Below, piece after piece: positions 1 through 64,000 of a stretch of 64,000 bases of DNA. Every line of letters begins with the position of its first letter. Position 1 is the first letter of the stretch. The stretch covers positions 736-64,735 of the forward strand of contig CAZWMG010000006.1 of assembly GCA_964634945.1 (NCBI GenBank), in the 5' to 3' direction. The stretch is from an uncultured Planctomycetia bacterium (GTDB lineage: Bacteria > Omnitrophota > Gorgyraeia > JABMRG01). The translations under genes and the position numbers were made by a program. The notes under the pieces were generated by a model. The model did no database searches, had not been told where the DNA came from, and worked only from the letters and a program-made list of their open reading frames with translations.

Positions 1-1
1 A

Positions 2-469
2 ACCTCTGCCGAAGAACAAGAAAAAGAATTAAAAATAGGAAATTCATTTTATGTAAAGCTACATGGTTCGTTTAATTGGCGCAGTTCTGACCAACAGCAA
101 TTAATTATTACAGGCGAGAATAAAATTGAAAAAATAAAAACAGTTGGCCTGTTAAGTTGGTATTGGGATATTTTGCGTGATGTTTTAACTCAGGGTGATG
201 CAAAAGTACTTATTCTTGGATATGGCTTTAAGGATAAACATTTAAATCAGGTTTTAGAAAAAGCCATTTTTGAAAAAAATCTTAAGATATATATTCTTTC
301 ACCCGAGCCCTTTTCTTCTATGCGGGCAGCTGCAAAACAATATCAGTTTCATAAAGCATTGGAAGAAGGGTTAAGTGGCTATTTTCAGTCTGACCTACTT
401 GGACTTTTCCCTAGTGATCAGTCTGAAACACAACTTTTGCAAGATATCGAGGATTGTTTCTTTAAATAA
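2..469 (+). CDS. SIR2-like (SIR2_2-type) domain protein, C-terminal part; 5' end lies outside the window
   Basis: Reading frame is open from the window edge (frame starting at nt 2) to the stop at 469. Contains '...KLHGSFNW...' and C-terminal 'LILGYGFKDKHLNQVL', resembling the KLHGS and GYS-x-D motifs of bacterial SIR2_2-family proteins. Confidence 0.55.
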   Translation, partial: TSAEEQEKELKIGNSFYVKLHGSFNWRSSDQQQLIITGENKIEKIKTVGLLSWYWDILRDVLTQGDAKVLILGYGFKDKHLNQVLEKAIFEKNLKIYILSPEPFSSMRAAAKQYQFHKALEEGLSGYFQSDLLGLFPSDQSETQLLQDIEDCFFK

Positions 470-498
470 TTTGTTACTTTATGCTTTATAAATATATA

Positions 499-526
499 AA
501 TAAAAGGGGTCAGGCTCCTTTTATAA
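499..526 (+). terminator. weak hairpin plus T-run downstream of the SIR2-like gene
   Basis: 'aaaagggg tcaggc tcctttt' forms a short stem followed by a T-rich tract. Confidence 0.25.
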
Positions 527-638
527 AAGATGTAAAATTCACTAAAATTCGTGCTCAGGGGTGTCCCCTTTGGGACCGTCCCAGTTTTACATAATATATA
601 ATTCACTGCTATCTAAGCTTTACAATAAGGGGTAAAAA

Positions 639-1445
639 ATGAACTTAAATTTATCTATAAATCATTTTTTCAGATACGAATATGTGGGGCTTTTAACTCT
701 ATTTTACACTGAGCTCTACTTTCGCAATATTGGCTCTAAATTTTTAATATCAGAATTTAACCCGGCATTTATTGTTTTACTCGCTTTAATTATTGGTGCT
801 CCTATTTATTTTTTTTACAAAATATTGATTAGTGAAATAGTTATAGCTCAAATGCTCATACACCCACGCAAATCGGTACCTGCAGAATTAAGCATGAATG
901 TATTCCATTATATACAAAAAAAATACAAAATAAAACCACTTTATTCTGAAGATGCTCTTAGATTAGTGAGAACCACTTTTAAGCATAAAATGCAATCTGG
1001 GTTTCATCTACAACATTCGGAAATACATATGTGCTATCTAACTGCTGTTATTTCAATATTTTTCGGTTCTTTATTATTAAATCAGCATTATGAGTTCATA
1101 ATAGTAATGACCGGAGTTGTTTTCTTCTTGATAGGATGGCTAGCAGATATTCATCTTTGCAGGATTGAATGTGATTATCTTATACAACAGGACGAAAGTG
1201 AAATAAGATCTATTTTAGGCCAATTTCGCAAGGCTAATCTAAATAAAGAAGTAAATATGTCTTGCAATCCTAAAGAGAGTAAGTGCGGTTGTGGCTGTAT
1301 TGCATATATGCTTGGCATTATTGGAGCAGCAGTATACTATATATCAGCTGCAACTGGTTTTTGGACTGGAGCAGTAGGCCTTCTAAAATCACTGGTATGG
1401 CCAGCATTCTTAGTCTCTGGACTGCTTAAGTCTTTAGGGGCTTAG
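639..1445 (+). CDS. polytopic membrane protein of unknown function with a Gly-zipper-like C-terminus and a CGCGC motif
   Basis: 268-aa ORF with several hydrophobic helices. C-terminal segment reads 'CGCGCIAYMLGIIGAAVYYISAATGFWTGAVGLL'. A purine-rich RBS ('aagggg') precedes the ATG. Confidence 0.5.
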   Translation: MNLNLSINHFFRYEYVGLLTLFYTELYFRNIGSKFLISEFNPAFIVLLALIIGAPIYFFYKILISEIVIAQMLIHPRKSVPAELSMNVFHYIQKKYKIKPLYSEDALRLVRTTFKHKMQSGFHLQHSEIHMCYLTAVISIFFGSLLLNQHYEFIIVMTGVVFFLIGWLADIHLCRIECDYLIQQDESEIRSILGQFRKANLNKEVNMSCNPKESKCGCGCIAYMLGIIGAAVYYISAATGFWTGAVGLLKSLVWPAFLVSGLLKSLGA

Positions 1446-1649
1446 TAGAAAGGCACAAAGGAACTGTCCTTGGCTGTACACATGCTTAAATATTGATAAT
1501 ATACCAGTAATTAAAGATTATGATTATTGCGCCTATAGAGAGTCAGTAGAGGGGGTTTTGTAGTGGTTTAGAACTGTCCTTGGGTTTTGGTTTTTTATTA
1601 TTTTACCGCAAGGGGAATGGGAATAAGGGGCAAAAAAAAGGAGAGAAAA

Positions 1650-2324
1650 ATGGAAAATAATGCATCTTCAATCATTTGCAGTGCAGTGCGTGCTGTTGGA
1701 GTTATTAAACCAAAATTTGACCCAGCACAAGGAAACTTTTCGCCACCTAAGCTACGGATTGACGGAACTGGTTTTTGGCTTAAAAAGCATGAGGCTTTTA
1801 TTACATGCTCCCACGTTGTTCAAAATATTTTAGGGGCATCAATAGAGGTAGCTGGAATGCTTGTTGTTGGCGGAAATAATTTCGAATATCGCAAGGCAAC
1901 TATATCTATTATTGATGCTGTTCACGACCTAGCAGTGTTGCATGTTGAGGCAGACAAAGAATATCTTGATTCTCAAATAGCCACAGGTTTAGAAATAGCT
2001 GATCGCAACATCAACATCGCGGAGCAAGTAGCGTATGCGGGTTTCCCTTTTGGAAATGAATTGCTTAATAGTAGGCACTCTCCTACATATTCGGAGGGTG
2101 TAGTTGGTTCAGAAATACTTGAAGACACGATTCCTAAGACAATACAAATTTCTGGGTCAGTAGCCGGTGGTTACTCTGGTGCGCCTATAGCACTGAAAAG
2201 CGAGCCAAATAAGGTCATTTCTGTTTTAGCAAACTCGCCATCGAAAGAGGCAGGAGATGCAAGTATTTTTAGGGGAATCCACTGGAAGCATCTCAATAAA
2301 CTATTCGAGCTAATCAATTCCTGA
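1650..2324 (+). CDS. trypsin-like (S1/Trypsin_2-type) serine protease
   Basis: Ordered catalytic triad contexts are present: 'ITCSHVV' (His), 'HDLAVLHV' (Asp) and 'GYSGAPI' (Ser, GDSGGP-like). The internal ATG at 1650 is preceded by 'aaaaggagagaaaa'. Confidence 0.65.
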   Translation: MENNASSIICSAVRAVGVIKPKFDPAQGNFSPPKLRIDGTGFWLKKHEAFITCSHVVQNILGASIEVAGMLVVGGNNFEYRKATISIIDAVHDLAVLHVEADKEYLDSQIATGLEIADRNINIAEQVAYAGFPFGNELLNSRHSPTYSEGVVGSEILEDTIPKTIQISGSVAGGYSGAPIALKSEPNKVISVLANSPSKEAGDASIFRGIHWKHLNKLFELINS

Positions 2325-2424
2325 ACACTGACAATTCAGGAGACGGAATACTGTAAAGCGGTACACCCAAATCAACTAAAATAGGGAAATAGCATGACAA
2401 CAAAAAACGGAAAAAGAAAAGCAT

Positions 2425-2877
2425 ATGATATCACTAGGAATTGATTTACAAAAAGGTTTTGTAAGATACTCCATTCTGGCTGGGACTAAAAATAACCCAA
2501 AACTAACTAAAAAAGATCGCATTGCAATTCCTAGCATTCCTAATACCAAAAATCTGCTAAACTGGTTTGAGTCATACTTTCAATCACTCCTAAACAAGGA
2601 AAATCCAAACACGGTTTCTTACCGAGTTTCCGAAAATCCAAGCAGAAAACAATTTCCCTATTTAATATACCCATATGCTATTTTAAATTTATTGTGTTTT
2701 AGAGGTAATCTACAAATACATGAATACATAACAAGAAACATAACCCCTAAAAAACTAAGCTTCCAACCAAGTGAAGATAAGTATGTAATATGCGATAAGG
2801 TTTTTGGTAAAAACCCACCGTACTGGGATATTAGCCAAAAAAACTCAATACTTGTTGCCTGGCTATCTTTAACTTAA
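2425..2877 (+). CDS. hypothetical protein
   Basis: 150-aa ORF on the same strand and in tight array between the protease and kinase genes. No recognisable motif. Confidence 0.4.
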   Translation: MISLGIDLQKGFVRYSILAGTKNNPKLTKKDRIAIPSIPNTKNLLNWFESYFQSLLNKENPNTVSYRVSENPSRKQFPYLIYPYAILNLLCFRGNLQIHEYITRNITPKKLSFQPSEDKYVICDKVFGKNPPYWDISQKNSILVAWLSLT

Positions 2878-2889
2878 ATACACATTTTT

Positions 2890-3903
2890 ATGGAAAAAAT
2901 GATTGCTGAAAAATACAAACTTATCACTCCGCTAGGCAAAGGTAGATATGCTACAGTCTGGCTTGCAATTGACACTGCCCTACAAAGAGAGAAAGCAATT
3001 AAAATTCTAAATGCTTCTAATTCTGATGAATACATTCATGATTGCTTGGAAGAAGCAAGGACTTTGAACAAGTGTGAGCATAAGCATATTGTAAAAATTA
3101 ACGAAGCTCACAAGCATGTAGAGGGTGATAGCAAAACAGTAATTATTGACATGGAATACATAAAAAAAGGCTCTCTTGAGCAATTCATGAAGAAAGAATT
3201 TTTAACTTGTTGTTCTGCTATACAGCACACATGTGACATTTTGTTTGGACTAGAACATGCACATAATCTTGGGATAGTGCATAAAGATATTAAACCAGGA
3301 AACATAATGCTGGGCATTAATCATGCTAAGTTGTCTGATTTTGGTTTAGCTGCACGTAAAGACAAAAACCATAGCACCTACTTTAGCCATTTAGCTCCAG
3401 AATATTTTACTCAAAAAGTGCAAAATGTACAAACAGATATTTTTGCTGTCGGTATAACTTTATACAGATTACTAGCTAATGTTACTGACTGGAAGAAGTC
3501 AAAATCAACGGTTCGCAATCTTGATGCTAAAGTTAAGTCTGGCAAATTACTAAAATATTTAGAGTGGCCTCCCTATGTGCCATTAAAAATCAAAAGGCTT
3601 GTTTTGAAAGCTTCTAATCCAAACTTAACCTTACGATATGCTAATGCTTCTGCAATGCGCAGAGGATTAGAGTCTCTAAAATTTAGTATTGATTGGAAAA
3701 AAATAGGTAAAATGAGCTGGGTAGGCCGCGACATCACAAAGGATGATGAATGGAGTATTGATTGTGAAGCAAAACAGTTTATTCGAGTTATAGTAAAAAA
3801 GAACAGAAGGAGAGTAGCTAGCCATTGCGCTACTTTCCCAAATATAAAAAAAGCGGATGAATACATAAGTAACCATGTTGCGCAAACAATACTCGTCACC
3901 TAG
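2890..3903 (+). CDS. eukaryotic-like Ser/Thr protein kinase
   Basis: Kinase motifs are present: Gly loop 'GKGRYATVWLA', 'AIKIL' (VAIK), catalytic loop 'HKDIKPGNIML' (HRD-like), 'LSDFGLA' (DFG) and 'LAPEYF' (APE). Confidence 0.8.
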   Translation: MEKMIAEKYKLITPLGKGRYATVWLAIDTALQREKAIKILNASNSDEYIHDCLEEARTLNKCEHKHIVKINEAHKHVEGDSKTVIIDMEYIKKGSLEQFMKKEFLTCCSAIQHTCDILFGLEHAHNLGIVHKDIKPGNIMLGINHAKLSDFGLAARKDKNHSTYFSHLAPEYFTQKVQNVQTDIFAVGITLYRLLANVTDWKKSKSTVRNLDAKVKSGKLLKYLEWPPYVPLKIKRLVLKASNPNLTLRYANASAMRRGLESLKFSIDWKKIGKMSWVGRDITKDDEWSIDCEAKQFIRVIVKKNRRRVASHCATFPNIKKADEYISNHVAQTILVT

Positions 3904-3912
3904 AACAACAAT

Positions 3913-3946
3913 AAAAGAGGCTTGACATTGAGCCTCTTTTATTGTA
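3913..3946 (+). terminator. rho-independent terminator after the kinase gene
   Basis: 'aaaagaggc ttgacattg agcctctttt attg' is a perfect 9-10 bp stem followed by a T-run. Confidence 0.6.
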
Positions 3947-3990
3947 TATTAGTTATGAGCATATGCTTATAAGTAATAGGGGGTATAGGA

Positions 3991-4296
3991 GTGCCTAGGA
4001 AACCGATAGGAAGACCTGTAAAGACAAGGTATATCAAGGCAGAGCCGGAGATAATACAGTTCAGCCCCAGGGGCCGGCCTGGAAGGCCTGATGAGGTTGA
4101 GCTTTCTATGGATCAATATGAAGCATTAAGATTAGCGGACCATAAAATAATGCCGCATAACGCGGCTGGTAAGATCATGGGAATTTCGCGTCAGACCTTT
4201 GAGAGAATACTTAGGAAAGCTAGAAATAAAATCGCGGATGGTATTGTAAATGGCAAGATTATCAGGATTGAAGGCGGCACGGTTAAGGTTGGATAA
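3991..4296 (+). CDS. DUF134 (UPF0251) family predicted DNA-binding protein
   Basis: 'RPVKTRYIKAEPEIIQFSPRGRPG...ELSMDQYEALRLADHKIMPHNAAGKIMGISRQTFERILRKARNKIADGIV' matches the DUF134 / sigma-region-4-like HTH pattern. GTG start is preceded by 'ggggg'. Confidence 0.65.
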   Translation: MPRKPIGRPVKTRYIKAEPEIIQFSPRGRPGRPDEVELSMDQYEALRLADHKIMPHNAAGKIMGISRQTFERILRKARNKIADGIVNGKIIRIEGGTVKVG

Positions 4297-4514
4297 AAGG
4301 TAAAAGGAAAAAGGTTAAAGGTTAAAATAGAAAACTGGCAGAAAAATCGGCTTTTAGAGCTGTTAAAAAGGCTTGTGAGAGGGCTTAGAATGGACGTTCT
4401 TTTGACAGGCAGGGCAAAGATAAGCTAGATTCTTTCCGCCGTAGGCGGACTGACGCGCTTCGCACTCAGAATGGGCATAATACTAAAAATATGGTGATAT
4501 TTCAAGGAGAAAAA

Positions 4515-4838
4515 ATGGCTGAAAAAAACTTAAAAGAGTGGCAGATATTGCGCAAAAAATTGCTTGAAAATTACTTCTTTTACAGGGGTGGTTGTGAGAT
4601 AGATGGCATAGCAGTATGGCCAAAAAATATGGGGGAACATGTTGGCGTTTCCGAACGAATAGCAGAATACTGGCTAAAGGGCAAGTATATACCAACCAAG
4701 AGGCACATCACTAAAATAAGAACCTATTGTGAACGCCTAAAACCACTTCCGGAATTTTCTGCAGAAATAAAAGAATACCAGCAAGAACTTTTAAAATCAG
4801 CTGAAGGCATACTGCAAACACTCAAACTAGAAGACTAA
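4515..4838 (+). CDS. hypothetical protein
   Basis: ORF 4491..4838. The preferred start is ATG 4515 (MAEKNLKEW), preceded by 'caaggagaaaaa'. Confidence 0.4.
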   Translation: MAEKNLKEWQILRKKLLENYFFYRGGCEIDGIAVWPKNMGEHVGVSERIAEYWLKGKYIPTKRHITKIRTYCERLKPLPEFSAEIKEYQQELLKSAEGILQTLKLED

Positions 4839-5151
4839 ATCCCAGCTTAATCTCAGAATAGAAAACAAAAAAAGCACCTCTCTTTGCTTCAATATGCATA
4901 CTTCTGAATTGGACTATAATATATCTTATGTTAACTATACAGTATAGCAGCCCTTAGCGTAAGCCTTTATATCACTGCACTTATGGAGTTGTCCAGAACA
5001 CTTGTGGATATCCCTCTAAAACCCGTATCAAAGAACCTTAAAATATCTCAAGTACTATCAAGCTCTACAATCTTGTCAAGAATTTTTTTGTCAAATCGTC
5101 AAAAAATTTTCCACAAAGACAGATTAATAAAAACGTCTTGCATAAATAATT

Positions 5152-5180
5152 TTGTTGACACTTATACCTAATTCTGCTAC
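5152..5180 (+). promoter_or_regulatory. sigma70-like promoter candidate for dus
   Basis: 'TTGACA' (5152-5157), a 17-nt spacer, then 'TACTTT', about 50 nt upstream of the dus ATG. Confidence 0.35.
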
Positions 5181-5230
5181 TTTACATACACAAAACCTTA
5201 CAAAACTTTAATTTTCTGTGGATAAATATT

Positions 5231-6232
5231 ATGTTAAACATCGGATCGTATAGGCTCAAATCAAGGCTCGTTTTGGCCCCCCTTTCAGGCTGCTCTGATC
5301 TGCCATTTCGGGCAATGTGCAAGGCTCATGGCTGCAAGTTTGCGTTTTATGAGATGCTGGATGCCCATGGCTTGACCTATGGACATAAGCGCACCTTATC
5401 AATGCTGGGCTCTGACAAAGTTGACTCTCCGATTGGGGCTCAGATTTTAGGCCATGATCCTGAAAGAGTTTTAGAAGCTGCAAATATTATCATAGCCAAT
5501 TCAAAACCAAAAATAATAGATCTGAATTGCGGGTGCCCTGCCTTAAAAGTACTTAAGAAAAAGTGCGGCGCCTATCTTCTTAAAGAGCCAAGGCAGGCTG
5601 GCAAGATCATCAAGAAACTGGCATCCTCTCTCTCTATTCCTATTACAGTGAAGGTAAGAGCCGGCTGGGGTAAGGAGCATAAAAATGAGGGCTTGTTACT
5701 GGCAAAAATAGCGCAGGATAATGGCGCAAAAGGGGTATTTTTCCATGGCAGAAGCTGTTCTCAGGGGTACTCAGGAAAGACTACTTATGAGCCTATAAAA
5801 CAGGCTAAAAATGAGCTAAACATACCGGTTATTGGCAGTGGTGATATACTATCTCCTGAACTTGCTAAAGATATGCTTGATAAGACAGATTGTGATGGTA
5901 TATTAGTGGCCAGGGGCGCTTTTGGAACCCCTTGGATATTTGAACAGATAGAAAAGTACCTAAAAGACGGCCTACCTCCTTCCCCTGCGTCTTATGAAAA
6001 AATTGTAAATACAGCTAAAGAGCATTTAACTATATATAAGAATTGGAGAAAAACTACCTCAGAAAAGTACTATGTAGGACACCTAAGAAAAGTGGCGATA
6101 TGGTATTCTAAGGGCCTGCCCTACTCAAAAAGAGCGCGTGAAGACATAAGTTGCTCAAAAGGTTTTGATGAAATCATAGGTGTCTTAGATAAGCTGAAAA
6201 GTGATTATGATATCAAGTGGTTAAAAAGATAA
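5231..6232 (+). CDS. dus: tRNA-dihydrouridine synthase
   Basis: 'LAPLSGCSDLPFR' and 'IDLNCGCP' match the Dus family LAPM-AG-TD and IDxNxGCP motifs. The 333-aa length is typical. Confidence 0.85.
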   Translation: MLNIGSYRLKSRLVLAPLSGCSDLPFRAMCKAHGCKFAFYEMLDAHGLTYGHKRTLSMLGSDKVDSPIGAQILGHDPERVLEAANIIIANSKPKIIDLNCGCPALKVLKKKCGAYLLKEPRQAGKIIKKLASSLSIPITVKVRAGWGKEHKNEGLLLAKIAQDNGAKGVFFHGRSCSQGYSGKTTYEPIKQAKNELNIPVIGSGDILSPELAKDMLDKTDCDGILVARGAFGTPWIFEQIEKYLKDGLPPSPASYEKIVNTAKEHLTIYKNWRKTTSEKYYVGHLRKVAIWYSKGLPYSKRAREDISCSKGFDEIIGVLDKLKSDYDIKWLKR

Positions 6233-6260
6233 AGGATTAGGCAGAAGGATCAAGAGATAA

Positions 6261-6512
6261 TTAAGCCTGAGCTACCTTATGCAGTAATTCTGATATAAAG
6301 GTTTGGTATTTGATACCGAACTTCTTTGCCTTTTGCCTTATGCTAGCAAGATCTCCACTATTAACACGGATGTTTAATACAGCATCTTTCTTACGAGCAG
6401 CCACAGATCTTGCAATTATATCAAACTCTTTTTTTGACACATTCACATACTCTTTTTTAAGCAAAGCGTCTTCAATCGCTTTTTCATTCTTAGCTAGCTT
6501 TATTTGTCTCAT
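6261..6512 (-). CDS. brnA: BrnA-like antitoxin (RHH/CopG-like) of a type II TA pair
   Basis: 83-aa protein that overlaps the upstream toxin gene by 4 nt (ATGA). 'KYQTFISELLHKVA' is a C-terminal RHH-like segment typical of BrnA/DUF4415. Confidence 0.55.
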   Translation of the reverse strand: MRQIKLAKNEKAIEDALLKKEYVNVSKKEFDIIARSVAARKKDAVLNIRVNSGDLASIRQKAKKFGIKYQTFISELLHKVAQA

Positions 6513-6769
6513 TTTAACTTGCCCTCCTTGTAAAGCTTGGTAAATTTTCTACTCGGGTATAAAGTTTTCAAAAATATACTATCTCTATCCTCAATGTATG
6601 GCACAATCCATATATATCTTTTATAATAAAAAAGTAGTATCCTCTGATTGGACCTCTTTGGATGTTTCTTAACCGCTATAAGCTTTGCACCAATCAATTC
6701 ATCAAAAGACACAGCACGTGCCTTTTTAAGTCGTTCACTTTTTAAAATACTCCACCTAATAGTCTTCAT
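6509..6769 (-). CDS. brnT: BrnT-like toxin (DUF497 ribonuclease) of a type II TA pair
   Basis: 86 aa. 'IRWSILKSERLKKARAVSFDELIGA' resembles the BrnT N-terminus (FEWDxxKNxxNxxKHGVSFEEA). Confidence 0.6.
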   Translation of the reverse strand: MKTIRWSILKSERLKKARAVSFDELIGAKLIAVKKHPKRSNQRILLFYYKRYIWIVPYIEDRDSIFLKTLYPSRKFTKLYKEGKLK

Positions 6770-6794
6770 AAAATAGTTTCAGTATGTATACATT

Positions 6795-6808
6795 ATTGTA
6801 TATACAAT
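6795..6808 (-). promoter_or_regulatory. palindromic operator candidate upstream of brnT
   Basis: 14-nt perfect palindrome 'attgtatatacaat' about 26 nt upstream of the brnT start. Typical position for a TA autoregulation site. Confidence 0.35.
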
Positions 6809-6844
6809 ATATCAAGATTTCACATATATGTCAAGGGAAAAATC

Positions 6845-6979
6845 TGAAAGTACTCGAAGGGCCTGCCCTACTCAAAAAGAGCGCGTGAAGACATAAGCCG
6901 CTCAAAAGGTTTTGATGAAATCATAGGTGTCTTAGATAAGCTGAAAAGCGATTATGCTATTAAGTGGCTAAAAAGGTAA
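6845..6979 (+). repeat. near-identical duplicate of the dus 3' end (with an internal deletion)
   Basis: 6859..6979 matches 6112..6232 (the last ~120 nt of dus including the stop) with a few mismatches, for example 'gggcctgccctactcaaaaagagcgcgtgaagacataag...'. Confidence 0.85.
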
Positions 6980-6982
6980 AAA

Positions 6983-7255
6983 TTACAAGATTTTCCTTGA
7001 AGCCTTCTTATAGATATCTCTTCTATGCCCAACGGTTAGAACGATGATCAAGATTTGCTGATGTAAGATCTTGTATATTATACGGTAATCTCCAGAGCGG
7101 TAAGAATGCAAACCAGAAAGCCTCTTTGTTAAGCATTTTCCTATCAAAGGGTCATGGGCAATGCGCTGTATCGCGTCTTTTACTTGGCGCTTCTTCTTAG
7201 CAGATAAGGTAGTTATATTGCCTGTAGCTTCTTTTGTGAATTTAACATTATACAT
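6983..7255 (-). CDS. RelE/ParE-family toxin
   Basis: 'YRIIYKI...IIVLTVGHRRDIYKK' is the typical RelE/ParE C-terminal region. The likely start (MYNVKF, 7255) overlaps the phd stop by 8 nt. Confidence 0.6.
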   Translation of the reverse strand: MYNVKFTKEATGNITTLSAKKKRQVKDAIQRIAHDPLIGKCLTKRLSGLHSYRSGDYRIIYKILHQQILIIVLTVGHRRDIYKKASRKIL

Positions 7256-7499
7256 CACCAAAAACTTCCTCAAATGTAAAAAGCCTGCCTTCTTTTATAT
7301 CTTTTTTAGCTTTTTGGATAGAGGCTAGCATATTCTTATCAGCCATAATTTCAAGCGTCTCCAGCTCTTCCGGAGAAAGCATAACAGCCTCTGCCCTGCC
7401 ATTTCTGGTGATAATCAAGTGTTTGCCAAAATGAGCTATTTTTTTAATCAACTCAGGCAATTTGCCTCTTGCTTCTGATATAGGAACTATATAATCCAT
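7248..7499 (-). CDS. Phd/YefM-family antitoxin
   Basis: 'MDYIVPISEARGKLPELIKKI...IITRNGRAEAVMLSPEELETLEI' is Phd/YefM-like. The ATG at 7499 is preceded by 'GGAGGTGAGGCAA'. Confidence 0.65.
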   Translation of the reverse strand: MDYIVPISEARGKLPELIKKIAHFGKHLIITRNGRAEAVMLSPEELETLEIMADKNMLASIQKAKKDIKEGRLFTFEEVFGDV

Positions 7500-7520
7500 T
7501 TGCCTCACCTCCAAAGTAAT

Positions 7521-7543
7521 TGTACAATATTTTGTACAATATG
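7521..7543 (-). promoter_or_regulatory. direct-repeat operator candidate upstream of phd
   Basis: 'tgtacaatat' occurs twice (7521-7530 and 7534-7543) immediately upstream of the phd RBS. Confidence 0.35.
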
Positions 7544-7574
7544 TCAATAGCTAGTATGAAATTCCTAAAATTTA

Positions 7575-8006
7575 TTATTGAAGTTTTGATGAGTGAGAAG
7601 TAGCGCGCGTTTTCTTAAAAAATAACCAGGTATTATCTTTACCATCTTTAGGGGTAAATTTTAATAGGCAATATTGGCCTGTTAATCTCTTGCCATGCAA
7701 GTCAAATACAATCTCTTTTTTATCTGCTTTTATTAGGCCATATGTGCCTTTGTCCCATATCTCTACTGTGCCCGCGCCATAATGGCCCTGCGGTATCTCC
7801 CCTTCAAAATCAGCATAATCCAATGCATGGTCCTCAACCTTAATAGCTAGTCGCCTTACACCTGGCACTACAGGCGGTTCTTTTGGTATAGCCCAGCTTT
7901 TTAAGGCCCTTTCTCTCTCAAGCCTAAAGTCGTAATGCAGATGTGAGGCATTATGCTTTTGTACAACAAATATAAGCTGTTTGCGCTGTTTTTGATTATT
8001 TTTCAT
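7575..8006 (-). CDS. stand-alone DNA ligase D 3'-phosphoesterase (PE) domain protein
   Basis: 'FVVQKHNASHLHYDFRLE...' matches the LigD PE domain signature (QxHxA..LHYDFRLE). Confidence 0.7.
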   Translation of the reverse strand: MKNNQKQRKQLIFVVQKHNASHLHYDFRLERERALKSWAIPKEPPVVPGVRRLAIKVEDHALDYADFEGEIPQGHYGAGTVEIWDKGTYGLIKADKKEIVFDLHGKRLTGQYCLLKFTPKDGKDNTWLFFKKTRATSHSSKLQ

Positions 8007-8024
8007 ATTTGCCTAATCGTTATG

Positions 8025-8186
8025 TTAAAATTTATGGCTCACCTTAGCTCTTGGACCTTTCAATTCAAAATCTGTCTGAGTACCTAAATCCGCTGGATTG
8101 GACTTATTCTTCTTTGTCGCATGCAACTTAATTGAAGCGCAGCCACTAACAAGGGCCAATATAATAAACATAAAAAATACTCTCAT
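8025..8186 (-). CDS. small lipoprotein (about 54 aa)
   Basis: Manual translation gives MRVFFMFIILALVSGCASIKLHATKKNK...; the lipobox is 'LVSGC'. Absent from the ORF track because it is under 60 aa. Confidence 0.3.
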   Translation of the reverse strand: MRVFFMFIILALVSGCASIKLHATKKNKSNPADLGTQTDFELKGPRAKVSHKF

Positions 8187-8309
8187 ATTATAATATTATA
8201 GTTTTGTTATATAGAAATAGCAAGAATGAATTACGAATAGACATAGGAAGATTTTGTATTAGATGCTGGTTTTTAATGATATGCGATTATAATGGGAATT
8301 TTAAAAATA

Positions 8310-9224
8310 TCAGAACGAGTATGCTAATGAGGATATAACACGGAGATCATTATCTTTTGTATCTGCCGGCGGCGCCGCGTTGTAATCATCTATAAGACTT
8401 ATGCGCAGGCTTAACTTATGATTCATGGCGATATCGAGCATTGTTTCTGAGTGGATCCTGTAATCACTGAAATCCTCAAAAACAGGGTAATACAATATGT
8501 TCTGCGTGATTTTTGTGTTACTAAATAATTTTTTCTCAAAAAATGCCCTGGGAACAAGTACCCAATCCCCTTTATCCTTTATATTAGACCTGTATGAGGT
8601 ATGCTCATAACCCGCGCCTGCTTCAACCATCAGCTTTAATCTAGGCAGATCATAGAGCCAGTAACCGAGACCTGCAGCGGGTACAAACCTGTAATCTATA
8701 TCAGCAAACCTGTCGTGATCTGCCTCTATCCTATAAAAATTATACCACCTCTTCATGCTTCCAAAGCTATAAGCATATCTTCCCATACTATACCACTTAT
8801 GCGCATCCATCTTGTTGTTTGCCGAGGAATAATACATGTTACCTTTAGCTGTCCATTCGTCAATATGCTTATTCTCTCTATTAAGCAGGAAACTGCCTGA
8901 GAACTGGCTTTCACGCGTATTGCCTGTAGCGTAATTATAGCCCAATGCAACCTCTCTCTTCCATATTATATCTGTCGGATCATTGATATCTTTTCGCAAG
9001 CCATCTTCTGCTCTAACAATATGGCCTATCAAGTCTCTCTTTACCACGATTGAACCCATAGCCTCTGTCTCTACAGAAAGGCTATCCTGTTCTTCCTGCG
9101 TTATCTGCCCGCTTATCTTATCACCATTCTTAAGATATATCTCATCAGCGTAAACAGTGGCAAGAAATCCAGTAAAAAATACAATCGTTATTAAAAGACG
9201 TGTAAATATCTGATTCATATTCAA
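8310..9224 (-). CDS. outer-membrane beta-barrel protein, DUF481-like
   Basis: Signal peptide, Tyr/Gly-rich alternating pattern and C-terminal '...SLAYSF' ending in Phe. Confidence 0.5.
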   Translation of the reverse strand: MNMNQIFTRLLITIVFFTGFLATVYADEIYLKNGDKISGQITQEEQDSLSVETEAMGSIVVKRDLIGHIVRAEDGLRKDINDPTDIIWKREVALGYNYATGNTRESQFSGSFLLNRENKHIDEWTAKGNMYYSSANNKMDAHKWYSMGRYAYSFGSMKRWYNFYRIEADHDRFADIDYRFVPAAGLGYWLYDLPRLKLMVEAGAGYEHTSYRSNIKDKGDWVLVPRAFFEKKLFSNTKITQNILYYPVFEDFSDYRIHSETMLDIAMNHKLSLRISLIDDYNAAPPADTKDNDLRVISSLAYSF

Positions 9225-9346
9225 ATTTTCCTTAACAGCAATATTATTGTATATTACTCCTTATAAGTTTTACATGCAAGTGATTTTGTTAAGATACGAA
9301 TTGGTATGGCAAGGCCTTTTTTGATAGGATACAACAGGTAATAGTT

Positions 9347-12300
9347 TTAGCTGCTTATAGCGAAACCTAAGTTTACCTTATTACGATTAGCGCGCCTTGT
9401 TACGGGACTTGTGTTGGGATATCCTAGCTTGCGCGCTACATTCATATTTTTAATAGGGATGTTTTCTACTGCTAATCTTTCAACGGCGCCTTTAAGCTCA
9501 TGAATAAATACGCTTCTCCTCGAAAGCACTCCCAATAAACTGAAATCTATCTTATGATATTTAGAGCGCCTTGTTAGCTCCTTTGATTCCTTATAGCCGA
9601 GTTTGTACGCTACATTGCATATGGTTGGCAGCTTATCTTCTTCGATTAATTCTTTAACAGCGCCTGCAACCTTATGTATAAATTTATCTCTGCTGAAAAC
9701 CACTAATCCTAATAAACTTAAATCTATACTATAATAATTCGCGAGCTTTGTTATAGGACCTGCTGTATCATAGCCTAGTTTGCGTGCTACGTTTCGCGTA
9801 ATAGGCAGTTCACCTTTGTCTGTTAATTCCTTAACAGCGCCTTCAACCTTATAAATAAAAACATCTCTACTTGTAAACAATCCTAGCAAGTTTAAGTCTA
9901 TACCATGATACTTGGCTAGTCTTGTCAAGGACCCTGTTTTCTCATAGCCTAGTTTGCGTGCTATATTTCGCGTAATAGGCAACTCTCCTTCTTCTATCAA
10001 TTCTTTAACAACACCTTTAATCTTTTGTATAGTCTTATCTCTACTGCCGCTGGAAGAAGCCTTAACAGCCCCATTAAGGGCCTTTAAAACTTCAGGATGC
10101 GCGCTTAAATACTCTTTTACTCTTGCGTCATAATCAGCCTCTTTTGCTTTTTGCATAGTAAGTTCTTCCTGCCATTTAGGTTCAATGGTTTTACCAGGAA
10201 AAGCCTTCTCAAGCCATTGAATCTGGTGCTTTGCACACCATCCATGTGAAATGTTACTTGGTATCTTTATTTCTGTTACCTCGTACGCCTTGCCGCATGT
10301 AGCGCACATTGAAACCTTAATATTTTTCCCTTTGATATACTTCTCAACTATGGGCTCAACGATGTCTCTGCTGCCTATAAAACCATGCGTTAATAAGAGT
10401 ATTTGGAATAGATGGTCATTGTTCAGGATATCCTCATCCTCTTTTATATCTAAATTAAGGGTATCGATATCACCTGCCTCATCACCATGGTAAAATGCTA
10501 ACAATGCATCCGCTATCTTAAAGTAACGTTGAAGCTTAGTATCTGCCGCAATAATAGGGCTAATAGTAGGCACTTTGCCTAAATAGATATTGCCTGTATT
10601 GCCATCTATTGTTATGGTATCGCCATTTTCGATCCTACAGGGTTTGCCAGTATTATCTGTATACACAATACCGCTGTCATCACGTGCAAAATTAGCGCCA
10701 GCACGAAGAGTTACAGCCGGTTTTATAATATCTGCTGTTCCCATTTTTTCTCTGGCTAATTCCGCGATATGGTTAATCAATGAATCTTCCTTTGTAATAA
10801 AGCCCACGGGCCAGTACATGTCAATCTGGCTGTGAAAAAATGATGAGCCCATAGCCGCAATAGGGTTATCATACTTATCAAATAAAAATCTATCGGGGTT
10901 CTCACGCACAATTAACCTTCCTGTTACAACACCCGGAGAAAGCGGAAATCCCCTTAAAACAGGCTCTATGTCACAATTAGGGCTTACTACAGGCGATTTG
11001 AGTAAGGAGATAAAATGATCTATCCGTTCCGACTCCTTTAAAACGCTTCCGCTCTCTTCGTAATCAATACTAAGAATATCTCTTGTAGCTATATCTGAAT
11101 AGCTTATCTTATCAGCAACTTCACGATACGTCAGAGTACCATTGATTCCCATATCGATCGCGTAATGGACCAGGGCCACAGGATGTACAAGAGCAGATCT
11201 TTGTTGAAGAATATACAATTTACCGCCTTCAATAGTAAATTCAATATTTCTAATATCATTGTAAACTGTCTCTAATTTCCTAGCATTCTTTTTAATAGCG
11301 GCTAATTGTGCCGGGAACATCTTTTCAAAAGTCTCTTTATAAAATATTACCTGTCCGCTTGAAGGCGTTACAACCGCAGGCCCTTGTGACTTATGAGCCA
11401 TTTCAATGTATACGCTGTTCTCGCCTGTTATCGGGTGCCTTGAAGCGGCAATACCGGTGCATGAGTTGTTATTGAGATTACCAAAAACCATCGCCTGCAC
11501 AGTAAAAGCTATATATGTGCTATCTCCTAGCATTTTTTTACTGTGCAAAAGCCGAGCTTGTTTTGAAAGATCTCCCATATCACCTTCTTGATATTTTTTG
11601 AAAGCTTCTACCGCAAGCGCTAACTGCTGCCATGGGTCCTCAGGGAATTCTATATTGTGCTTGTCTAATAGATATTTTTTTAGCTTACTAATAGTTTCCT
11701 TGTATACCAACTTCTTAGGCACCCCGTCTTTACTTATCAGTTCAAAGCCTACAAAATGGTGCGCATTATCATATTTTCTAATAAAGTTATTTTTATATAT
11801 CTCTAATATGTCATAATCCAAAGTATTGATAATGTCAACACCCAACACAGCCTCACTATAAAAGCATAAATACATTAAATACATATTGTACAATTCAACC
11901 TTATCTTCGAACCGCTTCTCCAAGGCCTTGACTGTCTCGTCATTTAAACCTATATTGAGCAATGTGGACAATTTCCCGGGCTCAACAAATGGATATCCTG
12001 CCCTGATTGAAAGAAATAGCGGTTTTTTAGCATCCCCGAAATAGCGCTCTTTTCCTGATAAAGCTTTCATCCGCTTTTCTATCTCACCTACCGCACGGCG
12101 CAATGATGCACGATCATTTGATAGAGTTCTAATCTCATCTGATGTAATTTCAGAATCGATAACAAATCCCGGAGGAACAGGCATATTCTCCAAGGCTAGT
12201 CGCATTAGGCCTGAGCCCTTATCACTCAATAGGATTTTATTCTCAGGATTGCCGTCCGCATAGCCGGGCCAAAAAAAGTGCAGGTGAGCAATGTCAGGCG

Positions 12301-12487
12301 ATAGTCGCACATCAGCTTGTAAGTGAGTATCTCTATCCGCCTCAGCCATGGCCCCTAAAATACCAGACGATGCCTGTGGTCTCAGCGCATCTATTTTTGA
12401 CTTTTTTATCTCTGCAAAGAGACAGCCTTGCCCCACACCATTGAAGGCAAATGCAACTACTATTATAAATATAATTATACTTTTCAT
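9347..12487 (-). CDS. signal-anchored PPDK/PEP-synthase-like ATP-grasp protein with a PEP-utilizer swivel domain, a Cys/His-rich module and four C-terminal tandem ~60-aa repeats
   Basis: The N-terminal hydrophobic segment is followed by 'PVPPGFVI...PLFLSIRAGYP...LLNIGLNDETV' and 'TGIAASRHPITGENSVYIE...IEFTIEGGKLYILQQRSA', matching the PPDK_N / PEP-synthase nucleotide-binding domain. 'GFPLSPGVVTGRLIV...DSLINHIAELAREKMG...IENGDTITIDGNTGNIY' resembles the phospho-His mobile domain. Next comes 'KNIKVSMCATCGKAYEV...SHGWCAKH', then four repeats of 'ELPITRNIARKLGY...T..AKYH.IDL.LLG'. Confidence 0.6.
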   Translation of the reverse strand: MKSIIIFIIVVAFAFNGVGQGCLFAEIKKSKIDALRPQASSGILGAMAEADRDTHLQADVRLSPDIAHLHFFWPGYADGNPENKILLSDKGSGLMRLALENMPVPPGFVIDSEITSDEIRTLSNDRASLRRAVGEIEKRMKALSGKERYFGDAKKPLFLSIRAGYPFVEPGKLSTLLNIGLNDETVKALEKRFEDKVELYNMYLMYLCFYSEAVLGVDIINTLDYDILEIYKNNFIRKYDNAHHFVGFELISKDGVPKKLVYKETISKLKKYLLDKHNIEFPEDPWQQLALAVEAFKKYQEGDMGDLSKQARLLHSKKMLGDSTYIAFTVQAMVFGNLNNNSCTGIAASRHPITGENSVYIEMAHKSQGPAVVTPSSGQVIFYKETFEKMFPAQLAAIKKNARKLETVYNDIRNIEFTIEGGKLYILQQRSALVHPVALVHYAIDMGINGTLTYREVADKISYSDIATRDILSIDYEESGSVLKESERIDHFISLLKSPVVSPNCDIEPVLRGFPLSPGVVTGRLIVRENPDRFLFDKYDNPIAAMGSSFFHSQIDMYWPVGFITKEDSLINHIAELAREKMGTADIIKPAVTLRAGANFARDDSGIVYTDNTGKPCRIENGDTITIDGNTGNIYLGKVPTISPIIAADTKLQRYFKIADALLAFYHGDEAGDIDTLNLDIKEDEDILNNDHLFQILLLTHGFIGSRDIVEPIVEKYIKGKNIKVSMCATCGKAYEVTEIKIPSNISHGWCAKHQIQWLEKAFPGKTIEPKWQEELTMQKAKEADYDARVKEYLSAHPEVLKALNGAVKASSSGSRDKTIQKIKGVVKELIEEGELPITRNIARKLGYEKTGSLTRLAKYHGIDLNLLGLFTSRDVFIYKVEGAVKELTDKGELPITRNVARKLGYDTAGPITKLANYYSIDLSLLGLVVFSRDKFIHKVAGAVKELIEEDKLPTICNVAYKLGYKESKELTRRSKYHKIDFSLLGVLSRRSVFIHELKGAVERLAVENIPIKNMNVARKLGYPNTSPVTRRANRNKVNLGFAISS

Positions 12488-12509
12488 TTTTAGAAAGGTT
12501 TCTTTAGCA

Positions 12510-15500
12510 TTAAGCGGCGCTTTGAATTGCTTTTCTTATATATGATACAGAGAGGTTTCTAGAATGCGTAATTAAACGCTCTGAGATCACAGGATGCATT
12601 TTTAGGTACTCTGCCACTCTCTCACCAACTTTAGCTTCTCTGGCTTCCTGCGCCCTAATACGTTTCAAGCGGGCAGGCCCATCTTGCTTGCTATAATCAT
12701 AGCGTTCAATGATGTTGCCTGCATCTTTAATACATTTTCCATGCGAAATACCACTTGGACCTTCGTATTTTCGCACTGCGTATATCCTGCCACATGTAGC
12801 GCACATTGATACCGTTATGTTTTTATCCTTGATATACCTTTTTACTATTTTTTCAACCAGAGCTTTATTATTTATAAGATAATACGTTAATAAGCGCATC
12901 TGAAATAGGTGGTCTTCCGTACTAATATTTACATCATTGAATATTCTCTCTAATTCTCTAGTACTGTTTTCAGGGGTCTTGTTACCCGAAGAAGAGGTTT
13001 TCTCCGTAACCGGTAAAACAGCAGTTGCAGTACCCGGGCGTATTGGAGCAAGATAACCGTTTATCCTGTTATCCTGATCCAGTCTGCGTTTCATGATAAC
13101 CTGCAATGAGCGCGCCAGAGAACTCACACCGCCAGTCTCTTTAAGTTCCGCATCGAGTAATTTTATGAATTCATCCGTGTGCATTCTTAACAAAACGCTC
13201 TTTTGCGATGCCACAACTGTCTTGCTTCTTGGAAGCTGTTTCGAATCATTGAATAATGACATAAACCTATCACGCATATCTTTATCCATATCCAAGCTCT
13301 TTATCTCTGAAATATCCATTACATTCCATATATAATAACCAGCACCTGCTATAAACTGCTGGCTTATCATGTCCTTCCTAAAAAGAGCCTTTAAATCATC
13401 TTCTGTATATAAGCTTAACGCTCTTCTAAGAATAGCCATCTCACCCAATACATGCCCCTTTCCTAATGTCTTTATACCATTCGGCATATCCGCGATACCT
13501 TCAATATTTACTTTTCCGCTTAATATTATATATACATATGGATTATCGATAGTAAGGTCTCCTTCTCTGTAGATTATATGCCCCCCTCTCATCTCCTCTA
13601 TACTACCTATAGTTGCAAACTGCTTTCTGATTAGATCCCCAAAAATAATATTTTCAGCAGTGGTCTCTATAACTGTTGACTCTTTCAGCAGGTTATCAGC
13701 CCTCACTATACTCTTACGCCTGTCAGCTCTCTTTATAACCCTCAATGATTCAAAGACCTGTGCCCTTTGGAGCCCAGGTTCATTCTGCTGGCCTGCCGAG
13801 TGGACAGTATGCACAGCACCAATATTAGCAAGCTCCTTAAACGCATCGATTAATTCCTCAGGCTCTATATGTACACCTGGCACACCATTTTCAGATATGA
13901 GAAGGTCAACACCATTTTCATAAAACTCAATAAACTTCTGCCTTAATGGGCTCTCTTTTGAAGGCATCAGAGAATCTGGTAAATAAGCGAAAATGCCTTT
14001 TTCAGTTGATATCCTAAACCCATACGTTGGCAGAGGGTGACCGAATGTTCTATTAAGAAGCATCTCCATCCCAGCAAAGAGTGACAGCGTATCATTAAAG
14101 AGAACAACTTCTCTATCCGCATCCTTTTCTGTCTTAACCAAAGGAAAGATCTTTTCAAAATCATATCTACTTATACCTGTTAAGGTGTTTAGATATTCAA
14201 ACGCTGTCTCGTAAACCGGGATAGCCGCTATCAGAGGCATTGAGCCTAATTGTCCACCATTAGCCTTTTTCAATAGTTGTTGGTAAGCAAAATCTGCCAT
14301 CCCGCCAAAGTGGTCCCAATGAACATGCGAAAGATAGAAGGCGTCAACATTATCTAAGAGTTCATTAGCCCTTATATTGCGCAAGGTCTGCGCTGAGGGG
14401 TCAACTAGAATGCCCTTGCCATTAATCGCCATTAATAAATTTGTATAATCCTGCTTACCACTAAAAGGCGTGGGATCCGCGTTACCAAAAGGCATTATTA
14501 CTAATTCATCCCTATCCTTTTCAGAGAGCTTAAACGCTTCCTCAACCATGTTGACTTGTCTTGGCGTCCATGATGAATAAAATTGATTTTCCCCGCGTGA
14601 GGCAAGGCACGCTCTGTCAATATAGTAGGCATGCGCACCCTCTCCCTCAGTGACGATAAGGCTATCTTCTGTTTTTTCTATTCTTAACGTATTAGCAGGC
14701 GTTTCCGATGAAGGCAAGCCCTTACTTAATGCAATACTGTCGCCAAGCGCCAAGACCCGAATATCGATTATTTCGTTAATTAATTTTTCTACGGCCTCGT
14801 CGTCTTTAAAAGATATATTGCCCTCTCTATTAAATAGCCCTCCGGGAAAATGAAACGACCTGTTACGGGCAAACTCCTTTGAAAGCATCTTAGCTATATC
14901 AACACTGTAACCGCTATCTATTAATTTTGCTTCATAAAATCCTGCATCATGACCAATAAAAAAAGACTTGAGCAATCTAAGAGTTTTTTTCTTCTTTATT
15001 TCTGAATCCACTACAACAGTAATTCTACCGCTTATTAACCCCTTAACAAGTACGTCTACATCATAGCCTGCATCCATAACCTCATATTTAAAAGTATCTA
15101 TCTCATCTACTTTACGCTGGTAACTCGAATAATCCTTTTCTAATGCCTTTAAATCATTGAGGAGTGCTGCATATCTTGCTGAATACCCCTTAATGATGGG
15201 ATCAAAAAACATTCTTTGAAAAAATAATCCTTCCAACACACTGCTGTTAACAAGGGGATCAAACGCCAAAAAAACAACATCGGGTTGCTCCTTAGCCTTG
15301 AGGAAGGTGTGAGAATTTTGCCTGTCATAAGCTGAAAATGATAGCGTAAATGAGCGATTGCCGTTTACATCGCCTTTTGTAGTAAGGGTAAAGTTATCCA
15401 ACAAATCAGTGCCTGAATTATCAGGATTCAACTTGTCTTGACCCGGATAAGATGCGCGCGGATTCTTAAAAACCCTTGTTTCTAAGACATCGTAAGCTTT

Positions 15501-16451
15501 TCTTAAATCCGCTCTATTATCTGTGGCCTCTTTAAACTCTTGATTCAACAGCACAAAAGCGGAATAAGCATCAGTGAAATATTTAGTCGGCGTAACTCCT
15601 AGTATCTTAATATTGCTATCTAATGAAGGGGCCTTGTCAATATATAAGTTAAGAACGCCAAAAAATATTCCTGTTTTTTTAGCGAATTTCTTTAAGTGGC
15701 CTCCTTTAAAAATTAAGTCCGCGGACCACTTAATCATCATCGCGTATGAGAGATAAGCTATGAGCTGTGGAAGTGTTGCAAATGAGGCAAACAAAGGTAA
15801 GATCGTATATGCCACAATAACAGCTGCTGCAGATAATATAATGCCCGCGCCTAAAAATGGGAGAAGTTCCCATCTACTGTTATATATTGCATTCTTTGTC
15901 TCTCTGCTTACAGAATGCGCCACTCTCTTGCCTATCGCATGTATAAAAGCGACTGGCAGATCAATTAAGCTGATCTTATTGTATATGGTAATTGTATCAG
16001 TAAACTTAAGGTATGATACCGGCAGATTCCTTGTAACTAAATTATCCGCAAATACAATCCTTATGCCCTGAATATGCTCTTTGGGTAATTTTTTTAATAA
16101 ATATATTAGAAGCGAAAGTCGGACAATAGAAAGACTGTTCGGATTATACATTATGATATTATTGTTCTCTAAGAAATCTTTGATAGTATCCGTATCTAAT
16201 AGGCTAAATTCAAGCCTTGTAGATAAGAGATCTTTAGCAATAAATTGACGCATGCCTTTTTCAAGCATCGCCTGTATTGTATAATTTTGAGGTATCGCCT
16301 TCTTAACAGGCTTGTAGCCCTGAGCATGAGTATTATCTGAAACTGAGAGCTTGTGAGAAGCTGGGCGCAGAGCAAATAAGTCAGGTGGTATACTGGCCAT
16401 AATGAGTGAAATAACCAGAAAAATTGATAAAACCCTGTAGAACTCTTTCAT
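12510..16451 (-). CDS. giant (1313-aa) membrane-anchored multidomain protein with an MBL-fold domain, a cNMP-binding-like domain and a C-terminal Cys/His-rich module
   Basis: N-terminal signal/anchor plus an internal TM pair ('LPFLGAGIILSAAAVIVAYTILPLF...'). 'AFYLSHVHWDHFGG' is the metallo-beta-lactamase HxHxDH motif. 'YVYIILSGKVNIE...GKGHVLGEMAIL' is CAP_ED (cNMP-binding)-like. The C-terminal 'KNITVSMCATCGRIYAV...SHGKCIKD' is paralogous to the module in the neighbouring gene. Confidence 0.55.
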   Translation of the reverse strand: MKEFYRVLSIFLVISLIMASIPPDLFALRPASHKLSVSDNTHAQGYKPVKKAIPQNYTIQAMLEKGMRQFIAKDLLSTRLEFSLLDTDTIKDFLENNNIIMYNPNSLSIVRLSLLIYLLKKLPKEHIQGIRIVFADNLVTRNLPVSYLKFTDTITIYNKISLIDLPVAFIHAIGKRVAHSVSRETKNAIYNSRWELLPFLGAGIILSAAAVIVAYTILPLFASFATLPQLIAYLSYAMMIKWSADLIFKGGHLKKFAKKTGIFFGVLNLYIDKAPSLDSNIKILGVTPTKYFTDAYSAFVLLNQEFKEATDNRADLRKAYDVLETRVFKNPRASYPGQDKLNPDNSGTDLLDNFTLTTKGDVNGNRSFTLSFSAYDRQNSHTFLKAKEQPDVVFLAFDPLVNSSVLEGLFFQRMFFDPIIKGYSARYAALLNDLKALEKDYSSYQRKVDEIDTFKYEVMDAGYDVDVLVKGLISGRITVVVDSEIKKKKTLRLLKSFFIGHDAGFYEAKLIDSGYSVDIAKMLSKEFARNRSFHFPGGLFNREGNISFKDDEAVEKLINEIIDIRVLALGDSIALSKGLPSSETPANTLRIEKTEDSLIVTEGEGAHAYYIDRACLASRGENQFYSSWTPRQVNMVEEAFKLSEKDRDELVIMPFGNADPTPFSGKQDYTNLLMAINGKGILVDPSAQTLRNIRANELLDNVDAFYLSHVHWDHFGGMADFAYQQLLKKANGGQLGSMPLIAAIPVYETAFEYLNTLTGISRYDFEKIFPLVKTEKDADREVVLFNDTLSLFAGMEMLLNRTFGHPLPTYGFRISTEKGIFAYLPDSLMPSKESPLRQKFIEFYENGVDLLISENGVPGVHIEPEELIDAFKELANIGAVHTVHSAGQQNEPGLQRAQVFESLRVIKRADRRKSIVRADNLLKESTVIETTAENIIFGDLIRKQFATIGSIEEMRGGHIIYREGDLTIDNPYVYIILSGKVNIEGIADMPNGIKTLGKGHVLGEMAILRRALSLYTEDDLKALFRKDMISQQFIAGAGYYIWNVMDISEIKSLDMDKDMRDRFMSLFNDSKQLPRSKTVVASQKSVLLRMHTDEFIKLLDAELKETGGVSSLARSLQVIMKRRLDQDNRINGYLAPIRPGTATAVLPVTEKTSSSGNKTPENSTRELERIFNDVNISTEDHLFQMRLLTYYLINNKALVEKIVKRYIKDKNITVSMCATCGRIYAVRKYEGPSGISHGKCIKDAGNIIERYDYSKQDGPARLKRIRAQEAREAKVGERVAEYLKMHPVISERLITHSRNLSVSYIRKAIQSAA

Positions 16452-16780
16452 GATATATCCGTTCTTCAGTAATTACAGTTTAATTATGTATTAATGATCA
16501 ATACATAATAATATTAATAAAGTTCTTTAAAAGAGTAACATAAGTTTACCAAAATGTCAATCTTAAAACCTTTTTAAAGACCATTTCTATTGTCTGCTCG
16601 TATTTAGCAGGGCTTCTATTATACTTATATTATACTATATACTATGCTTACCCCTACTTTATTATATCCTGCGCAACTAAATTATATTTAATCCCTTTGA
16701 CAAATTATTATTGAACTGGTATAATTTACATTGATTTTAATAACAATCTCAATCAATAGCATAAAAAGGGAGTCAATGTT

Positions 16781-18238
16781 ATGGAAAAGGCAGCTGTTGT
16801 GGATACAAGTACTACAGGCGGCATAGATATTGAAGATATAATGCAGAAGGCCTCTTTTGCCTCTGCTATATTTAGTCAGTTGAGCCAGGAGCATACAGAC
16901 CGCATTGTCAAGGCTGTATATGAGGCCGGATTTAAGAATAGAATTAAACTTGCAAAGATGGCTCATGAGGAGACAAAATTGGGCGTCTGGGAAGATAAGG
17001 TAATAAAAAACGTTGTCGCGACACAGTTTGTGTATGAAGACATAAAGAACCTTAAGACAGTAGGTGTTATCTCTGATGATGAAGAGAAAGGCATTATAGA
17101 GATCGCACAGCCGATAGGGCCCATCTTCGCGTTAATCCCTACGACCAATCCTACTTCAACTGTAATGTTTAAGATACTTATAGCACTAAAAACAAGAAAC
17201 CCTATCATTATAAGCCCCCACCACAGGGCAATGAAGTGCTCCAATGAAACAGCGCGCTTATGTTACGAGGCAGCGTTAAAGGAAGACGCGCCACAGGATT
17301 GCATACAATGGCTCGAAGCAAAGTCATCGGAAGGTACCCGCGCGTTAATGAAACACAAAAAACTTGCTCTTGTTCTTGCCACAGGAGGATCAAGCCTTGT
17401 CGGAGCGGCCTACAGCTCAGGTACGCCTGCTATAGGTGTTGGGCCTGGTAATGTGCCTGCCTACATCGGAGAAACAGCTGATGTAGGTTTCGCAATAGAG
17501 CAGATATTCGCATCAAAGACATTTGACAACGGCACTGTATGCGCCAGCGAACAATCTATTGTAGTAGATAAATCTCATGCTGAAAAGGCTAAAAAAGAGA
17601 TCGAAAAACGAAAGGGTTATTTCCTCTCTGATGATGAGATAAAACGCGTTGAGGCAGTAGCGTTTGATCAAGAACGCGGTTTAATGAATGCCGCTATAGT
17701 AGGCCAGTCCGCGGCCTATATCGCTAAACTAGCGAATATCGACGCACCCTCTGATGTGCGCCTGCTCATAGCGCCCCTTAAAGGCATAGGCAAAGACTAC
17801 CCCCTCTCTTCTGAGGTTCTCGCGCCAATACTGGCTTACTACATTGCTAATGATTTTGAACATGCTGTAAATCTATGCATAGACTTGAATTTTCACGGCG
17901 GCATAGGACATACTGTAAGCATCTATTCCAATGATGATAAAAAGATCAGAGAATTTGCCTTTGTTATGAACGCGGGGCGCATTGTAGTTAATACCCCTTC
18001 TTCTCAAGGCGCTGTGGGAGGTTTATACAACACCCTTCACCCATCATTTACATTGGGCTGCGGAAGCGGCGGTAAAAATATTACTACAGACAATATAACG
18101 GCAAGGCATCTACTCAATATCCAGCGCATCGCGCGCAGACGCGTTAATAGGCGCCTGGAAAAGTTTGATAAGAGCCTCTATTTTAACGAATCTATCGACA
18201 CAAAAACGCTTGAAGATGAGTTTAACCGCAACTACTAA
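16781..18238 (+). CDS. CoA-acylating aldehyde dehydrogenase (EutE/PduP/AdhE-N family)
   Basis: 'ATGGSSLVGAAYSSGTPAIGVGPGNVP' and the catalytic 'GTVCASEQS' (CxSEQ) are characteristic of this family. RBS 'aaaaagggag' precedes the ATG. Confidence 0.75.
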   Translation: MEKAAVVDTSTTGGIDIEDIMQKASFASAIFSQLSQEHTDRIVKAVYEAGFKNRIKLAKMAHEETKLGVWEDKVIKNVVATQFVYEDIKNLKTVGVISDDEEKGIIEIAQPIGPIFALIPTTNPTSTVMFKILIALKTRNPIIISPHHRAMKCSNETARLCYEAALKEDAPQDCIQWLEAKSSEGTRALMKHKKLALVLATGGSSLVGAAYSSGTPAIGVGPGNVPAYIGETADVGFAIEQIFASKTFDNGTVCASEQSIVVDKSHAEKAKKEIEKRKGYFLSDDEIKRVEAVAFDQERGLMNAAIVGQSAAYIAKLANIDAPSDVRLLIAPLKGIGKDYPLSSEVLAPILAYYIANDFEHAVNLCIDLNFHGGIGHTVSIYSNDDKKIREFAFVMNAGRIVVNTPSSQGAVGGLYNTLHPSFTLGCGSGGKNITTDNITARHLLNIQRIARRRVNRRLEKFDKSLYFNESIDTKTLEDEFNRNY

Positions 18239-18258
18239 AAAAGATTAGGAGTAAAGAT

Positions 18259-18552
18259 ATGTTGGAATTTCAATTAGAGGGTGAAAAATTAATCTGCTTA
18301 TTCTTAAGCAACATGGAGACAGAAAACTGCGTTAATTGCGAGCAAGAACTTTTTAAGAAGATACGTGAGGCAAAGCTACCTGTTGTCTTTGATCTAAAAG
18401 AAGTAAGTTATATAGCATCGATGTTTCTTAGCATGTGTCTGATGGCTAAAAAGGAACCTGATGTTCAGGATTTTTTATTGATTAATGTACAACCAAATGT
18501 TAAGAAAGTATTTAAGATCGCGGGAGTTGATAAACATCTTTCTATTCAATGA
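18259..18552 (+). CDS. STAS-domain protein (anti-sigma-factor antagonist-like)
   Basis: 97-aa protein. 'VVFDLKEVSYIASMFLSMCLMAKKE...LINVQPNVKKVFKIAG' fits the SpoIIAA-like STAS pattern. Confidence 0.5.
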   Translation: MLEFQLEGEKLICLFLSNMETENCVNCEQELFKKIREAKLPVVFDLKEVSYIASMFLSMCLMAKKEPDVQDFLLINVQPNVKKVFKIAGVDKHLSIQ

Positions 18553-18559
18553 GGTAGAG

Positions 18560-18758
18560 GCAAAGGATAAATCCTAAACTCTAATATCTAAATCTTAAAC
18601 AAATTCAAAATTTTAATTTTCAAATGTTCAAAACTTTTGTTTTGAACATTTGATTTTTGATAATTTGATATTGTTTAGAGATTAGAACTTAAGATTTAGA
18701 ATTTAAGGATTATGCTTGCTAAGCAATTCTTACCACTTAATTCTTACAACTAAACGCG
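18560..18758. repeat. MITE-like palindromic intergenic repeat, copy A
   Basis: 'aaatcctaaactctaatatctaaatcttaaac...caaatgttcaaaacttttgttttgaacatttg...tttagagattagaacttaagatttag' has terminal and central inverted symmetry. Related copies occur at ~49.2, 51.4, 53.6 and 57.7 kb. Confidence 0.75.
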
Positions 18759-18782
18759 GGAATCTTCCCTATTAAAAACTTC

Positions 18783-19283
18783 CTATCTGTAATTATTGAA
18801 ATGAAGTGGTATAGAAAAATCCAGATCCTTTAAATGCTGCATAACGGACTGTAAATCATCCTTTTTAGGGGCAAACACTCTTACCTTCTCCCCTTCAATC
18901 TGTGACTGTACCTTTAATCCAAGGTTCTTAATAATCTTTACAAGCTCTCTTGCTTTTTCCTTCTCAATGCCTGTGGTAATCAACGCCTCTAGCTTTAAAT
19001 GCCCGCTGAAGACCTTTTCCGGTTCTGAAAAATCAAGCGCCTTTGGCGATATTCCTCTTTTTACTATCCTTGTAAGGACTATGTCTTTTAATGAGCGGAG
19101 TTTAAAATCATCAGGCGTAACCAGGGTTATCTTTTTCTCCTCACGATTATACTCTATTGTAGATTTTGAACCCTTAAAATCATATCTATTTCCGAGCTCT
19201 TTCTTTGCCTGCTGTATAGCGTTATCAACCTCCTGCATATCTACGTCTGAAACTATATCAAATGAAAATTTTTCCTTTGCCAT
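18783..19283 (-). CDS. yajQ: YajQ-family nucleotide-binding protein (UPF0234/DUF520)
   Basis: 'MAKEKFSFDIVSDVDMQEVDNAIQQAKKELGNRYDFKGS' is the characteristic YajQ N-terminus. Length is 166 aa. Confidence 0.8.
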   Translation of the reverse strand: MAKEKFSFDIVSDVDMQEVDNAIQQAKKELGNRYDFKGSKSTIEYNREEKKITLVTPDDFKLRSLKDIVLTRIVKRGISPKALDFSEPEKVFSGHLKLEALITTGIEKEKARELVKIIKNLGLKVQSQIEGEKVRVFAPKKDDLQSVMQHLKDLDFSIPLHFNNYR

Positions 19284-19303
19284 ATTTTTACTCCTTTAGC
19301 TCT

Positions 19304-20377
19304 TTATAAATTAAACCTTATATCAAGAAGATCCCCATCCTCGACAATATAATCTTTTCCCTTTAAATATGCCTTTCCTGATTCCTTAACCTTTGCCTCG
19401 CTTCCTAATGAGATAAGGTCGTCATATTTTATAACCTCGGCGCGTATAAAACCTTTTTGCAGGTCAGTATGTATGGCACCCGCGGCTTCCGGTGCTGATG
19501 ACCCTGCAACTACGGTCCATTGACGCACCTCATCGGGGCCGACAGTAAAAAATGATATCAGGTTAAGCGCTTTTATGCATAACCTTGTCATTACATTAGC
19601 GGCAGGCTCCTTTATGCCAAGCGCCTGCAAGAACTCTTCTCTTTCCTGCTCTGTCTCAAGAGACGCTATCTCAGATTCTACCTTAGCGCAGGCAGGCATT
19701 ATATAAAGGTCGGCATCCTTATACCTCTCTTGCATATCTTTTATTATAGAATTATTTAATATATCATTCTCTGAAACATTAATAATGATAAGCATCTTTT
19801 TAAATGTTACAAACGGATAACTTGATATCAGTTTTTTCTCATCAGCATCGAGGATTAGCAACCTTAGAGGCAGATTCTTATCAAGATGCTCCTTTATCTT
19901 TAAAAGGAGCGCTTTCTCTTTTATGGATTGCGCGTCATTAAGCTTTTTGATACTCTTATCAAGGCGCTCAAGACGCTTTTCAATAAAAAGCATGTCATGC
20001 AGTATCAGCTCTGAGTTAATATTATCTATATCTCGAGAAGCATCAACAGAACCATCGATATGATAAACCGAGTCATCCGCAAAAGACCTAACGACATGAG
20101 CTATGGCATCCATCTCAGCGATATCCTTGAATATATCCCCCTTTGCTATGGTGTCCTTCTCGATCTTAGGAAGCATCTCTATCTCTACCCTTGCCCTGAC
20201 ATTCTTTTTTGGATTATACATATCAGAGAGTATATCAAATCTAGGATCTTTGATCTGGGCTATATTTTTTATCGGCTTTCCCGATACAATATCCTTCTCT
20301 GTCAACTCATGACCGGTGAGTATCTGAAAAAATGTCTTTTTGCCTGTCTGCGGTAGACCTATTATACCTATCTTCAA
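19304..20377 (-). CDS. ychF: redox-regulated ATPase YchF (Obg-like GTPase family)
   Basis: 'MKIGIIGLPQTGKKTFFQILT' is the G1 motif. The TGS-like C-terminus and 357-aa length fit YchF. Confidence 0.85.
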   Translation of the reverse strand: MKIGIIGLPQTGKKTFFQILTGHELTEKDIVSGKPIKNIAQIKDPRFDILSDMYNPKKNVRARVEIEMLPKIEKDTIAKGDIFKDIAEMDAIAHVVRSFADDSVYHIDGSVDASRDIDNINSELILHDMLFIEKRLERLDKSIKKLNDAQSIKEKALLLKIKEHLDKNLPLRLLILDADEKKLISSYPFVTFKKMLIIINVSENDILNNSIIKDMQERYKDADLYIMPACAKVESEIASLETEQEREEFLQALGIKEPAANVMTRLCIKALNLISFFTVGPDEVRQWTVVAGSSAPEAAGAIHTDLQKGFIRAEVIKYDDLISLGSEAKVKESGKAYLKGKDYIVEDGDLLDIRFNL

Positions 20378-20424
20378 GTAAGTATCCTTTTACCTTTAAT
20401 ATCGTTTTGGCGTAATTCAAAAGC

Positions 20425-22533
20425 TTATTTGGATTCCCTTGCTTCCTTTGCTTTCTTTGCCTCTTCCAGCACTTTCTCTGTCAAAGAATTAGGCGCTTTA
20501 GCGTATTTCTCAAAATGCATCGAGTACCCGGCGCGACCGCTTGTCAATGTGCGTAACGCAGAGGCGTATCCAAACATCTCTGAAAGAGGCGCTTCGGCAA
20601 CCACAATCTGCTGGGTCGCCTTTGCCTCCATAGCCATTATCTTTCCGCGTCTTGAGCATATATCACCTGTCACATTTCCCATATACTCTTCAGGGGTGGT
20701 TATCTCAACGGACATCTGCGGCTCCAGAATAACCGGGCCTGATTTTAAAAACGCGGATTTAAAGCATTCAGCACCGGCTATCTTAAACGCCATTTCCGAT
20801 GAATCTACCTCATGATATGAGCCATCGATCAATGTAACCTTTACATCTACAACCGGATATCCGGCATATATACCTCGCTGCATAGCGGCTATTATGCCCT
20901 TTTCTACCGCAGGTATGTATTCCTTTGGTATAGAGCCGCCTTTTATCTGGTTTACAAACTCAAAGCCCTTACCAGCCTCAACCGGTTCGAGAATAATCTC
21001 TACATGTCCGTACTGTCCTCTGCCGCCTGTCTGCTTTGAATGTTTGTAGCTCTCCTTGGTCTGCTTAAAGATCGTCTCTCTGTAAGCAACCTTTGGCGCG
21101 CCAACCTCTGCTTCTACATTAAACTCGTGCTTTAGCCTGTCCACGATAATCTCAAGATGAAGCTCTCCCATGCCTGAGAGTATGACCTCATCGGTCTCCT
21201 CATCTGTCTTGACAGTAAATGTAGGGTCCTCATCCGCTAATCTTATAAGGCCCTTGCTGAGTTTATCTTGGTCTGCCTGACTCTGCGGCTTTATGCTTAG
21301 AGACATAACAGGCGCCGGAAACTCAATAGCCTCCAGCAATATAGGGCTATCTTCAGCGCAGAGGGTATCACCTGTCTTTGTCCTGTCCAGGCCTATAGCA
21401 GCCGCTATATCTCCTGTGAATATATCTTCTCTTATCTCCCTGTCATTGGCGTGCATCTGCAGTATCCTGCCGACTCTCTCTTTTTTGCCTCTTGTAGCAT
21501 TCAATACATACGAACCTGCTTTTAATGATCCTGAATAGACCCTGAAATATATCAATTTGCCCATGTGAGGATCAGACTGTACCTTAAACGCGAGCGCTGA
21601 AAAAGGCGCGTCATCATCAGGTTTTCTCTCAAGAGACGCCTCCGGGTCATCAGGGCTGCTTCCCTTGATAGCACTTGTATCAAATGGTGATGGCAAATAA
21701 GTGTTTACCGCGTCAAGAAGCTGTTGTACGCCCTTATTCTTAAATGCTGAACCACAGAGTATAGGAACTATCTTATTGGATATCGTACCTATGCGTATAG
21801 CGTTTATAAGCTCTTCTGGCGTTATAGACTCTTCTGATTCAAGATATTTCTCCATAAGGTTATCACATAGCTCGACCGCCTTCTCAACCATAATATGATG
21901 ATATTCCTTTGCCTGCTCTTTATAGTCATCAGGGATATCCTCTACCTTAAAGTCCTTACCCGTTGAATCACTATCATATAAATAGGCCTTCATCTCAATA
22001 AGGTCGATAACACCCTTAAAATTGTCTTCCGCCCCTATAGGAATCTGCAAGGGTATAACATGAGCGCCTAAGTCTTTCTTTATAGCCTCTTTCACAGCAA
22101 AAAAATCAGCTCCTACGCGATCCATCTTATTTATAAACGCGAGCTTTGGTACAGCGTATTTATCAGACTGTCGCCAGACTGTCTCGGATTGCGGCTCAAC
22201 GCCTCCTACAGCGCAAAAGACCGCGACAGCCCCATCTAGGATACGTAATGACCTTTCAACCTCTACTGTAAAATCAACGTGTCCGGGGGTATCGATAATA
22301 TTGATCCTGCAATCCTGCCAGTAACAGGTTGTAGCCGCGGATGTAATAGTAATGCCCCTCTCCTGCTCCTGCTTCATCCAGTCCATCTGCGCGTTACCGT
22401 CATGGACCTCACCTATCTTATGGGATATACCCGTGTAAAATAGTATACGCTCTGTAAGCGTTGTCTTGCCGGCATCGATATGAGCCATTATTCCGATATT
22501 CCTGATATTTTTTAAATCAATAGTCCTTGGCAT
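20425..22533 (-). CDS. fusA: translation elongation factor G
   Basis: '[19 protein letters not shown]...[19 protein letters not shown]...DTPGHVDF' and the 702-aa length match EF-G. It is not linked to rpsL/rpsG here, so it may be an EF-G paralog. Confidence 0.9.
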
Positions 22534-22535
22534 TT

Positions 22536-23900
22536 TTATTGCTCCTTTGTTTGTATTGTAAGAAGGAAGACATCGTCGTCCTGTACCCCTGCCTGAAAAT
22601 CATTAAGTTTTTTCATAAGGGCCTGATTAAATGTTTCTACATCCAAAATATTATGTTCCTGTACAAAATCCTCTAATCGCTTACTGCCAAACTCCTGTTT
22701 CGAGGAATCTCTTGCCTCTATTATTCCGTCAGTAAAGAGTATGAGCCTATCACCCGGGGCAAACGCTATATCATTGTTGTGTATACTGCTGGCGTCCATA
22801 CCTATGCCCATTAAAAAAGTCTGGGGCTGCATCAACACGATAGAATTTTCCTTTGACTGCAATAGTATCTGTGGCGGGTGGCCGTAGTTTGAATATATCA
22901 GCTTGTTGTTTGAAAAATCCAAAAGGCCGCAAAAAGCTGTTAAGAAAAACCCCATCTTTCCAAAGTCTTTATTTATAAATTCATCCAGCTCTTTAAGGAT
23001 GGCACCGGGGGACAAGTCCTCTCCTCTTACAAGCCGTTCTATTTCAGCGTGAACCCTGTTTACCAAAAGCGCTGAACATACGCCATGGCCGGTAACATCC
23101 GCAACTATGAATAATAATTTATCATTATTTATAAAATGGAACTTCGCGTAATCTCCACCCATATAGAACATAGGCTTATACATAACAGCTATGTCAGCAA
23201 GCTTATGGTTGACTGAATGTGGTATTATACTCTTATGTATCTTTTTAGCGAGCTCCAGCTCTTTTGCCATTAAAGCATTCTTCTCATCTATCTCTTTTCC
23301 CGCCGCGAATATCTTTCTTCTGGATATATCCTCACTCGCCTCAGCGACAACAGCGACAAAAACAGCGACAAAGAGCAAGATAGCGTTTATGCTTAATATC
23401 TCAGTGCTTACGAATACATTAGAGGAGATATAGACCGCAAGAAAACTAACTAGCGTAAAGATGCCTATAATAACCGCCTCTATAAAGCCCCATGGTAGAA
23501 GCAATATAGTCATAAATAGCGCTATAAGCACAAGCCCAATGCCCATGAAAGACATTATCTCAGGGTGCGCCGTAACAGCTAATATCGCGATCGCGATCAG
23601 AAGAAAACTAAATATCAATGCCCTTGCCTTCTGATACCATAGTTCTTTTGTTATATTACCCGTTATAAGCGATATTATAGCAAACGCTATTCCGCCGATA
23701 ATACCGGGCATGTCTTTAGCGCTTAATAAATGCTTAAAAAAGATAGATCCAAGCAGGACCTCAATCGAAAATATGGCGATCGTTACATAACAGAATAGGT
23801 TTATCCTTAAATGAAAAAGCTTCGCAAGTTCTTGTTTATACTCTTTCTTGAACCTGTCAGGTATTATCGCTTTTATCATGATATCATCCTTTGGTTTCAA
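22536..23900 (-). CDS. membrane-anchored PP2C-type Ser phosphatase (SpoIIE/RsbU-like)
   Basis: N-terminal multi-TM region followed by '[40 protein letters not shown]...' and '[11 protein letters not shown]', the PP2C/SpoIIE motifs. Confidence 0.7.
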
Positions 23901-24648
23901 TTAATACTTTTATAGATGTCGGGCTGCTCTCCGGGCCCTTATACTTTAACCAAGCGAAATCGCCTTGTGCCAAATGCCAGGTATATGCCTTTGGCAGGAA
24001 AACCTTAAATATGCTTAAAAGCCCAAGATTAGGATCAAGGCATATCTTATAAGCGGGCAATTTCTTATTATGAATATCTATGACCTCCTCATTAATCACC
24101 TTAATATCTACCACTAGTAGACTCGGTTCAGCGGTCAATAGGTCCACCCTCTTTTCTCTGATACCATTATTTAGCAATTTCTGCAGGTAAAGAGAAAGTG
24201 CCAGCCTATTTATCGGGTCAGAGGAAAAATTAAACTCTCTCGATGTTTCACGGTCTTTAACCTTGTCCTTCTTTGTACATAATATTTTTTTATCAATATA
24301 ATCGAATTCCTGCGTCTCTATAGCAAGTAATTCCTTCGCCTTATTAAAAACTCGCTTTTCTACCCTGATCGGGCTTATAGTATCTTTAGTGCTCTTAAAC
24401 CGCAATACAGATGCCCATGATACCTCATCTTCAAAACCGCTATAATAACCCATACCGTCTTCTGTTAATATGAATATGTCGTCAGGGTCACCTTTAAGGT
24501 GTTTAATAACAGCTTTCGCGCTCCACCTTGGATTGCCCTCCAAATCTGTGCAAAAATAACTTGTGTTGAAATTCGTATCAATATCAGAAAAACACGCAGG
24601 CGCTGATAATAATACGATACAAGCAATCAGTGTAATTATTTTCAACAT
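23884..24648 (-). CDS. secreted hypothetical protein
   Basis: Signal peptide 'MLKIITLIACIVLLSAPACFSD'. No recognisable domain. Confidence 0.4.
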   Translation of the reverse strand: MLKIITLIACIVLLSAPACFSDIDTNFNTSYFCTDLEGNPRWSAKAVIKHLKGDPDDIFILTEDGMGYYSGFEDEVSWASVLRFKSTKDTISPIRVEKRVFNKAKELLAIETQEFDYIDKKILCTKKDKVKDRETSREFNFSSDPINRLALSLYLQKLLNNGIREKRVDLLTAEPSLLVVDIKVINEEVIDIHNKKLPAYKICLDPNLGLLSIFKVFLPKAYTWHLAQGDFAWLKYKGPESSPTSIKVLIETKG

Positions 24649-24856
24649 AAGGCCTCCTGTTAACTCTCATACAATGCCTGGTACTTATAAATAAAAAATC
24701 CTTCGACTGGTCAACCATACCACCAAAAGAAGGACGAGCATTCTTATTTGTGTATAAGTGTGAGTATATTATACTATTTGTACTAATATGTCAAGGCGAT
24801 ATTTGCAATTAAACGCTCTGTTCATTTCGTCGTGCGTTGTGTGCTGTGTGTTACTT

Positions 24857-24904
24857 CAAGACCGGTTCTCAAGCACAACCGGTTGTGCTTGAGAACCGGT
24901 CTTG
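24857..24904. promoter_or_regulatory. perfect 48-bp palindrome in a divergent promoter region
   Basis: 'caagaccggttctcaagcacaacc|ggttgtgcttgagaaccggtcttg' sits between the divergent gene starts at 24648 (-) and 24945 (+). Confidence 0.5.
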
Positions 24905-24944
24905 AATATAGTATAATGCATGAAGAAAAGATTGGAGGTTTGAT

Positions 24945-25502
24945 ATGAGAAAAACAGCGATTGTAGTATTAGCGGATGGATTTGAAGAGATAGAGGCTAT
25001 AACAATAATCAATGCACTACGAAGAGCGGGCATTAAGGTCACTATCTGCGGGCTTGATACCGATCTAGTTAAAGGGTCCCGCGATATAACTATTAGCGCG
25101 GATAAGTTGCTTGACGAATCTGACGTGGGATCAGAATATGACGCGTGTGTTCTTCCGGGTGGAATGCCGGGCGCTGAAAATCTGGCAAGCTCAGATATGC
25201 TAAAAGAGTTGATAACTAAAATGCACGCGCAAGGAAAGGTCATTGCCGCTATATGCTCATCTCCCGCTTTAGTCCTCTCCTATCTAAACATACTCGATAA
25301 TAAGTCCGCCACATGTTTTCCAGGTATGCGTGGAGATTTCTCAAGCCTAACAACTTACAAAGAAGATAATGTAGTAATCGATGGAAAGATCATAACCAGC
25401 AAGGGGCCGGCTACAGCTATGGAATTTTCTTTATCTATTGTTGAAACTTTATGCGGTAAGGATATCGCTTGTAGGGTAGGCAAATCTTTGCTATATAAAT
25501 AA
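24945..25502 (+). CDS. DJ-1/PfpI (ThiJ) family protein
   Basis: 'IVVLADGFEEIEAITIINALRRAG...DACVLPGGMPGAENL...KVIAAICSSPALVL' carries the DJ-1 nucleophile-elbow Cys context. Confidence 0.8.
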   Translation: MRKTAIVVLADGFEEIEAITIINALRRAGIKVTICGLDTDLVKGSRDITISADKLLDESDVGSEYDACVLPGGMPGAENLASSDMLKELITKMHAQGKVIAAICSSPALVLSYLNILDNKSATCFPGMRGDFSSLTTYKEDNVVIDGKIITSKGPATAMEFSLSIVETLCGKDIACRVGKSLLYK

Positions 25503-25511
25503 CACTTATGC

Positions 25512-25757
25512 TTAAACGGAACGCTTAATAGCGCTTTGTACTGCAATAGATCTCGCCGGCGATACCGGCCTTGGACCTAACATAGGTGGCTCTAAAGGCG
25601 GCATTAGAACTTTTAAATTAACCTTGTGTTTTTGTGGTTTTAGCCAATCTTTATCGGGTTTTGATATTGCTGTTGAGGTAGGCCTAAGTGAAAATGCTTG
25701 TTGAGGCATGGCAAGGATAAGCGTAATGAACAATATGGCTATTGTATTTACTCTCAT
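25512..25757 (-). CDS. small secreted hypothetical protein
   Basis: Signal peptide 'MRVNTIAILFITLILAMPQQAFS' followed by a Pro-rich remainder. Confidence 0.3.
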   Translation of the reverse strand: MRVNTIAILFITLILAMPQQAFSLRPTSTAISKPDKDWLKPQKHKVNLKVLMPPLEPPMLGPRPVSPARSIAVQSAIKRSV

Positions 25758-25861
25758 CCAGTAAGTCCTTTTTTAGGTTTAACTGCATGACAAGTTTTAT
25801 CATTATATAATAAAGGCACTTATTATATTACAGTAATTAGAGTCCTGTGTCAATAAGATAC

Positions 25862-27034
25862 CTATCGGTTTCTTCTTCGATATAACCCCTTCTTTTTGCG
25901 GATAACTTTTGACCCTTCTATCGGATAACCCGCTTCCTTCCATTGGCTAAACCCGCCAAGAAAGACCCTTACTAATCCTTTTTTAAAACCGCTTTTTATA
26001 AGTATGCTGGCAGCAGCTGAACTTGACTCACATTCAAAACCGTCGCAGTATAATATAAGATTTTGAGACCTTGGTATTGATTTAACGCTTCTCTCTATTT
26101 CTGAAAGAGGGACATTTACAGCGCCTTTTATATGAGACTCTCTGTACGCCTGCCTATCTCTGACATCTACCCATTGGGTCTCCTTGTTGAATAACTTATA
26201 ATAGTGCTCATACGCCTCTTCCAGGTCTATTGCTATCCCTTCTTCAGACGGTAAGAGCCTTGGCCCCATAATAATAGGGTAGCCTTTATTGGCCCAGTCA
26301 GATATGCCGCCATCCATATTGTATGCCTTGTAGCCTAATTTTCTAAGCTTAGAGGTAACATAGCTTGACCTTGTCCCACTTCCACAATAAACGACTATCA
26401 AAGTGCGCTTGCTTATATTTCTTACAAGATCCTTGAGCTCATCGGCATTGCTGAGTTTACTTCTGGCAAAACGTATTGAGTTAGGTATATATTTATGGCC
26501 ATACTCGCTCTTTTCTCTAACATCAAACATTATAACCTGATGCCCCTTTGAGATGCGTTCATTTACCTCATCAGCGTCCATATGAGGTATAGATGATACA
26601 ACACCCGCGGGCAAAGCAACGCGCTTCTTTTTCACAAAAGGTTTATTGGGGTCACGTTCTATGATTAGTGCTTTTGTAGGGATCTTTAATTGGGGATTCG
26701 CGATATCATTTGAAAGGATAGTAATATATTTCTTATCAGCGCCCTCCATCTTGCGAGAGGCATTACAGACAACATCCAAGGCCGCCTTACCACCGGGCGC
26801 AATCTGCCAGGATGATACATCTTTTACGCTATAACCGCAACAGGTATGTATCTTATCAATAACAAGATCTTCAAAACCAATATTCTTTACATAAAAGACC
26901 TTGGCCTTTGCTTCGCCTTGTCTTACCCTGCCAAAATCCCATTCTTTGGATACAACTTTTAATTCAGGGCCTGTTTGAGCAAAGGCTACTGACGCGCAAA
27001 GCAGTATTGTAAGCATTACTGCCGCATACTTCAT
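25862..27034 (-). CDS. DUF1573-like beta-sandwich domain fused to tandem rhodanese (sulfurtransferase) domains
   Basis: After the signal peptide comes 'ELKVVSKEWDFGRVRQGE...FYVKNIG...L.I' (DUF1573-like). Two rhodanese modules follow, with active-site Cys loops 'VVYCGSGTRSS' and 'ILYCDGFECESS'. Confidence 0.7.
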   Translation of the reverse strand: MKYAAVMLTILLCASVAFAQTGPELKVVSKEWDFGRVRQGEAKAKVFYVKNIGFEDLVIDKIHTCCGYSVKDVSSWQIAPGGKAALDVVCNASRKMEGADKKYITILSNDIANPQLKIPTKALIIERDPNKPFVKKKRVALPAGVVSSIPHMDADEVNERISKGHQVIMFDVREKSEYGHKYIPNSIRFARSKLSNADELKDLVRNISKRTLIVVYCGSGTRSSYVTSKLRKLGYKAYNMDGGISDWANKGYPIIMGPRLLPSEEGIAIDLEEAYEHYYKLFNKETQWVDVRDRQAYRESHIKGAVNVPLSEIERSVKSIPRSQNLILYCDGFECESSSAAASILIKSGFKKGLVRVFLGGFSQWKEAGYPIEGSKVIRKKKGLYRRRNR

Positions 27035-27049
27035 ATATTCATATAATAA

Positions 27050-29574
27050 TTATCTGACCCTAATAATAGGGACAGGTTTCGCGTTTACAGTAGCGGTGAA
27101 AGAAGATATATCACTACTGCACTCTGTACCGGAACCATCGTCTACCGTAAGAACGATTTTGTATCTCCCGGGTTTGGTATATACATGAGAGACGCTTGCG
27201 CCTTCACTGCCTGTATCGTCTCCAAAATCCCATGTATAAGTAAGTATATCTCCATCCGGATCATAGGAATTAGAGCCATCAAATCTCGATATTGTGTCTA
27301 CGCAGCAGGCAAGGCTTAGCCCTGCGTCAGCTACCGGTGGGGTATTAACCCTAATACTAACCGTATCGACGGATGTAGAACATTCATAATCACGGCCATC
27401 ATCAACTGTAAGCTTTACAGTATAGGTGCCGCCTTTCTTATAGGTATGGCGTATGCTGGAGCGGCCAAACTGCGTTGAACCATCTCCAAGATCCCAAAAG
27501 TACTGCAATGAATCACCATCAGGATCATTAGAATCAGAGCCGTCAATTGTTATCGATTTATTGATACAGACGATGCGTGGCGCATCGATATTAGCGATAG
27601 GCGCTGTATTTACATCAGCAATAACAGTCGCTATCGCCTCTGAACACCTGGTATTTCTATTATCATTTACAGTAAGTCTTGGATAATATCTTCCGCCTTT
27701 TTGGTAGGCGTGTGTTGTCTTTACCCCCTTGCCCGTTGTGCCGTCTCCAAAATCCCATATGTAGCTTAGTGACTCACCATCCTCTGTTATGGATTCTGAG
27801 CCATCAAATACGACATCATCGCCAACGCATATCTTCGAATCTCTTGTCTGTATTGATGGTGATGGTGTCTTATTCAGATCTACGCTTACAGAATCAACAG
27901 ACACACTACAAGCTGAGCCTGAACCGTCATCTACGGTTAACGTTGCTGTATAAGTACCGGGCTTTTCATATATATGCGTAACTCTCTTGCCTTCTTTGAA
28001 TGTTCCGTCACCTAGATCCCATGAATAGGTAAGCTTATCTTTATCAGCGTCATACGAACCTGAGCCGTCAAAAGTAACCTTATAAGACTCTTGGTAATCT
28101 TCCAGACAGATATCAACATCGCCTCCGGCATCAGCTATAGGCGCAGTATTTACGCGTATCTTCTGCTGAATAGTATCTGTACTGCATGTTGAATCTTCAT
28201 TATCATCAACAGTCAGGCTTATCTTATATAGGCCTCCTTTTTCATATATCTTAGTCACACGCACACCTTCAACCTTGGCCCCATCACCTAGGTCCCAGTA
28301 ATAGCTTAGATCGCTTGATGAATCATCCTGGGTTTCGCTCGCGTCAAATACTATTTTATCGCCAACACATAAACTTTCTGGATAACTAAACGCTGCCTTT
28401 GGAGGTGTGTTTACCTTGATAGTCTGAGTAGTCGTCGCTGTGTCACATTCAAGGCCTGAATTATCCGTAACTGTCAACGTAACGGTATAGGTTCCGCCAT
28501 CTTCATAGAGATGAGTAACAACGGGTTCTGTACTTGTTTCACCGTCTCCAAAAGACCAGTCGAACGATAATTTCTGATTATCTACATCATAGGAATCTGT
28601 CGCGTCAAATGTGAATTTATTACATGTAATATCCTTTACAGGCTTTAGGACCGCCTTGACAACAGCCGGCATCGGCTTACCCTTGATAACCGGTATCGGC
28701 GCGTCACCTTTTGTAAAATATATAGGAAGTATATTACCTTTATCATCATATACTTTTATACCCGCATGCGCGTACTTTTGGGTACCTTTTGTTATGACAT
28801 ACTTGAGCCTTCCACCTGTCATCGCGTTTACAGGGATCTCGGTCTTTCTCCATTCACCTGTTAGGGAGTCAGCTACATTGTACTCCTTTTTGGTCTCTCC
28901 AAAAAGTATGTCACGTCCGGCGAAGATCTCACTTGTGCCGCCTTTCGCGTCCAAATCATAATTTTCAAGCACAATATATTCAGTATCAGCTGAGACCTGG
29001 GGATAAAAATACATCTTATCTCCCTTATGGCTCAATAGCCTTATGGTTATGTCTTCACTAAAGCATTCAGCGCTCTCCGGTAAGATCCTGAATCTAAATA
29101 GATTCGCGTCATCACCCGTAAGGCCCTTTACAACTACCTTGAAACGATAAGCGTTTTCCATCTCTTCACCCTGAGACTTACTATAAGGGCCAAACATGTA
29201 AAAGGCCCTGTTATATTCACCTGATCCAAATTCTCTACTCGCGATCAGATCATCTCCATAGATAGAAAACTCTGTAACCGTATCCCAGGCATTGTTAGAG
29301 TCTGTCCTGAAATCTTTATGGCTTCCTGTATCAGGGTCATATACCTCAATAGTAAGATCCGAGGCCTCTCTCTTTGGAACATCAATAAATAATGTAAATT
29401 CATTATCTTCCGCGCCCAGAAGCGGGTCTCCTTCCGCCCCAAATACATAAAAGTATTTTGCTTTTGATCTATCTTCAGGAATATCCTTCGCTACCGAGCT
29501 ATTTACAGCAACTAAAGATAAAGAAGATATAAAAATAACAACTCCACATAAAACTTTTTTAAACATTTTCAAAA
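27050..29574 (-). CDS. secreted protein with multiple PKD repeats
   Basis: At least six repeats of the type 'F[DS].S.S.D.DG..L.Y.WDFGDG....G....H.Y...G.Y.V.LTV.D'. The preferred start MFKKVL at 29574 is preceded by 'AGGAGG'. Confidence 0.7.
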
Positions 29575-29816
29575 CCTCCTGTATAGTTACGTTTATAAAA
29601 ACCATTTGATTATTTTTAAAAGATTTGAACATCATGCAGTATATTATATCTGCGTGATTTTGTCAACCAATACTTTATAATTTTTAATATATTTACACAG
29701 AAACCATAGCTTAGCGATATTGCGGATTTATTACGCGTATAATGAGCAGATAAGGCCTGATGACTTTCTGCTAAATAGAGTATCTGCATACATTCTGTCT
29801 TTTAATAGGCGCGCTC

Positions 29817-30770
29817 TTATTTCTCTTCGTATAGATGCACGTCTCTCTGCGGAAACGGTATTACTATGCCCGCTGTTTTAAATTGCTCGTTTATCTTTTT
29901 ATTGATAGTAAAAAGCAGTGGCCAATAGTCCGCTTGCTTGCAGCGCAACCTGGCATGAATATTAATACTTGAATCAGCAAACTCTGATATACCCACTATG
30001 GGCACAGGCGACTGCGCAACACGGCTATCATTTGTTACTATATCCTGTACGATGCTTACAGCCTTATCTGTATTTGACTCATAACCTACACCTACTGTGA
30101 CATCAAGCTTCTTAAACTCTGAATAATTATGTATTATTTCACCAACTATCTGTTTATTAGGTATGACTATCAGGGTGCCTCCTATTGTCTTTAGCTCTGT
30201 TCTGGCAAGAGTAATATCCTGAACCTCACCTACGGCACCTGAGACCTCAATTATATCTCCAACCTTAAAAGGCTTTGTGAATATTAATGTTATGCCTGAG
30301 GCGTAGTTTGACAAGGGCCCTTGCAAAGCAAAAGTCGCGCCGAAACCAATAACACTTAGACCCGCTATGAATGGGGCTATCGTAATACCGAATTTGCCAA
30401 GGGCGATAAGTCCTGATAGCATTATAATTATGATTTTTACGATACTACACGCGAATTTACTGACCGTAACATCAACATTGTGTTTTTCTAAAAACCTATT
30501 CAGGAACTTGGATACAAACTTAGCGATTACAATACCTAGTATAAAAATTATTAAGCCGCCCAATGCCTGGAAGCTATACTTTACAAAAAACTCTGTAATA
30601 AGGTCCAGGAGCTTTTTCGCGGTGGTGATCTCAGAAGCGAACATCGCCTGTGGCGATAAGATAGCGGGCGCGGGCGCTTGAGATGCTTCCTTCGCAAGGG
30701 TTATGCCCTGAAACATAAAAATAGAAACAAATGAAAGCTTGCATAATAAAAATAACCTTATTCTGTTCAT
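29817..30770 (-). CDS. mechanosensitive ion channel (MscS family)
   Basis: TM region plus 'FKVGDIIEVSGAVGEVQDITLARTELKTIGGTLIVIPNKQI', the MscS beta-domain signature. Confidence 0.8.
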   Translation of the reverse strand: MNRIRLFLLCKLSFVSIFMFQGITLAKEASQAPAPAILSPQAMFASEITTAKKLLDLITEFFVKYSFQALGGLIIFILGIVIAKFVSKFLNRFLEKHNVDVTVSKFACSIVKIIIIMLSGLIALGKFGITIAPFIAGLSVIGFGATFALQGPLSNYASGITLIFTKPFKVGDIIEVSGAVGEVQDITLARTELKTIGGTLIVIPNKQIVGEIIHNYSEFKKLDVTVGVGYESNTDKAVSIVQDIVTNDSRVAQSPVPIVGISEFADSSINIHARLRCKQADYWPLLFTINKKINEQFKTAGIVIPFPQRDVHLYEEK

Positions 30771-31369
30771 TCCTGCTTCTCCTTACTTTTACCGGTTAGA
30801 AATTTAAAGGCCTTTTTAACGAACTTAAACATGACCTTTAAGAACCATATTGAAAATATTATAAAGCATATGACGCAAACAGTCGCTATAACAGGGTGCT
30901 TTATTACAAGATATAGCATAGTAAGTACAAGCCCGTCTTCTGTAAGACTGGCAACTGAATTAGTAACAGGCTCAGGAGATGTGTTTATCGCAACACGCGT
31001 TGTGGCTTTTGTAAGATGTGAATCCGCGGCAACGGTGCCGGTGAGCAATGCTACGGGGATCTGTGCTACGGGGCCCATATCCGCCATAGCCATAAAACCA
31101 AGCAAAGCGCCGCCCGCGGGCCTTATGAAGGTATGCACGCTATCCCATGCTGAATCAACAACCGGTATCTTATCAGCGAAAAATTCCACCGCAGCCATAA
31201 GAACAGCCACGGCTATTATCAAAGGGTGTGATACTACATCCATATTTCCGGGCAGGTCCACCATTTTGAGCCTGTCCGCGATCCCTAATCCCGCGACAGT
31301 CAGATAGAGATTAACGCCTGATGCCCATGAGGTCCCAAGTAAGACGCCTATATTGCTTAACGCATCCAC
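30767..31369 (-). CDS. membrane protein, possibly DUF4126 family
   Basis: Four predicted TM segments. GTG start at 31369 preceded by 'GGAGG'. Confidence 0.45.
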   Translation of the reverse strand: MDALSNIGVLLGTSWASGVNLYLTVAGLGIADRLKMVDLPGNMDVVSHPLIIAVAVLMAAVEFFADKIPVVDSAWDSVHTFIRPAGGALLGFMAMADMGPVAQIPVALLTGTVAADSHLTKATTRVAINTSPEPVTNSVASLTEDGLVLTMLYLVIKHPVIATVCVICFIIFSIWFLKVMFKFVKKAFKFLTGKSKEKQE

Positions 31370-31456
31370 TTTATTTGCCTCCGAAGAGAAGTTTTAGCTT
31401 GCCTGTTATACTGCCTGCTATCTCGATTAAGATCTTTCCGGCATTATTAACCATCA
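31370..31456 (-). CDS. possible 28-aa peptide ORF (MMVNNAGKILIEIAGSITGKLKLLFGGK), paralogous to the C-terminus of the 33986..34774 protein
   Basis: A ~70-nt stretch (31376-31445) is about 85% identical to 33990-34060. The reading frame is kept, and its stop lies 1 nt before the GTG start of the downstream gene. Confidence 0.25.
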
Positions 31457-31480
31457 TGTTATCCCTGTTTTTATTTCCAC

Positions 31481-32749
31481 TTATTTTCCGAATTTCCAAT
31501 TAAAGGAAAAACCCAAGACATTAACATGTTGATTATAATCACCTGATAGTATGCGTCCGCCAGAAACTACTTGACTATTAATCGGGGCACTTCCTAAATC
31601 TATAAACTCATAATTAAGGCATATATTGCTGTTTTCATTTAAATTATACTCAAGGCCGGCTCCATAACGCCACTGTCTATCAACCGGCATATCTGGTAAT
31701 CGATCGCTATCAGACGCTACAGGATCGCTATCATAAGAAAAACCAATTTTAAAAAGAAGTGGATCAGCAACTTTAATATGCGCTCCAAGGCCTATTCTCC
31801 ATGTATCCTTCCAGTCACGTTTTATAGTGACAGCGCTGCCTGAAGACGTAGTTATTTCGGTCTTTTCCATCTCTTCCCAATTTGCCCATCCGGTATCAAA
31901 GACTAAAGCAAGATTATCAAAAACCTGCTGATAAAAGCTGACTATAACATTTTGGGGGAGAGTGAGATCTGTTTTTCCATAAGTACTCTCTAATCCCAGT
32001 ATATTCCAAATAGCACCGGCACCTGTGATATCTATATCTCCTTCTAGCGCAAAATCAACTTTAGAACGATATGCGGCGCCTATCCTGGTGCCCTTCTGTG
32101 GTTCAAGCAAAATACCAAAATTATAGCCACCTGCCCAATCATCAAATTCCATCTCTATTTCACCATCTGGGATAACTGGATTATAAAGAGCCATATCCTG
32201 CTTCATATAAGCATAATAAAGCGAGCATCCACCTCCTAATGATAGCCAATCCGTAACCTTATACGCTAAGACAGGATTAATATTAATTACTGCTAATAAG
32301 TTCTCCTCTACAAGGTACCTGCCTTTCCAACCATCATCATAGTCAAGGCCAAGGCCAACCGGTGTATTTAGAACAAGCCCTACACGTGCTTTAGGGGAAA
32401 GCTTTTGCGCATAATATAATCCTCCGCTTGGAAAGACACTACCGGCATCTCCACCATCATTTCCTCGCCTTGTATTTTTTGCGTCAGAGCTAAACTCCAT
32501 AGATGTAATAGATGCGCCGCCTCCAAGGAGTACTTCAGATCTTTTGAGCCGTGTTAAACCAGCGGGATTAAAATATGCAGTGGACGCATCATCCGCTAAT
32601 GCTGCTTGTCCAGCACCTGCAGTACCTATGCTCGGTTGCCCTAATTCATAAGATTGTATGCCCGCGGCATAAACATTTATTGTAAAAAGTGAAATAAAAA
32701 AAATTACTACCGCAGATGCAGTCAATAGCTTCGGCTTTTTACTAATCAT
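31481..32749 (-). CDS. outer-membrane transport protein, FadL/OmpP1/TodX family
   Basis: The signal peptide is followed by 'ALADDASTAYFNPAGLTRL', matching the FadL-family 'ADDASAvfyNPAGLa' motif. Beta-barrel-like pattern throughout. Confidence 0.65.
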   Translation of the reverse strand: MISKKPKLLTASAVVIFFISLFTINVYAAGIQSYELGQPSIGTAGAGQAALADDASTAYFNPAGLTRLKRSEVLLGGGASITSMEFSSDAKNTRRGNDGGDAGSVFPSGGLYYAQKLSPKARVGLVLNTPVGLGLDYDDGWKGRYLVEENLLAVININPVLAYKVTDWLSLGGGCSLYYAYMKQDMALYNPVIPDGEIEMEFDDWAGGYNFGILLEPQKGTRIGAAYRSKVDFALEGDIDITGAGAIWNILGLESTYGKTDLTLPQNVIVSFYQQVFDNLALVFDTGWANWEEMEKTEITTSSGSAVTIKRDWKDTWRIGLGAHIKVADPLLFKIGFSYDSDPVASDSDRLPDMPVDRQWRYGAGLEYNLNENSNICLNYEFIDLGSAPINSQVVSGGRILSGDYNQHVNVLGFSFNWKFGK

Positions 32750-32798
32750 AATATATTGTCCTCCTTTTCTAACCGCTTGCCTACATTGCTTTTTTTAA

Positions 32799-33620
32799 CT
32801 ATTTTCTTTTTGCGGGGAAAAGCAGCTGTATTTGAAAACGAACAGACCAGTCCGGTCCTATCTCTGGTTTTACTACATTATAATAACTCTGCAGAGACGC
32901 ATTAATCGGCTGCTTGCCAAAACTAAACACTTTTCCAAGGCCGCCGCCCAAAGGCACAGTCCATTGATCATCATTATCATCCGCTTCCCAGTTAGCGGTA
33001 ATAATTGGAGATGTTGATACGTACCAGCCATCAGCCATATTATAATTAATAAATGGCTGCATAAGCATGGCATTAACATCTTTACGGTCATCGTCACCCG
33101 CATATGACCACTGGTTACTAACTAGAGCGCCATATACCCAGGGGCCATTAATAGAAAGCAGGACACCTGACGGCCCAGCACTCCACTTTTTTGAACCAAG
33201 CTTCTTATCCGTAGCTGATGGAAATGTAAACGTAGGGCCAAGGCCCCACAACCACTTAGAAGGTTTAGATGGGGACAGGAATATTGTTGGATTTATGTCT
33301 CCTAACCCAAACTTAGTGCCTGAACCCTCTGTTAATTCCGGAAGATAAATTATTGGGACTATTGTTCGCGTTATTACATTCCAATCTTCGTTCAATTTAA
33401 AAGGGATTACGGGCTGGACATTGAGTATATACCTCATCTCATCTTCCGCTCCATAATCAAAATCAAAATTATTTTGAAACGGTACGCTTATCATATCAGA
33501 TATTGGATTCTGAGCTGCTTCGGCTAGCTGCATAGTATCTTCTTCCTGAGCCAAAGCTATCTGCGCAGACAGCGCCAATACGCTAATAATTACTAATAAG
33601 AAACGTGTCAATCGCATCAT
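32799..33620 (-). CDS. putative outer-membrane/secreted beta-barrel protein (transporter-like family)
   Basis: Signal peptide 'MMRLTRFLLVIISVLALSAQIALAQ' and a Gly/aromatic-rich alternating pattern. Confidence 0.4.
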   Translation of the reverse strand: MMRLTRFLLVIISVLALSAQIALAQEEDTMQLAEAAQNPISDMISVPFQNNFDFDYGAEDEMRYILNVQPVIPFKLNEDWNVITRTIVPIIYLPELTEGSGTKFGLGDINPTIFLSPSKPSKWLWGLGPTFTFPSATDKKLGSKKWSAGPSGVLLSINGPWVYGALVSNQWSYAGDDDRKDVNAMLMQPFINYNMADGWYVSTSPIITANWEADDNDDQWTVPLGGGLGKVFSFGKQPINASLQSYYNVVKPEIGPDWSVRFQIQLLFPAKRK

Positions 33621-33985
33621 AGCTCCTCCTTAAGTAATTTGTTTATTACTCTGCCTGAAAACGTAAAGACCTGTAATAACTGCCGTATATCATATAAGAA
33701 TGCATGCCTTACATGACAGACAGTTATTACCGCATAAAACCTCTTCTTCTTTAACCGATTTTATTCTTTTACTTCGTAGGATTGTACTTAGAAATCTTGG
33801 TTCCCTGAAGTCCCAGCCCTGCCATCAACCCTTTTGTATTGAAAAAGAAAGTATAAATGCCTTCCTTAATTGATGTAGTACTAAGTGTTCCGGCAACCTC
33901 GGAATCAACAATAACAAGGTGTGGCGCGCTGCCTATTTCCCAGCCGCCTGAACGGTCAAGATAAGCCAAATCATCCGGCTACCAG

Positions 33986-34774
33986 CTATTTGCCTCCAAA
34001 GGGGAGTTTTAGCTTGTCTGTTATGCTGCCTGCTGTCTCGGTCAAGGTCTTTCCGGCATTGCCTACTACCTTATCAGCTGTCTGAGTGGCAATATGCTGT
34101 GCTGATGCCAAGGTGTTACCTACGGTATCCTGCAGCCCTGTGATATCAAGCTTGATAAGTTTTCCAATAGTGGTATTCATAACTACCTTCATAACAATAA
34201 GACTTACCAGGGCGTTAGGGTTTGTTATATTCTCATAGCTCTCATCAATATCCACGTTAAATTGCAAGACATATGGCTTGCCACCTTTTGAATAATCCTT
34301 ATAAACAACCCTGCCTATCTTAAGTTCCAGCCGGTCTATCTTAAAATCCCCTTTGGCAGATTTTTCTTTTTTAGCACTCGGCTTCTTCCCTGCTAAATCT
34401 TGGATAGTCTTTAATGAATCCAGGTTAAGCAGGCCATCCTTATTCTTTACTATAAAACACTCTTTCAGATGCAGCTTCACATCATATAAATGTATGTCAC
34501 CTTTAACTATGGCGGGAAGATCATAATCTACATACACCTCAGGCAGATCAACCATAACCTTGTCCTCAAAACCCTTGGGGTTATAAAGGCGAATATCTTT
34601 AATGCCTACGAGAGTCTTAATAAGGCCTATATTGAGGCTGCCTATTTTCAACTTAAGCCCTGTGACTACCTTAGCGCCCTTTTCAACACTGACCTTAACT
34701 ATCATGTTCTTCATGCCTGATAGTAATACAAATACAATAACAACTACAGCGATTACAATGCCTATTTTCTTCAT
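33986..34774 (-). CDS. membrane-anchored hypothetical protein
   Basis: N-terminal anchor 'IGIVIAVVVIVFVLL' with a Lys-rich body. C-terminus 'GNAGKTLTETAGSITDKLKLPFGGK' is repeated as a peptide ORF at 31.4 kb. Confidence 0.45.
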   Translation of the reverse strand: MKKIGIVIAVVVIVFVLLSGMKNMIVKVSVEKGAKVVTGLKLKIGSLNIGLIKTLVGIKDIRLYNPKGFEDKVMVDLPEVYVDYDLPAIVKGDIHLYDVKLHLKECFIVKNKDGLLNLDSLKTIQDLAGKKPSAKKEKSAKGDFKIDRLELKIGRVVYKDYSKGGKPYVLQFNVDIDESYENITNPNALVSLIVMKVVMNTTIGKLIKLDITGLQDTVGNTLASAQHIATQTADKVVGNAGKTLTETAGSITDKLKLPFGGK

Positions 34775-34904
34775 ATCGCCTCCTTGTTTAACTCCATGTG
34801 ATTATGCGGATATATACATATATTAATATATTACAAATATAGAGAATTTTTGTCAAGAGAAATTAGGGCAAAATATGGCCCCTCAAATAGGTCGGGATGG
34901 GAAC

Positions 34905-35591
34905 TTAAAAACGAGCATTCAAGCTAATCGCTACAGCCTCTGAATCAAAAAAACTTGCTTCTACATTAAGCCACATCTTTTCCGTAACAGGTATATCAGC
35001 GCCTGCGATAAGGCCGATACATTTTCCTGTATCAGACATGTGACGTTTTCTGGTATTATCTATCCAGTTGATATAATCTGTACGAGATAAACGCGTACCT
35101 GCATAAGGCGTGATAAATGAGAAATCATATGAACCTAAAAGAGATAACTGCCAATCATCAAGAACTGATTTATACTTTTTATTATTCTGGCGTACTGTAA
35201 AAGGATGCACGCTAATGTGCTGGAAACCTCCAACAAATTTTACCTTATCCTTTTCAAATAATTTAACGCGAAAACCATACCCTCCATCAAATTTAGCGCT
35301 ATAATAGACATTATCTTTTGGGGCGTCGTAACGCTTGATATCACCCGCGCCTACCTTGAGGTCAAGGCTTAACCAATCGAATATACCATAAGATATAAGT
35401 AAAAAACTCTGATTACTACGTATTTTACCCTGATCTGGCTCAAGCTCCCTCTCTAAGATTCCGTAGTACTCAAGTCCTGAAAAAAATTCACCCTTAACAG
35501 GCATCTTTGTGCCGTAACACGGCGCTGCGTATGATGCTATTGGCGCAAGAAGCACTACTAATAATAAGATAGAGACAAATAGTCTATTCAT
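34905..35591 (-). CDS. outer-membrane beta-barrel protein
   Basis: Signal peptide, alternating hydrophobic pattern and C-terminal '...SLNARF'. Confidence 0.5.
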   Translation of the reverse strand: MNRLFVSILLLVVLLAPIASYAAPCYGTKMPVKGEFFSGLEYYGILERELEPDQGKIRSNQSFLLISYGIFDWLSLDLKVGAGDIKRYDAPKDNVYYSAKFDGGYGFRVKLFEKDKVKFVGGFQHISVHPFTVRQNNKKYKSVLDDWQLSLLGSYDFSFITPYAGTRLSRTDYINWIDNTRKRHMSDTGKCIGLIAGADIPVTEKMWLNVEASFFDSEAVAISLNARF

Positions 35592-36092
35592 TGTTACCTA
35601 TTTTATCACTTTTTTTAATAGCCGCAAGCAAAATCCGCAATAACAACTATACACCAGTGCAAAACTAGTCACTGCCGCCAACTTTAAACTTGGGGGTAGT
35701 TTTCACAGAAACGCTCGCAAACCCCTGCGAGGTTTGCTCACTCCGTTTTGTTGCTCATTCATACAATTAAAACAACGTGGAAAAACCATGCCATTCGTAA
35801 CAAAAAGGTTCTGTTCCAAACCACCCCCAAGCCTAAAGTTTACGCAAGGTGTTTACTGCATGCTATTCTCATCATATATATCCGAAAGGTTTCGTTGCAA
35901 TCAGAGCAGGACCTTGTTGATGCGAGCGGGCAAGGTTTCCGCCGAAGGCGGAAGAGCGAACATCAACGCGGAGTACAATTTTACACGCCGGGGAAAATTG
36001 TACGCTCCTGCGGAGATTGGCTACGAAACCTTTTGGCTATCATAAACGAGTTTTTGTTGTGAGATCAAATGCCTAATGTTATACTATAAAAC

Positions 36093-36953
36093 ATGAAAAG
36101 CTCACTCCATAACCAATACAAGAAATGCACACTATGCGCCAGGAAGTGCAATGTTGACAGAACTAAGGGCGAACTTGGTTTCTGCGAAGCTAGCGCTGAG
36201 GTTGTTGTAGCATCATATATGGTGCATCGTTTTGAAGAACCGCCTATAAGCGGAAAAAATGGTTCAGGCACTATATTCTTTAGTTATTGCACTGCTCGTT
36301 GCTCTTATTGCCAAAACTACAATTACAGCCGAGGCAAGCATGGCAGGGCAACAACAATACAAAGACTCGCTGAAATAATGCTTGAGCTTGTGAAAAAAGG
36401 CTCCCATAATATAAATCTAGTCACCCCTACCCATTACATACCCACTATCCTATCGGCACTTGATATAGCTAAATCAGAAGGCTTGAGCGTGCCTATCGTA
36501 TATAATACAAATGGCTATGAATCTGATGGGGCCTTGGAGATGCTAAATGGATATGTCGATATATATATGCCTGACGCGAAATACTCTGATAATAAACTAG
36601 CGGAAGAACAATGTGGCTTCATTGATTACAGCAAATATAATATGAGTGCTCTTAAAAGAATGCGTCAACAGGTGGGAGATCTTGAGACAGACAAAGGCGG
36701 CATAGCTAAAAAAGGCTTACTTATAAGGCATCTGGTCATTCCAGGCTATATTGAGAATACAAAGAGCCTACTTGAGAAAATATCTGAGGAGATATCCAAC
36801 AAAGTCCATATAAGCCTTATGAACCAGTATTCGCCAATAGCACAGGTAAGAGAGCATCCGAATCTTAAAAGACGGCTTGATGTTGAGGAATATGAAGAAT
36901 CCAAAGCATATTTAGAGCGCCTTGGCTTTTTAAATGGCTGGATACAGAACTAG
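36093..36953 (+). CDS. radical SAM protein (PflX/AmrS-like activating-enzyme family)
   Basis: N-terminal 'CTLCARKCNVDRTKGELGFC' cluster plus the canonical 'CTARCSYCQN' (CxxxCxxC). Confidence 0.6.
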   Translation: MKSSLHNQYKKCTLCARKCNVDRTKGELGFCEASAEVVVASYMVHRFEEPPISGKNGSGTIFFSYCTARCSYCQNYNYSRGKHGRATTIQRLAEIMLELVKKGSHNINLVTPTHYIPTILSALDIAKSEGLSVPIVYNTNGYESDGALEMLNGYVDIYMPDAKYSDNKLAEEQCGFIDYSKYNMSALKRMRQQVGDLETDKGGIAKKGLLIRHLVIPGYIENTKSLLEKISEEISNKVHISLMNQYSPIAQVREHPNLKRRLDVEEYEESKAYLERLGFLNGWIQN

Positions 36954-36978
36954 CTTTCACAGCTTTACCGCACAAGGA

Positions 36979-37524
36979 TCATTGCTCAATCATTGTCATG
37001 ATCTTTCGCTTTGCCCTCATAAGATTATGCGCCACGGCATTAGGGCTCATATTAAGCTCTACAGCAGCAACATTATAGGAGAGCCCCTTAATACTGCACA
37101 ACTCTAAAACGGCCCTGTAATTGTAGGCTAACCTATCCATAGCGCTTAAGAGCATATCCATGTGCTCTTTCTGCTGGGTCACGACATCCGGAGCCTCAAA
37201 CTTTGTATCAACTATTATATCAGAGAGTTCTCTGCATCCCTGATCAGATCCTATTCTCCTATTCAAGGACTCCTTGCATGAATATTGCTTACTTCTCGTA
37301 TAATTATAGGAGAGATTACGCGAAACCGTATACGTCCATTTCAGAAAGTCTGTTCGATTGACTATCTTTTCAAGATTCGTATAAGCGCGCATAAATGTTT
37401 CTTGCGCTATATCTTCAGCGGCGTATCTCTCATTATTCAGTAGGCGCGTGACTCGCGAATGTATCTTTTTAAAATACCTCTTGTAGAAAACCTTAAAAAT
37501 TCTTTCTCTCTGATCATAGGACAT
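36979..37524 (-). CDS. ECF-type RNA polymerase sigma-70 family factor
   Basis: Region 2 'AEDIAQETFMRAYTNL' and region 4 'LSYNVAAVELNMSPNAVAHNLMRAKRKI'. Length 181 aa. Confidence 0.75.
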   Translation of the reverse strand: MSYDQRERIFKVFYKRYFKKIHSRVTRLLNNERYAAEDIAQETFMRAYTNLEKIVNRTDFLKWTYTVSRNLSYNYTRSKQYSCKESLNRRIGSDQGCRELSDIIVDTKFEAPDVVTQQKEHMDMLLSAMDRLAYNYRAVLELCSIKGLSYNVAAVELNMSPNAVAHNLMRAKRKIMTMIEQ

Positions 37525-37580
37525 TTTATTCCTCCTTTTCGGGGAGCATAAATGCTCCCCGAATAAGAAAATTGTTGTTT

Positions 37581-38027
37581 TTAATATTCTGTCGCGTTTA
37601 TTTTATCTAGCTCTATCATCTCTTCATCTACATCCTTGTTCAGGCTTCCATCTATATGTTCATCCATATATTCATTCTTCTCTTCTACCTTATCATCATC
37701 AGGCAGATAAAAAGTCGCGGCATCTACCGCACCCTTTGTAGTATTTACCACGGCCTTACCCGCGCCTTTTATGGTACCTACGGTAACGCCTTCTACCACA
37801 TTCTTCTCTTGGGTAGTATCAGCCATCTCCTTAGGTACCTCTGCCCATCCGGTCGCGGTCTCCTTAACACCTTCTGAGAGTTTCTCAACAGGTTCTTCCG
37901 CTGCTAAGGCCGGCAGAACAAGGGCCAGTAAAAGAATATACGGTGGAAAGAACTTTATAAGTCTTCTCATGCTTACCTTTCTTGATTTTACCTCATTATG
38001 TTTCTTCCCCATCTTGCGTTTCTTCAT
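37581..38027 (-). CDS. membrane-anchored TIGR04073-like (exosortase-system-associated-like) protein
   Basis: 'KLSEGVKETATGWAEVPKEM...GVTVGTIKGAGKAVVNTTKGAVDAATFYLP' parallels the KL.RG..N...GW.E.P...G...G...G.....F..P pattern seen in 41506..41859. Confidence 0.4.
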   Translation of the reverse strand: MKKRKMGKKHNEVKSRKVSMRRLIKFFPPYILLLALVLPALAAEEPVEKLSEGVKETATGWAEVPKEMADTTQEKNVVEGVTVGTIKGAGKAVVNTTKGAVDAATFYLPDDDKVEEKNEYMDEHIDGSLNKDVDEEMIELDKINATEY

Positions 38028-38205
38028 GGTTCTTACCTCCTATTTGTTTTTTACCTTATCGATTCTTATCCTGAGCATATGCGAAGGCGAAACCTCTATC
38101 TGAATAAATTCAGCTGCCTTTGTCTCCCACCTAACCATCACAGGATCACTGCCTCCTTTCTTACCTGTCCAACGAATGTTCATGCTCTTCTCCTTTTTAA
38201 GTGTC

Positions 38206-38490
38206 TCATTTACTAACCAGCTTAGCGCTGTTAAAGCTGCTGGAGTTTTTGATATACCAGCTCTTGTAGAGTGCGGTAACTACCTTTTGCATTATATCTA
38301 CTTCCATAAAAACCATGTTCTCGCTTACTTCCTCCAACCTTCTTCCGCAGGCAGATACCCTGCGCATCCAAATGTAGCTGTTCCCGCTTGTTGGCGGCAT
38401 CATCTCTTCAAGCGAAGAGGCTATTATCCCGGTAACAAATAAAAAAGGTATTATAAATAAAATCATAAGTATAATCTTATTTATGCTCAT
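38206..38490 (-). CDS. hypothetical membrane protein
   Basis: 94 aa with an N-terminal TM 'IILMILFIIPFLFVTGIIA'. Confidence 0.3.
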   Translation of the reverse strand: MSINKIILMILFIIPFLFVTGIIASSLEEMMPPTSGNSYIWMRRVSACGRRLEEVSENMVFMEVDIMQKVVTALYKSWYIKNSSSFNSAKLVSK

Positions 38491-38492
38491 CT

Positions 38493-38777
38493 TTAGCGTC
38501 TCTTCCTTTTTATTTTGTGCATAGGCTCCGGCAATGGTAGCCTCATAACAGATAGAAGCTTCTTTTCAAGTTCTAATTTGGAATGCACGCCATTGCCATT
38601 AAAATCGTTTACCTTTATAACATCTATAAGCGCTCTTATCACATCTGTTCTTGAGAGCTTGTGCCCAGTTGAAAATAAAGCGTCCTTTGAGAGCCTATCT
38701 ATAAAATCAATCTCATCTCTGGTTAAGAGCGCGACTACCCTGCCGGTATTACCCTGACTTGATAAGTTATTCTTCAT
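38493..38777 (-). CDS. hypothetical protein
   Basis: 94-aa ORF directly upstream of, and co-oriented with, 38206..38490. Confidence 0.3.
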   Translation of the reverse strand: MKNNLSSQGNTGRVVALLTRDEIDFIDRLSKDALFSTGHKLSRTDVIRALIDVIKVNDFNGNGVHSKLELEKKLLSVMRLPLPEPMHKIKRKRR

Positions 38778-39211
38778 ATTTATCTATCCTCCTTAGTTAG
38801 CAGCCTAAGATCTATAAGGCATAAAAAAAGCCCTAAAACATTTAAAAGGTATCTACCTCTTGAAAGTTTTAGGGCTTGAAAAATCAATATCTGATATTTC
38901 GGCAACCCGACTACCGTACCCTTTGACAATTCTGGGTTTAGGCTCGCGGCTTTGCGCCCCGCTCTTTCAAGCGGTTTGCCTTTATCGTTACTTTTTTAAA
39001 AGAACCTTTGTTTCTTCTCATAACAAATATGCCCTACCCTTTACCAAAAGTCAAGGGGTTAGAAGTATATTTTTACATTTCTACACTTTTACACTTTGTC
39101 CATCTCATTAAAATGATCCGTAGCAATCTTCACAGGAACGTACAATTTTACCCAACGTATAAAATTGTACTACACCTGTTCTCAATATTGTTCACACCTT
39201 CTGCCTTCACT

Positions 39212-39279
39212 GCGCAGGTATTTTTGCCATCCACTTATAACAGTAGGCAAAAAAATCCAATGCGCCGCTACAGGCAAAG
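39212..39279. repeat. conserved imperfect hairpin module (copy 1 of 2)
   Basis: 'gcgcaggtatttttgccat[variable ~16 nt]ggcaaaaaaatccaatgcgc..caggcaaag'. The same stem with a different loop recurs at 61860..61927. Confidence 0.6.
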
Positions 39280-39694
39280 GTGCCGACAATATTCTTATTT
39301 AGACATGCATATGATCCTAAAAACCATAAAAAGCAAGGAAATAACGTGCTTAGGGGGTACTGTTCTCACGATTTCACTATTAGCTTGTGTAGTGGTCTTG
39401 AGCAAAACCTTTTTTCTTAAATGTTGCAGTGTATGCTAGCAACATTTAAGGAACCTTCTGGTACAAAGCGACTACTAGCGGTTTGTTACGAATAGCATGC
39501 CTGCCGGCCGGCAGGGTTTTTCCGTATTGTTTAACTATATGGATGAGCAACAAAGCGGAATAAGCAAACATCGCTGGAGTTTGCGAACGTTTTTGTGAAG
39601 ACCACTACGCAAGCATGGGGGGCACGGATTACAACAAAATTTTCTTTGGTTATATATGATTATAAATCAGGTAAGAGGTGAAAAGATGTTGGGA

Positions 39695-40429
39695 TTAAGG
39701 ATTTGTATGTGCCGCGCGCTTCTCTATATACTCTATGACCCCCTCTTGCGTAGCGGGGGAAAGGCCTGTAAAGGCAACGCCCATTCCGGGATAGAGTTCA
39801 GGCTGAAGCATTTTATCAGCGAGCCACATTACAACGCCTTGGAATTCCTTTGGGTCCTGATCTTTTTCAAGCATGATCTCAAGGCGGACATCACTACCCG
39901 GAGGCAGGAGCTGGATGGAACGTATAAAAAGACCTGCGCCGCTTAAATTGCCCATTCTGCCTGAACAGATATGGCCTCCTTTATCAGAACGTGAATATTG
40001 AGCCAGCCTATAAACTATGGGCAAGTCTATATCAAGCCTTAAAAAACGTCGACGCCACTGCTGTTTAAGATCATCTTTCCCCAAAGAATCCACTTTGTTC
40101 GTAAAACTATCGATAGCCTTATCTATGTCAGGGTATATCTCAAAAACATCATCGAGTTTTACTACCCTGAAAATCTCTTCAACATCAAGTATTATGCCGC
40201 ATAATTTCATTATACACTTATTATTTAACGCGTTCTTATAGGTTATAGCCAGTACAGAAAGTCCGTTATAATCTACATGACTAATACCCTTCATATCTAT
40301 GATTATCTTTGAGCTGCCCTTCTCAAGCAAATCACCTACTATCTCTATAAGCTTGGATGAGTTAATATTTATCATGCCCTCTATGTTCAGGACATCGATG
40401 TCATGGAGGCGCTTTACCTTTATCTTCAT
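39695..40429 (-). CDS. STAS-PilZ fusion protein
   Basis: N-terminal STAS-like segment ('IDVLNIEGMIN...KIIIDMKGISHVDYNGLSVLAI...'). C-terminal PilZ motifs 'RRRFLRLD' (RxxxR) and 'GNLSGAGLFI' (D/NxSxGG). Confidence 0.55.
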   Translation of the reverse strand: MKIKVKRLHDIDVLNIEGMININSSKLIEIVGDLLEKGSSKIIIDMKGISHVDYNGLSVLAITYKNALNNKCIMKLCGIILDVEEIFRVVKLDDVFEIYPDIDKAIDSFTNKVDSLGKDDLKQQWRRRFLRLDIDLPIVYRLAQYSRSDKGGHICSGRMGNLSGAGLFIRSIQLLPPGSDVRLEIMLEKDQDPKEFQGVVMWLADKMLQPELYPGMGVAFTGLSPATQEGVIEYIEKRAAHTNP

Positions 40430-40529
40430 CTCCGACTATTCTCTTTTCTTCTCACCAATAAAAAAGGGGGATAGATATCCCCTTTTTTAAAAGCATTATT
40501 TTACCCAATCGAGATTATCCTTAAAAATC

Positions 40530-40904
40530 TTATTCAAACGCCTCTTGGGTTCCTTTTATCGGTGTATTAATACTACCTTCTACCGCAGTATAACCTGTAT
40601 CTACACTTCCCTTGACAGGAACAACAACTACGTCCTTTATCTTCTCAGGCTTACCGGTAACAGTCTCAACCGCGCTAACTCCTGTATTAGTAACTGTTGT
40701 AAGGCCCTGTTCTGTTGTGCGTCCCACTGTTCCTACAGCCTCCTTTGTAATGCTAAAAGGCCACTTCACAAGATCCTTTAAAAACTTTACCGCCTTGTTC
40801 TCCTGCTGCACCTGTTCCTGCTGGGCAAGCGCCCCGCTTACGCAACAGATAGATGCCGCTACAACTAAAATTACAACACAGCATATGCTACCATATCTCT
40901 TCAT
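40530..40904 (-). CDS. small secreted hypothetical protein
   Basis: Signal peptide 'ICCVVILVVAASICCVSGALAQ' and a Thr/Val-rich body. Confidence 0.35.
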   Translation of the reverse strand: MKRYGSICCVVILVVAASICCVSGALAQQEQVQQENKAVKFLKDLVKWPFSITKEAVGTVGRTTEQGLTTVTNTGVSAVETVTGKPEKIKDVVVVPVKGSVDTGYTAVEGSINTPIKGTQEAFE

Positions 40905-40980
40905 ATCGCTTCACCTCTCTTTTTATATATATTAGTCTATATAAACATTCAGCGCAAGCAAAAAATCAAGGATGTGTCAA

Positions 40981-41403
40981 TTATCCGCGCTCGCCTGATC
41001 GATAAATGGTATCACATAAAAACTTCAAAAACGTATTCTTATTATCTTCTTCTATGTCTGTAAAAGCGACACCGCAATTATACATACCTTTCTTATTAGC
41101 AGGGACGGTCCAGACTACCTTGCCATTACAATGAATAGGGTTTGGCGCCTCCGGAGCATACATATCGATCGCCGTATCAGTACCAAAGGTGAGTTTCCTA
41201 TCAACATTTACCATCATGCCGCTGGCACTTACATTTTTCACATGCGCCTTTATTTTTTCAATGCGGCCTTTTTTCTTTATGCTGAATATGGCAGGCACTA
41301 AGACATCTATGCGTATATAGTAGCGCTGTTCCTTGTCACCTGTCTGACGGCTGCTCTTTCTCTTTTCCTTTAGAGAATTTTTAGTATTTTTAATTTTTAC
41401 CAC
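40981..41403 (-). CDS. PilZ-domain protein
   Basis: 140 aa. 'QRYYIRIDV' and 'KNVSASGMMVNV' (DxSxGG-like) are PilZ motifs. Confidence 0.5.
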   Translation of the reverse strand: MVKIKNTKNSLKEKRKSSRQTGDKEQRYYIRIDVLVPAIFSIKKKGRIEKIKAHVKNVSASGMMVNVDRKLTFGTDTAIDMYAPEAPNPIHCNGKVVWTVPANKKGMYNCGVAFTDIEEDNKNTFLKFLCDTIYRSGERG

Positions 41404-41505
41404 TTCACATACCCCTTGAAAAAAAACGAAGAAATATCATTTGTATCTATCAATAAGATATTTACTTCGCTTTTCACAGTATTTAAATATTTTACTCGTT
41501 AAACC

Positions 41506-41859
41506 CTATTTTTCCTCAAATACGAACTCAGGTTGCAATATAGGGCTGTAGTCCTGTGGCATTGGAAAGAGGAATGTTACTGTATCATACGCGCCGGCGC
41601 CTGTTCTTACTACCGCCATGCCAAGGCCCTTTAATGTGCCGTATGTTATACCCATTAAAGGGTTATTGGTATCTACGCTGGTATCATATATATTCATAGG
41701 TAACTCTACCCAACCGGTTACTATATTGACAATACCTCTGCCTAGTTTCTTGCCCATCTTCTCTACAACGCTACCTTCTTCGGCAAATACCGGTAAAGCT
41801 ATCGCCGCAACGCATAACACTACCAAACATGTTATTAATGACCTTGTACCTCTTCTCAT
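41506..41859 (-). CDS. TIGR04073-like (exosortase-system-associated-like) small secreted protein
   Basis: 'KLGRGIVNIVTGWVELPMNIYDTS...GITYGTLKGLGMAVVRTGAGAYDTVTFLFPMP' follows a signal peptide. Confidence 0.5.
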   Translation of the reverse strand: MRRGTRSLITCLVVLCVAAIALPVFAEEGSVVEKMGKKLGRGIVNIVTGWVELPMNIYDTSVDTNNPLMGITYGTLKGLGMAVVRTGAGAYDTVTFLFPMPQDYSPILQPEFVFEEK

Positions 41860-41999
41860 GTCTCTTCCTTTTTTTTAAAATGACTTATATCTCTTGTATT
41901 TTAGTTTAACAACAGAGAAAGCTTTTGTCAAGGCAAAAACCTCCCCTTATAAAAATTGCAACACGACAAATAACTACAAAATCGCTGTTTATAATGATA

Positions 42000-42755
42000 T
42001 CAAATAACCTTATTTCTCAACTGCCCTATATGCTCTATATCAACTACAACGTTATCACCTCTTTGGAGTTCTCCTACGCCCTTAGGTGTGCCTGTGGTTA
42101 TAATATCACCGGGCAGAAGAGTCATTATCCGCGAAATAAAAGAGACAAGATATCCAATATTAAAGATCATATTAGATGTAGGCGAAGATTGGCGCATCTG
42201 GTCATTGACATATAACCTTACTAAAAGATCGGATGGATCTATGCCTGTAACAATGTATGGGCCTACGGGAGCGAAGGTATCAAATGACTTTGCCCTTGTC
42301 CACTGTATATCTTTTTTCTGAAGATCGCGTGCGGTAACGTCATTAAGGCACGTATATCCTAGTATATAATCAGAGATCGACTCCTGCTTAACAGCCTTTG
42401 CTTTTCTTTTTATAACAATAGCCAGTTCCGCCTCGTAATCGAGCCTGGCAATTGACTCAGGATAGATTATATCATCTTCAGGCCCTATAACCGCGGTAGA
42501 GGGCTTTAAAAATAACGTAGGATCCTTGGGCAGATCCATGTTAAGTTCCTTAGCGTGGTCCTTATAATTTAAACCGGCGCATACTATCTTTGAAGGTATG
42601 ACCGGCGCCAGGAGCTTGACCTTATCCACGGAGAGTACCGTATCAGTAAACTGAAATTCATCCGCAAAGATGGAATTCCTAAGAATTCTTATATTGTCAC
42701 CTTCCAGCGCGCCAAAACATATCTTGTTATCATGCTTTATTCTTGCTATTTTCAT
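42000..42755 (-). CDS. fumarylacetoacetate hydrolase (FAH) family protein
   Basis: 'DYEAELAIVIKRKAK' and 'GYTCLNDVTARDLQ...PGDIITTGTPKGVG' are FAH-family motifs. Confidence 0.8.
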   Translation of the reverse strand: MKIARIKHDNKICFGALEGDNIRILRNSIFADEFQFTDTVLSVDKVKLLAPVIPSKIVCAGLNYKDHAKELNMDLPKDPTLFLKPSTAVIGPEDDIIYPESIARLDYEAELAIVIKRKAKAVKQESISDYILGYTCLNDVTARDLQKKDIQWTRAKSFDTFAPVGPYIVTGIDPSDLLVRLYVNDQMRQSSPTSNMIFNIGYLVSFISRIMTLLPGDIITTGTPKGVGELQRGDNVVVDIEHIGQLRNKVI

Positions 42756-42764
42756 ATAAAATAC

Positions 42765-43541
42765 CTACACTTGGAACCTCTTCATATATTCTATATCCAT
42801 TAATAGGTCCTTGTTTGAATGTGGTTCAATTGTTATGACAGGCTTTTCCTTATAAGTATCTATCTCCGCTAAAAAAGGCTCGATATCTAAGGAACCTTCT
42901 CCCAGCACAAGATGCTGATCCTCTTTTTCGTCATTATCCGATAGATGAACCTCGCCTATAGAACCCTTTGGATACATTCTCAAGAGATCTTGCCAGTTCT
43001 CTTTTCCAAATATAGAGTAATGCGCCAGATCAAAACATGCCTTAAATAGTGGATATTCCCTCAATATCGCGATAATCGGCTCCGGGGAGTCATCCTCTGA
43101 GTTCTCTATATATACTACTATATTGTGCTTTTGAGCAACCGCGTTTACATTGGACCAGACCATCTTTGAAAAGTTGAACCATTCATCAAAACGCCTTTTA
43201 TGGTAAACCGGGTCATAATGGCTATGAAGAACAATATCATTGCATCCTAATCCAACACATAGCCTGAGCGCCTCTAAGATGCGTTCCTGCGATAATGCCC
43301 TTACCTTCTTATCTGAGCTGCCCGGGCATATATCCATAAAAGGGCCGTGGATCCTGATTAAGACGCCCATTTCCTTGAAGCCGTTCTTAACGCGTTCTAT
43401 ATCCCGCTGTTTATGGTCATCAATAAACGCGGAATTTATATATAACTCGCAATTTACTTTTAAGTCTAGATAATCATCAAGGCCATCAAGCAGCCTGTAA
43501 ATAGGCATATGAAAATAAAGCCTTTGTGGTGATATATTCAT
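42765..43541 (-). CDS. sugar phosphate isomerase/epimerase (xylose-isomerase-like TIM barrel)
   Basis: 'IVLHS', 'VYIENSEDD', 'FDLAHY' and 'EVHLSDN' match the AP-endonuclease-2 / TIM-barrel pattern. Confidence 0.6.
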   Translation of the reverse strand: MNISPQRLYFHMPIYRLLDGLDDYLDLKVNCELYINSAFIDDHKQRDIERVKNGFKEMGVLIRIHGPFMDICPGSSDKKVRALSQERILEALRLCVGLGCNDIVLHSHYDPVYHKRRFDEWFNFSKMVWSNVNAVAQKHNIVVYIENSEDDSPEPIIAILREYPLFKACFDLAHYSIFGKENWQDLLRMYPKGSIGEVHLSDNDEKEDQHLVLGEGSLDIEPFLAEIDTYKEKPVITIEPHSNKDLLMDIEYMKRFQV

Positions 43542-44080
43542 TTTTTGCTTTCTCTCTGGTGCATAAAGTTATCTCGAATCCGAGTAAATATACTTATATA
43601 TTCATCTGTCCTGTAATCCGGATAGGTGTAATCACAGGGCATAAATCGTTTCTTACGAAACGAGAGAGTAATCTCAGCGTATATACCTTGATCTATATAT
43701 ATCCTGTGGCTATAATCCTTTGTTGATGCCAGAACGAGCTTTGCCGCTGTAATATAACCGGGGTCTATATTAACCGGCCGCTTAAGCTTGCCCTTCATGG
43801 ACCGCGCTAAACGAGCCTCCATATTATTAGTTTTAATCTTTATTGAGGCAAGGCGCGCGGGATCTACAAGCTTATCAAAACTTAAAAATACCCTAAAGAG
43901 GTCTCTGCCTGTATATTTAGCGTAATAAGGCGTACAATCAAAATCGATCATACCGCTCTTGTAATCCAGCCTGCCAAATGCCTTCACCAGTTGTTTTTCC
44001 GCTTGATTGAAAAGAGATTGAGATGAAGAGATAATTCCTGTTATCAGTTTAACGGGGTGGGGTTTTTTAAGCGTACCCAT
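43538..44080 (-). CDS. DUF4416-like protein
   Basis: 'PVKLITGII...FGRLDYKS..FDCTPYYAKYTG..L.RVFLSFDKLVDP..L..IKI.TN..E...NIDPGYITAAKLVLASTKDYSHRIYIDQGIYAEITL...YTYPDY' fits the recalled DUF4416 consensus. Confidence 0.45.
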   Translation of the reverse strand: MGTLKKPHPVKLITGIISSSQSLFNQAEKQLVKAFGRLDYKSGMIDFDCTPYYAKYTGRDLFRVFLSFDKLVDPARLASIKIKTNNMEARLARSMKGKLKRPVNIDPGYITAAKLVLASTKDYSHRIYIDQGIYAEITLSFRKKRFMPCDYTYPDYRTDEYISIFTRIRDNFMHQRESKK

Positions 44081-44084
44081 GAAA

Positions 44085-44657
44085 TCAGAGTCTCTTGACT
44101 TCCCAGACTTCTCTATCTAGTATATGGGCGATATTGTCTATTTCTTTAATAGCGTGATCGATTACTTTTTTAAAATGCAGTGCGTGAATATGGGACTGTT
44201 CCATATCATAAAGTTTTCCACCCATCTCCTTAAGTATATGGTACATCTTCTTAAGCTCAAGCGCCTGCCGGTAATTGCGAAATTTGTTTTTAAGAAAATC
44301 TTTTATCTTTTTACTGTCGCCTCTTTTTATCTTTGTTATGGCGATGCCCATGCCCGGATAATATCCTACCTGCGTTTTCTTGGCAATCCAGGCAACCTGC
44401 CCCTCTAATGTGACATAACCTGAAGCGTCAGGCAGAGGCAATTTTATCTTTAACTCAGTATTAATGGGGAGAGGTTTTTGCATCTTGACAAAGAAGCCTT
44501 TCTGCGTCATATCCTTTGCCTCAAGAAAATAAGCACTCAAGGTATGATGGGTCTTCTTATCGAGCCTATAAACCTTGACCTGTGAACTGACCGCAAGTCT
44601 CTTCGCGTCTCTCCTGTCAACCTTATCAATATTATTTGAAGTGGTTTTTTTTATCAT
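44085..44657 (-). CDS. PilZ-like domain protein
   Basis: N-terminal 'RRDAKRLAVSSQVKVY' (RxxxR) and 'DMTQKGFFVKM' (DxSxxG-like) motifs. Confidence 0.45.
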   Translation of the reverse strand: MIKKTTSNNIDKVDRRDAKRLAVSSQVKVYRLDKKTHHTLSAYFLEAKDMTQKGFFVKMQKPLPINTELKIKLPLPDASGYVTLEGQVAWIAKKTQVGYYPGMGIAITKIKRGDSKKIKDFLKNKFRNYRQALELKKMYHILKEMGGKLYDMEQSHIHALHFKKVIDHAIKEIDNIAHILDREVWEVKRL

Positions 44658-44659
44658 AT

Positions 44660-45067
44660 CTATTTTTTAGTTGGCATAACCTTATCAATAACCAAGGGGT
44701 ATCTTACCTTAAGTTGATCATTTAAAAGCACCTCTACCGCGTACTCTCCCGGGTCATTAAAGCGTATATTATTAAAACGAGCCACGATACGGTGTTTTGC
44801 CTTTATACTAGTAAGGTTAAACTCCGTCTCTTTATCCTCTATCAGCTTGGTATTTCCAGGGGCGACTATCCTGGTCTTTTGCGTGAAATCTCCCACGCCG
44901 CTGCACCAACAGTTCATAACAAATAGCGCCGGATGCATAACGGGAAACGAGGCTGCCCCTATAGTCTCAAAGAGTCCTATAAGCATAAATTTACCGTTAT
45001 CCTCGCGCCTGACATCATCACAGAGGATTGAAAAAAGTAAAGTTGGTTCTATCTGTCCATCTTTCAT
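44660..45067 (-). CDS. hypothetical protein
   Basis: 135-aa ORF separated by 2 nt from the downstream PilZ-like gene. Confidence 0.35.
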   Translation of the reverse strand: MKDGQIEPTLLFSILCDDVRREDNGKFMLIGLFETIGAASFPVMHPALFVMNCWCSGVGDFTQKTRIVAPGNTKLIEDKETEFNLTSIKAKHRIVARFNNIRFNDPGEYAVEVLLNDQLKVRYPLVIDKVMPTKK

Positions 45068-45201
45068 ATTGCAATAATTATATCAATTATACGCCCTATC
45101 CGCAAGTAAAAACAAAAATTGCCCCCATCTATTTAGCCATGTATCTTTTTTAACTTTACAAAGACAACCAAAGCCATATATAATAGGTAAAAGGTAAAAT
45201 T

Positions 45202-46020
45202 ATGTATAAAGCATTCTATAATCTAAATGAAAACCCCTTTAACGTGACAAGTGACCCGCATTTTCTATATATGAGCAAACGCCACAAAGAGGCGCTTGCT
45301 TCTCTTGTATACGGTATAGAAGGGCGCAAAGGTTTTATAGAGATAACTGGCGAGATAGGAACGGGAAAAACCACCCTATGTAGGGCACTGCTTAAAAAAC
45401 TCACCTCCAGAACAAAGACAGCTTTTATACTCAACCCCCGCCTTTCAGGGATACAATTTATGAGGGCCGTCATAGATGACTTTGGTATAATCGTAAAGAG
45501 CAACACTAAAGTCGAGATGATAAAGGCGCTGAATCAATTTCTGATAGAACAGCTTCGTGAAGGCAATAACGTAGTCCTTATAGTTGATGAGTCACAAAAT
45601 CTGAGCAAGCCGCTATTGGAAGAGATAAGGCTCTTGTCAAACCTTGAGACCGAAAAAGAGAAACTCTTGCAGATTGTGCTTGTGGGCCAGCCCGAACTTA
45701 AGGTAAAACTATCTTCTCCTGAGCTGGCGCAATTAAGGCAAAGGATAGCTGTAAGATATCATATCCTTCCTATTGAAAAATCTGACATAGAAAACTATAT
45801 CAGCCGCAGGCTTGAAGTTGCCGGCGCGAAACCCAACAGCATAACCTGGAGTGACGACGCCATAGATGAACTATACAACTATTCAAAAGGAGTTCCCAGG
45901 CTTATGAATGTAGTCTGTGACAGAAGCATGCTCTTAGGCTATGTGCAAGAGATAAAAGACTTTCGTGGAAATACAATCATAAGGGCTATCTCTGAAATAG
46001 AAAATACGGTGCTCCAATGA
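45202..46020 (+). CDS. ExeA/GspA-family AAA ATPase (general-secretion / PEP-CTERM-locus type)
   Basis: 'NPFNVTSDPHFLYMSKRHKEALASLVYGIEGRKGFIEITGEIGTGKTTLCRAL' and 'LIVDESQNL...LLSN..T.....LQIVLVGQPEL' are ExeA hallmarks. Confidence 0.7.
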   Translation: MYKAFYNLNENPFNVTSDPHFLYMSKRHKEALASLVYGIEGRKGFIEITGEIGTGKTTLCRALLKKLTSRTKTAFILNPRLSGIQFMRAVIDDFGIIVKSNTKVEMIKALNQFLIEQLREGNNVVLIVDESQNLSKPLLEEIRLLSNLETEKEKLLQIVLVGQPELKVKLSSPELAQLRQRIAVRYHILPIEKSDIENYISRRLEVAGAKPNSITWSDDAIDELYNYSKGVPRLMNVVCDRSMLLGYVQEIKDFRGNTIIRAISEIENTVLQ

Positions 46021-46565
46021 GTATTATAAACGACGCGTTAAACAAGGCGATCCAGGAAAAAGATGTAAAGCCGGAGACTAAAAGCAAAACACCTCCCGCA
46101 TCCGGGCCCACAGCTCTTAACGAGACTCTGAATAAAGAATCCTCTCAAGAAAACAATGCAAATAATAAAGAGCCCTCTAAGACAAAAAGCCTCAAGTTCC
46201 ATTTGCTTGTCTATATTATCAGCCTCTTTGCAATTGCACTCATCGGATTCGCGATATTTAAATATGTCAACACCTATAATTACCGCTCTGAGATGGTATC
46301 CATATCAGAGGCTGATAAGGCATCTGGTCTATCTGTTATAACCACCGGTAAAAAGCGCGCTGAGGCCTCTCCATATACCGGAAGCGATGCATCGGGATTC
46401 TTATTAACCGGCATTATTCATGGAGAAGGCGCTTCTATGGCTATTATAAATGGTTCTGTCTATATGGCGGGTGATATAGTAGGCTCCGCGAAGATCGCGA
46501 AGATAAATGAGAATACGGTTATTGTTGAAGATGGCTCGAGAGTGCTGGAACTGAAGGTTAAGTAG
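46017..46565 (+). CDS. GspB/ExeB-like membrane protein
   Basis: Translationally coupled to the ExeA-like gene (4-nt overlap). 'MSIINDALNKA' N-terminus, a Pro/Thr-rich linker, a single TM and a periplasmic beta-rich C-terminus. Confidence 0.45.
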   Translation: MSIINDALNKAIQEKDVKPETKSKTPPASGPTALNETLNKESSQENNANNKEPSKTKSLKFHLLVYIISLFAIALIGFAIFKYVNTYNYRSEMVSISEADKASGLSVITTGKKRAEASPYTGSDASGFLLTGIIHGEGASMAIINGSVYMAGDIVGSAKIAKINENTVIVEDGSRVLELKVK

Positions 46566-46573
46566 GTCCTTTT

Positions 46574-48058
46574 CTAAAAATTCTTCCTGATTACCTTAAG
46601 AAACGCCTTTACAACAACAGGGTCAAACTGTGAACCGCTATTTGCCTTTATCTCCTTAATGGCTTTATCTTTGCGTATAGCTTTCCTGTAGGGCCTGTTT
46701 GATGTCATGGCTTCATAAGCATCCGCTACAGCTATGATCCTTGACTCAATAGGTATCTGCTGTCCTTTTAAGCCGTCTATGTAACCTTTTCCATCAAAAC
46801 GTTCATGTTCATGATAAACCACCGGTATAATATGCTTTAAGCGCGGGAGATGCTTAAGTATGGCAACCGCGTGCAGAGGATGCCTCTCTATTATCTCCCA
46901 CTCCTTATCCGTAAGTTTACCGGGCTTAAGCAGGACCCTGTCAGGTATGCCGATCTTTCCTATATCATGAAGCATGCTGGAAAGTCGGGTCTTTTCTATG
47001 GCCTCCTCTGAAAGCCTTAAGGCTTTTGCCAATGCAAGCGCGATCTTAGCTACTCTGCGGGAATGGCCATGTGTATAATGGTCGCGGGCGTCTATGGCCG
47101 CTGCTAACGATATAATGCTGCCCTCGTATAAAGCGTGGACCTCCTCAAAAAGCCGGCAATTGCTTATCGCTGTGCCTGCCTCATAAGCAAGAATTGACAA
47201 CAACTCAGCGTCCTCTTTATCAAATAATGGCTTATTGTGACGCTTAGCTAGATTTAAGACCCCTAAGACAGCGCCATCTGCCATAAGAGGTATGCTGAGA
47301 GCTGATTTTATGCCTAACCCACGCAGAAACTTCTTTGTATAGGCCGGTATCTTATAACCCTTGCTTATAACTATAGGCTTCGCGGTCTTGGCGACTTTTC
47401 CCGATATGCCGTGGCCGAGCCTTATTCGGGTATTAGTAGTTATCTTCTTAGGTATACCTAAAGAACTTTTTATGTGTAAATAACCATCTCTTTCTAAGAG
47501 CATAAGAGATGCCCTGTCAGAATTACTTTCAATAACAGCCGCCTCAAGAATAAGGTCACATAACTTATCCTGATTATTAACACTTATGAGTTTTTTGCCG
47601 TACTTCATTATAGTCTCAAGCCTCGCAAAATCTCTTCTCTTATATAAACCGGAGAAGCAGATAATAGAGCGGTCTATCTGGCTGACTATAAGATCTATGC
47701 TTGCTCTTCTCTTTTTAATCTCATCCACATACTTATTTGAGAGTAACTCGATAAGTATGCCGCGTAATATCATAAGCCCTTCTATGGCATCCGCGGCACT
47801 GGAGGCGCTTAGATAATCCTTAAATACAAGTTTCTTTATTATCAATTCACAGGATTTTGAATTCGGCTTTTCTATATCAGCGGCAAAGGCCTTTATATAC
47901 GCGTTCATTCCGCTGGCATGGACTTTTTTGGGGATTATATCTCTGTCTCTTTGATAGCCGGATATATTAAATATGGAGGAGGACCAGCGTTTTACTATAA
48001 CGCTGGTATTGCTTTTTAAGAATTGCGATATCTCTTTTCTTACCAACCTATTATGCAT
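46574..48058 (-). CDS. GAF-domain HD-GYP phosphodiesterase (c-di-GMP)
   Basis: 'HDIGKIGIPDRVLLKPGKLTDKEW' and 'HHEHERFDGKGYIDGL' are HD-GYP signatures. A GAF-like region lies upstream. Confidence 0.75.
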   Translation of the reverse strand: MHNRLVRKEISQFLKSNTSVIVKRWSSSIFNISGYQRDRDIIPKKVHASGMNAYIKAFAADIEKPNSKSCELIIKKLVFKDYLSASSAADAIEGLMILRGILIELLSNKYVDEIKKRRASIDLIVSQIDRSIICFSGLYKRRDFARLETIMKYGKKLISVNNQDKLCDLILEAAVIESNSDRASLMLLERDGYLHIKSSLGIPKKITTNTRIRLGHGISGKVAKTAKPIVISKGYKIPAYTKKFLRGLGIKSALSIPLMADGAVLGVLNLAKRHNKPLFDKEDAELLSILAYEAGTAISNCRLFEEVHALYEGSIISLAAAIDARDHYTHGHSRRVAKIALALAKALRLSEEAIEKTRLSSMLHDIGKIGIPDRVLLKPGKLTDKEWEIIERHPLHAVAILKHLPRLKHIIPVVYHEHERFDGKGYIDGLKGQQIPIESRIIAVADAYEAMTSNRPYRKAIRKDKAIKEIKANSGSQFDPVVVKAFLKVIRKNF

Positions 48059-48061
48059 ATA

Positions 48062-48724
48062 TTATTTTGGCATATTAGCAACAAAGCTATCTTTTATGCC
48101 CTCTCTCTTCTTTAATCTTTGAGCTAAATCGCTTGCTTTATTTCTATCGGCAAAACTGCCTGCGTATATTGTAAATTTATCTTTACCTGATGAATAAAAC
48201 GACTTATGAATAAAAGACTTATAGCCTTTCGCGTCCAGATCAGATCTTAGTTTTTCCGCGTCAGCAAGTTTGGCTGATACCGCGACCTGGACAGCGTAAT
48301 TGATCTTTCCTGTATTTCTGGCGCTAGCCCTAACCTTGGGCCTTGGCTGTCTTGCCTTATTATAAAAAATCTTTCTGATAACAGTCGCCGCAAGCAATAT
48401 GATAAAAAAAGCTATGACCGAAGATATAATTATAAGGCGTATCTTTTTCGCGCTTATGCCTTTTAACCTATCCAATCTTCTCTTGGCCTGCTCAAGCTCT
48501 ACTCTAAGCTCTGCTAATTCACCGCATATCTTTGATCTGTCTTGGTTAGAATCCTTATCTGAATCCAAGATCTCTTTTTGTATGCTCTTCTCCCTTTTCG
48601 ATAAGGCTCCTCCAAGAGCATCTGTGGATATCCCTACAGCGCTCCCGTATAACCTGTTCCTGATATCTTCTTCGGTTAAAGCGTTGAGTACGGGACTTTT
48701 TCTGGACTTAAAATTAAAAGCCAT
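48062..48724 (-). CDS. SPOR-domain protein
   Basis: C-terminal 'YAVQVAVSAKLADAEKLRSDLDAKGYKSFIHK...FTIYAGSFADRNKASDLAQRL' is a SPOR domain. Single TM. Confidence 0.6.
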   Translation of the reverse strand: MAFNFKSRKSPVLNALTEEDIRNRLYGSAVGISTDALGGALSKREKSIQKEILDSDKDSNQDRSKICGELAELRVELEQAKRRLDRLKGISAKKIRLIIISSVIAFFIILLAATVIRKIFYNKARQPRPKVRASARNTGKINYAVQVAVSAKLADAEKLRSDLDAKGYKSFIHKSFYSSGKDKFTIYAGSFADRNKASDLAQRLKKREGIKDSFVANMPK

Positions 48725-49117
48725 CTATGACAATACCTCTCTTAATGTTTGCGGCATGCGCTTAGGCTTGCCTGTCTTATCTGTAAAAACATGGACTGTC
48801 TCCGCTTCTGTCAATACATCCTTACCACGCGTCACCTTATAGGCAAAGGTAATACTGCTGTTTCCCAATTTAGTCACGCTGCAGGCTATATCAATAAGGT
48901 CATCATATCGCGCCGGCGATTTATAGCGGCACCTAACCTCCGAAACCATAAGGCGCAATCCTAGTTCCTCTTCTATGCCTCTATATGTATGGCCGATATC
49001 TCTTAAGAGTTCGGCCCTAGCCACTTCAAACCATACCAAATAGTTGGAATAATAGACAACCCCCATCTGGTCTGTCTCTTTGTAGCGAGCCCTCAATCTA
49101 GTTGTATATTCAATCAT
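48725..49117 (-). CDS. acyl-CoA thioesterase, YbgC/4HBT family
   Basis: 'RYKETDQMGVVYYSNYLVWFEVAR' is the hot-dog fold motif. Confidence 0.75.
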   Translation of the reverse strand: MIEYTTRLRARYKETDQMGVVYYSNYLVWFEVARAELLRDIGHTYRGIEEELGLRLMVSEVRCRYKSPARYDDLIDIACSVTKLGNSSITFAYKVTRGKDVLTEAETVHVFTDKTGKPKRMPQTLREVLS

Positions 49118-49165
49118 ACTATATTTTTATAAATTAAACGCTATCCTATTCACATATTCGGATTT

Positions 49166-49395
49166 AGTATTAAGTTGTAAGCATTAAGCAACAAGCCTAA
49201 TCCTTAAATTCTAAATCCTAAGTTCTAAACTCTAAACAATATTAAATTACCAAAATCCAAATGTTCAAAAAAAAGTTTTGAATTCTAGAAATTAGAATTT
49301 TGAATTTGTTTAGGATTTAGATATTAGAGTTTAGGATTTATTATTTACCTCTTTTCCTTTTCCTTCACCTTTACCTAGTATCTTGTATCTAGCAT
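49166..49395. repeat. MITE-like palindromic repeat, copy B
   Basis: 'gtaagcattaagcaacaagcctaatccttaaattctaaatcctaagttctaaactctaaac...tttgaatttgtttaggatttagatattagagtttaggattt...cacctttacctag'. It is the inverted counterpart of copy C. Confidence 0.8.
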
Positions 49396-49402
49396 CCAGT
49401 AT

Positions 49403-49888
49403 CTAGTGTATCTTATAATGAAGTAGAACTATCTCTATATCATTAAAAGGAAATCGCTCTTTTTCAACAAAGCCTTTCTTCTCCTGCAAAAGCTTAATAG
49501 CCGCCTCCATCCTTGATGTTGCTCTGAAAACCACTTGTTTGTATCCGTTCATCTTACAAAAATCCAGGGCAGTGTCAACTAGCATAGATCCTATCTGCCT
49601 GCCCCTGTGGCTTGAATGAACAAATAATCTCCTCAAGAGAGCCGTAGAATCACTATCCTCTTTGATGCCGATAGTGCCTATCACTTCATCATCTTCCTGT
49701 ACCACTAAAAACTTTTCTCTTAGGGCTCCATACGCGTCTGATATGCTCTTTAAGTCCCCATACTGATATGCCTTCTCCTCAACAGGGTACTCTTTATTCA
49801 TAATCGAGCTGATCAGAGACTTAACGCTTGATATATCTGTTGGGTGAAATGATCTTATCTCCATTACCTCTCTCCTTAATGAGGTCAC
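49403..49888 (-). CDS. GNAT-family N-acetyltransferase
   Basis: 'LRRLFVHSSHRGRQIGSMLVDTALDFCKMNGY' is the acetyl-CoA binding motif (R/Q-x-x-G-x-G/A). Confidence 0.75.
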   Translation of the reverse strand: MTSLRREVMEIRSFHPTDISSVKSLISSIMNKEYPVEEKAYQYGDLKSISDAYGALREKFLVVQEDDEVIGTIGIKEDSDSTALLRRLFVHSSHRGRQIGSMLVDTALDFCKMNGYKQVVFRATSRMEAAIKLLQEKKGFVEKERFPFNDIEIVLLHYKIH

Positions 49889-50171
49889 AACTTAGACCTG
49901 CCTGCCGGCAGGCAGGGAACAAGGTGAACTAAGTTGTTTGACCGAATTAACCCCGTACCCAAGCCTGGCGTCTAAATGCACACTTCGCAGGCGAGTGGTG
50001 TCGAGGTAACGACTACCCACAACTTAGAAAACAAAGTTGTATGAGCAAATTAACCTATGAATCCTATAAAAGTCTAACTTCTAATATATTATTAAATTAT
50101 CACAATGTCAATAAAATTGGCATTTTAACAATTATTTTTATTCTCTTCTACCCACAAGCGCTTAAAAATTG

Positions 50172-51263
50172 CTATTTTAAGCGCCTTAAAATTGCTGACT
50201 TTATAACCTCGCGCGGCACCTGATCGCATACTACTACATGGCCTATATCTACAGGTAAGATCCAACGCTTCTTTCCCCTTACAATCTTTTTGTCATATGA
50301 AGTGGCCATTAGAACATCTTCAGGAGATATGCCTTTAACGAAAACAGGCAGCCCTACCTGCTTTATCAAGGCTTCTACACGTCCGGCTATCGAGGCTTTT
50401 GTCATTTTCAGTGCAAGCGCAATATCAAAAGCAGCGATCATGCCTATTCCGATGGCTTCTCCATGATTAATCGATCTCTTATATGAAGATGCCGCTTCAA
50501 TAGCGTGGCCTATGGTGTGACCGAAATTCAATATCGACCTATAACCAAGCTTTTCGTGCTCATCAGCCGCTACAACCTCTGCCTTTAATTTGCCACAACG
50601 CGCAACCATGTATTCTGTAGGTGCCTTGTTAAAATTAATTATTTTAGAGGCGTTTTTCTCAAGATAATTAAAAAATTTATTATCAAGTATAACGCCATAT
50701 TTAATTATCTCTGCCAGTCCATTACGTATCTGACGCTTAGGTAGGCTCTTGATAACAGAGACATCTGCTATAACAACCTTTGGCTGGTAAAACGAACCTA
50801 CAAGGTTTTTCGCGAAATCTAAATCTATAGCGACCTTACCGCCTATAGCGGAATCTACCTGCGCTAGAAGCGTTGTCGGAATCTGGACAAAACCTACACC
50901 ACGGCGGTATGTAGAAGCGACAAACCCCGCAAGATCCCCTACTACCCCTCCGCCAAGAGCTATGACGCAGGCCCCCTTGCCCTTATCAAATCTGGCGAGG
51001 CTCTTAAGAACCCTGAACCAGCTTAGATAAGATTTGGCATTTTCTGAATCAGGGACCATGCAAAACGTAAAATCCATTCCGGATGCAGCGATAGACCTGC
51101 CTAGCCTATCCCCGTAAAGAGACATTATCTTTTTATTAGTTACTATAAAACAGGCCTTTGCGATATTTAAAGACCTTATTATCCTTCCCGCGTTAGAGAG
51201 TGCCCCTGCCTCTATGCAAATATTGTAGCTTTCCTTACCGAGATCAACTTTTACCTTGTTCAT
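50172..51263 (-). CDS. aroB: 3-dehydroquinate synthase
   Basis: 'ALGGGVVGDLAGFVASTYRRGVGFVQIPTTLLAQVDSAIGGKVAIDL' is the AroB signature. Confidence 0.85.
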   Translation of the reverse strand: MNKVKVDLGKESYNICIEAGALSNAGRIIRSLNIAKACFIVTNKKIMSLYGDRLGRSIAASGMDFTFCMVPDSENAKSYLSWFRVLKSLARFDKGKGACVIALGGGVVGDLAGFVASTYRRGVGFVQIPTTLLAQVDSAIGGKVAIDLDFAKNLVGSFYQPKVVIADVSVIKSLPKRQIRNGLAEIIKYGVILDNKFFNYLEKNASKIINFNKAPTEYMVARCGKLKAEVVAADEHEKLGYRSILNFGHTIGHAIEAASSYKRSINHGEAIGIGMIAAFDIALALKMTKASIAGRVEALIKQVGLPVFVKGISPEDVLMATSYDKKIVRGKKRWILPVDIGHVVVCDQVPREVIKSAILRRLK

Positions 51264-51324
51264 TGAGACGCTCCTTTATATATTAGTTTAAGTATAGCAA
51301 CATAAATATAAGCTGTCAAGAAAG

Positions 51325-51565
51325 GATAAAGAAAAAAAGTATAAAGTAAAAAGGATAAAGGAAAAGAGGTAAATAATAAATCCTAAACTCTAATATCTAA
51401 ATCCTAAACAAATTCAAAATTCTAATTTCTAGAATTCAAAACTTTTTTTTGAACATTTGGATTTTGGTAATTTAATATTGTTTAGAGTTTAGAACTTAGG
51501 ATTTAGAATTTAAGGATTAGGCTTGTTGCTTAATGCTTACAACTTAATACTAAATTCGAATATAT
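51325..51565. repeat. MITE-like palindromic repeat, copy C (inverted relative to B)
   Basis: 'aaaggataaag...aaatcctaaactctaatatctaaatcctaaac...caaaactttttttt gaacatttg...ttagagtttagaacttaggatttagaatttaaggattaggcttgttgcttaatgcttacaactt' is the reverse complement of copy B. Confidence 0.8.
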
Positions 51566-51587
51566 AAATAGAATAGCGGTTTTGGAT

Positions 51588-52211
51588 TTAGAAGGAGATA
51601 TTTATGCCTAGATACTTTACAACAATAAGCATGGCGCCATATATTAGTCTTCTTAGCATGCCTGTCCATAAAAGCAGGATTATAATAAGAAAACCATATG
51701 GCTGGATCTTGTTATACGCGGCGAGATACTGATATGGCAGCAGGGCGCTGACGATACGTGAACCATCAAGTGGGGGTATTGGGATCAGGTTAAATACAGC
51801 CAAGATAACATTGATAATAATGCCAAAAAATATAGCCTGTCCAAAGATTGTATGAACCAGCATAGGAAAAAGCTTTATCAGGATGCTTAAAATCGCGGCT
51901 AATAAAAAATTAGCAGCCGGCCCAGCCAAGCCCACCCAAAGCATATCACGCTTAGGATTTCTTAGGCTCATAAAATCTACAGGCACGGGCTTTGCCCAAC
52001 CTATCGGTGGAATATGCGCTATAGTAAGAAGCAAAGGCAGGATTATAGTTCCAAAAGGGTCTATATGCGCGATCGGGTTTAAGGTAAGACGCCCCATGTA
52101 TTTAGCTGTCGGATCGCCTAACCTATAGGCGACAAGGCCATGGGCATATTCATGTATAGTTATAGCAAATATTAGAATTACAAATTGCAGTATAATGTAA
52201 TGGACCATCAC
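51588..52211 (-). CDS. site-2 protease (peptidase M50) family membrane metalloprotease
   Basis: 'AITIHEYAHGLVAYRLGD' (HExxH) within a polytopic membrane protein, followed by 'NLIPIPPLDGSRI'. Confidence 0.7.
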   Translation of the reverse strand: MMVHYIILQFVILIFAITIHEYAHGLVAYRLGDPTAKYMGRLTLNPIAHIDPFGTIILPLLLTIAHIPPIGWAKPVPVDFMSLRNPKRDMLWVGLAGPAANFLLAAILSILIKLFPMLVHTIFGQAIFFGIIINVILAVFNLIPIPPLDGSRIVSALLPYQYLAAYNKIQPYGFLIIILLLWTGMLRRLIYGAMLIVVKYLGINISF

Positions 52212-52232
52212 TTATGACCCTTAAAAAAATAT

Positions 52233-52553
52233 CTACTTTATCGTAGATCCGGCAGGCAGGCCCTTATCAAGAGTTAAGATCGAAAGCATCTCACTATCAC
52301 TCGCGGCAAGCAGCATGCCGTTAGATTCCACGCCTCTTATTACGGCAGGTTCAAGATTTACAATAACCGCTACATTTTTACCTATAAGCTCTTCAGGCGT
52401 ATAGTGTTTTTTTATGCCTGCGACTACCTGCCTCTTTTCACTGCCTAAATCGATATCAACCACATAGAGTTTATCAGCGTCGGGATGGTCTTTCACACTC
52501 AGTATGGTCGCTGTCTTTATCTCTACTTTTTTAAACTCATCAAATGTTATCAT
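52233..52553 (-). CDS. tRNA-binding domain protein (CsaA/Myf-like)
   Basis: 'FKKVEIKTATILSVKDHPDADKLYVVDIDLG...VVAGI' is the EMAP/Myf tRNA-binding OB fold. Confidence 0.7.
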   Translation of the reverse strand: MITFDEFKKVEIKTATILSVKDHPDADKLYVVDIDLGSEKRQVVAGIKKHYTPEELIGKNVAVIVNLEPAVIRGVESNGMLLAASDSEMLSILTLDKGLPAGSTIK

Positions 52554-52586
52554 AAGATCACCGCAAACGGACTAAATAGCATAAGT

Positions 52587-52868
52587 TTATTTCTTACCTT
52601 TTTCTTTTGGTGCTTCCTTGGCCTTATCTTCAGCTACGGGAGCATCCGCGGGAGCAGCCGCATCAGTAGTTTCTTCGCCTTCTGCCGCCTCTTTCTTCTC
52701 CTTCTTAAACTTCAACTTCACCACCTTTACCTTAGGAAGGCCAAAGATAGAGTCCTTGTCTTCTTCCCATTTTTCTTCCTTTTGAAGAAGTAAAAGCCTG
52801 GCAAGGCGCTTTAGTACGCTCTTTTGCTGCTTGCCTTTTCCACTCTTGAAACTCGGATGAACTGACAT
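52587..52868 (-). CDS. small Lys/Glu-rich hypothetical protein
   Basis: 93-aa ORF of highly charged low complexity. No recognisable domain. Confidence 0.3.
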   Translation of the reverse strand: MSVHPSFKSGKGKQQKSVLKRLARLLLLQKEEKWEEDKDSIFGLPKVKVVKLKFKKEKKEAAEGEETTDAAAPADAPVAEDKAKEAPKEKGKK

Positions 52869-52884
52869 TTTTATTACCTCCTGA

Positions 52885-53451
52885 TTAAATTTTTCTTACC
52901 AGACAATCGGAATATTGCTTGCGCAGCCTCTTCATCTCTGAATCAGCATCCTCTTTATCCCTGAACTTGCCTATGCACATAATATAATAACTTCCCTTAT
53001 GTAACGCGAAAGCCTCGTAACCCTCAGATTTGAGCTTATCTACACGCCCTTTCGCGAAACTCTCACTCGTATAAGAAGCTACTTGAACCGTATAACCCGG
53101 AAGAGGCTTTTCCTCATACTCCGACAACAACTCGTCTTCGCTTTCTTTTTTTACAACCGCGTCCTCGGCATGCTCATCTGTTTTTGATAAAACTATCTTT
53201 TCCGTATCTTTTTTCGCGTCTTGGGCAAAAGATGCTCTTTTCAAACGAACAGATTTGCCTCTTTCAACACCTAATGAAAAGACTATGATAGAGAATACGA
53301 TTAACCCGATAGCTATAAACGCGATATGTTCATATAGGAGCGTTATCGCTCTCTTAGACTTATTTTCAAACAGATTTTTTGGATACCTTCTTTTTTCAGG
53401 ACTTCCAAACTCTTCAAAAAGCTCTTTCTGGACCTGTCTCTTCTCATCCAT
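52885..53451 (-). CDS. SPOR-domain membrane protein
   Basis: Single TM plus C-terminal 'YTVQVASYTSESFAKGRVDKLKSEGYEAFALHKGSYYIMCIGKF' SPOR domain. Confidence 0.55.
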   Translation of the reverse strand: MDEKRQVQKELFEEFGSPEKRRYPKNLFENKSKRAITLLYEHIAFIAIGLIVFSIIVFSLGVERGKSVRLKRASFAQDAKKDTEKIVLSKTDEHAEDAVVKKESEDELLSEYEEKPLPGYTVQVASYTSESFAKGRVDKLKSEGYEAFALHKGSYYIMCIGKFRDKEDADSEMKRLRKQYSDCLVRKI

Positions 53452-53539
53452 AATCTAATCTCTTATTCTTTCATGTAAAGCATTGTATTATAACACAATA
53501 AATGAGCAATACAAATAAAAAAACGCTATCTCTGCGTTT

Positions 53540-53760
53540 AGTCGTAAGTTGTAAGTATTAAGTACTAAACCCAATCTTTAAATTCTAAATCCTAAGTTCT
53601 AAACTCTAAACAATATCAAATTACCAAAATCTAAATGTCCAAAACGAAAGTTTTGAATTTTGAAAATTAGAATTTTGAATTTGTTTAGGATTTAGATATT
53701 AGAGTTTAGGATTTATTATTTACCTCTTTTTCTTCACCTTCACCTTTACCTAGTTCATAG
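53540..53760. repeat. MITE-like palindromic repeat, copy D
   Basis: 'gtaagttgtaagtattaagtactaaac...taaattctaaatcctaagttctaaactctaaac...tttgaatttgtttaggatttagatattagagtttaggattt...cacctttacctag', in the same orientation as copy B. Confidence 0.8.
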
Positions 53761-53763
53761 CAT

Positions 53764-54468
53764 CTATCGTACCGTAAGCTTAAATAAATCCGTATTTATG
53801 CTGATAGAGGGGTTGTCCGTACTCCCTGATACATACAGATCTACTTCTGAAAATTGCCCGTTTGTCTTAAAAAATACTTTTCTTACACTATCAGGTATGC
53901 CGGAAGTTAATTCATTAGATAGGATAAGCTTAAAACTATAGCCTATCTCCTTACCGCGTATCGAACCGTCTGCAAAGACCTTTAGCAACTTTCCTTCCGC
54001 GTGAAGCGCGTTTATAGTGATGTCTTCTCTGCTTATATAAAGCTTTCCTTTAACATAATCAAAACTAAGAACATCCAAAGGCTTAATAGACAACGTATCC
54101 GCTATCCCATCTATAATCTTTGAATCCGGATAAGAAAGCTTGAGGTCCTTCATATTGAATGTCAAATGTATCCTCATCGCCAGAAAAGATGATGCCTCAA
54201 TGTGCAAAATCACTTCTCCTACAGCACAATTAAGCCCCTTATTATTGGCTATGTTTAAGCCTTCTATATCTATTCTTGGCCCTAGTCCTAAATTAAAATT
54301 CTCTGTAGTTACCTTGGCATCTAGCTTGTTGGAGAGATATGCTACTAATAGCCTCTCGCTTAATAGATTACGAAAATATACAAGCGATGAAAGCAATAAA
54401 ATAATAATAACTACGATTGATATATAAGTCTTTTTCATCTTCAACCTTTGTAACTTTTGTAACCACAC
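53764..54468 (-). CDS. membrane-anchored hypothetical protein
   Basis: N-terminal anchor 'ISIVVIIILLLSSLVYF'. No clear domain. Confidence 0.4.
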   Translation of the reverse strand: MWLQKLQRLKMKKTYISIVVIIILLLSSLVYFRNLLSERLLVAYLSNKLDAKVTTENFNLGLGPRIDIEGLNIANNKGLNCAVGEVILHIEASSFLAMRIHLTFNMKDLKLSYPDSKIIDGIADTLSIKPLDVLSFDYVKGKLYISREDITINALHAEGKLLKVFADGSIRGKEIGYSFKLILSNELTSGIPDSVRKVFFKTNGQFSEVDLYVSGSTDNPSISINTDLFKLTVR

Positions 54469-54484
54469 TCTATTTGTTCTTATA

Positions 54485-56011
54485 TTACAGCGGTTTTTTA
54501 AGCTCCTCAGAGTGTTTTCTCATCAACTGCTCAAGCCTGCCATCCTTAGCAAGCAATACAAGGACCTTCACTATATCCGGATCGAACTGCTTTCCTGATT
54601 GTCGACGCACTTCTGATACAACCATGCGAAAAGGTATAGGCTCACGATATGGCCTGTAACAGACCATGGCCTCAAAGGCATCCGCTATAGCCATAATACG
54701 CGCGCCCAAAGGTATCTTTTCTCCTTTTAACCTGTCTGGGTAGCCTGTACCATCATACTTTTCATGGTGATGCAGTATTATAGGTATTACAGGCTTTAAT
54801 ACATCGAGATACTTAAGCGCCTCAATGCCCTTTACTGTATGGGTCTTTAACATCTTACGCTCTTTTCCACTTAAACCTTTTTTCTTCTGGAGCGTCTCTT
54901 CGGGGATAACCAGCTTTCCGAGATCAGGCATAAGAGCGGAATATTGAATGATCTTAAGTTCCTTTTTTGTCAGGCCCAATTCTCTGCCAAGCTCAATTAT
55001 CAGATCCTCAAAAAGGCCTGTGTGAGTATAGAGCCTTGGAAATTTTGCGTCCAGAAGATAGCCTAAAGATTTTATAGTGCCCGCTGTCAGGTCTTCCTGC
55101 TCCTTGTAGAGCTGCGCGTTTCCTATAGCGATTACAGCCTGCTCCGCGAGAGTCGTAAGTATCTCACGGTCAAATATCGTAAAATTATCAGCGCCTATCT
55201 TATCTTTGATAGTTATAACCCCGCATATCTCTTCATCCACAAGAGGCACGCTAAGGAGATTATCCTTATAAATGGATCTGCCATAACAAGCGACTTTTTT
55301 CTCAAATGGCGTTGGCTTTGTGTTAAGCTTAAATACATCACTGCTCTTTCTGTAATCAACCGAGGTAACGCAGGCGAGTTTGCTTGTCTCCTGGTCTATC
55401 ATGCATATTCGCACTCTCTCCGCTTTTAATACCTGCAGACTAAGACGCGCTATCCTGGGAAAGAGCTCCTTAAGATCCAGCGTAGAACTGATTAGGCGAT
55501 GGATAGTATGCACTGTAGATAAGGCTATCGCGCGGGGCCTTACGAGCTCATAGAGCCTGGTGAGCTCTTTTTCCCTGCTCATCTCCTTAATAATTATATC
55601 TACATAACCCGCAAGGATATCAAGAAGCGCGGGATCAGGTTTGACCTTAAGGTCATATACACCAAAGAAGCCGACACATTTTCCCTGCCTTTCAATAGGC
55701 GCGGCTATCCCATATGTATTATTTAAACTGGCTTCAAAAAAAACAGGGAACTTAGACTTCTCTGCCTGACTCATGGCCCTTAGAATGTTCTTCTTATAAT
55801 CAGCGAGAGAAAGATAGTCTTCCACGCCCCTGGCCCTCTTTAAACGTGTAATCGGCAGAATACTTCCGGGGCTTCTTTTATCCGCTACCCACCACATAGG
55901 CCTATGTAGAAATTTATCAAAGGCATCTTTTAAATCTCTGTAACCTGTGTTTTCAAGCAGAGAATGAAAGAAACTTTTATTCTTTGCTGATTTTCCTATT
56001 CGCTTCATCAT
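54485..56011 (-). CDS. GAF-domain HD-GYP phosphodiesterase (second copy)
   Basis: 'HHHEKYDGTGYPDRLKGEKIPLGARIMAIADAFEAM' plus an upstream GAF-like region. Confidence 0.75.
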   Translation of the reverse strand: MMKRIGKSAKNKSFFHSLLENTGYRDLKDAFDKFLHRPMWWVADKRSPGSILPITRLKRARGVEDYLSLADYKKNILRAMSQAEKSKFPVFFEASLNNTYGIAAPIERQGKCVGFFGVYDLKVKPDPALLDILAGYVDIIIKEMSREKELTRLYELVRPRAIALSTVHTIHRLISSTLDLKELFPRIARLSLQVLKAERVRICMIDQETSKLACVTSVDYRKSSDVFKLNTKPTPFEKKVACYGRSIYKDNLLSVPLVDEEICGVITIKDKIGADNFTIFDREILTTLAEQAVIAIGNAQLYKEQEDLTAGTIKSLGYLLDAKFPRLYTHTGLFEDLIIELGRELGLTKKELKIIQYSALMPDLGKLVIPEETLQKKKGLSGKERKMLKTHTVKGIEALKYLDVLKPVIPIILHHHEKYDGTGYPDRLKGEKIPLGARIMAIADAFEAMVCYRPYREPIPFRMVVSEVRRQSGKQFDPDIVKVLVLLAKDGRLEQLMRKHSEELKKPL

Positions 56012-57183
56012 ACCCTCTCGTAAGGCTCAAAAAGCTTCTTATACTCATCAAGCGCGTATCTATCTGTCATACCTGCTATATAATCACATATGATCGCCCT
56101 GCGCGCAGAGTCATCCTTCGCCCTTTCATAATAGCTGCTTGGCAAAAGACGTGGCTCATCAAGATAAACGTTAAAAAGTTTCACAATAAAACGCTTTGCC
56201 TTATTTGCCATACGCATCACTCTATAGTGTTTATAAAAATTCTTTAAGAGAAAATCCCGTAAAACCACCTTCTGAGAATTTAATGACGATGAGAAATCAA
56301 TTATCTTGACATCACATTTTCTGGCCTTTTCAACAGAATCTATATTGTACTTTTTTATGCGCTTCTCAGATTCACCTATAAGGTCTGTTACAAGCCTGTT
56401 TATGAGCGCCCTGATAGCCTGGTACCTTCTCTGTTCAGTGTCCATGGGTTGTCGCAGATTCTTTGTATCCAGGCTTAAGCCCTTCCATATCTCAAGTTTT
56501 TCAAGTAAGGGCTCGGATAATATCCTGCTCGTAAGCCCATCATCAAGATCGTGGCTGAAATACGCTATCTCATCCGCCACATCCACAATCTGAGCCTCTA
56601 GCGTAGGGAACTGCTTCAGATCAAATTCTTCTGTCTTAGGAGGATTATCAAAAGAGCTGCTGTGCCTGGCAATGCCTTCTCTGACCTCAAAGGTAAGATT
56701 TAAACCCGCAAACTCAGGGTAGCGCTTCTCCAGCAAATCAATGACTCGCAGACTCTGCATATTATGGTCGAACCCGCCAAAGGGCTGCATAAGCTCATTT
56801 AATATCTCTTCACCTGAATGCCCAAAAGGGGTATGGCCAAGATCGTGCGCCAGGGAGATAGCTTCAACAAGGTCCTCGTTCAATGAAAGAGCGCGCGCGA
56901 TAGTACGGGCTATCTGCGCGACCTCTAATGTATGCGTTAAACGTGTGCGGTAATAATCACCTTCATAATTTACAAAAACCTGTGTCTTGTATTCCAAGCG
57001 CCTGAAAGCGGTAGTATGCAGGACCCTCTCCCTGTCCCTTTGATACATAGAACGATACGGGTGCTCCTTCTCGTTATGGCTCCTGCCTTTACTAAGGGGA
57101 GAGCTCATCGCGTATGGAGCAAGAAGAGATTCTGAATGAATTGAACTTAGGGCCTTACTAGGCATTTTTTCGTAACCTTTCAT
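56008..57183 (-). CDS. dgt: dGTP triphosphohydrolase-like HD-domain protein
   Basis: 'RTRLTHTLEVAQIAR...ISLAHDLGHTPFGHSGE' is the dGTPase HD motif. Confidence 0.8.
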   Translation of the reverse strand: MKGYEKMPSKALSSIHSESLLAPYAMSSPLSKGRSHNEKEHPYRSMYQRDRERVLHTTAFRRLEYKTQVFVNYEGDYYRTRLTHTLEVAQIARTIARALSLNEDLVEAISLAHDLGHTPFGHSGEEILNELMQPFGGFDHNMQSLRVIDLLEKRYPEFAGLNLTFEVREGIARHSSSFDNPPKTEEFDLKQFPTLEAQIVDVADEIAYFSHDLDDGLTSRILSEPLLEKLEIWKGLSLDTKNLRQPMDTEQRRYQAIRALINRLVTDLIGESEKRIKKYNIDSVEKARKCDVKIIDFSSSLNSQKVVLRDFLLKNFYKHYRVMRMANKAKRFIVKLFNVYLDEPRLLPSSYYERAKDDSARRAIICDYIAGMTDRYALDEYKKLFEPYERV

Positions 57184-57631
57184 ATAGGCAGGACAAAGAC
57201 TCTGATATTACCTTTACGTCGCCAAGTATCGGCATGAAGTTTGTATCGCCCTCCCAGCGAGGCACAATATGCATATGAACATGCCCGGGAAATCCCGCGC
57301 CGGATACCTTTCCGACATTAACACCTATGTTATAACCTTGGGGTTTTATAACCTTGCTTAAGAGGCTGGTCGTCTTATTGAGTAAGCGCATCAGATCCGC
57401 AGTCTCAGGCGCTGAAAGCTTTTCAAGGGATGACTTGTGCTTTTTTGGCACAACCATTATATGGCCATTGTTATATGGATATATATTTAACATTGAAAAA
57501 GAATGCCTTGTCTTTTCAATGACATAACTCTTTTTCATATCGCGCGAATCTCTTGCCTGGCAGAAGATGCACCCCTGCCTCTTTCGCTGGTAAATAAATT
57601 TGCTTCTCCATGGCGCCCATATGGTTTTCAT
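57158..57631 (-). CDS. HIT-family hydrolase
   Basis: 'FPGHVHMHIVPRW' is the histidine-triad HxHxHxx motif. Confidence 0.75.
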   Translation of the reverse strand: MKTIWAPWRSKFIYQRKRQGCIFCQARDSRDMKKSYVIEKTRHSFSMLNIYPYNNGHIMVVPKKHKSSLEKLSAPETADLMRLLNKTTSLLSKVIKPQGYNIGVNVGKVSGAGFPGHVHMHIVPRWEGDTNFMPILGDVKVISESLSCLYERLRKNA

Positions 57632-57649
57632 AAGCTACTCTCCGCGTTA

Positions 57650-57775
57650 AACTCGAAATCCTAAACTCTAAACAATGTCAAATGAACAAAATCCGAATAT
57701 CTAAATTTTTTGAATTTAGAAAATTAGAATTTTGAATTTGTTTAGGATTTAGATATTAGAGATTAGGATTTAACT
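57650..57775. repeat. MITE-like palindromic repeat, copy E
   Basis: 'aaatcctaaactctaaacaatgtcaaatgaacaaaatccgaatatctaaattttttgaatttagaaaattagaattttgaatttgtttaggatttagatattagagattaggattt'. Confidence 0.75.
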
Positions 57776-58596
57776 TTATCCTTTACCTTTTCGTGACTCA
57801 GCCTCTTCCGCGCTTCTTCAAAAAACGTCTCCGCGAAACTGCTATCCCAAACCCTCTGGTTGAAATCCCTTTTCTCAACCAGATCAAGAAAGCCCTTAAA
57901 ATCTTCATAATAGCTTCCATATATATGAAAACTGTCGGTAATATCCGTATGCCTTCCAACATCAATCTTCTTGCCTGTCTTTTCTGATATACGTTGCGCA
58001 ATCTCTCTCTGTAAATCTGTAAGCGCGAATATATTCATGAATGCCGCTTTGAACGCATCTCTGGAGCGCCAGTGCGTATTCATATTAAGAAGCAATCTAT
58101 TCTCCTGAGATGATATCCTAAACCATACCCTTTGCAGGCATGGCGGGTCATCTGTCGGTATGTCAAGTTTGGGATTCCATGTTATGGCCTGCGCTCTCCT
58201 TGAGTAACTACTTTCGCTAAGCTTGTTAACAATGTAATCCATCTGGTCGATTATATCTGTTTCACTTTTGTAGGAAAAGAGCCTCTGGTGGTATGTATAT
58301 GTCCATTTTCCTTCTTCAGGGGCTATCCAATGATCGTGAACCCCATCGACAACCTCCTGCCTGTAAACCTCGAGGTCATCAAGGCCGCCTGGAAACGCCC
58401 TATGTATGCGCGGCTCTTTAAACGGGGAGTTTATAACGATTATCATTGTAGCGTCTCTGCTTGGCGGATCATCGGGCTTATCATACTCTGTCCTTACCTG
58501 CGTGCCTTCTTTCCATGTCCTGATAACCGCTTCTTCCCATGCTTCAGGTAGGGTATCTCGCTGAACCTGGATTACCGGTATCCCCTCTGTCTTCAT
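57763..58596 (-). CDS. thymidylate synthase (ThyA) family protein, divergent
   Basis: 'AQAITWNPKLDIPTDDPPCLQRVWFRIS' parallels ThyA 'IISAWNP...LPPCHAFFQFYV'. 'HWRSRDAFKAAFMNIFA' corresponds to 'YQRSCD..LGLPFNIAS'. 'DSFHIYGSY' corresponds to 'GDTHLYSNH'. Confidence 0.55.
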   Translation of the reverse strand: MKTEGIPVIQVQRDTLPEAWEEAVIRTWKEGTQVRTEYDKPDDPPSRDATMIIVINSPFKEPRIHRAFPGGLDDLEVYRQEVVDGVHDHWIAPEEGKWTYTYHQRLFSYKSETDIIDQMDYIVNKLSESSYSRRAQAITWNPKLDIPTDDPPCLQRVWFRISSQENRLLLNMNTHWRSRDAFKAAFMNIFALTDLQREIAQRISEKTGKKIDVGRHTDITDSFHIYGSYYEDFKGFLDLVEKRDFNQRVWDSSFAETFFEEARKRLSHEKVKDKVKS

Positions 58597-59084
58597 ATTT
58601 CTAACCTCACAATTGTTGGAGTTATCTTCTCACCAATCTCTAGTATACCAAATGAATTGTATGGCGCAAAGACTTTTTCAGTAGGACTGCCCGGGCAAAA
58701 ATATAGTACATCATCTATATAATCTATCTTCGGGATATGTGTGTGGCCATATATTATGCAATCTAGCTTCTCATCCTTAAACATCTCCTTAACGTAATCT
58801 ATAAGCTTATCAGGCCCGCCGTAACCGTGGGCTATGCCAACCTTAAAAGAACCTAGTTCTAAGATCTTTTTTACGGGAAACCGCCTACTGATGATAGCGG
58901 TATCCATGTTACCGACAACTCCTTCTACCGGGGCTATCTTCTCAAGCTCTTCGATTACAGAGAGTTCCGTACAATCCCCCGCATGAATTATAAGGTCCAC
59001 GCCTTTTATCCCTTCAAGGAGCGTATTCGGGAGAGCGTTACATGTCGCGGGAATGTGTGTATCTGATATAACAGCTACTTTCAT
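58593..59084 (-). CDS. metallophosphoesterase (YfcE/MJ0936 family)
   Basis: 'MKVAVISDTH', 'IIHAGD' and 'IIYGHTH' match the calcineurin-like phosphoesterase motifs. Confidence 0.75.
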   Translation of the reverse strand: MKVAVISDTHIPATCNALPNTLLEGIKGVDLIIHAGDCTELSVIEELEKIAPVEGVVGNMDTAIISRRFPVKKILELGSFKVGIAHGYGGPDKLIDYVKEMFKDEKLDCIIYGHTHIPKIDYIDDVLYFCPGSPTEKVFAPYNSFGILEIGEKITPTIVRLEI

Positions 59085-59171
59085 AATATTGATCCTTTTT
59101 CTGTTGCCTCTTATGTCTTGTGCCTTGCACCTTGGGGCTCTTGCGCCTTACGCCTTGTGCCTTCGTATGCC

Positions 59172-60806
59172 TTAAGCTATAAGAGCGTTATACCCTTTAA
59201 AAAATTCAAAGAGCCTGGACATGTCTTTATCGGTCCAGACCCAAAAATGCTTCTGTTTCGCCAAAAGCCTTGCCGAGGAGCTTATATCTCTCGGCGCTAT
59301 TAATATGACCTTAGGCTTATCGTACTTGAGCGAGCGTATCTTTTCTGATAGGCCATAGACATCTTCTTCCGCGACCTCTTTGCTCGATATTATAAAAAGG
59401 CACTTCTTTTTCGCCCTCCCTGTTATCAAGAGGCTGTTTCCATCAAGCTGTTTAAACCGCATAGAGCTGACACGAGGAAGCACGCGGACCCTTTCATCAA
59501 TAAAAAATTGATCGTCATTAAAAGAGCTAATCAGCTCAATTATGCGCTTATCCAGGCTCTTCTTTCTTTCCGCGCAGGAGATAGCGATCCTCTCTTGTAT
59601 CTCATCAGCGTAATCCGCTCTATCCTGCTGCGGTATAAAATCAAAGCAGAGATTGCGCGGTTTTGATTTTACCTCTATCCATAACCTGAATACCGGATCC
59701 GTAATACTATAAAGGGCCCCGCTCTTTGAAACCATCCCGAGCTCTAATAGACTGTTAATTATCTTATTTAGCTCTGTCGCGGACATGGTGTTCTTGTTCA
59801 TTATATCCTTAATGCGCGCAGGAGAGGAAAAAGACGCCAATATATCCAGAACGTTTGTTTGTGGCGTTGCTGTGTTAATTGATGTAAGCATATTAGTAAA
59901 GAACTGGCCTATCGAGCCGCCGGGGTAAAAAAGAAGCTCCGCGATAATATTACTTAAGTTTTTAATCGCTATTCTCTCCGCGCCATAACCTCTGGCTGAT
60001 TTTATCTTATTTGCGATTGAACTTAAGTAGAAAGGGTGGCCACCGGTAAAAGTCAGTATAAAATCCCTGATATCATCTGAGAAGGCTATGGACTTACATA
60101 TTGAATGTAAAAAATCTCTCGCCTCTAACGGGCTAAACGCGCCTATATTAATTATCTTAAACCCGCCAAAAAGCAATGAAAGTTTTTCTGAAAGTATCTT
60201 CTTGGCGCAAAGAGTGTTTGAGCTTGAAAAAATAAAAAGCGTCTTCTGCTGCACCATTATCTTTTGACCTAGAATCCGGAAAGGCCGCTTAACGGGTAAG
60301 CCTGATATGAGGCTGAATTCATCAAGCACGATTATTGGAAAATATCCTGATTCCGCGTTTAAAATAACATTCAAGTCCCAAACCTCTGAAAACGCGTCAT
60401 CATAACTCTTCTCATCGATGAGCAGATTAACTCTTTTTATCAGATCGCAGCTCTTAGGAAATATATCCTTCGCGCTCCTGAGAAGGTATTGTAATTCATA
60501 TGATTTCTTAAGCCTCTTGCGCTTCTTAAGGCTGTGGTATAAAAGCCTAGTCATAACATTGTAAAGTAAATCTTTGATACCGGCGTTTTTCAGGTTTAAG
60601 TAAACAGGAAGGAGCTTTTTTGAGTTGTCTATCTTGCTCAAAAACTGCAGCAACAAAGAACTCTTGCCTATTAACCCGTTACCTATCAACGCTATGTTAT
60701 GACGATATCCATCCTGGAAAGCTGAGACATTTTCATGCAAGGACTTTAGGATGTCCTCTCTGGCAAAAAATTCTTTTCCAACTACAGGTTCTTCAATATG
60801 CATCAT
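59172..60806 (-). CDS. P-loop ATPase, archaeal-ATPase/AAA-like
   Basis: Walker A-like 'IALIGNGLIGKSSLL' and Walker B-like 'PIIVLDEF'. Long alpha-rich C-terminal region of 544 aa. Confidence 0.45.
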   Translation of the reverse strand: MMHIEEPVVGKEFFAREDILKSLHENVSAFQDGYRHNIALIGNGLIGKSSLLLQFLSKIDNSKKLLPVYLNLKNAGIKDLLYNVMTRLLYHSLKKRKRLKKSYELQYLLRSAKDIFPKSCDLIKRVNLLIDEKSYDDAFSEVWDLNVILNAESGYFPIIVLDEFSLISGLPVKRPFRILGQKIMVQQKTLFIFSSSNTLCAKKILSEKLSLLFGGFKIINIGAFSPLEARDFLHSICKSIAFSDDIRDFILTFTGGHPFYLSSIANKIKSARGYGAERIAIKNLSNIIAELLFYPGGSIGQFFTNMLTSINTATPQTNVLDILASFSSPARIKDIMNKNTMSATELNKIINSLLELGMVSKSGALYSITDPVFRLWIEVKSKPRNLCFDFIPQQDRADYADEIQERIAISCAERKKSLDKRIIELISSFNDDQFFIDERVRVLPRVSSMRFKQLDGNSLLITGRAKKKCLFIISSKEVAEEDVYGLSEKIRSLKYDKPKVILIAPRDISSSARLLAKQKHFWVWTDKDMSRLFEFFKGYNALIA

Positions 60807-61480
60807 GGTAGATAATAATATGGGTTTTTTGGTTCGTGACCTTTTCTTATCTCAAAATGGAGTGACGGCGTGGTGGCCCTGCCGGTATCTCCCCCTTTGG
60901 CGATTATCTGATTCTGCTCTACATGATCACCACAATCTACAAGGTTCGCCGCGTTATGCGCGTAGAGAGTAGAATAACCATTTTTATGTTCTACTATAAT
61001 AACCTTGCCCATGCCCTTGACTTTATCATCACAAAAGACAACCTTGCCTGACCTGGAAGCGACTATAGGCTGATTCTTCCTTACCTTTATATCTATTCCC
61101 TTGTTTTTTACTCCATCTATCTTTGAACCATAATATGATATGATCTTCCCTTTTAATGGCCAGATATAGCCCTTTTTACTTCTAACCGCCGCAGGGGCAT
61201 ATTGGTTGACCCTGACAGTCTTTTTAGCTCCGGGGATAAGGAGTTTTTGCCCAACAGCAATGTCTGAGGCATCAGGCATTCTATTGGCATCTATAATCTT
61301 CTTGATGTCAGTATGATATGCCTTAGCTATTCTCCATAGCGTCTCCCCTTTAAGTACCGTGTGATAGGCACCTTGAAAACGCTGGGCGGGTAAAGCCTTG
61401 GTAGTAATAGTCGGCGTAGATGTAGTAGCACACCCTGATAAAAGAGCTGTTAAAAATATTATGATCAATAAGTTTTTCAT
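60803..61480 (-). CDS. LysM-domain M23 peptidase lipoprotein (NlpD-like)
   Basis: Lipobox 'LLSGCAT'. LysM segment 'YHTVLKGETLWRIAKAYHTDIKKIIDAN...GQKLLIPG'. M23 segment 'GIDIKV...GKVIIVEHKNGYSTLYAHN...GDTGRATTPSLHFEIR'. Confidence 0.8.
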   Translation of the reverse strand: MKNLLIIIFLTALLSGCATTSTPTITTKALPAQRFQGAYHTVLKGETLWRIAKAYHTDIKKIIDANRMPDASDIAVGQKLLIPGAKKTVRVNQYAPAAVRSKKGYIWPLKGKIISYYGSKIDGVKNKGIDIKVRKNQPIVASRSGKVVFCDDKVKGMGKVIIVEHKNGYSTLYAHNAANLVDCGDHVEQNQIIAKGGDTGRATTPSLHFEIRKGHEPKNPYYYLP

Positions 61481-61491
61481 CTAGCTTTTGT

Positions 61492-61568
61492 AACCTTTTT
61501 AACCTTTGCAACCTTTGCAACCTTTGCAACCTTTTTAACCTTTTTAACCTTTGTAACCTTTGTAACCT
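61492..61568. repeat. tandem array of about 8.5 copies of a 9-bp unit AACCTTT[GT][CGT]
   Basis: 'aaccttttt aacctttgc aacctttgc aacctttgc aaccttttt aaccttttt aacctttgt aacctttgt aacc', immediately upstream of the nlpD-like start codon. Confidence 0.85.
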
Positions 61569-61678
61569 AATATGGAGCGGGCAGGCTTCGCTTTTAAAAC
61601 ACGTTTTATCGTGTCCAAGCTACGCCAGCCTATCCGGCGAATACACACCGGATTAGACTTATCAACAGCGAAGCAGGA

Positions 61679-61753
61679 TGGAGCGGGAGACGGGGTTCGA
61701 ACCCGCGACGTCAAGCTTGGGAAGCTTGCATTCTACCACTGAATTACCCCCGC
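61679..61753 (-). tRNA. tRNA-Gly (anticodon CCC), CCA-encoded
   Basis: Reverse complement is GCGGGGGTAATTCAGTGGTAGAATGCAAGCTTCCCAAGCTTGACGTCGCGGGTTCGAACCCCGTCTCCCGCTCCA. It folds as a cloverleaf with a 7-bp acceptor stem, a GGTTCGAA T-loop, and an anticodon loop 'TTCCCAA' carrying the CCC anticodon. Confidence 0.8.
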
Positions 61754-61859
61754 ACAAATCTCATCACGCGCAACGCCTTGGCATTTTTCACAAATAATTA
61801 TCTATTTCTTTGCAATCAAAGCAGGCAACTTGCATCTGCTCATATCTCTTGCCTCCACA

Positions 61860-61927
61860 GCGCAGGTATTTTTGCCATATATTTAAAATCCATGGCAAAA
61901 AAATCCAATGCGCTGTTAAAGGCAAAG
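61860..61927. repeat. conserved imperfect hairpin module (copy 2 of 2)
   Basis: 'gcgcaggtatttttgccat atatttaaaatccat ggcaaaaaaatccaatgcgc tgttaaaggcaaag'. The stems are identical to 39212..39279 and the loop differs. Confidence 0.6.
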
Positions 61928-62146
61928 ATATAAGCAGATAATAAAATAGTTTAGTTGCAATTGAGTCAAAATCTAAATAGTTGCTTGCGGCTTTGCCGGA
62001 GTAGTGCTTTGGCTTTTTTGCCGTAATTTAAAACTAACGGCAAAATACCAGCAATACGAAGGTAAGAGCCGCGAGCAACTATCCCTATATGCATAATCAA
62101 GATTTGTATTTGTTTTAATTGCAAGGAACCATATTATTGCGAAAGA

Positions 62147-63043
62147 TCAAAAACTACAAAGCTTCTTAAATAGCTTAAACCGCTTTTCAATGCTCTTATT
62201 GTTCTGCTTTGAAAGACTGCTTATATCATAACTCTCTACTGTAAAAGACGCCATTACGGTGCCGTAAGCGAGCGCCTTTTTAATGGCCGCGTCATTCATC
62301 TTTGGGGCCCTTGAAAGATAGCCTAAAAACCCTCCGGCAAAGGTATCCCCGGCGCCTGTCGGGTCATAGACATCCTCCATAAGATAGGCCGGAGAAGCAA
62401 AAAAAGTATCCTTTGAAACAAAGAGTACACCATCTTCTCCTTTTTTGATAACTATCTTCTTCGTGCCCCAGGAGATTATCTTTTTCGCTGCCTTTAGAAG
62501 GTTTCCTTCTTTGGTAAGCTGCCTTGCCTCATATTCATTAAGGATGACAATATCTATCTTCTTTAATACCCGCAAGAGAACACTCCTTTTATGCTCAATC
62601 CAGAGATTCATCGTATCTGCCGCTACGATCTTTGCCTTGGACTGTTTGAGTACATCTAGCTGCAGCTCAGGATCAATGTTCGCCAGAAATAGGATATCAT
62701 CCTTTATGTATTCTTTTGGCAGGACAGGTTTAAAATCCTTGAAAAGGTTTAAATCCGTAGCGAGTGTCTTGGCATTATCAAGGTCCCAATCATAGCTGCC
62801 CTTCCACCTGAAGGTCTTTCCCTTCTTTATCTCGAGGCCTTTAATATCCACATTCTTTTTCTTAAGAAGCGTAATATATTTTTTAGGAAAATCCTCTCCG
62901 ACAACAGCGACTAATTTTACTTTTGTGAAATTTGACGCACTTAATGAAAAGTACGTGGCTGAACCACCCGGGGCATTATGGTTTTTGCCAAAAGGCGTAG
63001 TAACATCATCAATAGCAACCGAACCTACTACAACTATTCCCAT
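62147..63043 (-). CDS. PfkB-family carbohydrate kinase (ribokinase-like)
   Basis: 'GIVVVGSVAIDDVTTPFG...GGSATY' N-terminus and 'DPTGAGDTFAGGFLGYL' (PfkB signature 2). The preferred ATG at 63043 overlaps the thiC stop by 1 nt (TAATG). Confidence 0.7.
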   Translation of the reverse strand: MGIVVVGSVAIDDVTTPFGKNHNAPGGSATYFSLSASNFTKVKLVAVVGEDFPKKYITLLKKKNVDIKGLEIKKGKTFRWKGSYDWDLDNAKTLATDLNLFKDFKPVLPKEYIKDDILFLANIDPELQLDVLKQSKAKIVAADTMNLWIEHKRSVLLRVLKKIDIVILNEYEARQLTKEGNLLKAAKKIISWGTKKIVIKKGEDGVLFVSKDTFFASPAYLMEDVYDPTGAGDTFAGGFLGYLSRAPKMNDAAIKKALAYGTVMASFTVESYDISSLSKQNNKSIEKRFKLFKKLCSF

Positions 63044-64000
63044 TATATTTTCTCCGATATTTTTAAGGGGCAGTATTCGCCGCACATTGTACAGAGGTCT
63101 TCAGACTCTGTCTTTAATCGTCTATGAATACCCTCCGCTCTTTCAGGATCCAAGGATGAACCGATATGGCCTTTCCAATCGCGTTTCCTACGAAAGATAG
63201 AGACCTTCCTGTCCCAGTCTATGGCCCCTTTAATACCTTTGGCTATATCCGCGCTATGAGCGGCTATCCTGTAAGCTATCAAACCATCCTTGACATCTTC
63301 AAGCGTAGGTATACTAAGATGCTCAGCCGGGGTCACATAGCAAAGATAATCAGCGCCGTGTAATCCCGCGAGTGTAGCGCCAATAACAGATGTGATATGG
63401 TCATAACCCGGCGCTACATCTGTGACCAGAGGCCCTAACACATAAAATGGGGCGTTATCACAATATTTTTGCTGCAATTTCATATTCTTCTCAATCTGAT
63501 TAATCGGTACATGGCCCGGCCCTTCTATCATAACCTGAACACCACAAGCGCGCGCCTTTCTGGCGAGCATGCCCAATATCTTAAGCTCTTCTATCTGTGG
63601 CTTATCTGTAGCGTCACAGACTGAACCGGGCCTTAACCCATCTCCTAGGCTCAAGGATATGTCATACTCCTTGGCGATAGATATGACCCTGTCGAAATCC
63701 TTAAAAAGAGGGTTCTCTTTTTTATTCTTCCTCATCCATTCCGCTATTAACGCGCCGCCTCTGCTAACAATTCCCGCGACACGGCCATATCTTTTTAAAA
63801 GGCTTATTACCTTTCTGGTAACACCGGCATGAATTGTAAAAAAATCCACGCCTTCCCTTGCCTGGGCTTCAATAACATCAAAAATTTCATCTGAAGAGGC
63901 GTTAAAAAATGATTTAGATGCTTCTCGTCTATTGACAGCTATCTCGTATAAAGGCACCGTACCTACGGGCAGAGGTGATTTTTTCAGGATAGCCTTTCTT
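63043..64000 (-). CDS. thiC: phosphomethylpyrimidine synthase ThiC, C-terminal part (N-terminus beyond window end)
   Basis: 'QVMIEGPGHVPINQIEKNMKLQ', 'DHITSVIGATLAGLHGADYLCYVTPAEHL' and the C-terminal 'CTMCGEYCPLK' metal-cluster motif are ThiC hallmarks. The frame stays open to the window edge. Confidence 0.85.
   Translation of the reverse strand, partial: RKAILKKSPLPVGTVPLYEIAVNRREASKSFFNASSDEIFDVIEAQAREGVDFFTIHAGVTRKVISLLKRYGRVAGIVSRGGALIAEWMRKNKKENPLFKDFDRVISIAKEYDISLSLGDGLRPGSVCDATDKPQIEELKILGMLARKARACGVQVMIEGPGHVPINQIEKNMKLQQKYCDNAPFYVLGPLVTDVAPGYDHITSVIGATLAGLHGADYLCYVTPAEHLSIPTLEDVKDGLIAYRIAAHSADIAKGIKGAIDWDRKVSIFRRKRDWKGHIGSSLDPERAEGIHRRLKTESEDLCTMCGEYCPLKISEKI

What the first reader, a model, noticed from the sequence alone, without database searches (positions are those of the whole stretch)
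9347..12487. Signal-anchored PPDK/PEP-synthase-like ATP-grasp + phospho-His swivel protein lacking a PEP/pyruvate domain, ending in a zinc-ribbon-like module and four tandem repeats
The 1046-aa protein has a clear pyruvate-phosphate-dikinase-type nucleotide-binding domain (PLFLSIRAGYP...LLNIGLNDETV, IEFTIEGGKLYILQQRSA). A mobile phospho-histidine domain follows (GVVTGRLIV...NHIAELAREKMG...GDTITIDGNTGNIY). Where PPDK, PEP synthase or rifampicin phosphotransferase carry their substrate domain, this protein has a Cys/His cluster (CATCG...SHGWCAKH) and four ~60-aa repeats. It also starts with a hydrophobic signal or anchor, which is unexpected for an ATP-dependent enzyme. I do not recognise this architecture as a described enzyme. 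It could be a phosphotransferase that modifies a small molecule or a partner protein.
Basis: partly seen in the sequence, partly recalled or inferred. Interest (0 to 1): 0.85.

Follow-up and report, generated by a model that had tools for sequence, protein, structure and literature searches.

The report
Truncated PPDK-like kinase fused to HTH repeats
An uncultured Omnitrophota bacterium encodes a protein with the ATP-binding and phospho-histidine halves of pyruvate phosphate dikinase but not its pyruvate-binding half; instead it carries a short hydrophobic leader, a small zinc-binding module and four basic helix-turn-helix repeats, an undescribed combination whose phosphate acceptor is unknown.

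Summary

**What is there**
- Residues 69-660 are a PPDK ATP-grasp plus swivel domain. Evidence: TIGR01828 at 9.5e-64, covering profile positions 7-525 of 865, and Foldseek to PPDK structures at 3e-39.
- No PEP/pyruvate TIM barrel exists in the protein or anywhere in the window.
- The four repeats are 58-aa basic helix-turn-helix units, a type found in arrays in other large Omnitrophota proteins.
- The Cys/His cluster is a about 125-aa module. It is 44% identical to the C-terminus of the adjacent 1313-aa MBL/cNMP-binding protein and is absent from the two other family members.

**How it probably arose**
- In two related genomes the neighbour is one unsplit ORF ending in the same zinc module and/or HTH array, with no PPDK-like gene beside it.
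- So the PPDK cassette was probably inserted into that ORF, and the new protein inherited its HTH tail.

**Is it active?**
- Conserved: K22, R92, T253, E323, Q335, R337 and the catalytic His.
- Replaced: R134/R135, E279/D280, D321 and the GG before the His.
- Most likely it is a retooled autophosphorylating His (di)kinase, like M. tuberculosis VadK, acting in trans.
- Its cellular location, its acceptor and whether it is active at all are unproven.

The family has only three sequence clusters. I rate it a new variant of a known kind.

The parts
9347..12487 (-). Whole ORF, 1046 aa plus stop: the PPDK-like protein. It is identical to database protein P0001.
   Evidence: The same protein occurs on 5 independent contigs.
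12422..12487 (-). N-terminal leader, residues 1-22: MK, then a 12-residue hydrophobic run, then NGVGQ and a conserved Cys. It looks like a signal peptide or a short anchor.
   Evidence: Kyte-Doolittle peak at residues 1-7 only. Conserved in P0002 and P0003. AF2 predicts a helix at residues 2-15 with low confidence.
12377..12388 (-). ALRP motif, residues 34-37. It follows the leader and is shared with the leader of the neighbouring big protein.
   Evidence: only these two ORFs in the window carry it.
11078..12283 (-). PPDK-type ATP-grasp nucleotide-binding domain, residues 69-470. Retained: K90, R162, G171, T344, E416, Q428, R430. Replaced relative to PPDK: L204/M205, P370/A371, N414.
10508..10972 (-). 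Swivel (phospho-His carrier) domain, residues 506-660. The candidate phospho-His is H573 (codon 10769-10771), in the motif TKEDSLINHIAELAR.
   Evidence: Alignment to PPDK His455. H573 is invariant in 36 sequences. Match to 2fm4 at TM 0.72. Pfam PEP-utilizers is sub-threshold.
10073..10447 (-). Cys/His (zinc-ribbon-like) module, residues 681-805, with ligand pattern C728-x2-C731 ... H748-G-x-C751-x2-H754.
   Evidence: 44% identical (E 3e-26) to residues 1170-1293 of the neighbour. Absent from P0002 and P0003. Present in P0140 and, twice, in P0135.
10046..10057 (-). SSSG motif, residues 811-814, within K-x-SSSG. It marks the start of every HTH array in this protein group.
9350..10027 (-). Four tandem helix-turn-helix repeats of about 58 aa, residues 821-1046. 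Units: 9854-10027, 9677-9853, 9503-9676, 9350-9502. The array is basic (pI 9.9, net charge +18).
12510..16451 (-). Upstream partner gene, 1313 aa, 22 nt away. Order of parts: leader with ALRP, TM hairpin, an unknown domain of about 400 aa, an MBL-fold (Apyc1-like) domain, a cNMP-binding domain, and a zinc module (12573-12956).

Best explanation
The protein is a retooled, truncated descendant of pyruvate phosphate dikinase. [quoted passage not shown]

**Most likely mechanism (inferred)**
- The ATP-grasp domain uses Mg-ATP to (pyro)phosphorylate His573 on the swivel domain.
- The swivel domain then passes the phosphoryl group to an acceptor that is not on the same polypeptide. Alternatively, the phospho-His state itself acts as a switch.
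- This is the logic shown experimentally for the truncated PPDK VadK, and for the dikinases RPH, HpeHI and GWD.

**Where it probably acts (inferred)**
- The basic C-terminal array of four HTH units most likely tethers the enzyme to a polyanion, probably DNA.
- The N-terminal leader, which it shares with the adjacent MBL/cNMP-binding protein, probably sends both proteins to the same place.

**How it arose**
- The gene was created when a leader plus PPDK cassette was inserted into a single large ancestral ORF. The insertion lay between that ORF's zinc module and its HTH tail.
- The two proteins of the window are therefore expected to work together.

**Shown versus inferred**
- Shown: domain identities, residue conservation, the shared modules and the split/unsplit gene architectures.
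- Inferred: catalytic activity, the acceptor, DNA binding and cellular location.
For: **PPDK origin and fold.**

**No TIM barrel.**

**Core catalytic residues are retained.** The equivalents of K22, R92, G101, T253, E323, Q335, R337 and His455 are invariant in all 36 aligned sequences, including the three family members. Those three share only 321 of 592 invariant columns among themselves.

**The substitutions look selected, not random.** The PPDK-consensus residues that changed are mostly replaced by the same residue in all three members, for example GG to SD, ED to PA, D to N, GG to DS. This points to a new function rather than decay.

**The swivel domain is the best-conserved part.** It is 84% identical to P0002, against 64% for the ATP-grasp domain and 55% for the HTH array.

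**Precedent.** VadK, a PPDK without the PEP domain, autophosphorylates His422 in an ATP- and Mg-dependent way (PMC13400623).

**Link to the neighbour**
- The two genes are 22 nt apart on the same strand.
- They share the zinc module.
- They share the leader plus ALRP motif.
- The same HTH tail, ending ...FAISS, is fused directly to the neighbour's orthologues P0140 and P0141. In those genomes no PPDK-like gene is adjacent.

**HTH identity and charge.**

**No sign of recent foreign origin.** The base composition of the cassette matches its neighbours.
Against: **Active-site losses**
- The G-rich loop that positions the His (T/SxxGGxxxH; PMC12167813) reads T-K-E-D-S-L-I-N-H here. The TS before the His is IN.
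- PPDK-invariant R134/R135, E279/D280, R286 and the GKR after R337 are lost, and D321 is N.
- Only 92 of 199 PPDK-conserved columns survive.
- Pfam PEP-utilizers is below its cut-off.

**Location problem.** The leader has the shape of a cleavable Sec signal: a 12-residue h-region with small residues at -3 and -1. That would put an ATP-dependent enzyme outside the cytoplasm.

**Gaps in the evidence**
- No acceptor domain or acceptor candidate was identified.
- The family has only three sequence clusters from one narrow lineage, so conservation statistics are weak.
- Gene adjacency is not universal for the neighbour's family.
Confidence: 0.45

Rival explanations
1. Pseudoenzyme or sensor. The PPDK-derived module no longer transfers phosphate. 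It serves as a nucleotide-binding or purely structural module that regulates or scaffolds the HTH array and the neighbouring MBL/cNMP protein.
For: - Loss of the GG loop before the His, and of E279/D280, R134/R135 and R286; D321 is N.
- 107 of 199 PPDK-conserved columns are changed.
- The Pfam swivel model is below its cut-off.
- There is no acceptor domain.
Against: - The His, and every residue shown or proposed to hold ATP and Mg, are invariant in all three members: K22, R92, T253, E323, Q335, R337.
- The His-containing segment DSL(I/V)NHIAELAR is among the most conserved stretches.
- In RPH, even loss of the Mg-binding Glu did not abolish activity (PMC4844700).
Confidence: 0.22
2. Exported effector. 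The leader is a true Sec signal, and the protein leaves the cell together with the neighbour. It would act in or on another cell: binding foreign DNA through the HTH array and consuming ATP in a futile ATP to AMP cycle, or phosphorylating a host target. This would fit the proposed host-dependent lifestyle of Omnitrophota.
For: - The leader has a short h-region and a c-region with small residues at -3 and -1, conserved in the family.
- Many HTH-array proteins of the phylum also start with hydrophobic leaders.
- The neighbour carries an Apyc1-like MBL domain, a family known from anti-defence cyclic-nucleotide hydrolysis.
- The locus lies in a variable region with toxin-antitoxin genes.
- RPH mutants that cannot phosphorylate their substrate still hydrolyse ATP (PMC4844700).
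Against: - The flanks of the neighbour's TM hairpin are Lys/Arg-rich. By the positive-inside rule this places its bulk in the cytoplasm.
- ATP, SAM and cNMP-dependent domains and HTH units are typical of cytoplasmic proteins.
- There is no secretion-system gene next to the locus and no PADLOC hit for this protein.
- No topology predictor was available.
Confidence: 0.13
3. Ordinary PPDK split into pieces. The PEP/pyruvate domain would be encoded elsewhere in the genome and would complete a normal PPDK.
For: Two-component dikinases exist, such as HpeHI and PpsAB (PMC12167813). Only 64 kb of the genome could be inspected.
Against: - No TIM-barrel homologue exists in the window or in the syntenic loci.
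- The residues I recall as belonging to the Pi/PPi site of PPDK (R135 region) are lost.
- The protein scores 216 bits against an equivalog cut-off of 843.
- It carries a leader and an HTH array, which make no sense for a central-metabolism enzyme.
Confidence: 0.04
4. Artefact. The ORF would result from a frameshift or mis-assembly that fuses unrelated pieces.
For: The source is evidently a metagenome assembly, and the gene lies next to a variable region.
Against: - The identical 1046-aa protein is found on 5 contigs from different runs.
- The orthologue P0002 is indexed in 34 blocks of the contig collection, of which 24 contigs were read.
- The stop of the upstream gene and the start MK... of this gene are conserved across genomes that are 57% identical.
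Confidence: 0.01

Closest known systems
Pyruvate, phosphate dikinase (PPDK, EC 2.7.9.1; TIGR01828; e.g. C. symbiosum 1KBL, T. brucei 2X0S)
   Same: - The ATP-grasp and central swivel domains are in the same order, at about 30% identity over about 590 residues.
- The equivalents of K22, R92, T253, E323, Q335, R337 and His455 are conserved.
   Different: - No PEP/pyruvate TIM barrel.
- R134/R135, E279/D280, R286 and GG-x-TS are replaced, and D321 is N.
- It has extra parts: a leader, a zinc module and an HTH array.
- It scores far below the equivalog cut-off (216 versus 843 bits).
VadK / Rv1127c of Mycobacterium tuberculosis (truncated PPDK; NCBIfam NF004531)
   Same: It is derived from PPDK and consists of an ATP-binding domain plus a phospho-His domain without the PEP domain. 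VadK was shown to autophosphorylate His422 with ATP and Mg and to act on partners in trans (PMC13400623).
   Different: - The NF004531 score is 183 bits against a cut-off of 456, and only the ATP-grasp part is matched. This suggests an independent truncation in a different phylum.
- VadK is not reported to have a leader, a zinc module or an HTH array.
Rifampin phosphotransferase and two-component small-molecule dikinases (RPH, HpeHI, CreHI, PpsAB)
   Same: They use the same ATP-grasp plus swivel-His chemistry with a non-pyruvate acceptor. There are structural matches to RPH (E 1e-10) and HpeI (3e-7).
   Different: - These enzymes have a dedicated substrate-binding domain (RIF-BD type) and a different domain order. 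No such domain is present here.
- Their T/SxxGGxxxH motif is not kept here.
Glucan, water dikinase (GWD)
   Same: Conceptually similar: a dikinase module attached to repeated polymer-binding modules, so that it acts on a polymer.
   Different: GWD uses carbohydrate-binding modules at the N-terminus and has the ATP-grasp domain at the C-terminus. Here the binding modules are HTH units at the C-terminus. This is an analogy only; no sequence test was done.
CRP/FNR-type regulators and multi-HTH DNA binders (AraC/MarA, sigma region 4, Fis/NtrC)
   Same: - The unsplit ancestor combines a cNMP-binding domain with downstream HTH units, as CRP does.
   Different: - There are four to eleven HTH units in tandem, each with a long N-terminal helix.
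- The arrays sit in very large leader-bearing multi-enzyme proteins.
- No Pfam HTH family reaches its cut-off on the window protein.

Membership tests
Pyruvate, phosphate dikinase (TIGR01828 equivalog) | PPDK_N ATP-grasp nucleotide-binding domain | tested here: met
   Pfam PF01326 scores 53 bits against a cut-off of 27. Foldseek to PPDK structures gives 3e-39.
Pyruvate, phosphate dikinase (TIGR01828 equivalog) | C-terminal PEP/pyruvate-binding TIM barrel (PF02896) | tested here: not met
   No hit. The TIGR01828 alignment stops at profile position 525 of 865. tblastn with PPDK C-termini finds nothing in the window.
Pyruvate, phosphate dikinase (TIGR01828 equivalog) | Whole-protein score above the curated cut-off | tested here: not met
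   215.7 bits against a cut-off of 843.45.
Pyruvate, phosphate dikinase (TIGR01828 equivalog) | PPDK-invariant active-site residues, including R134/R135, E279/D280 and D321 | tested here: not met
   They are L204/M205, P370/A371 and N414 in all three members. K22, R92, T253, E323, Q335 and R337 are kept.
PEP-utilising enzyme mobile (swivel) domain, PF00391 | Catalytic His in the aligned position, on the swivel fold | tested here: met
   H573 aligns with His455 and is invariant. The match to 2fm4 has TM 0.72 and rmsd 3.5.
PEP-utilising enzyme mobile (swivel) domain, PF00391 | T/SxxGGxxxH G-rich loop and a score above the Pfam cut-off | tested here: not met
   The sequence is T565-K-E-D-S-L-I-N-H573, so GG has become DS. 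Pfam gives 16.7 bits against a cut-off of 23.1.
VadK-type truncated PPDK (NF004531) | Score above the curated cut-off for the equivalog | tested here: not met
   183.1 bits against 456. The match covers only residues 83-468.
VadK-type truncated PPDK (NF004531) | ATP- and Mg-dependent autophosphorylation of the swivel His | not testable with these tools
   This needs purified protein. The reference assay is in PMC13400623.
RPH-type small-molecule dikinases | Dedicated substrate-binding domain of the RIF-BD type between or beside the ATP-grasp and swivel domains | tested here: not met
   RPH structures match weakly: E 1e-10, query-normalised TM 0.21-0.36, 11-12% identity. Pfam finds no further enzyme or substrate-binding domain; the rest of the protein is accounted for by the zinc module and the HTH units.
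Helix-turn-helix DNA-binding domains | Tri-helical HTH fold | tested here: met
   [not shown]
Helix-turn-helix DNA-binding domains | Significant match to a curated HTH sequence family | tested here: inconclusive
   The window protein gives only sub-threshold hits: KfrA_N, Phage_Cox and HTH_50. Longer arrays in homologues accumulate HTH_3, MarR_2, KfrA_N and LexA scores, but no single stretch is significant. Foldseek E-values are above 0.2.
Helix-turn-helix DNA-binding domains | Binding to nucleic acid | not testable with these tools
   Only indirect evidence: pI 9.9 and net charge +18 over 241 aa.
Sec-type signal peptide | n-h-c organisation with small residues at -3 and -1; cleavage and export | tested here: inconclusive
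   The n-region MK(K/S), a 12-residue h-region and N-G/S-V/A-G before Q are conserved. No predictor was available, and cleavage cannot be tested.
Zinc ribbon / treble-clef type module | Conserved CxxC ... HGxC ligand set | tested here: met
   C728, C731, H748 and C751 are conserved in the neighbour, in the Orphnella big protein, in P0140 and in both copies in P0135. Fold and metal binding were not tested.

The most novel reading that the evidence does not exclude
The protein could be a polymer-directed dikinase, a counterpart of glucan water dikinase in which helix-turn-helix repeats replace carbohydrate-binding modules. The HTH array would dock it on DNA or on nucleoid-bound proteins, and the swivel His would phosphorylate the polymer or a DNA-bound partner.

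Alternatively, it could be exported with its MBL/cNMP partner as a two-part effector that binds foreign DNA and drains ATP in a host or prey cell of this Omnitrophota bacterium.

Either reading would be a new use of the PPDK phospho-His machine.
Probability: 0.12. Interest if true: 0.85.

Novelty: new variant of a known kind. Interest (0 to 1): 0.55.

Why it matters
**A second, independent truncation of PPDK.** Here a central-metabolism enzyme has lost its pyruvate domain and been turned into something else. The M. tuberculosis case, VadK, was characterised only in 2025-26. In this case the module is wired to a DNA-binding-type repeat array and to a cyclic-nucleotide-related partner.

**A previously undescribed protein class.** The analysis exposes a group of large Omnitrophota proteins that share:
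- a hydrophobic leader, often with an (A/T)LRP motif;
- interchangeable enzyme domains (MBL fold, methyltransferase, PPDK-like);
- a small zinc module;
- a K-x-SSSG junction;
- tandem HTH arrays.

**A natural Rosetta-stone experiment.** Both split and unsplit versions of the same locus exist. This links the PPDK-like protein functionally to its neighbour.

**Limits.** The family is very small, with three clusters in one uncultured lineage. Nothing about activity, substrate or location has been demonstrated.

Tried and rejected
**Searches that found nothing or little**
- A word-indexed homology search with the C-terminal 361 aa returned nothing. The exhaustive HMMER search then found 17 relatives, so the earlier result was a sensitivity limit, not absence.
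- Two scans of GTDB representative genomes and one of viral contigs found no relative. The organism could therefore not be named directly. Omnitrophota is inferred from the Ca. Orphnella occulta homologues and shared synteny.
- PADLOC gave no hit for the PPDK-like protein. For the neighbour it gave only weak hits in the cNMP-domain region.
- Promoter and terminator scans were no better than shuffled sequence, so the operon structure rests on the 22-nt spacing only.

**Ideas considered and rejected**
- LysM or SLH identity for the repeats: the model is all-helical and has no strands.
- A missed TIM barrel.
- A frameshift artefact.
- Recent horizontal acquisition of the cassette judged by composition: GC and GC3 equal those of the neighbours.
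- A canonical lipoprotein signal: the residues before the conserved Cys are GQ(G), which is not a lipobox. The conserved Cys remains unexplained.


Full report
**1. What is at the coordinates**

The + strand of 9347-12487 is full of stop codons. The ORF is on the minus strand, 1046 codons, starting with ATG at 12487.
- It lies 22 nt downstream of a 1313-aa ORF (12510-16451, minus strand). No convincing Shine-Dalgarno sequence is visible between them.
- An identical protein (P0001) is present on five independent metagenomic contigs.
- Only two other sequence clusters in a 5.8-billion-protein collection share the architecture: P0002 (969 aa) and P0003 (837 aa). Both are annotated as Candidatus Orphnella occulta, phylum Omnitrophota, and are about 57% identical.
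- Every other hit is a canonical three-domain PPDK at about 30% identity over the N-terminal 56% of the query.
- Gene order around the locus is shared with the Orphnella contigs: EF-G, YchF, YajQ, STAS, aldehyde dehydrogenase, big protein, PPDK-like, DUF481, LigD_N, Phd/ParE.
- The window therefore comes from a relative of that genus. I could not name the organism, because two scans of GTDB representative genomes found nothing.

**2. The PPDK-derived part (residues 69-660)**

*Sequence and structure evidence*
- Pfam PPDK_N passes its cut-off (53 bits against 27).
- The PPDK equivalog TIGR01828 aligns residues 76-661 to profile positions 7-525 of 865 at 9.5e-64. The score of 216 bits is far below the 843-bit cut-off.
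- Solved PPDKs match at about 1e-36.
- An AlphaFold2 model of residues 1-680, built on 36 aligned sequences, has pTM 0.74.
- Foldseek matches that model to PPDK structures at 3e-39 over about 600 columns and to the isolated PPDK phosphoryl-carrier domain (2fm4) at TM 0.72. Matches to RPH, PEP synthase and HpeI are far weaker.
- No PEP/pyruvate TIM barrel is present in the protein, and none is encoded anywhere in the 64-kb window (tblastn at E<=1).

*Residues retained, in C. symbiosum numbering*
- K22 = K90
- R92 = R162
- G101 = G171
- T253 = T344
- E323 = E416
- Q335 = Q428
- R337 = R430
- His455 = H573

These are invariant in all 36 aligned sequences.

*Residues replaced*
- R134/R135 are L204/M205.
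- E279/D280 are P370/A371.
- R286 is lost.
- D321 is N414.
- The GGKG motif reads SDKG.
- The swivel motif GGMTSH reads EDSLINH.

Overall, only 92 of 199 columns that are at least 90% conserved among PPDKs are kept. Most replacements are the same residue in all three family members, which looks like selection for a changed function rather than decay.

The G-rich loop T/SxxGGxxxH is described as a key element that orients the His (PMC12167813). Its loss is the strongest argument against activity. From my own recollection of the PPDK mutagenesis literature, R135 belongs to the Pi/PPi site. I could not verify this with the paper search. If it is right, the Pi-dependent step of PPDK is probably gone.

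**3. The Cys/His module (residues 681-805)**
- The ligand pattern is C728-x2-C731 ... H748-G-W-C751-x2-H754.
- The module is missing from P0002 and P0003.
- It is 44% identical (E 3e-26) to residues 1170-1293 at the C-terminus of the neighbouring 1313-aa protein, and similar to the C-terminus of the Orphnella 1704-aa orthologue.
- A 276-aa metagenomic protein (P0135) consists of two such modules, with CxxC ... SHGxCxxC.
- It is therefore a portable zinc-ribbon-like module of this protein group, not a substitute for the PPDK substrate domain.

**4. The repeats (residues 821-1046)**
- Tandem Repeats Finder sees a 174-nt period.
- An HMM built from 44 units finds four units here, with E-values from 1e-22 to 7e-12, and none elsewhere in the window.
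- An exhaustive HMMER search of 1.8 billion representative proteins found the same unit in arrays of roughly 3-11 copies, counted by a simple sequence motif, in large proteins of 811-4679 aa. Two of these are labelled Omnitrophota/Omnitrophica; the others carry no taxon label.
- On those longer arrays, many Pfam HTH families accumulate score without any single significant stretch.
- The AlphaFold2 model of the array has pLDDT 87.6. Each unit is one long helix followed by three short ones.
- The array is strongly basic (pI 9.9, net charge +18), whereas the rest of the protein is neutral to acidic.
- DNA binding is a reasonable inference but has not been shown.

**5. The leader**
- Residues 1-22 are MK, a 12-residue hydrophobic run, N-G-V-G-Q and a Cys. 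This is conserved in the family.
- Some 12-15 residues further on is an (A/T)LRP motif.
- The neighbour starts the same way (hydrophobic run, then DLFALRPASH). So do all its orthologues, its paralogue P0142 and, in the form G-I-R-P, the HTH-array protein P0124.
- The shape suggests a cleavable Sec signal. That is hard to reconcile with ATP-, SAM- and cNMP-dependent domains and HTH units.
- The Lys/Arg-rich flanks of the neighbour's TM hairpin (residues 194-245) argue, by the positive-inside rule, that its bulk is cytoplasmic.
- I could not settle the topology with these tools.

**6. Relation to the neighbour, and how the gene arose**

The neighbour's family has six clusters at 52-57% identity. 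Module mapping and contexts give four architectures:

| Source | Body of big protein | C-terminal modules of big protein | PPDK-like gene downstream |
|---|---|---|---|
| P0140 | leader, TM hairpin, unknown domain, MBL, cNMP | zinc module, K-x-SSSG, HTH x3, ending ...FAISS | none adjacent |
| P0141 | same | methyltransferase, K-x-SSSG, HTH x5, ending ...FAISS | none adjacent |
| Orphnella | same | methyltransferase, zinc module, stop | leader, ATP-grasp, swivel, SSSG, HTH x4 |
| Window | same | zinc module, stop | leader, ATP-grasp, swivel, zinc module, SSSG, HTH x4 |

- The HTH tail of P0141 is 54% identical to that of the window protein, right down to the last residues.
- The zinc module of P0140 is closer to the copy inside the PPDK-like protein (53%) than to the copy at the end of the window's big protein (43%).
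- The simplest history is that a leader plus PPDK cassette was inserted between the zinc module and the HTH array of a single ORF. The insertion split that ORF. The zinc module was duplicated in the window's lineage, or its second copy was lost in Orphnella.
- Base composition gives no sign of recent foreign origin.
- The split and unsplit forms are Rosetta-stone-type evidence that the two window proteins act together.

**7. Mechanism**

The best-supported reading (confidence about 0.45) is an ATP-dependent autophosphorylating His (di)kinase acting in trans, tethered by its HTH array and working with the MBL/cNMP protein.
- The closest experimental precedent is M. tuberculosis VadK. It is a PPDK lacking the PEP domain that autophosphorylates His422 with ATP and Mg and regulates partner enzymes (PMC13400623).
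- RPH and HpeHI show the same swivel chemistry with other acceptors (PMC4844700; PMC12167813).
- The window protein is not a member of the VadK equivalog (183 bits against a cut-off of 456). It most likely arose independently.

The rivals are:
- a pseudoenzyme or nucleotide sensor (0.22);
- an exported effector (0.13);
- a split ordinary PPDK (0.04);
- an artefact (0.01).

**8. Verdict**
- The architecture is undescribed, but it belongs to a known mechanistic kind (PPDK-type phospho-His dikinases), and a truncated precedent exists. I therefore rate it a new variant of a known kind.
- Interest is moderate (0.55). The domain combination, the insertion history and the wider Omnitrophota class of leader-bearing HTH-array proteins are unusual. 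Against that, the family is tiny, comes from uncultured organisms, and nothing functional has been demonstrated.

Noticed in passing
window 12377-12388 and 16362-16373 (minus strand); also P0125, P0139-P0142, P0124: A shared N-terminal leader type: a hydrophobic run of about 12 residues followed within 5-15 residues by (A/T)LRP-x-(S/A). P0124 has the variant G-I-R-P. In the window, only the PPDK-like ORF and its neighbour carry it. It may be a sorting or processing signal specific to this Omnitrophota protein class.
   Followed up: partly
window 10046-10063 (residues 809-814) and neighbour residues 1150-1156; P0002, P0003, P0140, P0141: A conserved K-x-SSSG motif sits exactly at the junction before every HTH array. 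In the split big proteins it follows the cNMP-binding domain. It could be a linker, a cleavage site or a modification site.
   Followed up: partly
C-termini: window 9350-9364 (...FAISS) and 12513-12530 (...AIQSAA): Proteins of this class end in similar short tails: FAISS, AIQSAA, AIKSSA and ...AI. Whether this is a C-terminal signal or degron is unknown.
   Followed up: no
window 12510-16451 (minus strand): The 1313-aa neighbour is itself unusual. In order it has: the leader, a two-helix TM hairpin (residues 194-245), a conserved domain of about 400 aa with no Pfam match, an Apyc1-like MBL-fold domain, a cNMP-binding domain and the zinc module. Orthologues add a class I SAM methyltransferase, and one hits the PADLOC model mad2 at 7e-7.
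   Followed up: partly
window 5231-9224 compared with L011 and L013: The stretch between the Dus gene and the big gene varies among related genomes. The window has a CopG-like pair (6261-6769), ParE/Phd (6983-7499), a stand-alone LigD 3'-phosphoesterase (7575-8006) and DUF481 (8310-9224). L011 has Dus directly after the unsplit big gene. L013 has MFS, MscS and DUF481. This looks like a flexible region rich in toxin-antitoxin genes.
   Followed up: partly
P0135 (276 aa, metagenomic): A small protein made of two copies of the Cys/His module alone (CxxC ... SHGxCxxC). The first copy is followed by an HSSG motif and the second by an STG motif. This shows that the module is an independent unit.
   Followed up: no
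P0121, P0122, P0124 (HTH-array proteins from other Omnitrophota): These combine the HTH arrays with a divergent SAM-methyltransferase-like region (motif ILDVGAN / DLGAGT). P0121 and P0124 also have hydrophobic N-terminal leaders; P0122 is a partial sequence whose N-terminus is missing. This suggests a broader class of enzyme plus HTH-array proteins in the phylum.
   Followed up: partly
window 16697-16725 (+ strand): A perfect sigma-70 consensus, TTGACA-17-TATAAT with an upstream TG, lies 56 nt before the acetylating aldehyde dehydrogenase gene (16781-18238). That gene is divergent from the big gene.
   Followed up: no
L011 8083-9975: In the genome with the unsplit 1887-aa big protein, a 630-aa NHL-repeat beta-propeller protein is inserted between the aldehyde dehydrogenase gene and the big gene.
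   Followed up: no

What the first reader, a model, noticed from the sequence alone, without database searches (positions are those of the whole stretch)
9350..10090. Four tandem ~60-aa repeats with an HTH-like core at the C-terminus of the PPDK-like protein
The consensus 'K.GAVKEL.E.GELPITRNVARKLGY..TG.LTRLAKYH.IDL.LLG...SRD.FI' repeats four times, with decay in the last copy. The repeats are also visible at the DNA level (recurrent 'cgcgtaataggca..tcacc' and 'agcctagtttgcgtgctac'). The 'ITRN.ARKLGY' core resembles a helix-turn-helix. A membrane-tethered enzyme fused to repeated HTH-like units is odd. The repeats could bind nucleic acid, a polymer or a partner protein.
Basis: seen in the sequence. 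Interest (0 to 1): 0.55.

Follow-up and report, generated by a model that had tools for sequence, protein, structure and literature searches.

The report
Tandem HTH-type repeats on truncated dikinase
The last 232 residues of a dikinase-like protein from an uncultured Omnitrophota bacterium are four copies of a small helix-turn-helix-type domain that no domain library lists; this domain occurs in arrays of 3 to 11 copies on large proteins of two little-known phyla and probably tethers the enzyme to DNA or another repeated target.

Summary
ORF 9347-12487 (-) ends in four contiguous units of 57-59 aa (window 9350-10045). Pairwise alignment scores are 14-38 SD above shuffles, and the repeat is visible in the DNA (period 174).

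The unit is a helix-turn-helix (HTH) superfamily domain. AlphaFold gives H1-H2-turn-H3-short H4 per unit (pLDDT 87). The unit profile matches sigma-28 region 3 in the PDB (E 1.7e-6) and aligns with AraC-type/TniQ-associated HTH repeats (hhalign 96.6%). No Pfam, NCBIfam or PHROG family is matched at threshold.

A profile search of 1.84 billion proteins found about ten true relatives. All that could be assigned are from Omnitrophota or Elusimicrobiota. They carry 3-11 tandem units on large, mostly leader-bearing proteins with varied enzyme partners.

The host is a Candidatus Orphnella relative. Its orthologues carry 3 or 4 units, and all share a distinct terminal unit. The last copy is therefore a conserved cap, not decay.

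The enzyme keeps the ATP-grasp and phospho-histidine parts of pyruvate phosphate dikinase but lacks the PEP/pyruvate barrel. The array sits in the C-terminal region where that barrel would be.

Best reading: a multivalent targeting module, most likely for nucleic acid. The ligand and the cellular location are not shown.

The parts
9347..12487 (-). Whole gene (1046 aa plus stop): leader, PPDK-like core, Zn-ribbon-like module, SSSG linker, four HTH-type units
   Evidence: ORF list. The identical protein is present in four Logan assemblies. Orthologues P0002 and P0053 are from Candidatus Orphnella occulta.
12416..12487 (-). N-terminal hydrophobic leader (aa 1-24, MKSIIIFIIVVAFAFNGVGQGCLF). It is either a signal peptide or a membrane anchor.
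   Evidence: Kyte-Doolittle scan; this is the only hydrophobic segment in the protein. Its nature was not resolved.
12377..12388 (-). 'ALRP' motif (aa 34-37) just after the leader, shared with the upstream ORF
   Evidence: Only these two ORFs in the window have it. It is also present in P0002 and in the O. occulta counterpart of ORF2; P0053 has the variant 'TLRP'.
10505..12262 (-). PPDK-like core (aa 76-661): ATP-grasp nucleotide-binding domain plus phospho-histidine swivel domain. The PEP/pyruvate TIM barrel is absent.
   Evidence: TIGR01828 E 9.5e-64, profile positions 7-525 of 865, 215.7 bits against a cutoff of 843. PPDK_N 4e-14. Canonical PPDKs are about 30% identical and all carry PF02896, which this protein lacks.
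10751..10774 (-). 'NHIAELAR' (aa 572-579), the counterpart of the PPDK catalytic-histidine motif (His573)
   Evidence: Read from the sequence. Conserved in P0002 and P0053. The assignment as the catalytic histidine is an inference from established PPDK knowledge.
10076..10447 (-). Zn-ribbon-like module (aa 681-804, CxxC...HGxC), inserted between the enzyme core and the array
   Evidence: 44% identical (E 6e-34) to the C-terminus of the upstream ORF. Absent from orthologues P0002 and P0053.
10046..10057 (-). 'SSSG' junction (aa 811-814) directly before unit 1
   Evidence: The same motif sits at module junctions in ORF2, P0002, P0053 and the O. occulta large protein.
9872..10045 (-). Unit 1 (aa 815-872). 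H1 816-832, H2 839-845, H3 851-860, H4 865-868.
9695..9871 (-). Unit 2 (aa 873-931)
9521..9694 (-). Unit 3 (aa 932-989)
9350..9520 (-). Unit 4 (aa 990-1046), the conserved terminal variant ending in '...NLGFAISS'
   Evidence: 60% identical to the terminal unit of P0002 and to P0008, against 33-41% to other units. P0053 ends in a closely matching unit.
12510..16451 (-). Upstream, probably co-transcribed partner gene (1313 aa): leader with ALRP, TM segments, MBL fold, cNMP-binding domain, and the same Zn-ribbon-like module at its C-terminus (about 12573-12944)
   Evidence: The gene pair and its order are conserved in Ca. O. occulta. The gap to the dikinase-like gene is 22 nt, and no terminator-like site lies in it.

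Best explanation
The C-terminal 232 residues are an array of four copies of a roughly 56-aa domain of the helix-turn-helix (HTH) superfamily. Each unit has a long first helix, a beta-bridge, a second helix, a turn, a third helix and a short 'IDLxxLG' tail. The domain is not in current domain libraries. It forms its own small family, found so far only in Omnitrophota and Elusimicrobiota. There, 3-11 tandem copies are attached to large proteins, most of which begin with a leader, and the enzyme partners differ from protein to protein.

In this protein the array (plus an inserted Zn-ribbon-like module) occupies the C-terminal region where canonical PPDK has its PEP/pyruvate-binding barrel. The most likely role (inferred) is a multivalent targeting or acceptor-binding module. 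It would hold the ATP-grasp and phospho-histidine swivel core on a polymeric or repeated ligand, each unit adding one weak contact so that avidity grows with copy number. The most likely ligand (also inferred) is nucleic acid, probably double-stranded DNA, contacted by H3 and by the basic face of H1.

Shown: the repeat, its fold class, the family and its distribution, its conservation, and the loss of the PEP/pyruvate domain. Inferred: the ligand, the avidity mechanism and the cellular compartment.
For: Repeat.

Fold: the AlphaFold model built on an 18-array alignment has pLDDT 87.3, with H1(17 aa)-H2(7)-H3(10)-H4(4) in every unit and a beta-bridge between the residue before H2 and the residue after H4.

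HTH homology:
- The unit profile against PDB sequences hits sigma-28 region 3 (1rp3, E 1.7e-6) and SigF (5e-3), followed by AraC, RpoN, Cro, IS629 OrfA, RacA and TnsD.
- hhalign against AraC-type/TniQ-associated repeats gives 96.6% probability, E 6.5e-10, over H1-H2-turn-H3.
- Single units give only sub-threshold hits, and almost all of these are to HTH families (KfrA_N 10 of 48, HTH_Tnp_1 9, HTH_23 5, Sigma70_r3 5, HTH_3 4).
- In relatives, summed scores pass Pfam cutoffs for HTH_Tnp_1, HTH_28, LexA_DNA_bind and MerR_1.

Family: 15 hits among 1.84 billion representatives, about ten of them true array proteins. Genomic members are in Omnitrophica and Elusimicrobia MAGs.

Selection: dN/dS between units 1-3 is 0.2-0.5. 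The terminal unit is orthologous across relatives. Copy number is 3 or 4 among Orphnella relatives.

Targeting-module reading: partners differ between proteins. They include a PPDK-like core (this protein), an unknown ~700-aa module, a CheR methyltransferase and an SNF2 helicase; P0004 has no recognisable partner at all.

Nucleic-acid reading: the window array has net charge +16 and pI 9.8, and most arrays have pI 8.7-10.4. K/R is enriched at H1 positions 8, 12 and 15 and at H3 positions 45-46, and S/T at the start of H3. One carrier also has an SNF2 helicase.
Against: No binding experiment exists. HTH folds also serve protein-protein contacts.

Some family members have near-neutral arrays (P0011 pI 7.7) and many acidic units (P0004, L011), which argues against purely electrostatic DNA binding.

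Most carriers start with a signal-peptide-like segment. If it is cleaved after export, the array would be outside the cytoplasm, away from the chromosome.

Neighbouring genes of family members share no theme.

pTM is 0.53, so the relative arrangement of the units is uncertain.
Confidence: 0.5

Rival explanations
1. The array is a protein-protein docking or scaffolding device. Each HTH-like unit binds a partner protein or another unit, assembling or positioning large multi-enzyme proteins, and does not touch nucleic acid.
For: Sigma region 3, the best PDB sequence match, also contacts RNA polymerase core (established knowledge). Unit 1 gives a weak hit of its 'AKYHGIDL' stretch to the E3-binding peripheral-subunit domain, a protein-docking module (E 0.034). 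The most conserved polar residues (N47, D50) lie in the tail rather than on the exposed face of H3. Several arrays are neutral or contain acidic units. Omnitrophota long proteins often carry docking or scaffold repeats (10.64898/2026.06.07.730766).
Against: No partner is conserved in the neighbourhoods. The E3_binding hit is marginal and not shared across the family. The window subfamily is strongly basic and has an R/K/N/T/Y-rich H3.
Confidence: 0.25
2. The protein is exported, and the basic C-terminal repeats anchor it to an envelope or extracellular polymer such as peptidoglycan or polysaccharide. They would act like SLH, Cpl-7 or PG_binding repeats without being related to them.
For: Signal-peptide-like N-termini are found in the window protein, P0002, P0053, P0003, P0004, P0011 and L018. 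The array is C-terminal, with 3-11 copies of about 60 aa and basic pI. A DUF481 outer-membrane protein gene lies immediately downstream. About 94% of long Omnitrophota proteins carry a signal peptide or TM segment.
Against: No match to any cell-wall-binding family in Pfam or NCBIfam. The fold class is HTH. The fused enzymes are of cytoplasmic type and need ATP or SAM (PPDK-like, CheR, SNF2).
Confidence: 0.15
3. The repeats are a recent, functionless tandem duplication, or an assembly artefact.
For: The repeat is visible at the DNA level, and copy number differs between close relatives.
Against: Nucleotide identity between units is only 53-72%, synonymous sites are near saturation, and dN/dS is 0.2-0.6 for most pairs. 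The identical protein is present in four independent assemblies. Orthologues keep the array and its special terminal unit. The family spans two phyla.
Confidence: 0.02

Closest known systems
AraC/XylS-type HTH units (Pfam HTH_18) repeated in TniQ/TnsD-like and other proteins
   Same: The unit shares the pattern of long H1, 'PP(S/T)', H2 'xxVAxxLGY', turn and start of H3. hhalign gives 96.6% probability over 38 columns. These proteins also carry 3-10 tandem copies (P0007, P0012-P0015). TnsD appears among the weak PDB hits.
   Different: The second half of the unit ('WAxxNxIDLxxLGV') has no counterpart. HTH_18 does not appear among the window array's Pfam hits. The host proteins are enzymes with leaders, not transposition or transcription factors.
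Sigma-70 region 3 (Pfam Sigma70_r3; for example Aquifex sigma-28, PDB 1rp3)
   Same: This is the best sequence match in the PDB: 'RIKEVVEKLKEKLGREPTDEEVAKELGIS' aligns with the unit consensus 'IkkIkeAVkeLkeegkpptlsnVAkkLGls' (E 1.7e-6). Both are three-helix HTH-like domains with a long first helix.
   Different: It is a single copy in sigma factors, flanked by regions 2 and 4, which are absent here. Pfam Sigma70_r3 stays below threshold. Other sigma factors in the PDB score poorly.
KfrA_N and LexA_DNA_bind winged-helix DNA-binding domains
   Same: KfrA_N is the most frequent sub-threshold Pfam hit among units (10 of 48). The 'G-x-x-P-T...V...LG' spacing is shared, and the predicted beta-bridge is wing-like.
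   Different: No single unit reaches a family cutoff. No full beta-hairpin wing is predicted.
Multi-HTH DNA readers: MarA/Rob double HTH, Pipsqueak four-repeat Psq domain, TAL-effector arrays (functional analogues, recalled from the literature)
   Same: Tandem small helical units, each contributing one contact to a long ligand. Two consecutive units superpose weakly on MarA, AraC and YesN DNA-binding domains (Foldseek probability 0.4-0.9 but E > 0.4).
   Different: No significant structural or sequence match, and DNA binding is not shown here.
Alpha-glucan, water dikinase (plant GWD/PWD), an architectural analogue recalled from the literature
   Same: A PPDK-type ATP-binding domain and phospho-histidine domain, without the PEP/pyruvate barrel, fused to tandem polymer-binding modules that place the enzyme on a polymeric acceptor.
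   Different: The domain order is reversed and the binding modules are carbohydrate-binding (CBM45/CBM20), not HTH. No sequence relation beyond the PPDK core was tested.

Membership tests
Helix-turn-helix superfamily (fold class) | Three-helix core with a tight turn between helix 2 and helix 3 | tested here: met
   AlphaFold model, pLDDT 87.3. Every unit has H1(17 aa), H2(7), a 5-6-residue turn and H3(9-10).
Helix-turn-helix superfamily (fold class) | Profile-level sequence similarity to established HTH families | tested here: met
   PDB profile search: sigma-28 region 3 at E 1.7e-6. hhalign to AraC-type repeats: 96.6%, E 6.5e-10.
Helix-turn-helix superfamily (fold class) | Binds nucleic acid through helix 3 | not testable with these tools
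   Indirect evidence only: pI 9.8, and K/R/N/S/T enrichment on the exposed positions of H3.
Pfam Sigma70_r3 (PF04539) | Score at or above the gathering cutoff (25.3 bits) | tested here: not met
   Absent from the window protein's hits. 5 of 48 family units hit at E >= 0.0057. Whole-protein sums in relatives are 20.9-21.3 bits.
Pfam Sigma70_r3 (PF04539) | Occurs between sigma regions 2 and 4 in a sigma factor | tested here: not met
   The host protein has a PPDK-like core and no sigma regions.
Pfam HTH_18 / AraC family | Score at or above the gathering cutoff (33.6 bits) | tested here: not met
   Not among the hits of the window array or of the 48 units. Only the distant relatives P0007, P0012, P0015 and P0009 pass.
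Pyruvate, phosphate dikinase (TIGR01828 equivalog) | Full-length match above the cutoff (843 bits) | tested here: not met
   215.7 bits, covering profile positions 7-525 of 865 only.
Pyruvate, phosphate dikinase (TIGR01828 equivalog) | C-terminal PEP/pyruvate-binding TIM barrel (PF02896) | tested here: not met
   No PF02896 hit. Nearly all listed canonical homologues carry it; the few exceptions are short proteins.
Pyruvate, phosphate dikinase (TIGR01828 equivalog) | ATP-grasp nucleotide-binding domain and swivel domain with the catalytic histidine | tested here: met
   PPDK_N 4e-14. A weak PEP-utilizers match at aa 562-632. 'NHIAELAR' with His573 is conserved in the orthologues. The catalytic role itself is inferred.
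Cell-wall or envelope-binding repeats (SLH, LysM, PG_binding_1, Cpl-7/CW_7, SPOR) | Match to the family profile | tested here: not met
   None appears, even at E <= 1, in Pfam scans of the array or of the 48 units, nor in NCBIfam.
Known anti-phage defence proteins (PADLOC) | Match to a defence-system profile | tested here: not met
   No hit for the window protein. Relatives give only weak, unrelated hits.

The most novel reading that the evidence does not exclude
The protein is a polymer-directed dikinase. As in plant glucan-water dikinase, the pyruvate-binding barrel has been replaced by tandem polymer-binding modules, but here the modules are HTH units. The phospho-histidine swivel domain would then phosphorylate, or otherwise modify, nucleic acid or a nucleic-acid-bound target. 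If the leader is a true export signal, this would happen in a prey or host cell, making the HTH arrays of Omnitrophota and Elusimicrobiota a TAL-effector-like class of secreted DNA-targeting modules that carry different enzymes.
Probability: 0.1. Interest if true: 0.85.

Novelty: new variant of a known kind. Interest (0 to 1): 0.5.

Why it matters
The finding defines a domain family that current libraries miss, and gives a first handle on part of the unannotated sequence in the very long, leader-bearing multi-enzyme proteins typical of Omnitrophota and Elusimicrobiota. The same array is attached to a truncated dikinase, a CheR methyltransferase, an SNF2 helicase protein and an unknown 700-aa module. 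Finding its ligand would therefore show where a whole set of otherwise opaque enzymes act. If the ligand is DNA, arrays of up to 11 HTH units on proteins with export-type leaders would be an unusual way to target nucleic acid. They could bear on the proposed host-dependent or predatory lifestyle of these phyla.

Tried and rejected
- Word-indexed search with the array found only one fragment (P0001). With the 48-unit alignment it found nothing. The exhaustive profile search was needed.
- Single-sequence AlphaFold failed (pLDDT 39.5).
With the whole protein it found no relative in GTDB representative genomes.
- A hand-made degenerate DNA pattern for 'WAxxNx[IV]DLxxLG[VI]' did work. It cannot detect the window's own subfamily, which lacks the tryptophan. 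It found nothing in viral contigs.
- There are no stand-alone copies of the unit in the window.
- The ~700-aa partner module matched nothing in the PDB. In Pfam only one of four members gave a weak hit, to Methyltransf_25 (E 0.0034), so calling it a methyltransferase is not justified.
- Neighbourhoods of P0003, P0004 and P0005 gave no functional clue.
- PADLOC gave no defence-system assignment.
- Literature searches found no description of these repeats.
- The N-termini of the two large ORFs do not align by BLASTP, despite the shared ALRP motif.
- A resemblance to PG_binding_1 ('GxAVKELQ') was considered. It was rejected because the spacing to 'LGY' differs and there is no Pfam hit.
Full report
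**Observation.** The window carries a 1046-aa ORF on the minus strand (9347-12487). Its last 232 residues are four contiguous units of 58, 59, 58 and 57 aa: aa 815-872, 873-931, 932-989 and 990-1046, equal to window 10045-9350. Pairwise local alignment scores are 14-38 standard deviations above shuffled controls. tblastn of each unit against the window finds only the other three, and a family profile finds no other copy in any frame. Twelve columns are invariant.

**Selection on the copies.** Nucleotide identity between units is 53-72%, and synonymous sites are close to saturation. dN/dS is 0.2-0.5 among units 1-3. These are old duplicates under purifying selection. The fourth unit is only 33-37% identical to its neighbours. 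It is, however, 60% identical to the last unit of orthologue P0002 and to fragment P0008, and P0053 ends in the same kind of unit.

**Fold of the unit.**
- No Pfam, NCBIfam or PHROG family, and no PDB sequence, is matched at threshold by the array or by single units.
- A single-sequence AlphaFold run was useless (pLDDT 39.5). With an alignment of 18 four-unit arrays the model reached pLDDT 87.3 (pTM 0.53).
- Each unit is then predicted as a 17-residue helix, a 7-residue helix over 'TRNIARK', a turn, a 10-residue helix over 'GSLTRLAKY' and a 4-residue helix over 'LNLL'. A one-residue beta-bridge links the residue before H2 to the residue after H4. This is a three-helix HTH core with a vestigial wing.
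- A profile of 48 units searched against PDB sequences hits sigma-28 region 3 (1rp3, residues 98-134, E 1.7e-6) and SigF (5e-3). Weak hits follow to AraC, RpoN, Cro, IS629 OrfA, RacA and TnsD.
- hhalign against AraC-type repeats from TniQ-like proteins gives 96.6% probability (E 6.5e-10) over H1-H2-turn-H3.
- Single units give sub-threshold hits almost exclusively to HTH families. In longer arrays the summed scores cross Pfam cutoffs for HTH_Tnp_1, HTH_28, LexA_DNA_bind and MerR_1.
- Foldseek against the PDB gave nothing below E 0.1. The higher-probability weak hits are double-HTH proteins such as MarA, AraC and YesN.
- I conclude that the unit belongs to the HTH superfamily but to none of its catalogued families.

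**The family.** The word-indexed search found one fragment. An exhaustive profile search of 1.84 billion representatives found 15 proteins.
- About ten are true relatives, with consensus xxRIxxIKxAVxxLKxxGxxPTxxxVAxxLGxxxxSLxxWAxxNxIDLxxLGV and a period of 58-61 aa.
- The remainder are the more distant AraC-type repeat proteins.
- A degenerate DNA pattern for the conserved tail recovered further members in one Candidatus Omnitrophica MAG, two Elusimicrobiota MAGs and several metagenome contigs. It found none in viral contigs.
- Copy number ranges from 3 to 11.
- Partners differ between proteins: the PPDK-like core here; an uncharacterised ~700-aa module in P0003, P0005, P0006, L009, L018 and L025 (no convincing Pfam match and no PDB match); a CheR methyltransferase in L011; and an SNF2 helicase in L009. 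P0004 has only a leader and 11 units.
- Most carriers begin with a hydrophobic, signal-peptide-like segment, and some have further TM segments.
- Gene neighbourhoods of three members share nothing.

**Organism and orthologues.** EF-G, YchF and YajQ of the window fall in 90%-identity clusters with proteins of Candidatus Orphnella occulta, phylum Omnitrophota (described in PMC8542988). The PPDK-like part has only two close relatives besides itself, both from that species: P0002 (69% identity, four units) and P0053 (59% identity, three units). All other homologues are canonical PPDKs at about 30% identity, and the full-length ones carry the PEP/pyruvate barrel PF02896, which this protein lacks. 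The match to TIGR01828 covers profile positions 7-525 of 865 and scores 215.7 bits against a cutoff of 843. The motif 'NHIAELAR' (His573) aligns with the PPDK catalytic-histidine motif and is conserved. The enzyme is therefore an ATP-grasp plus phospho-histidine core without its usual acceptor-binding domain, and the array sits in the C-terminal region where that domain would be. Gene order is conserved in O. occulta: YajQ, PCMT, STAS, aldehyde dehydrogenase, a large MBL/cNMP-binding protein, then the dikinase-like gene 16 nt downstream. In the window the gap is 22 nt with no terminator-like site.

**Mechanism.** Shown: a conserved, selected array of HTH-fold units that is used modularly with unrelated enzymes. 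From this I infer a targeting function, with multivalent, avidity-based binding to a long or repeated ligand. I rank nucleic acid first as the ligand, for these reasons:
- the homology is to DNA-binding HTH families;
- the window array has net charge +16 and pI 9.8, and most arrays have pI 8.7-10.4;
- K/R is enriched on one face of H1 (positions 8, 12, 15) and on exposed H3 positions 45-46, and S/T at the H3 N-terminus;
- one carrier also contains an SNF2 helicase.

Against this reading: some arrays are neutral with acidic units; the leaders may export the proteins; and nothing was measured. I give the overall explanation 0.5. Within it, the fold and family part stands at about 0.85 and the nucleic-acid part at about 0.4-0.45. 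The rivals are protein docking (0.25), envelope-polymer anchoring (0.15) and a functionless duplication (0.02, effectively excluded).

**Comparison with known systems.** The nearest sequence relatives are AraC-type HTH repeats and sigma region 3. Membership of either Pfam family was tested and not met. The array works, by inference, like multi-HTH DNA readers (MarA, Psq, TnsD). The whole protein resembles glucan-water dikinase in architecture: a PPDK core without the barrel, fused to tandem polymer-binding modules. These last comparisons are recalled from the literature, not tested here. Papers on Omnitrophota long proteins list PPDK_N, methyltransferases and signal peptides as common features but do not mention HTH repeats.

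**Verdict.** This is a real, conserved and previously uncatalogued HTH-type repeat family of narrow taxonomic range, here fused to a truncated dikinase. I rate it a new variant of a known kind, with interest 0.5. Function is the open point.

Noticed in passing
window 10076-10447 (-) and 12573-12944 (-): A ~124-aa Zn-ribbon-like module ('DHLFQ...SMCATCG...SHGxC...EYLxxHP') is shared by the two adjacent large ORFs (44% identity, E 6e-34). It also ends the 1704-aa O. occulta counterpart of the upstream ORF, but is absent from orthologues P0002 and P0053 of the dikinase-like protein. The module appears to have moved between neighbouring genes.
   Followed up: partly
window 10046-10057 (-); ORF2 aa 1153-1156; also P0002, P0053, L029: The motif 'K[S/T/A]SSSG' sits exactly at module junctions in five related proteins. 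It could be a preferred linker, a recombination joint or a processing site.
   Followed up: no
window 12377-12388 (-) and about 16359-16370 (-): Both large ORFs have a leader made of a hydrophobic segment followed by '...LFA..ALRPxAS'. No other ORF of 100 aa or more in the window has it. The motif recurs in P0002 and the O. occulta large protein, P0053 has the variant 'TLRP', and P0005 has 'GIRPA'. It may be a lineage-specific sorting or cleavage signal.
   Followed up: partly
window 12510-16451 (-): The upstream 1313-aa protein combines TM segments, an MBL-fold domain with weak similarity to the anti-Pycsar Apyc1 cyclic-nucleotide phosphodiesterase, and a cNMP-binding domain. It may be a membrane-bound, cyclic-nucleotide-regulated hydrolase co-transcribed with the dikinase-like gene.
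   Followed up: partly
P0003, P0005, P0006; L009 aa ~1000-1690; L018; L025: A conserved ~700-aa module ('FSPGGIQNAG...DEFGNRPHW...ILDVGAN...') precedes the HTH arrays in six proteins. It has no PDB match, and in Pfam only one of four members gives a weak hit, to Methyltransf_25 (E 0.0034).
   Followed up: partly
P0053 compared with window 9350-10045: Array copy number differs among close Orphnella relatives: 3 units in P0053, 4 in the window protein and P0002. Internal units are not one-to-one orthologous, but the terminal unit is.
   Followed up: yes
L018 926-7138 (-); L009 (whole 8-kb locus); L011 1-4758 (+): Other carriers are very large mosaic proteins. L018 has a leader, a Tat-like 'RRGFL' motif, a long unknown region, the 700-aa module, 6 units and a receiver-like C-terminus. 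L009 has an SNF2 helicase, TM segments, the module, 7 units and more TM segments. L011 has 9 units, a TM segment and a CheR domain.
   Followed up: partly
window 6261-8006 (-): This stretch holds small addiction-type genes and a stand-alone LigD_N phosphoesterase. PhdYefM/ParE at 6983-7547 and LigD_N at 7575-8006 were assigned by precomputed Pfam hits on the identical Logan contig. A second small overlapping pair at 6261-6769 looks like another toxin-antitoxin pair but was not tested.
   Followed up: no
window 27050-29635 (-): An 861-aa protein with at least six PKD domains (PKD_4 2.7e-137).
   Followed up: no

What the first reader, a model, noticed from the sequence alone, without database searches (positions are those of the whole stretch)
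9347..16451. The two adjacent giant proteins share a paralogous Cys/His-rich module
'NDHLFQILLLTHGFIGSRDIVEPIVEKYIKGKNIKVSMCATCGKAYEVTEIKIPSNISHGWCAKH' in the 1046-aa protein aligns with 'EDHLFQMRLLTYYLINNKALVEKIVKRYIKDKNITVSMCATCGRIYAVRKYEGPSGISHGKCIKD' in the 1313-aa protein, giving roughly 50% identity over ~65 aa with conserved C-x2-C ... H-G-x-C spacing. The same putative metal-binding module sits near the C-terminus of both neighbours. This fits two partner proteins that dimerise or recognise a common ligand through it. I do not recognise the module.
Basis: seen in the sequence. Interest (0 to 1): 0.7.

Follow-up and report, generated by a model that had tools for sequence, protein, structure and literature searches.

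The report
Duplicated zinc module in neighbouring proteins
Two neighbouring large proteins of an uncultured Omnitrophota bacterium really do share a rare, unannotated ~125-residue domain that probably binds zinc, but related genomes keep it only in the upstream protein, so it is a lineage-specific domain copy of moderate interest rather than the conserved glue of the pair.

Summary
The module occurs only twice in the window.

AlphaFold models it confidently (pLDDT 89). A three-stranded sheet carries a C-x2-C knuckle and an invariant S-H-G-x-C-x2-[H/D/C], flanked by helices. No Pfam, NCBIfam, PHROG or PDB entry matches it. An exhaustive HMM search of 1.84 billion proteins found only B, its Orphnella orthologue, a tandem-module Omnitrophota protein and a 63-aa phage protein.

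B is a membrane-anchored metallo-beta-lactamase plus cNMP-binding protein, and every B orthologue ends with the module. A is a PPDK-like ATP-grasp plus phospho-His protein without the PEP domain. Its two Orphnella orthologues lack the module although the gene pair and synteny are conserved.

The duplication is old (third codon positions 48% identical), and gain versus loss in A is unresolved. The zinc core resembles, at motif level only, a widespread unannotated C-terminal tail of bacterial signalling proteins. I judge a docking or output role most likely, but this is untested.

The parts
12510..16451 (-). ORF B, 1313 aa. N-terminal hydrophobic anchor plus further TM segments (~aa 196-250), an MBL-fold hydrolase domain, a cNMP-binding domain, a K-x-SSSG motif and the C-terminal module.
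   Evidence: ORF. Pfam Lactamase_B_2 28.7 bits and cNMP_binding 37.8 bits, both above cut-off. HxHxDH motif 'HVHWDH'. Hydropathy. Identical protein P0121 on public contigs.
12513..12944 (-). Module copy in B (aa 1170-1313), at the extreme C-terminus.
   Evidence: BLASTP E=3e-26 against A. Conserved at the C-terminus of the Orphnella B orthologues at 49-50% identity.
12723..12803 (-). Putative metal-binding core of the B copy: C1217, C1220, S1236-H1237-G1238, C1240, D1243.
   Evidence: These columns are invariant in 7 copies. Residue positions.
9347..12487 (-). ORF A, 1046 aa. N-terminal hydrophobic anchor, PPDK-like ATP-grasp and phospho-His swivel domains, the module, K-x-SSSG and four tandem ~58-aa repeats. 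It has no PEP/pyruvate TIM barrel.
   Evidence: ORF. PF01326 at 53 bits; TIGR01828 positions 7-525 of 865 only, 215.7 bits against a cut-off of 843. Alignment with true PPDKs.
10070..10447 (-). Module copy in A (aa 681-806). It sits where PPDKs begin their PEP/pyruvate domain, and it is absent from both Orphnella A orthologues.
10226..10306 (-). Putative metal-binding core of the A copy: C728, C731, S747-H748-G749, C751, H754.
   Evidence: AF2 places the CxxC between strands 1 and 2, SHG in strand 3, and the last Cys at the start of a helix.
10505..12262 (-). PPDK-like nucleotide-binding and swivel domains of A (aa 76-661). The catalytic-His equivalent is H573 (window 10769-10771).
   Evidence: H573 is invariant with the PPDK 'TSHAA' His in alignment A5. 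NCBIfam hit.
9350..10033 (-). Four tandem ~58-aa repeats at the C-terminus of A (consensus AVKELxxEGxLPxxxNVARKLGY..T..LTRRA....IDLSLLG). They look HTH-like. Copy number is 4, 4 and 3 in the three lineages.
   Evidence: Only weak matches: KfrA_N, HTH_50 and Phage_Cox in Pfam, and FliA sigma region 3 at E 0.1.
10034..10066 (-). K-x-SSSG motif of A ('VKASSSGSRDK', aa 808-818), immediately after the module.
   Evidence: Conserved in A and B of all three lineages.
12978..13010 (-). K-x-SSSG motif of B ('EKTSSSGNKTP', aa 1148-1158), about 12 aa before the module.
13812..14516 (-). MBL-fold hydrolase domain of B (aa ~646-880).
13062..13634 (-). cNMP-binding domain of B (aa ~940-1130, with an insertion).
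   Evidence: The PADLOC hits cover this domain only.
12368..12487 (-). N-terminal hydrophobic segment of A plus the 'DALRPQAS' motif (ALRP at 12377-12388).
16347..16451 (-). N-terminal hydrophobic segment of B plus the 'FALRPASH' motif (ALRP at 16362-16373).

Best explanation
The shared segment is an old paralogous copy of a rare, unannotated ~125-residue domain that probably binds zinc. Two N-terminal helices lead into a three-stranded sheet. A C-x2-C knuckle lies between strands 1 and 2, and an invariant S-H-G-x-C-x2-(H/D/C) runs from strand 3 into the first turn of a helix, an order that resembles a treble-clef zinc finger. Three more helices follow, one of them long. The domain is native to the C-terminal end of protein B, a membrane-anchored MBL-fold (phosphodiesterase-like), cNMP-binding signalling protein, because every known B orthologue ends with it. 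In this lineage a second copy lies inside the downstream, probably co-transcribed protein A. A is a PPDK-derived ATP-grasp plus phospho-His 'swivel' enzyme that has lost the PEP/pyruvate domain, and the copy sits exactly where that substrate domain would be. I infer that the domain is a structural-zinc docking or output module. In that reading B's C-terminus couples its cyclic-nucleotide-dependent state to a partner, most plausibly protein A, and A's own copy lets it engage the same surface or pair with B's copy. Shown: the paralogy, the conservation pattern, the rarity, the fold prediction, the domain architectures and the phyletic pattern. Inferred: zinc binding, cytoplasmic location, and any docking or dimerisation role.
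For: Paralogy: 44% identity over 124 ungapped residues, E=3e-26, and only two copies in the window. Age and constraint: DNA identity is 56%, third codon positions 48%, and the longest identical run is 17 nt. Even so, C, C, S-H-G and C are invariant in all 7 known copies, and the +3 position is always H, D or C. Fold: AF2 pLDDT 89 and pTM 0.78, with the order H-H-E-E-E-H-H-H. Native to B: the module is present at the C-terminus of B in all three lineages. Partner status of A and B: a 22-nt gap, conserved synteny, and shared ALRP and K-x-SSSG motifs. Linkage: between two Orphnella strains B is ~100% identical up to ~aa 1480 and then drops to 50-80% through the module. A is 46-82% identical, and identity returns to ~96% downstream. 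Each module allele travels with its own A allele in 8 contigs. Output-domain analogy: a motif-level relative (C-x2-C-x25-FSHGICPxC) ends PAS, REC and dCache signalling proteins in many phyla. A is probably catalytically competent, since the His equivalent to the PPDK catalytic His and the ATP-grasp motifs are conserved. B keeps HxHxDH.
Confidence: 0.45

Rival explanations
1. The module is a nucleic-acid-binding zinc finger, and both proteins are directed to the same DNA or RNA through it.
For: Its minimal stand-alone relatives are small phage proteins. P0126 lies next to a terminase gene. An 87-aa protein lies in a transposable-phage early region between regulator genes and the transposase. 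In A the module is followed by four HTH-like repeats. Galperin and colleagues predicted DNA/RNA binding for HalOD2, an analogous two-CXXC output domain of halobacterial response regulators (PMC5847659).
Against: No significant similarity to any DNA- or RNA-binding family or structure. Both proteins appear membrane-anchored. The HTH assignment of the repeats is not significant (E 0.1). The A orthologues keep the repeats without the module.
Confidence: 0.18
2. The Cys/His site is a sensor and not a structural site. It reports metal availability or redox state and so modulates B (and A).
For: The fourth ligand position varies among H, D and C, as might be expected for a labile or tunable site. 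The tandem-module protein P0128 lies directly downstream of Fur-FeoA-FeoB in an Omnitrophota MAG. CxxC motifs are common redox switches (general knowledge).
Against: There is only one genomic association. The site has the ordinary layout of a structural 2+2 zinc site at a knuckle and a helix N-terminus. B already has a dedicated sensor domain (cNMP-binding).
Confidence: 0.12
3. The module, or the adjacent K-x-SSSG motif, is the phosphoryl acceptor of A's phospho-His swivel domain. A would then be a protein dikinase acting on itself and on B, with the invariant His of S-H-G or the Ser run as the target.
For: In A the module and SSSG occupy the position of the PPDK acceptor (PEP/pyruvate) domain. 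The His of S-H-G is invariant although four other ligands are available. K-x-SSSG is conserved in A and B of all lineages and lies beside the module.
Against: This rests on position alone. No PPDK-family enzyme is known to me that phosphorylates a protein Ser or His in this way. S-H-G is also invariant in the widespread signalling tail, which has no dikinase partner.
Confidence: 0.08
4. The copy in A is an evolutionary by-product of domain shuffling in a recombination-prone locus, with no role in coupling A and B. The two copies act independently or the A copy is dispensable.
For: The locus is strongly mosaic between strains, with variable repeat number and a ~390-aa methyltransferase insert in Orphnella B. 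The A orthologues function without the module.
Against: Synonymous sites are saturated, yet all invariant residues and 37 of 109 aligned positions are identical across A and the three B copies. This indicates long purifying selection on the A copy. The insertion lies cleanly at a domain boundary.
Confidence: 0.15

Closest known systems
Unnamed, widespread C-terminal 'C-x2-C-x25-F-S-H-G-I-C-P-x-C' tail of bacterial signalling proteins, found here on PAS, REC and dCache proteins of Desulfobacterota, Acidobacteriota, Verrucomicrobiota, Spirochaetota, Bacteroidota and others
   Same: It has the same ordered signature, C-x2-C ... S-H-G-x-C-x2-(C/H/D). It sits at the C-terminus after a sensor domain, as the module does in B after the cNMP-binding domain. 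hhalign gives probability 94.7%, E 5.8e-8 over 42 columns. The tail HMM picks out the independently found intermediates P0124/P0128, the viral 87-aa protein and P0126 above 786 decoy ORFs. It is likewise absent from Pfam and NCBIfam.
   Different: The spacer is 25 residues in 77 of 80 tails but 15-16 in the module. The fourth ligand is always Cys in the tail but H or D in A and B. The module has ~45 extra N-terminal and ~50 extra C-terminal helical residues. Masking the Cys/SHG columns abolishes the profile match, and I selected the tail family by its SHGICPxC motif, so the evidence is motif-level and partly circular. The tail HMM does not detect the A or B modules directly.
Treble-clef and zinc-ribbon structural zinc fingers (generic fold classes, from general knowledge)
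   Same: Two ligand pairs are present. The first lies on a beta-hairpin knuckle and the second at the N-terminus of a helix after a beta-hairpin (AF2 secondary structure). The top-ranked, non-significant Foldseek PDB rows are small chains of about 40-70 residues from ribosome entries. I did not confirm which ribosomal proteins they are.
Adenylate kinase lid (Pfam PF05191, ADK_lid)
   Same: It has a C-x2-C-x16-C-x2-C/D metal site. From memory, the Asp variant occurs in Bacillus adenylate kinases, which would give a precedent for the C-C-C-D set of the B copy. There is a weak hmmscan hit to the B copy (E 0.0064).
   Different: The score of 16.8 bits is below the 26.6-bit cut-off, and there is no hit for the A copy. 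The context is different: ADK_lid is an insert in a kinase core.
Pyruvate, phosphate dikinase / PEP-utilising enzymes (for protein A as a whole)
   Same: ATP-grasp nucleotide-binding domain (PF01326) and central swivel domain with the catalytic His conserved.
   Different: It lacks the PEP/pyruvate TIM-barrel domain (PF02896), which every true PPDK hit carries. TIGR01828 scores 215.7 against a cut-off of 843. The C-terminus is instead the module plus SSSG plus HTH-like repeats, and there is an N-terminal hydrophobic anchor. In layout it recalls 'X, water dikinases' and rifampicin phosphotransferase, which pair the same two domains with a different substrate module (general knowledge, not tested).
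HalOD2 output domain of halobacterial response regulators (PMC5847659)
   Same: It is a C-terminal output domain with two conserved CXXC motifs 20-25 residues apart and is a predicted Zn finger.
   Different: It is known only from a description. No sequence comparison was made, and its phyletic range differs (halobacteria).

Membership tests
Structural zinc finger of treble-clef / zinc-ribbon type | Four metal ligands arranged as two pairs (C-x2-C ... C-x2-C/H/D) | tested here: met
   C48, C51 and C71 are invariant, and position 74 is H, D or C in all 7 copies.
Structural zinc finger of treble-clef / zinc-ribbon type | First pair on a beta-hairpin knuckle, second pair at the N-terminus of a helix (treble clef) or on a second knuckle (ribbon) | tested here: inconclusive
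   The AF2 secondary-structure order E43-48 / E54-59 / E65-69 / H72-82 fits a treble clef, but the coordinates could not be read to check ligand geometry.
Structural zinc finger of treble-clef / zinc-ribbon type | Significant structural similarity to a solved member | tested here: not met
Structural zinc finger of treble-clef / zinc-ribbon type | Stoichiometric metal actually bound | not testable with these tools
   Needs ICP-MS or a PAR assay on purified protein.
Widespread C-x2-C-x25-FSHGICPxC signalling tail (unnamed) | Ordered motif C-x2-C ... S-H-G-x-C-x2-C | tested here: inconclusive
   The order and S-H-G-x-C are met. The last ligand is H (A) or D (B) rather than C, but it is C in P0124 and P0126.
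Widespread C-x2-C-x25-FSHGICPxC signalling tail (unnamed) | Spacer of 25 residues containing the conserved R..D...W..(E).Y helix | tested here: not met
   77 of 80 tails have 25 residues. The module has 15-16 and lacks the W/E/Y columns.
Widespread C-x2-C-x25-FSHGICPxC signalling tail (unnamed) | Position within 6-36 residues of the C-terminus, after a sensor or receiver domain | tested here: inconclusive
   In B the module is C-terminal after the cNMP-binding domain, but ~70 residues follow the last ligand. In A the module is internal.
Widespread C-x2-C-x25-FSHGICPxC signalling tail (unnamed) | Profile similarity beyond the ligand/SHG columns | tested here: not met
   Masking those columns drops hhalign from 44.2 to 13.7 in an unrelated region. 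The tail HMM does not find the A or B modules.
Pfam ADK_lid (PF05191) | hmmscan score at or above the gathering threshold (26.6 bits) | tested here: not met
   16.8 bits for the B copy and no hit for the A copy.
Pyruvate, phosphate dikinase (protein A) | N-terminal ATP-grasp domain PF01326 | tested here: met
   53 bits against a cut-off of 27.
Pyruvate, phosphate dikinase (protein A) | Catalytic His of the swivel domain | tested here: met
   H573 is invariant with the PPDK 'TSHAA' His.
Pyruvate, phosphate dikinase (protein A) | C-terminal PEP/pyruvate-binding TIM barrel (PF02896) and an equivalog-level score | tested here: not met
   No PF02896 hit. TIGR01828 scores 215.7 against a cut-off of 843.45 and covers only positions 7-525 of 865.
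MBL-fold hydrolase with cNMP-binding domain (protein B) | HxHxDH metal motif and a Pfam MBL score above cut-off | tested here: met
   'HVHWDH'. Lactamase_B_2 scores 28.7 against a cut-off of 27.
MBL-fold hydrolase with cNMP-binding domain (protein B) | cNMP_binding PF00027 above cut-off | tested here: met
   37.8 bits against a cut-off of 27.5.
Anti-Pycsar Apyc1 (PF23023) | Score at or above the 50-bit gathering threshold | tested here: not met
   15.4 bits. PADLOC gives no defence-system assignment for A, and for B it matches only the cNMP-binding domain.

The most novel reading that the evidence does not exclude
B and A form a previously undescribed membrane-associated signalling pair of Omnitrophota. 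A cNMP-gated MBL phosphoesterase (B) and an ATP-driven phospho-His 'dikinase' (A) would act on a common target or on each other. The SHG-type zinc module would be the docking and specificity determinant, or even the phosphoryl acceptor together with the K-x-SSSG motif. The segment from B's module through most of A would diversify as a cassette between strains. By extension, the widespread unannotated C-x2-C-x25-FSHGICPxC tail of PAS, REC and dCache proteins would be a new class of signalling output domain working by the same principle.
Probability: 0.12. Interest if true: 0.7.

Novelty: new variant of a known kind. Interest (0 to 1): 0.4.

Why it matters
If the reading is right, this is a clean example of a small metal-binding domain copied between two probably co-transcribed signalling enzymes. 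It also defines a domain family that Pfam, NCBIfam, PHROGs and the PDB do not cover. Its main value is as an entry point. The S-H-G zinc signature links it, tentatively, to a very common but apparently unannotated C-terminal tail of bacterial PAS, receiver and dCache proteins whose output function is unknown. It also marks an unusual gene pair in the poorly understood Omnitrophota: a PPDK-derived phosphotransfer enzyme without its substrate domain, next to a cNMP-binding MBL hydrolase, with strain-level hypervariability. No function or mechanism has been demonstrated, and the module is dispensable in related A proteins, so the finding is a lead and not a discovery.

Tried and rejected
1. The word-indexed search of 5.8 billion proteins with module profiles returned nothing or only P0126, and missed even the query proteins themselves. 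I treat this as a sensitivity failure, not as absence.

2. The GTDB genome scan with module peptide patterns found no relative. The JGI metagenome scan found only three Orphnella-type B C-termini.

3. Remnant test: the 55-aa basic linker of A_O1 looked by eye like a decayed module ('IIEPI' against 'IVEPI'), but Smith-Waterman against shuffles gave p = 0.1-0.95. Rejected.

4. Polarising gain versus loss: the NJ tree puts modA outside the B copies with only 48% bootstrap, and the site patterns are 8, 5 and 11. Unresolved.

5. AF2 of the natural tandem P0124, as a proxy for module-module packing, gave pLDDT 37.5 and is uninformative. AFDB Foldseek was unavailable.

6. The second A-B BLAST hit (A 232-380 against B 837-981, E 5e-4) is absent from the orthologous pairs, so it is chance.

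7. My first reading of P0124 as phage-borne was wrong. The 35.7-kb contig shows a chromosomal context next to Fur-FeoAB. tblastn against INPHARED phages and an IMG/VR scan with P0124 or modB found nothing.

8. A defence-system reading (Apyc1/Pycsar): PADLOC gave no hit for A and only cNMP-domain hits for B. Rejected as unsupported.

9. Topology from flanking charges was ambiguous.

10. Literature searches for the motif or a name for the tail found nothing relevant.

11. The weak HNH-endonuclease PHROG hits (E~0.1) were considered. I rejected them because the spacing and the missing Asn/His do not fit a His-Me finger.

Full report
**Observation.** The window carries two adjacent minus-strand ORFs exactly as stated. 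B runs 12510-16451 (1313 aa) and lies upstream. A runs 9347-12487 (1046 aa) and starts 22 nt after B's stop codon.
- BLASTP of A against B gives a single ungapped alignment, A 681-804 against B 1170-1293, with 55/124 identities (44%) and E=3e-26.
- tblastn of either copy against all six frames of the window finds only these two places (E~1e-28; the next best is E>1).
- One detail is wrong. In A the module is internal and is followed by ~240 residues of tandem repeats, so it is near the C-terminus only in B.

**What the two proteins are.**
- Protein A has the PPDK N-terminal ATP-grasp domain (PF01326, 53 bits). It matches the PPDK equivalog model only over positions 7-525 of 865, at 215.7 bits against a cut-off of 843.
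- Aligned with true PPDKs, A keeps the nucleotide-binding motifs and the swivel-domain catalytic His (H573; 'INHIAELAR' against 'TSHAAVVAR'). After the swivel domain the PEP/pyruvate TIM barrel is missing. In its place come the module, a 'VKASSSGSRDK' motif and four ~58-aa repeats. The repeats match HTH-type families only weakly.
- Protein B has an N-terminal hydrophobic segment and further TM segments. It has an MBL-fold domain with HxHxDH, a cNMP-binding domain, 'EKTSSSGNKTP', and then the module to its last residue.
- PADLOC assigns neither protein to a defence system.

**The module itself.**
- Neither copy matches any Pfam, NCBIfam or PHROG family, or any PDB sequence, at significance.
- An exhaustive hmmsearch with the two-copy profile against 1.84 billion cluster representatives gave only seven hits at E<=1e-3. 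Three of them are repeat artefacts.
- The real hits are B itself, its Orphnella orthologue (P0122), a 276-aa protein with two tandem copies (P0124) and a 63-aa stand-alone protein (P0126).
- Across seven copies the invariant columns are C-x2-C, S-H-G and a further Cys. The position three residues later is H (A, P0122), D (B, B_O1) or C (P0124, P0126).
- AlphaFold2 on a six-sequence alignment gives a confident model (pLDDT 89, pTM 0.78). It has two helices, three strands, a short helix, a long helix and a final helix. The CxxC lies between strands 1 and 2, SHG lies in strand 3, and the last Cys lies at the start of the following helix. That order is what a treble-clef-type zinc site looks like. 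I could not read the coordinates to confirm the geometry.

**Comparative genomics.**
- In 5.8 billion proteins, A has only two relatives with the same architecture: P0002 (969 aa) and P0003 (837 aa). Both come from MAGs named Candidatus Orphnella occulta (Omnitrophota, Ace Lake; PMC8542988). Everything else is a true PPDK at ~30% identity.
- Synteny is conserved: Aldedh and STAS are divergent upstream, followed by B, A, DUF481, LigD_N and Phd/ParE.
- Both Orphnella B orthologues (1704 and 1699 aa) end with the module, at 49-50% identity to the window's B copy. It follows an extra ~390-aa insert with a methyltransferase signature.
- Both Orphnella A orthologues lack the module. P0003 passes directly from '...DIDSLQADKQD' to 'VSVKSSSSGS', and P0002 has an unrelated 55-aa basic linker. 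A and B of Orphnella share no BLAST-detectable similarity.
- The module is therefore a constant feature of B and a lineage-specific feature of A.

**Age of the duplication.**
- The two window copies are 56% identical in DNA and 48% at third codon positions, and the longest identical run is 17 nt.
- modA is equidistant from all B copies (43-46%), while the window and Orphnella B copies are 49-50% alike.
- The NJ bootstrap (48%) and the site patterns cannot decide between a gain in this lineage and a loss in Orphnella. The apparent remnant in P0002's linker is not significant.
- Retention of every invariant residue in A's copy over that time argues that the copy is under selection.

**Other links between A and B.**
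- Both proteins, in all three lineages, have an N-terminal hydrophobic segment followed by ALRP(A/Q/V)S, and both have a K-x-SSSG motif next to the module position. Among real ORFs of the window these motifs occur only in A and B.
- Between two Orphnella strains, B is ~100% identical through ~aa 1480 and then falls to 50-80% through the module. A is 46-82% identical. Identity returns to ~96% within A's last repeats and beyond.
- Module allele O1 is always found with A allele O1 (six contigs), and O2 with O2 (two contigs).
- This fits co-inheritance of B's module with A. However, there are only two haplotypes of adjacent DNA, and B is mosaic elsewhere as well (P0122).

**Wider relatives of the core.**
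- P0126 lies beside a phage terminase gene. A related 87-aa protein (C-x2-C-x15-S-H-S-x-C-x2-C) lies in a transposable-phage early region.
- P0124's cluster includes a protein from an Omnitrophota MAG. Its 35.7-kb contig shows a chromosomal setting just downstream of Fur-FeoA-FeoB. This corrects my earlier guess that it was phage-borne.
- 83 ORFs carry the motif, 6-36 residues from the C-terminus in nearly all of them. 77 of 80 have a C-x2-C exactly 25 residues upstream.
- The examples I scanned carry the tail after PAS, receiver or dCache domains, and neither Pfam nor NCBIfam models it.
- hhalign of the module against this tail family gives 94.7% probability and E 5.8e-8, well above column-shuffled controls (44 against a maximum of 27).
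- The signal vanishes when the Cys/SHG columns are masked, and I had chosen the family by part of that motif.
- The tail HMM does rank P0124/P0128, the viral 87-aa protein and P0126 above 786 decoy ORFs (E 8e-5 to 7e-3, against 0.055 or worse for decoys). It does not detect the A or B modules directly.
- I therefore regard the module's core as a probable short-spacer relative of a widespread, unannotated signalling tail. Homology is not proven. The helical flanks are specific to the Omnitrophota proteins.

**Interpretation.**
- The safest statement is that this is an old paralogous copy of a rare, probably zinc-binding domain. It is native to the C-terminus of the cNMP-binding MBL protein B and is also present in this lineage's PPDK-like protein A, at the site of the lost substrate domain.
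- For function I favour a structural-zinc docking or output module through which B communicates with a partner, most plausibly A. The reasons are its C-terminal position after a sensor domain, the analogy with the signalling tail, the operon arrangement, and the allele linkage.
- This is inference. The absence of the module from related A proteins shows that module-to-module pairing cannot be the general mechanism.
- The rivals are nucleic-acid binding, metal or redox sensing, a phospho-acceptor role, and a neutral by-product of shuffling. None of them is excluded.

**Verdict.** The domain is a new variant of a known kind (a small Cys/His metal-binding domain) and is of moderate interest.

Noticed in passing
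window 12377-12388 (A) and 16362-16373 (B); also L001 and L012 orthologues: A and B in all three lineages share an N-terminal hydrophobic segment followed about 10 residues later by ALRP(A/Q/V)S. Examples are 'KIDALRPQASS' in A and 'DLFALRPASHK' in B. 'ALRP' occurs nowhere else in the window's ORFs. It could be a common juxtamembrane docking or sorting motif.
   Followed up: partly
window 10034-10066 (A) and 12978-13010 (B): A conserved K-x-S-S-S-G-(S/N/R) motif flanks the module position in A and B of all lineages, including the A orthologues that lack the module. A similar 'KAHSSGN' lies between the two copies in P0124. Its function is unknown; it could be a linker or a modification/phospho-acceptor site.
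   Followed up: partly
L001 ~9400-12900 against L012 ~7800-10900: Between two Orphnella strains a bounded divergent block (50-80% protein identity) spans B's C-terminal module and most of A. Flanking sequence is 96-100% identical. P0122 shows a further mosaic segment in mid-B. The B-A locus appears to be a recombination or diversification hot spot.
   Followed up: partly
L001 4870-9984 and L012 3300-8399 (Orphnella B orthologues): Orphnella B proteins carry an extra ~390-aa insert, with a faint Methyltransf_25 hit, between the cNMP-binding domain and the module. The window's B lacks it.
   Followed up: no
window 9350-10033: A ends in four tandem ~58-aa repeats (AVKELxxEGxLPxxxNVARKLGY...). Their resemblance to HTH units (KfrA_N, sigma region 3) is not significant. 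Copy number is 4, 4 and 3 in the three lineages.
   Followed up: partly
L023-L142 (GTDB genomes, many phyla): A very common C-terminal tail ends PAS, receiver and dCache signalling proteins. Its consensus is 'LxGLLPICxxCKKIRDDxGYWxQxExYIxxHSxAxFSHGICPxCxxKLYP' (C-x2-C-x25-SHGICPxC). It has no Pfam or NCBIfam model in the copies searched. It looks like an undescribed or unannotated output domain.
   Followed up: partly
L143 6561-10846: The tandem-module protein P0128 (Omnitrophota MAG GCA_013202525.1) lies on the same strand directly downstream of Fur, FeoA and FeoB. This may hint at a link between this Cys/His domain and metal homeostasis.
   Followed up: no
L021 1841-2104; L017 3159-3350: Stand-alone 63-87-aa versions of the Cys/His core are phage-encoded. 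One lies in a transposable-phage early region between regulators and the transposase. The other lies near a terminase large-subunit gene.
   Followed up: partly
window 38898-38990 (-): A c-di-GMP-I riboswitch aptamer (Rfam RF01051, 80.8 bits), unrelated to the finding.
   Followed up: no
window 6983-9224 (-): Downstream of A lie a DUF481 gene, a stand-alone LigD_N domain gene and a Phd/ParE toxin-antitoxin pair, by synteny with the annotated loci. The order is conserved in Orphnella.
   Followed up: no
tool behaviour: The word-indexed protein search given a ~128-aa domain profile failed to return the long proteins that contain exact copies of the query. Negative results from it for domains embedded in long proteins should not be trusted.
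   Followed up: yes
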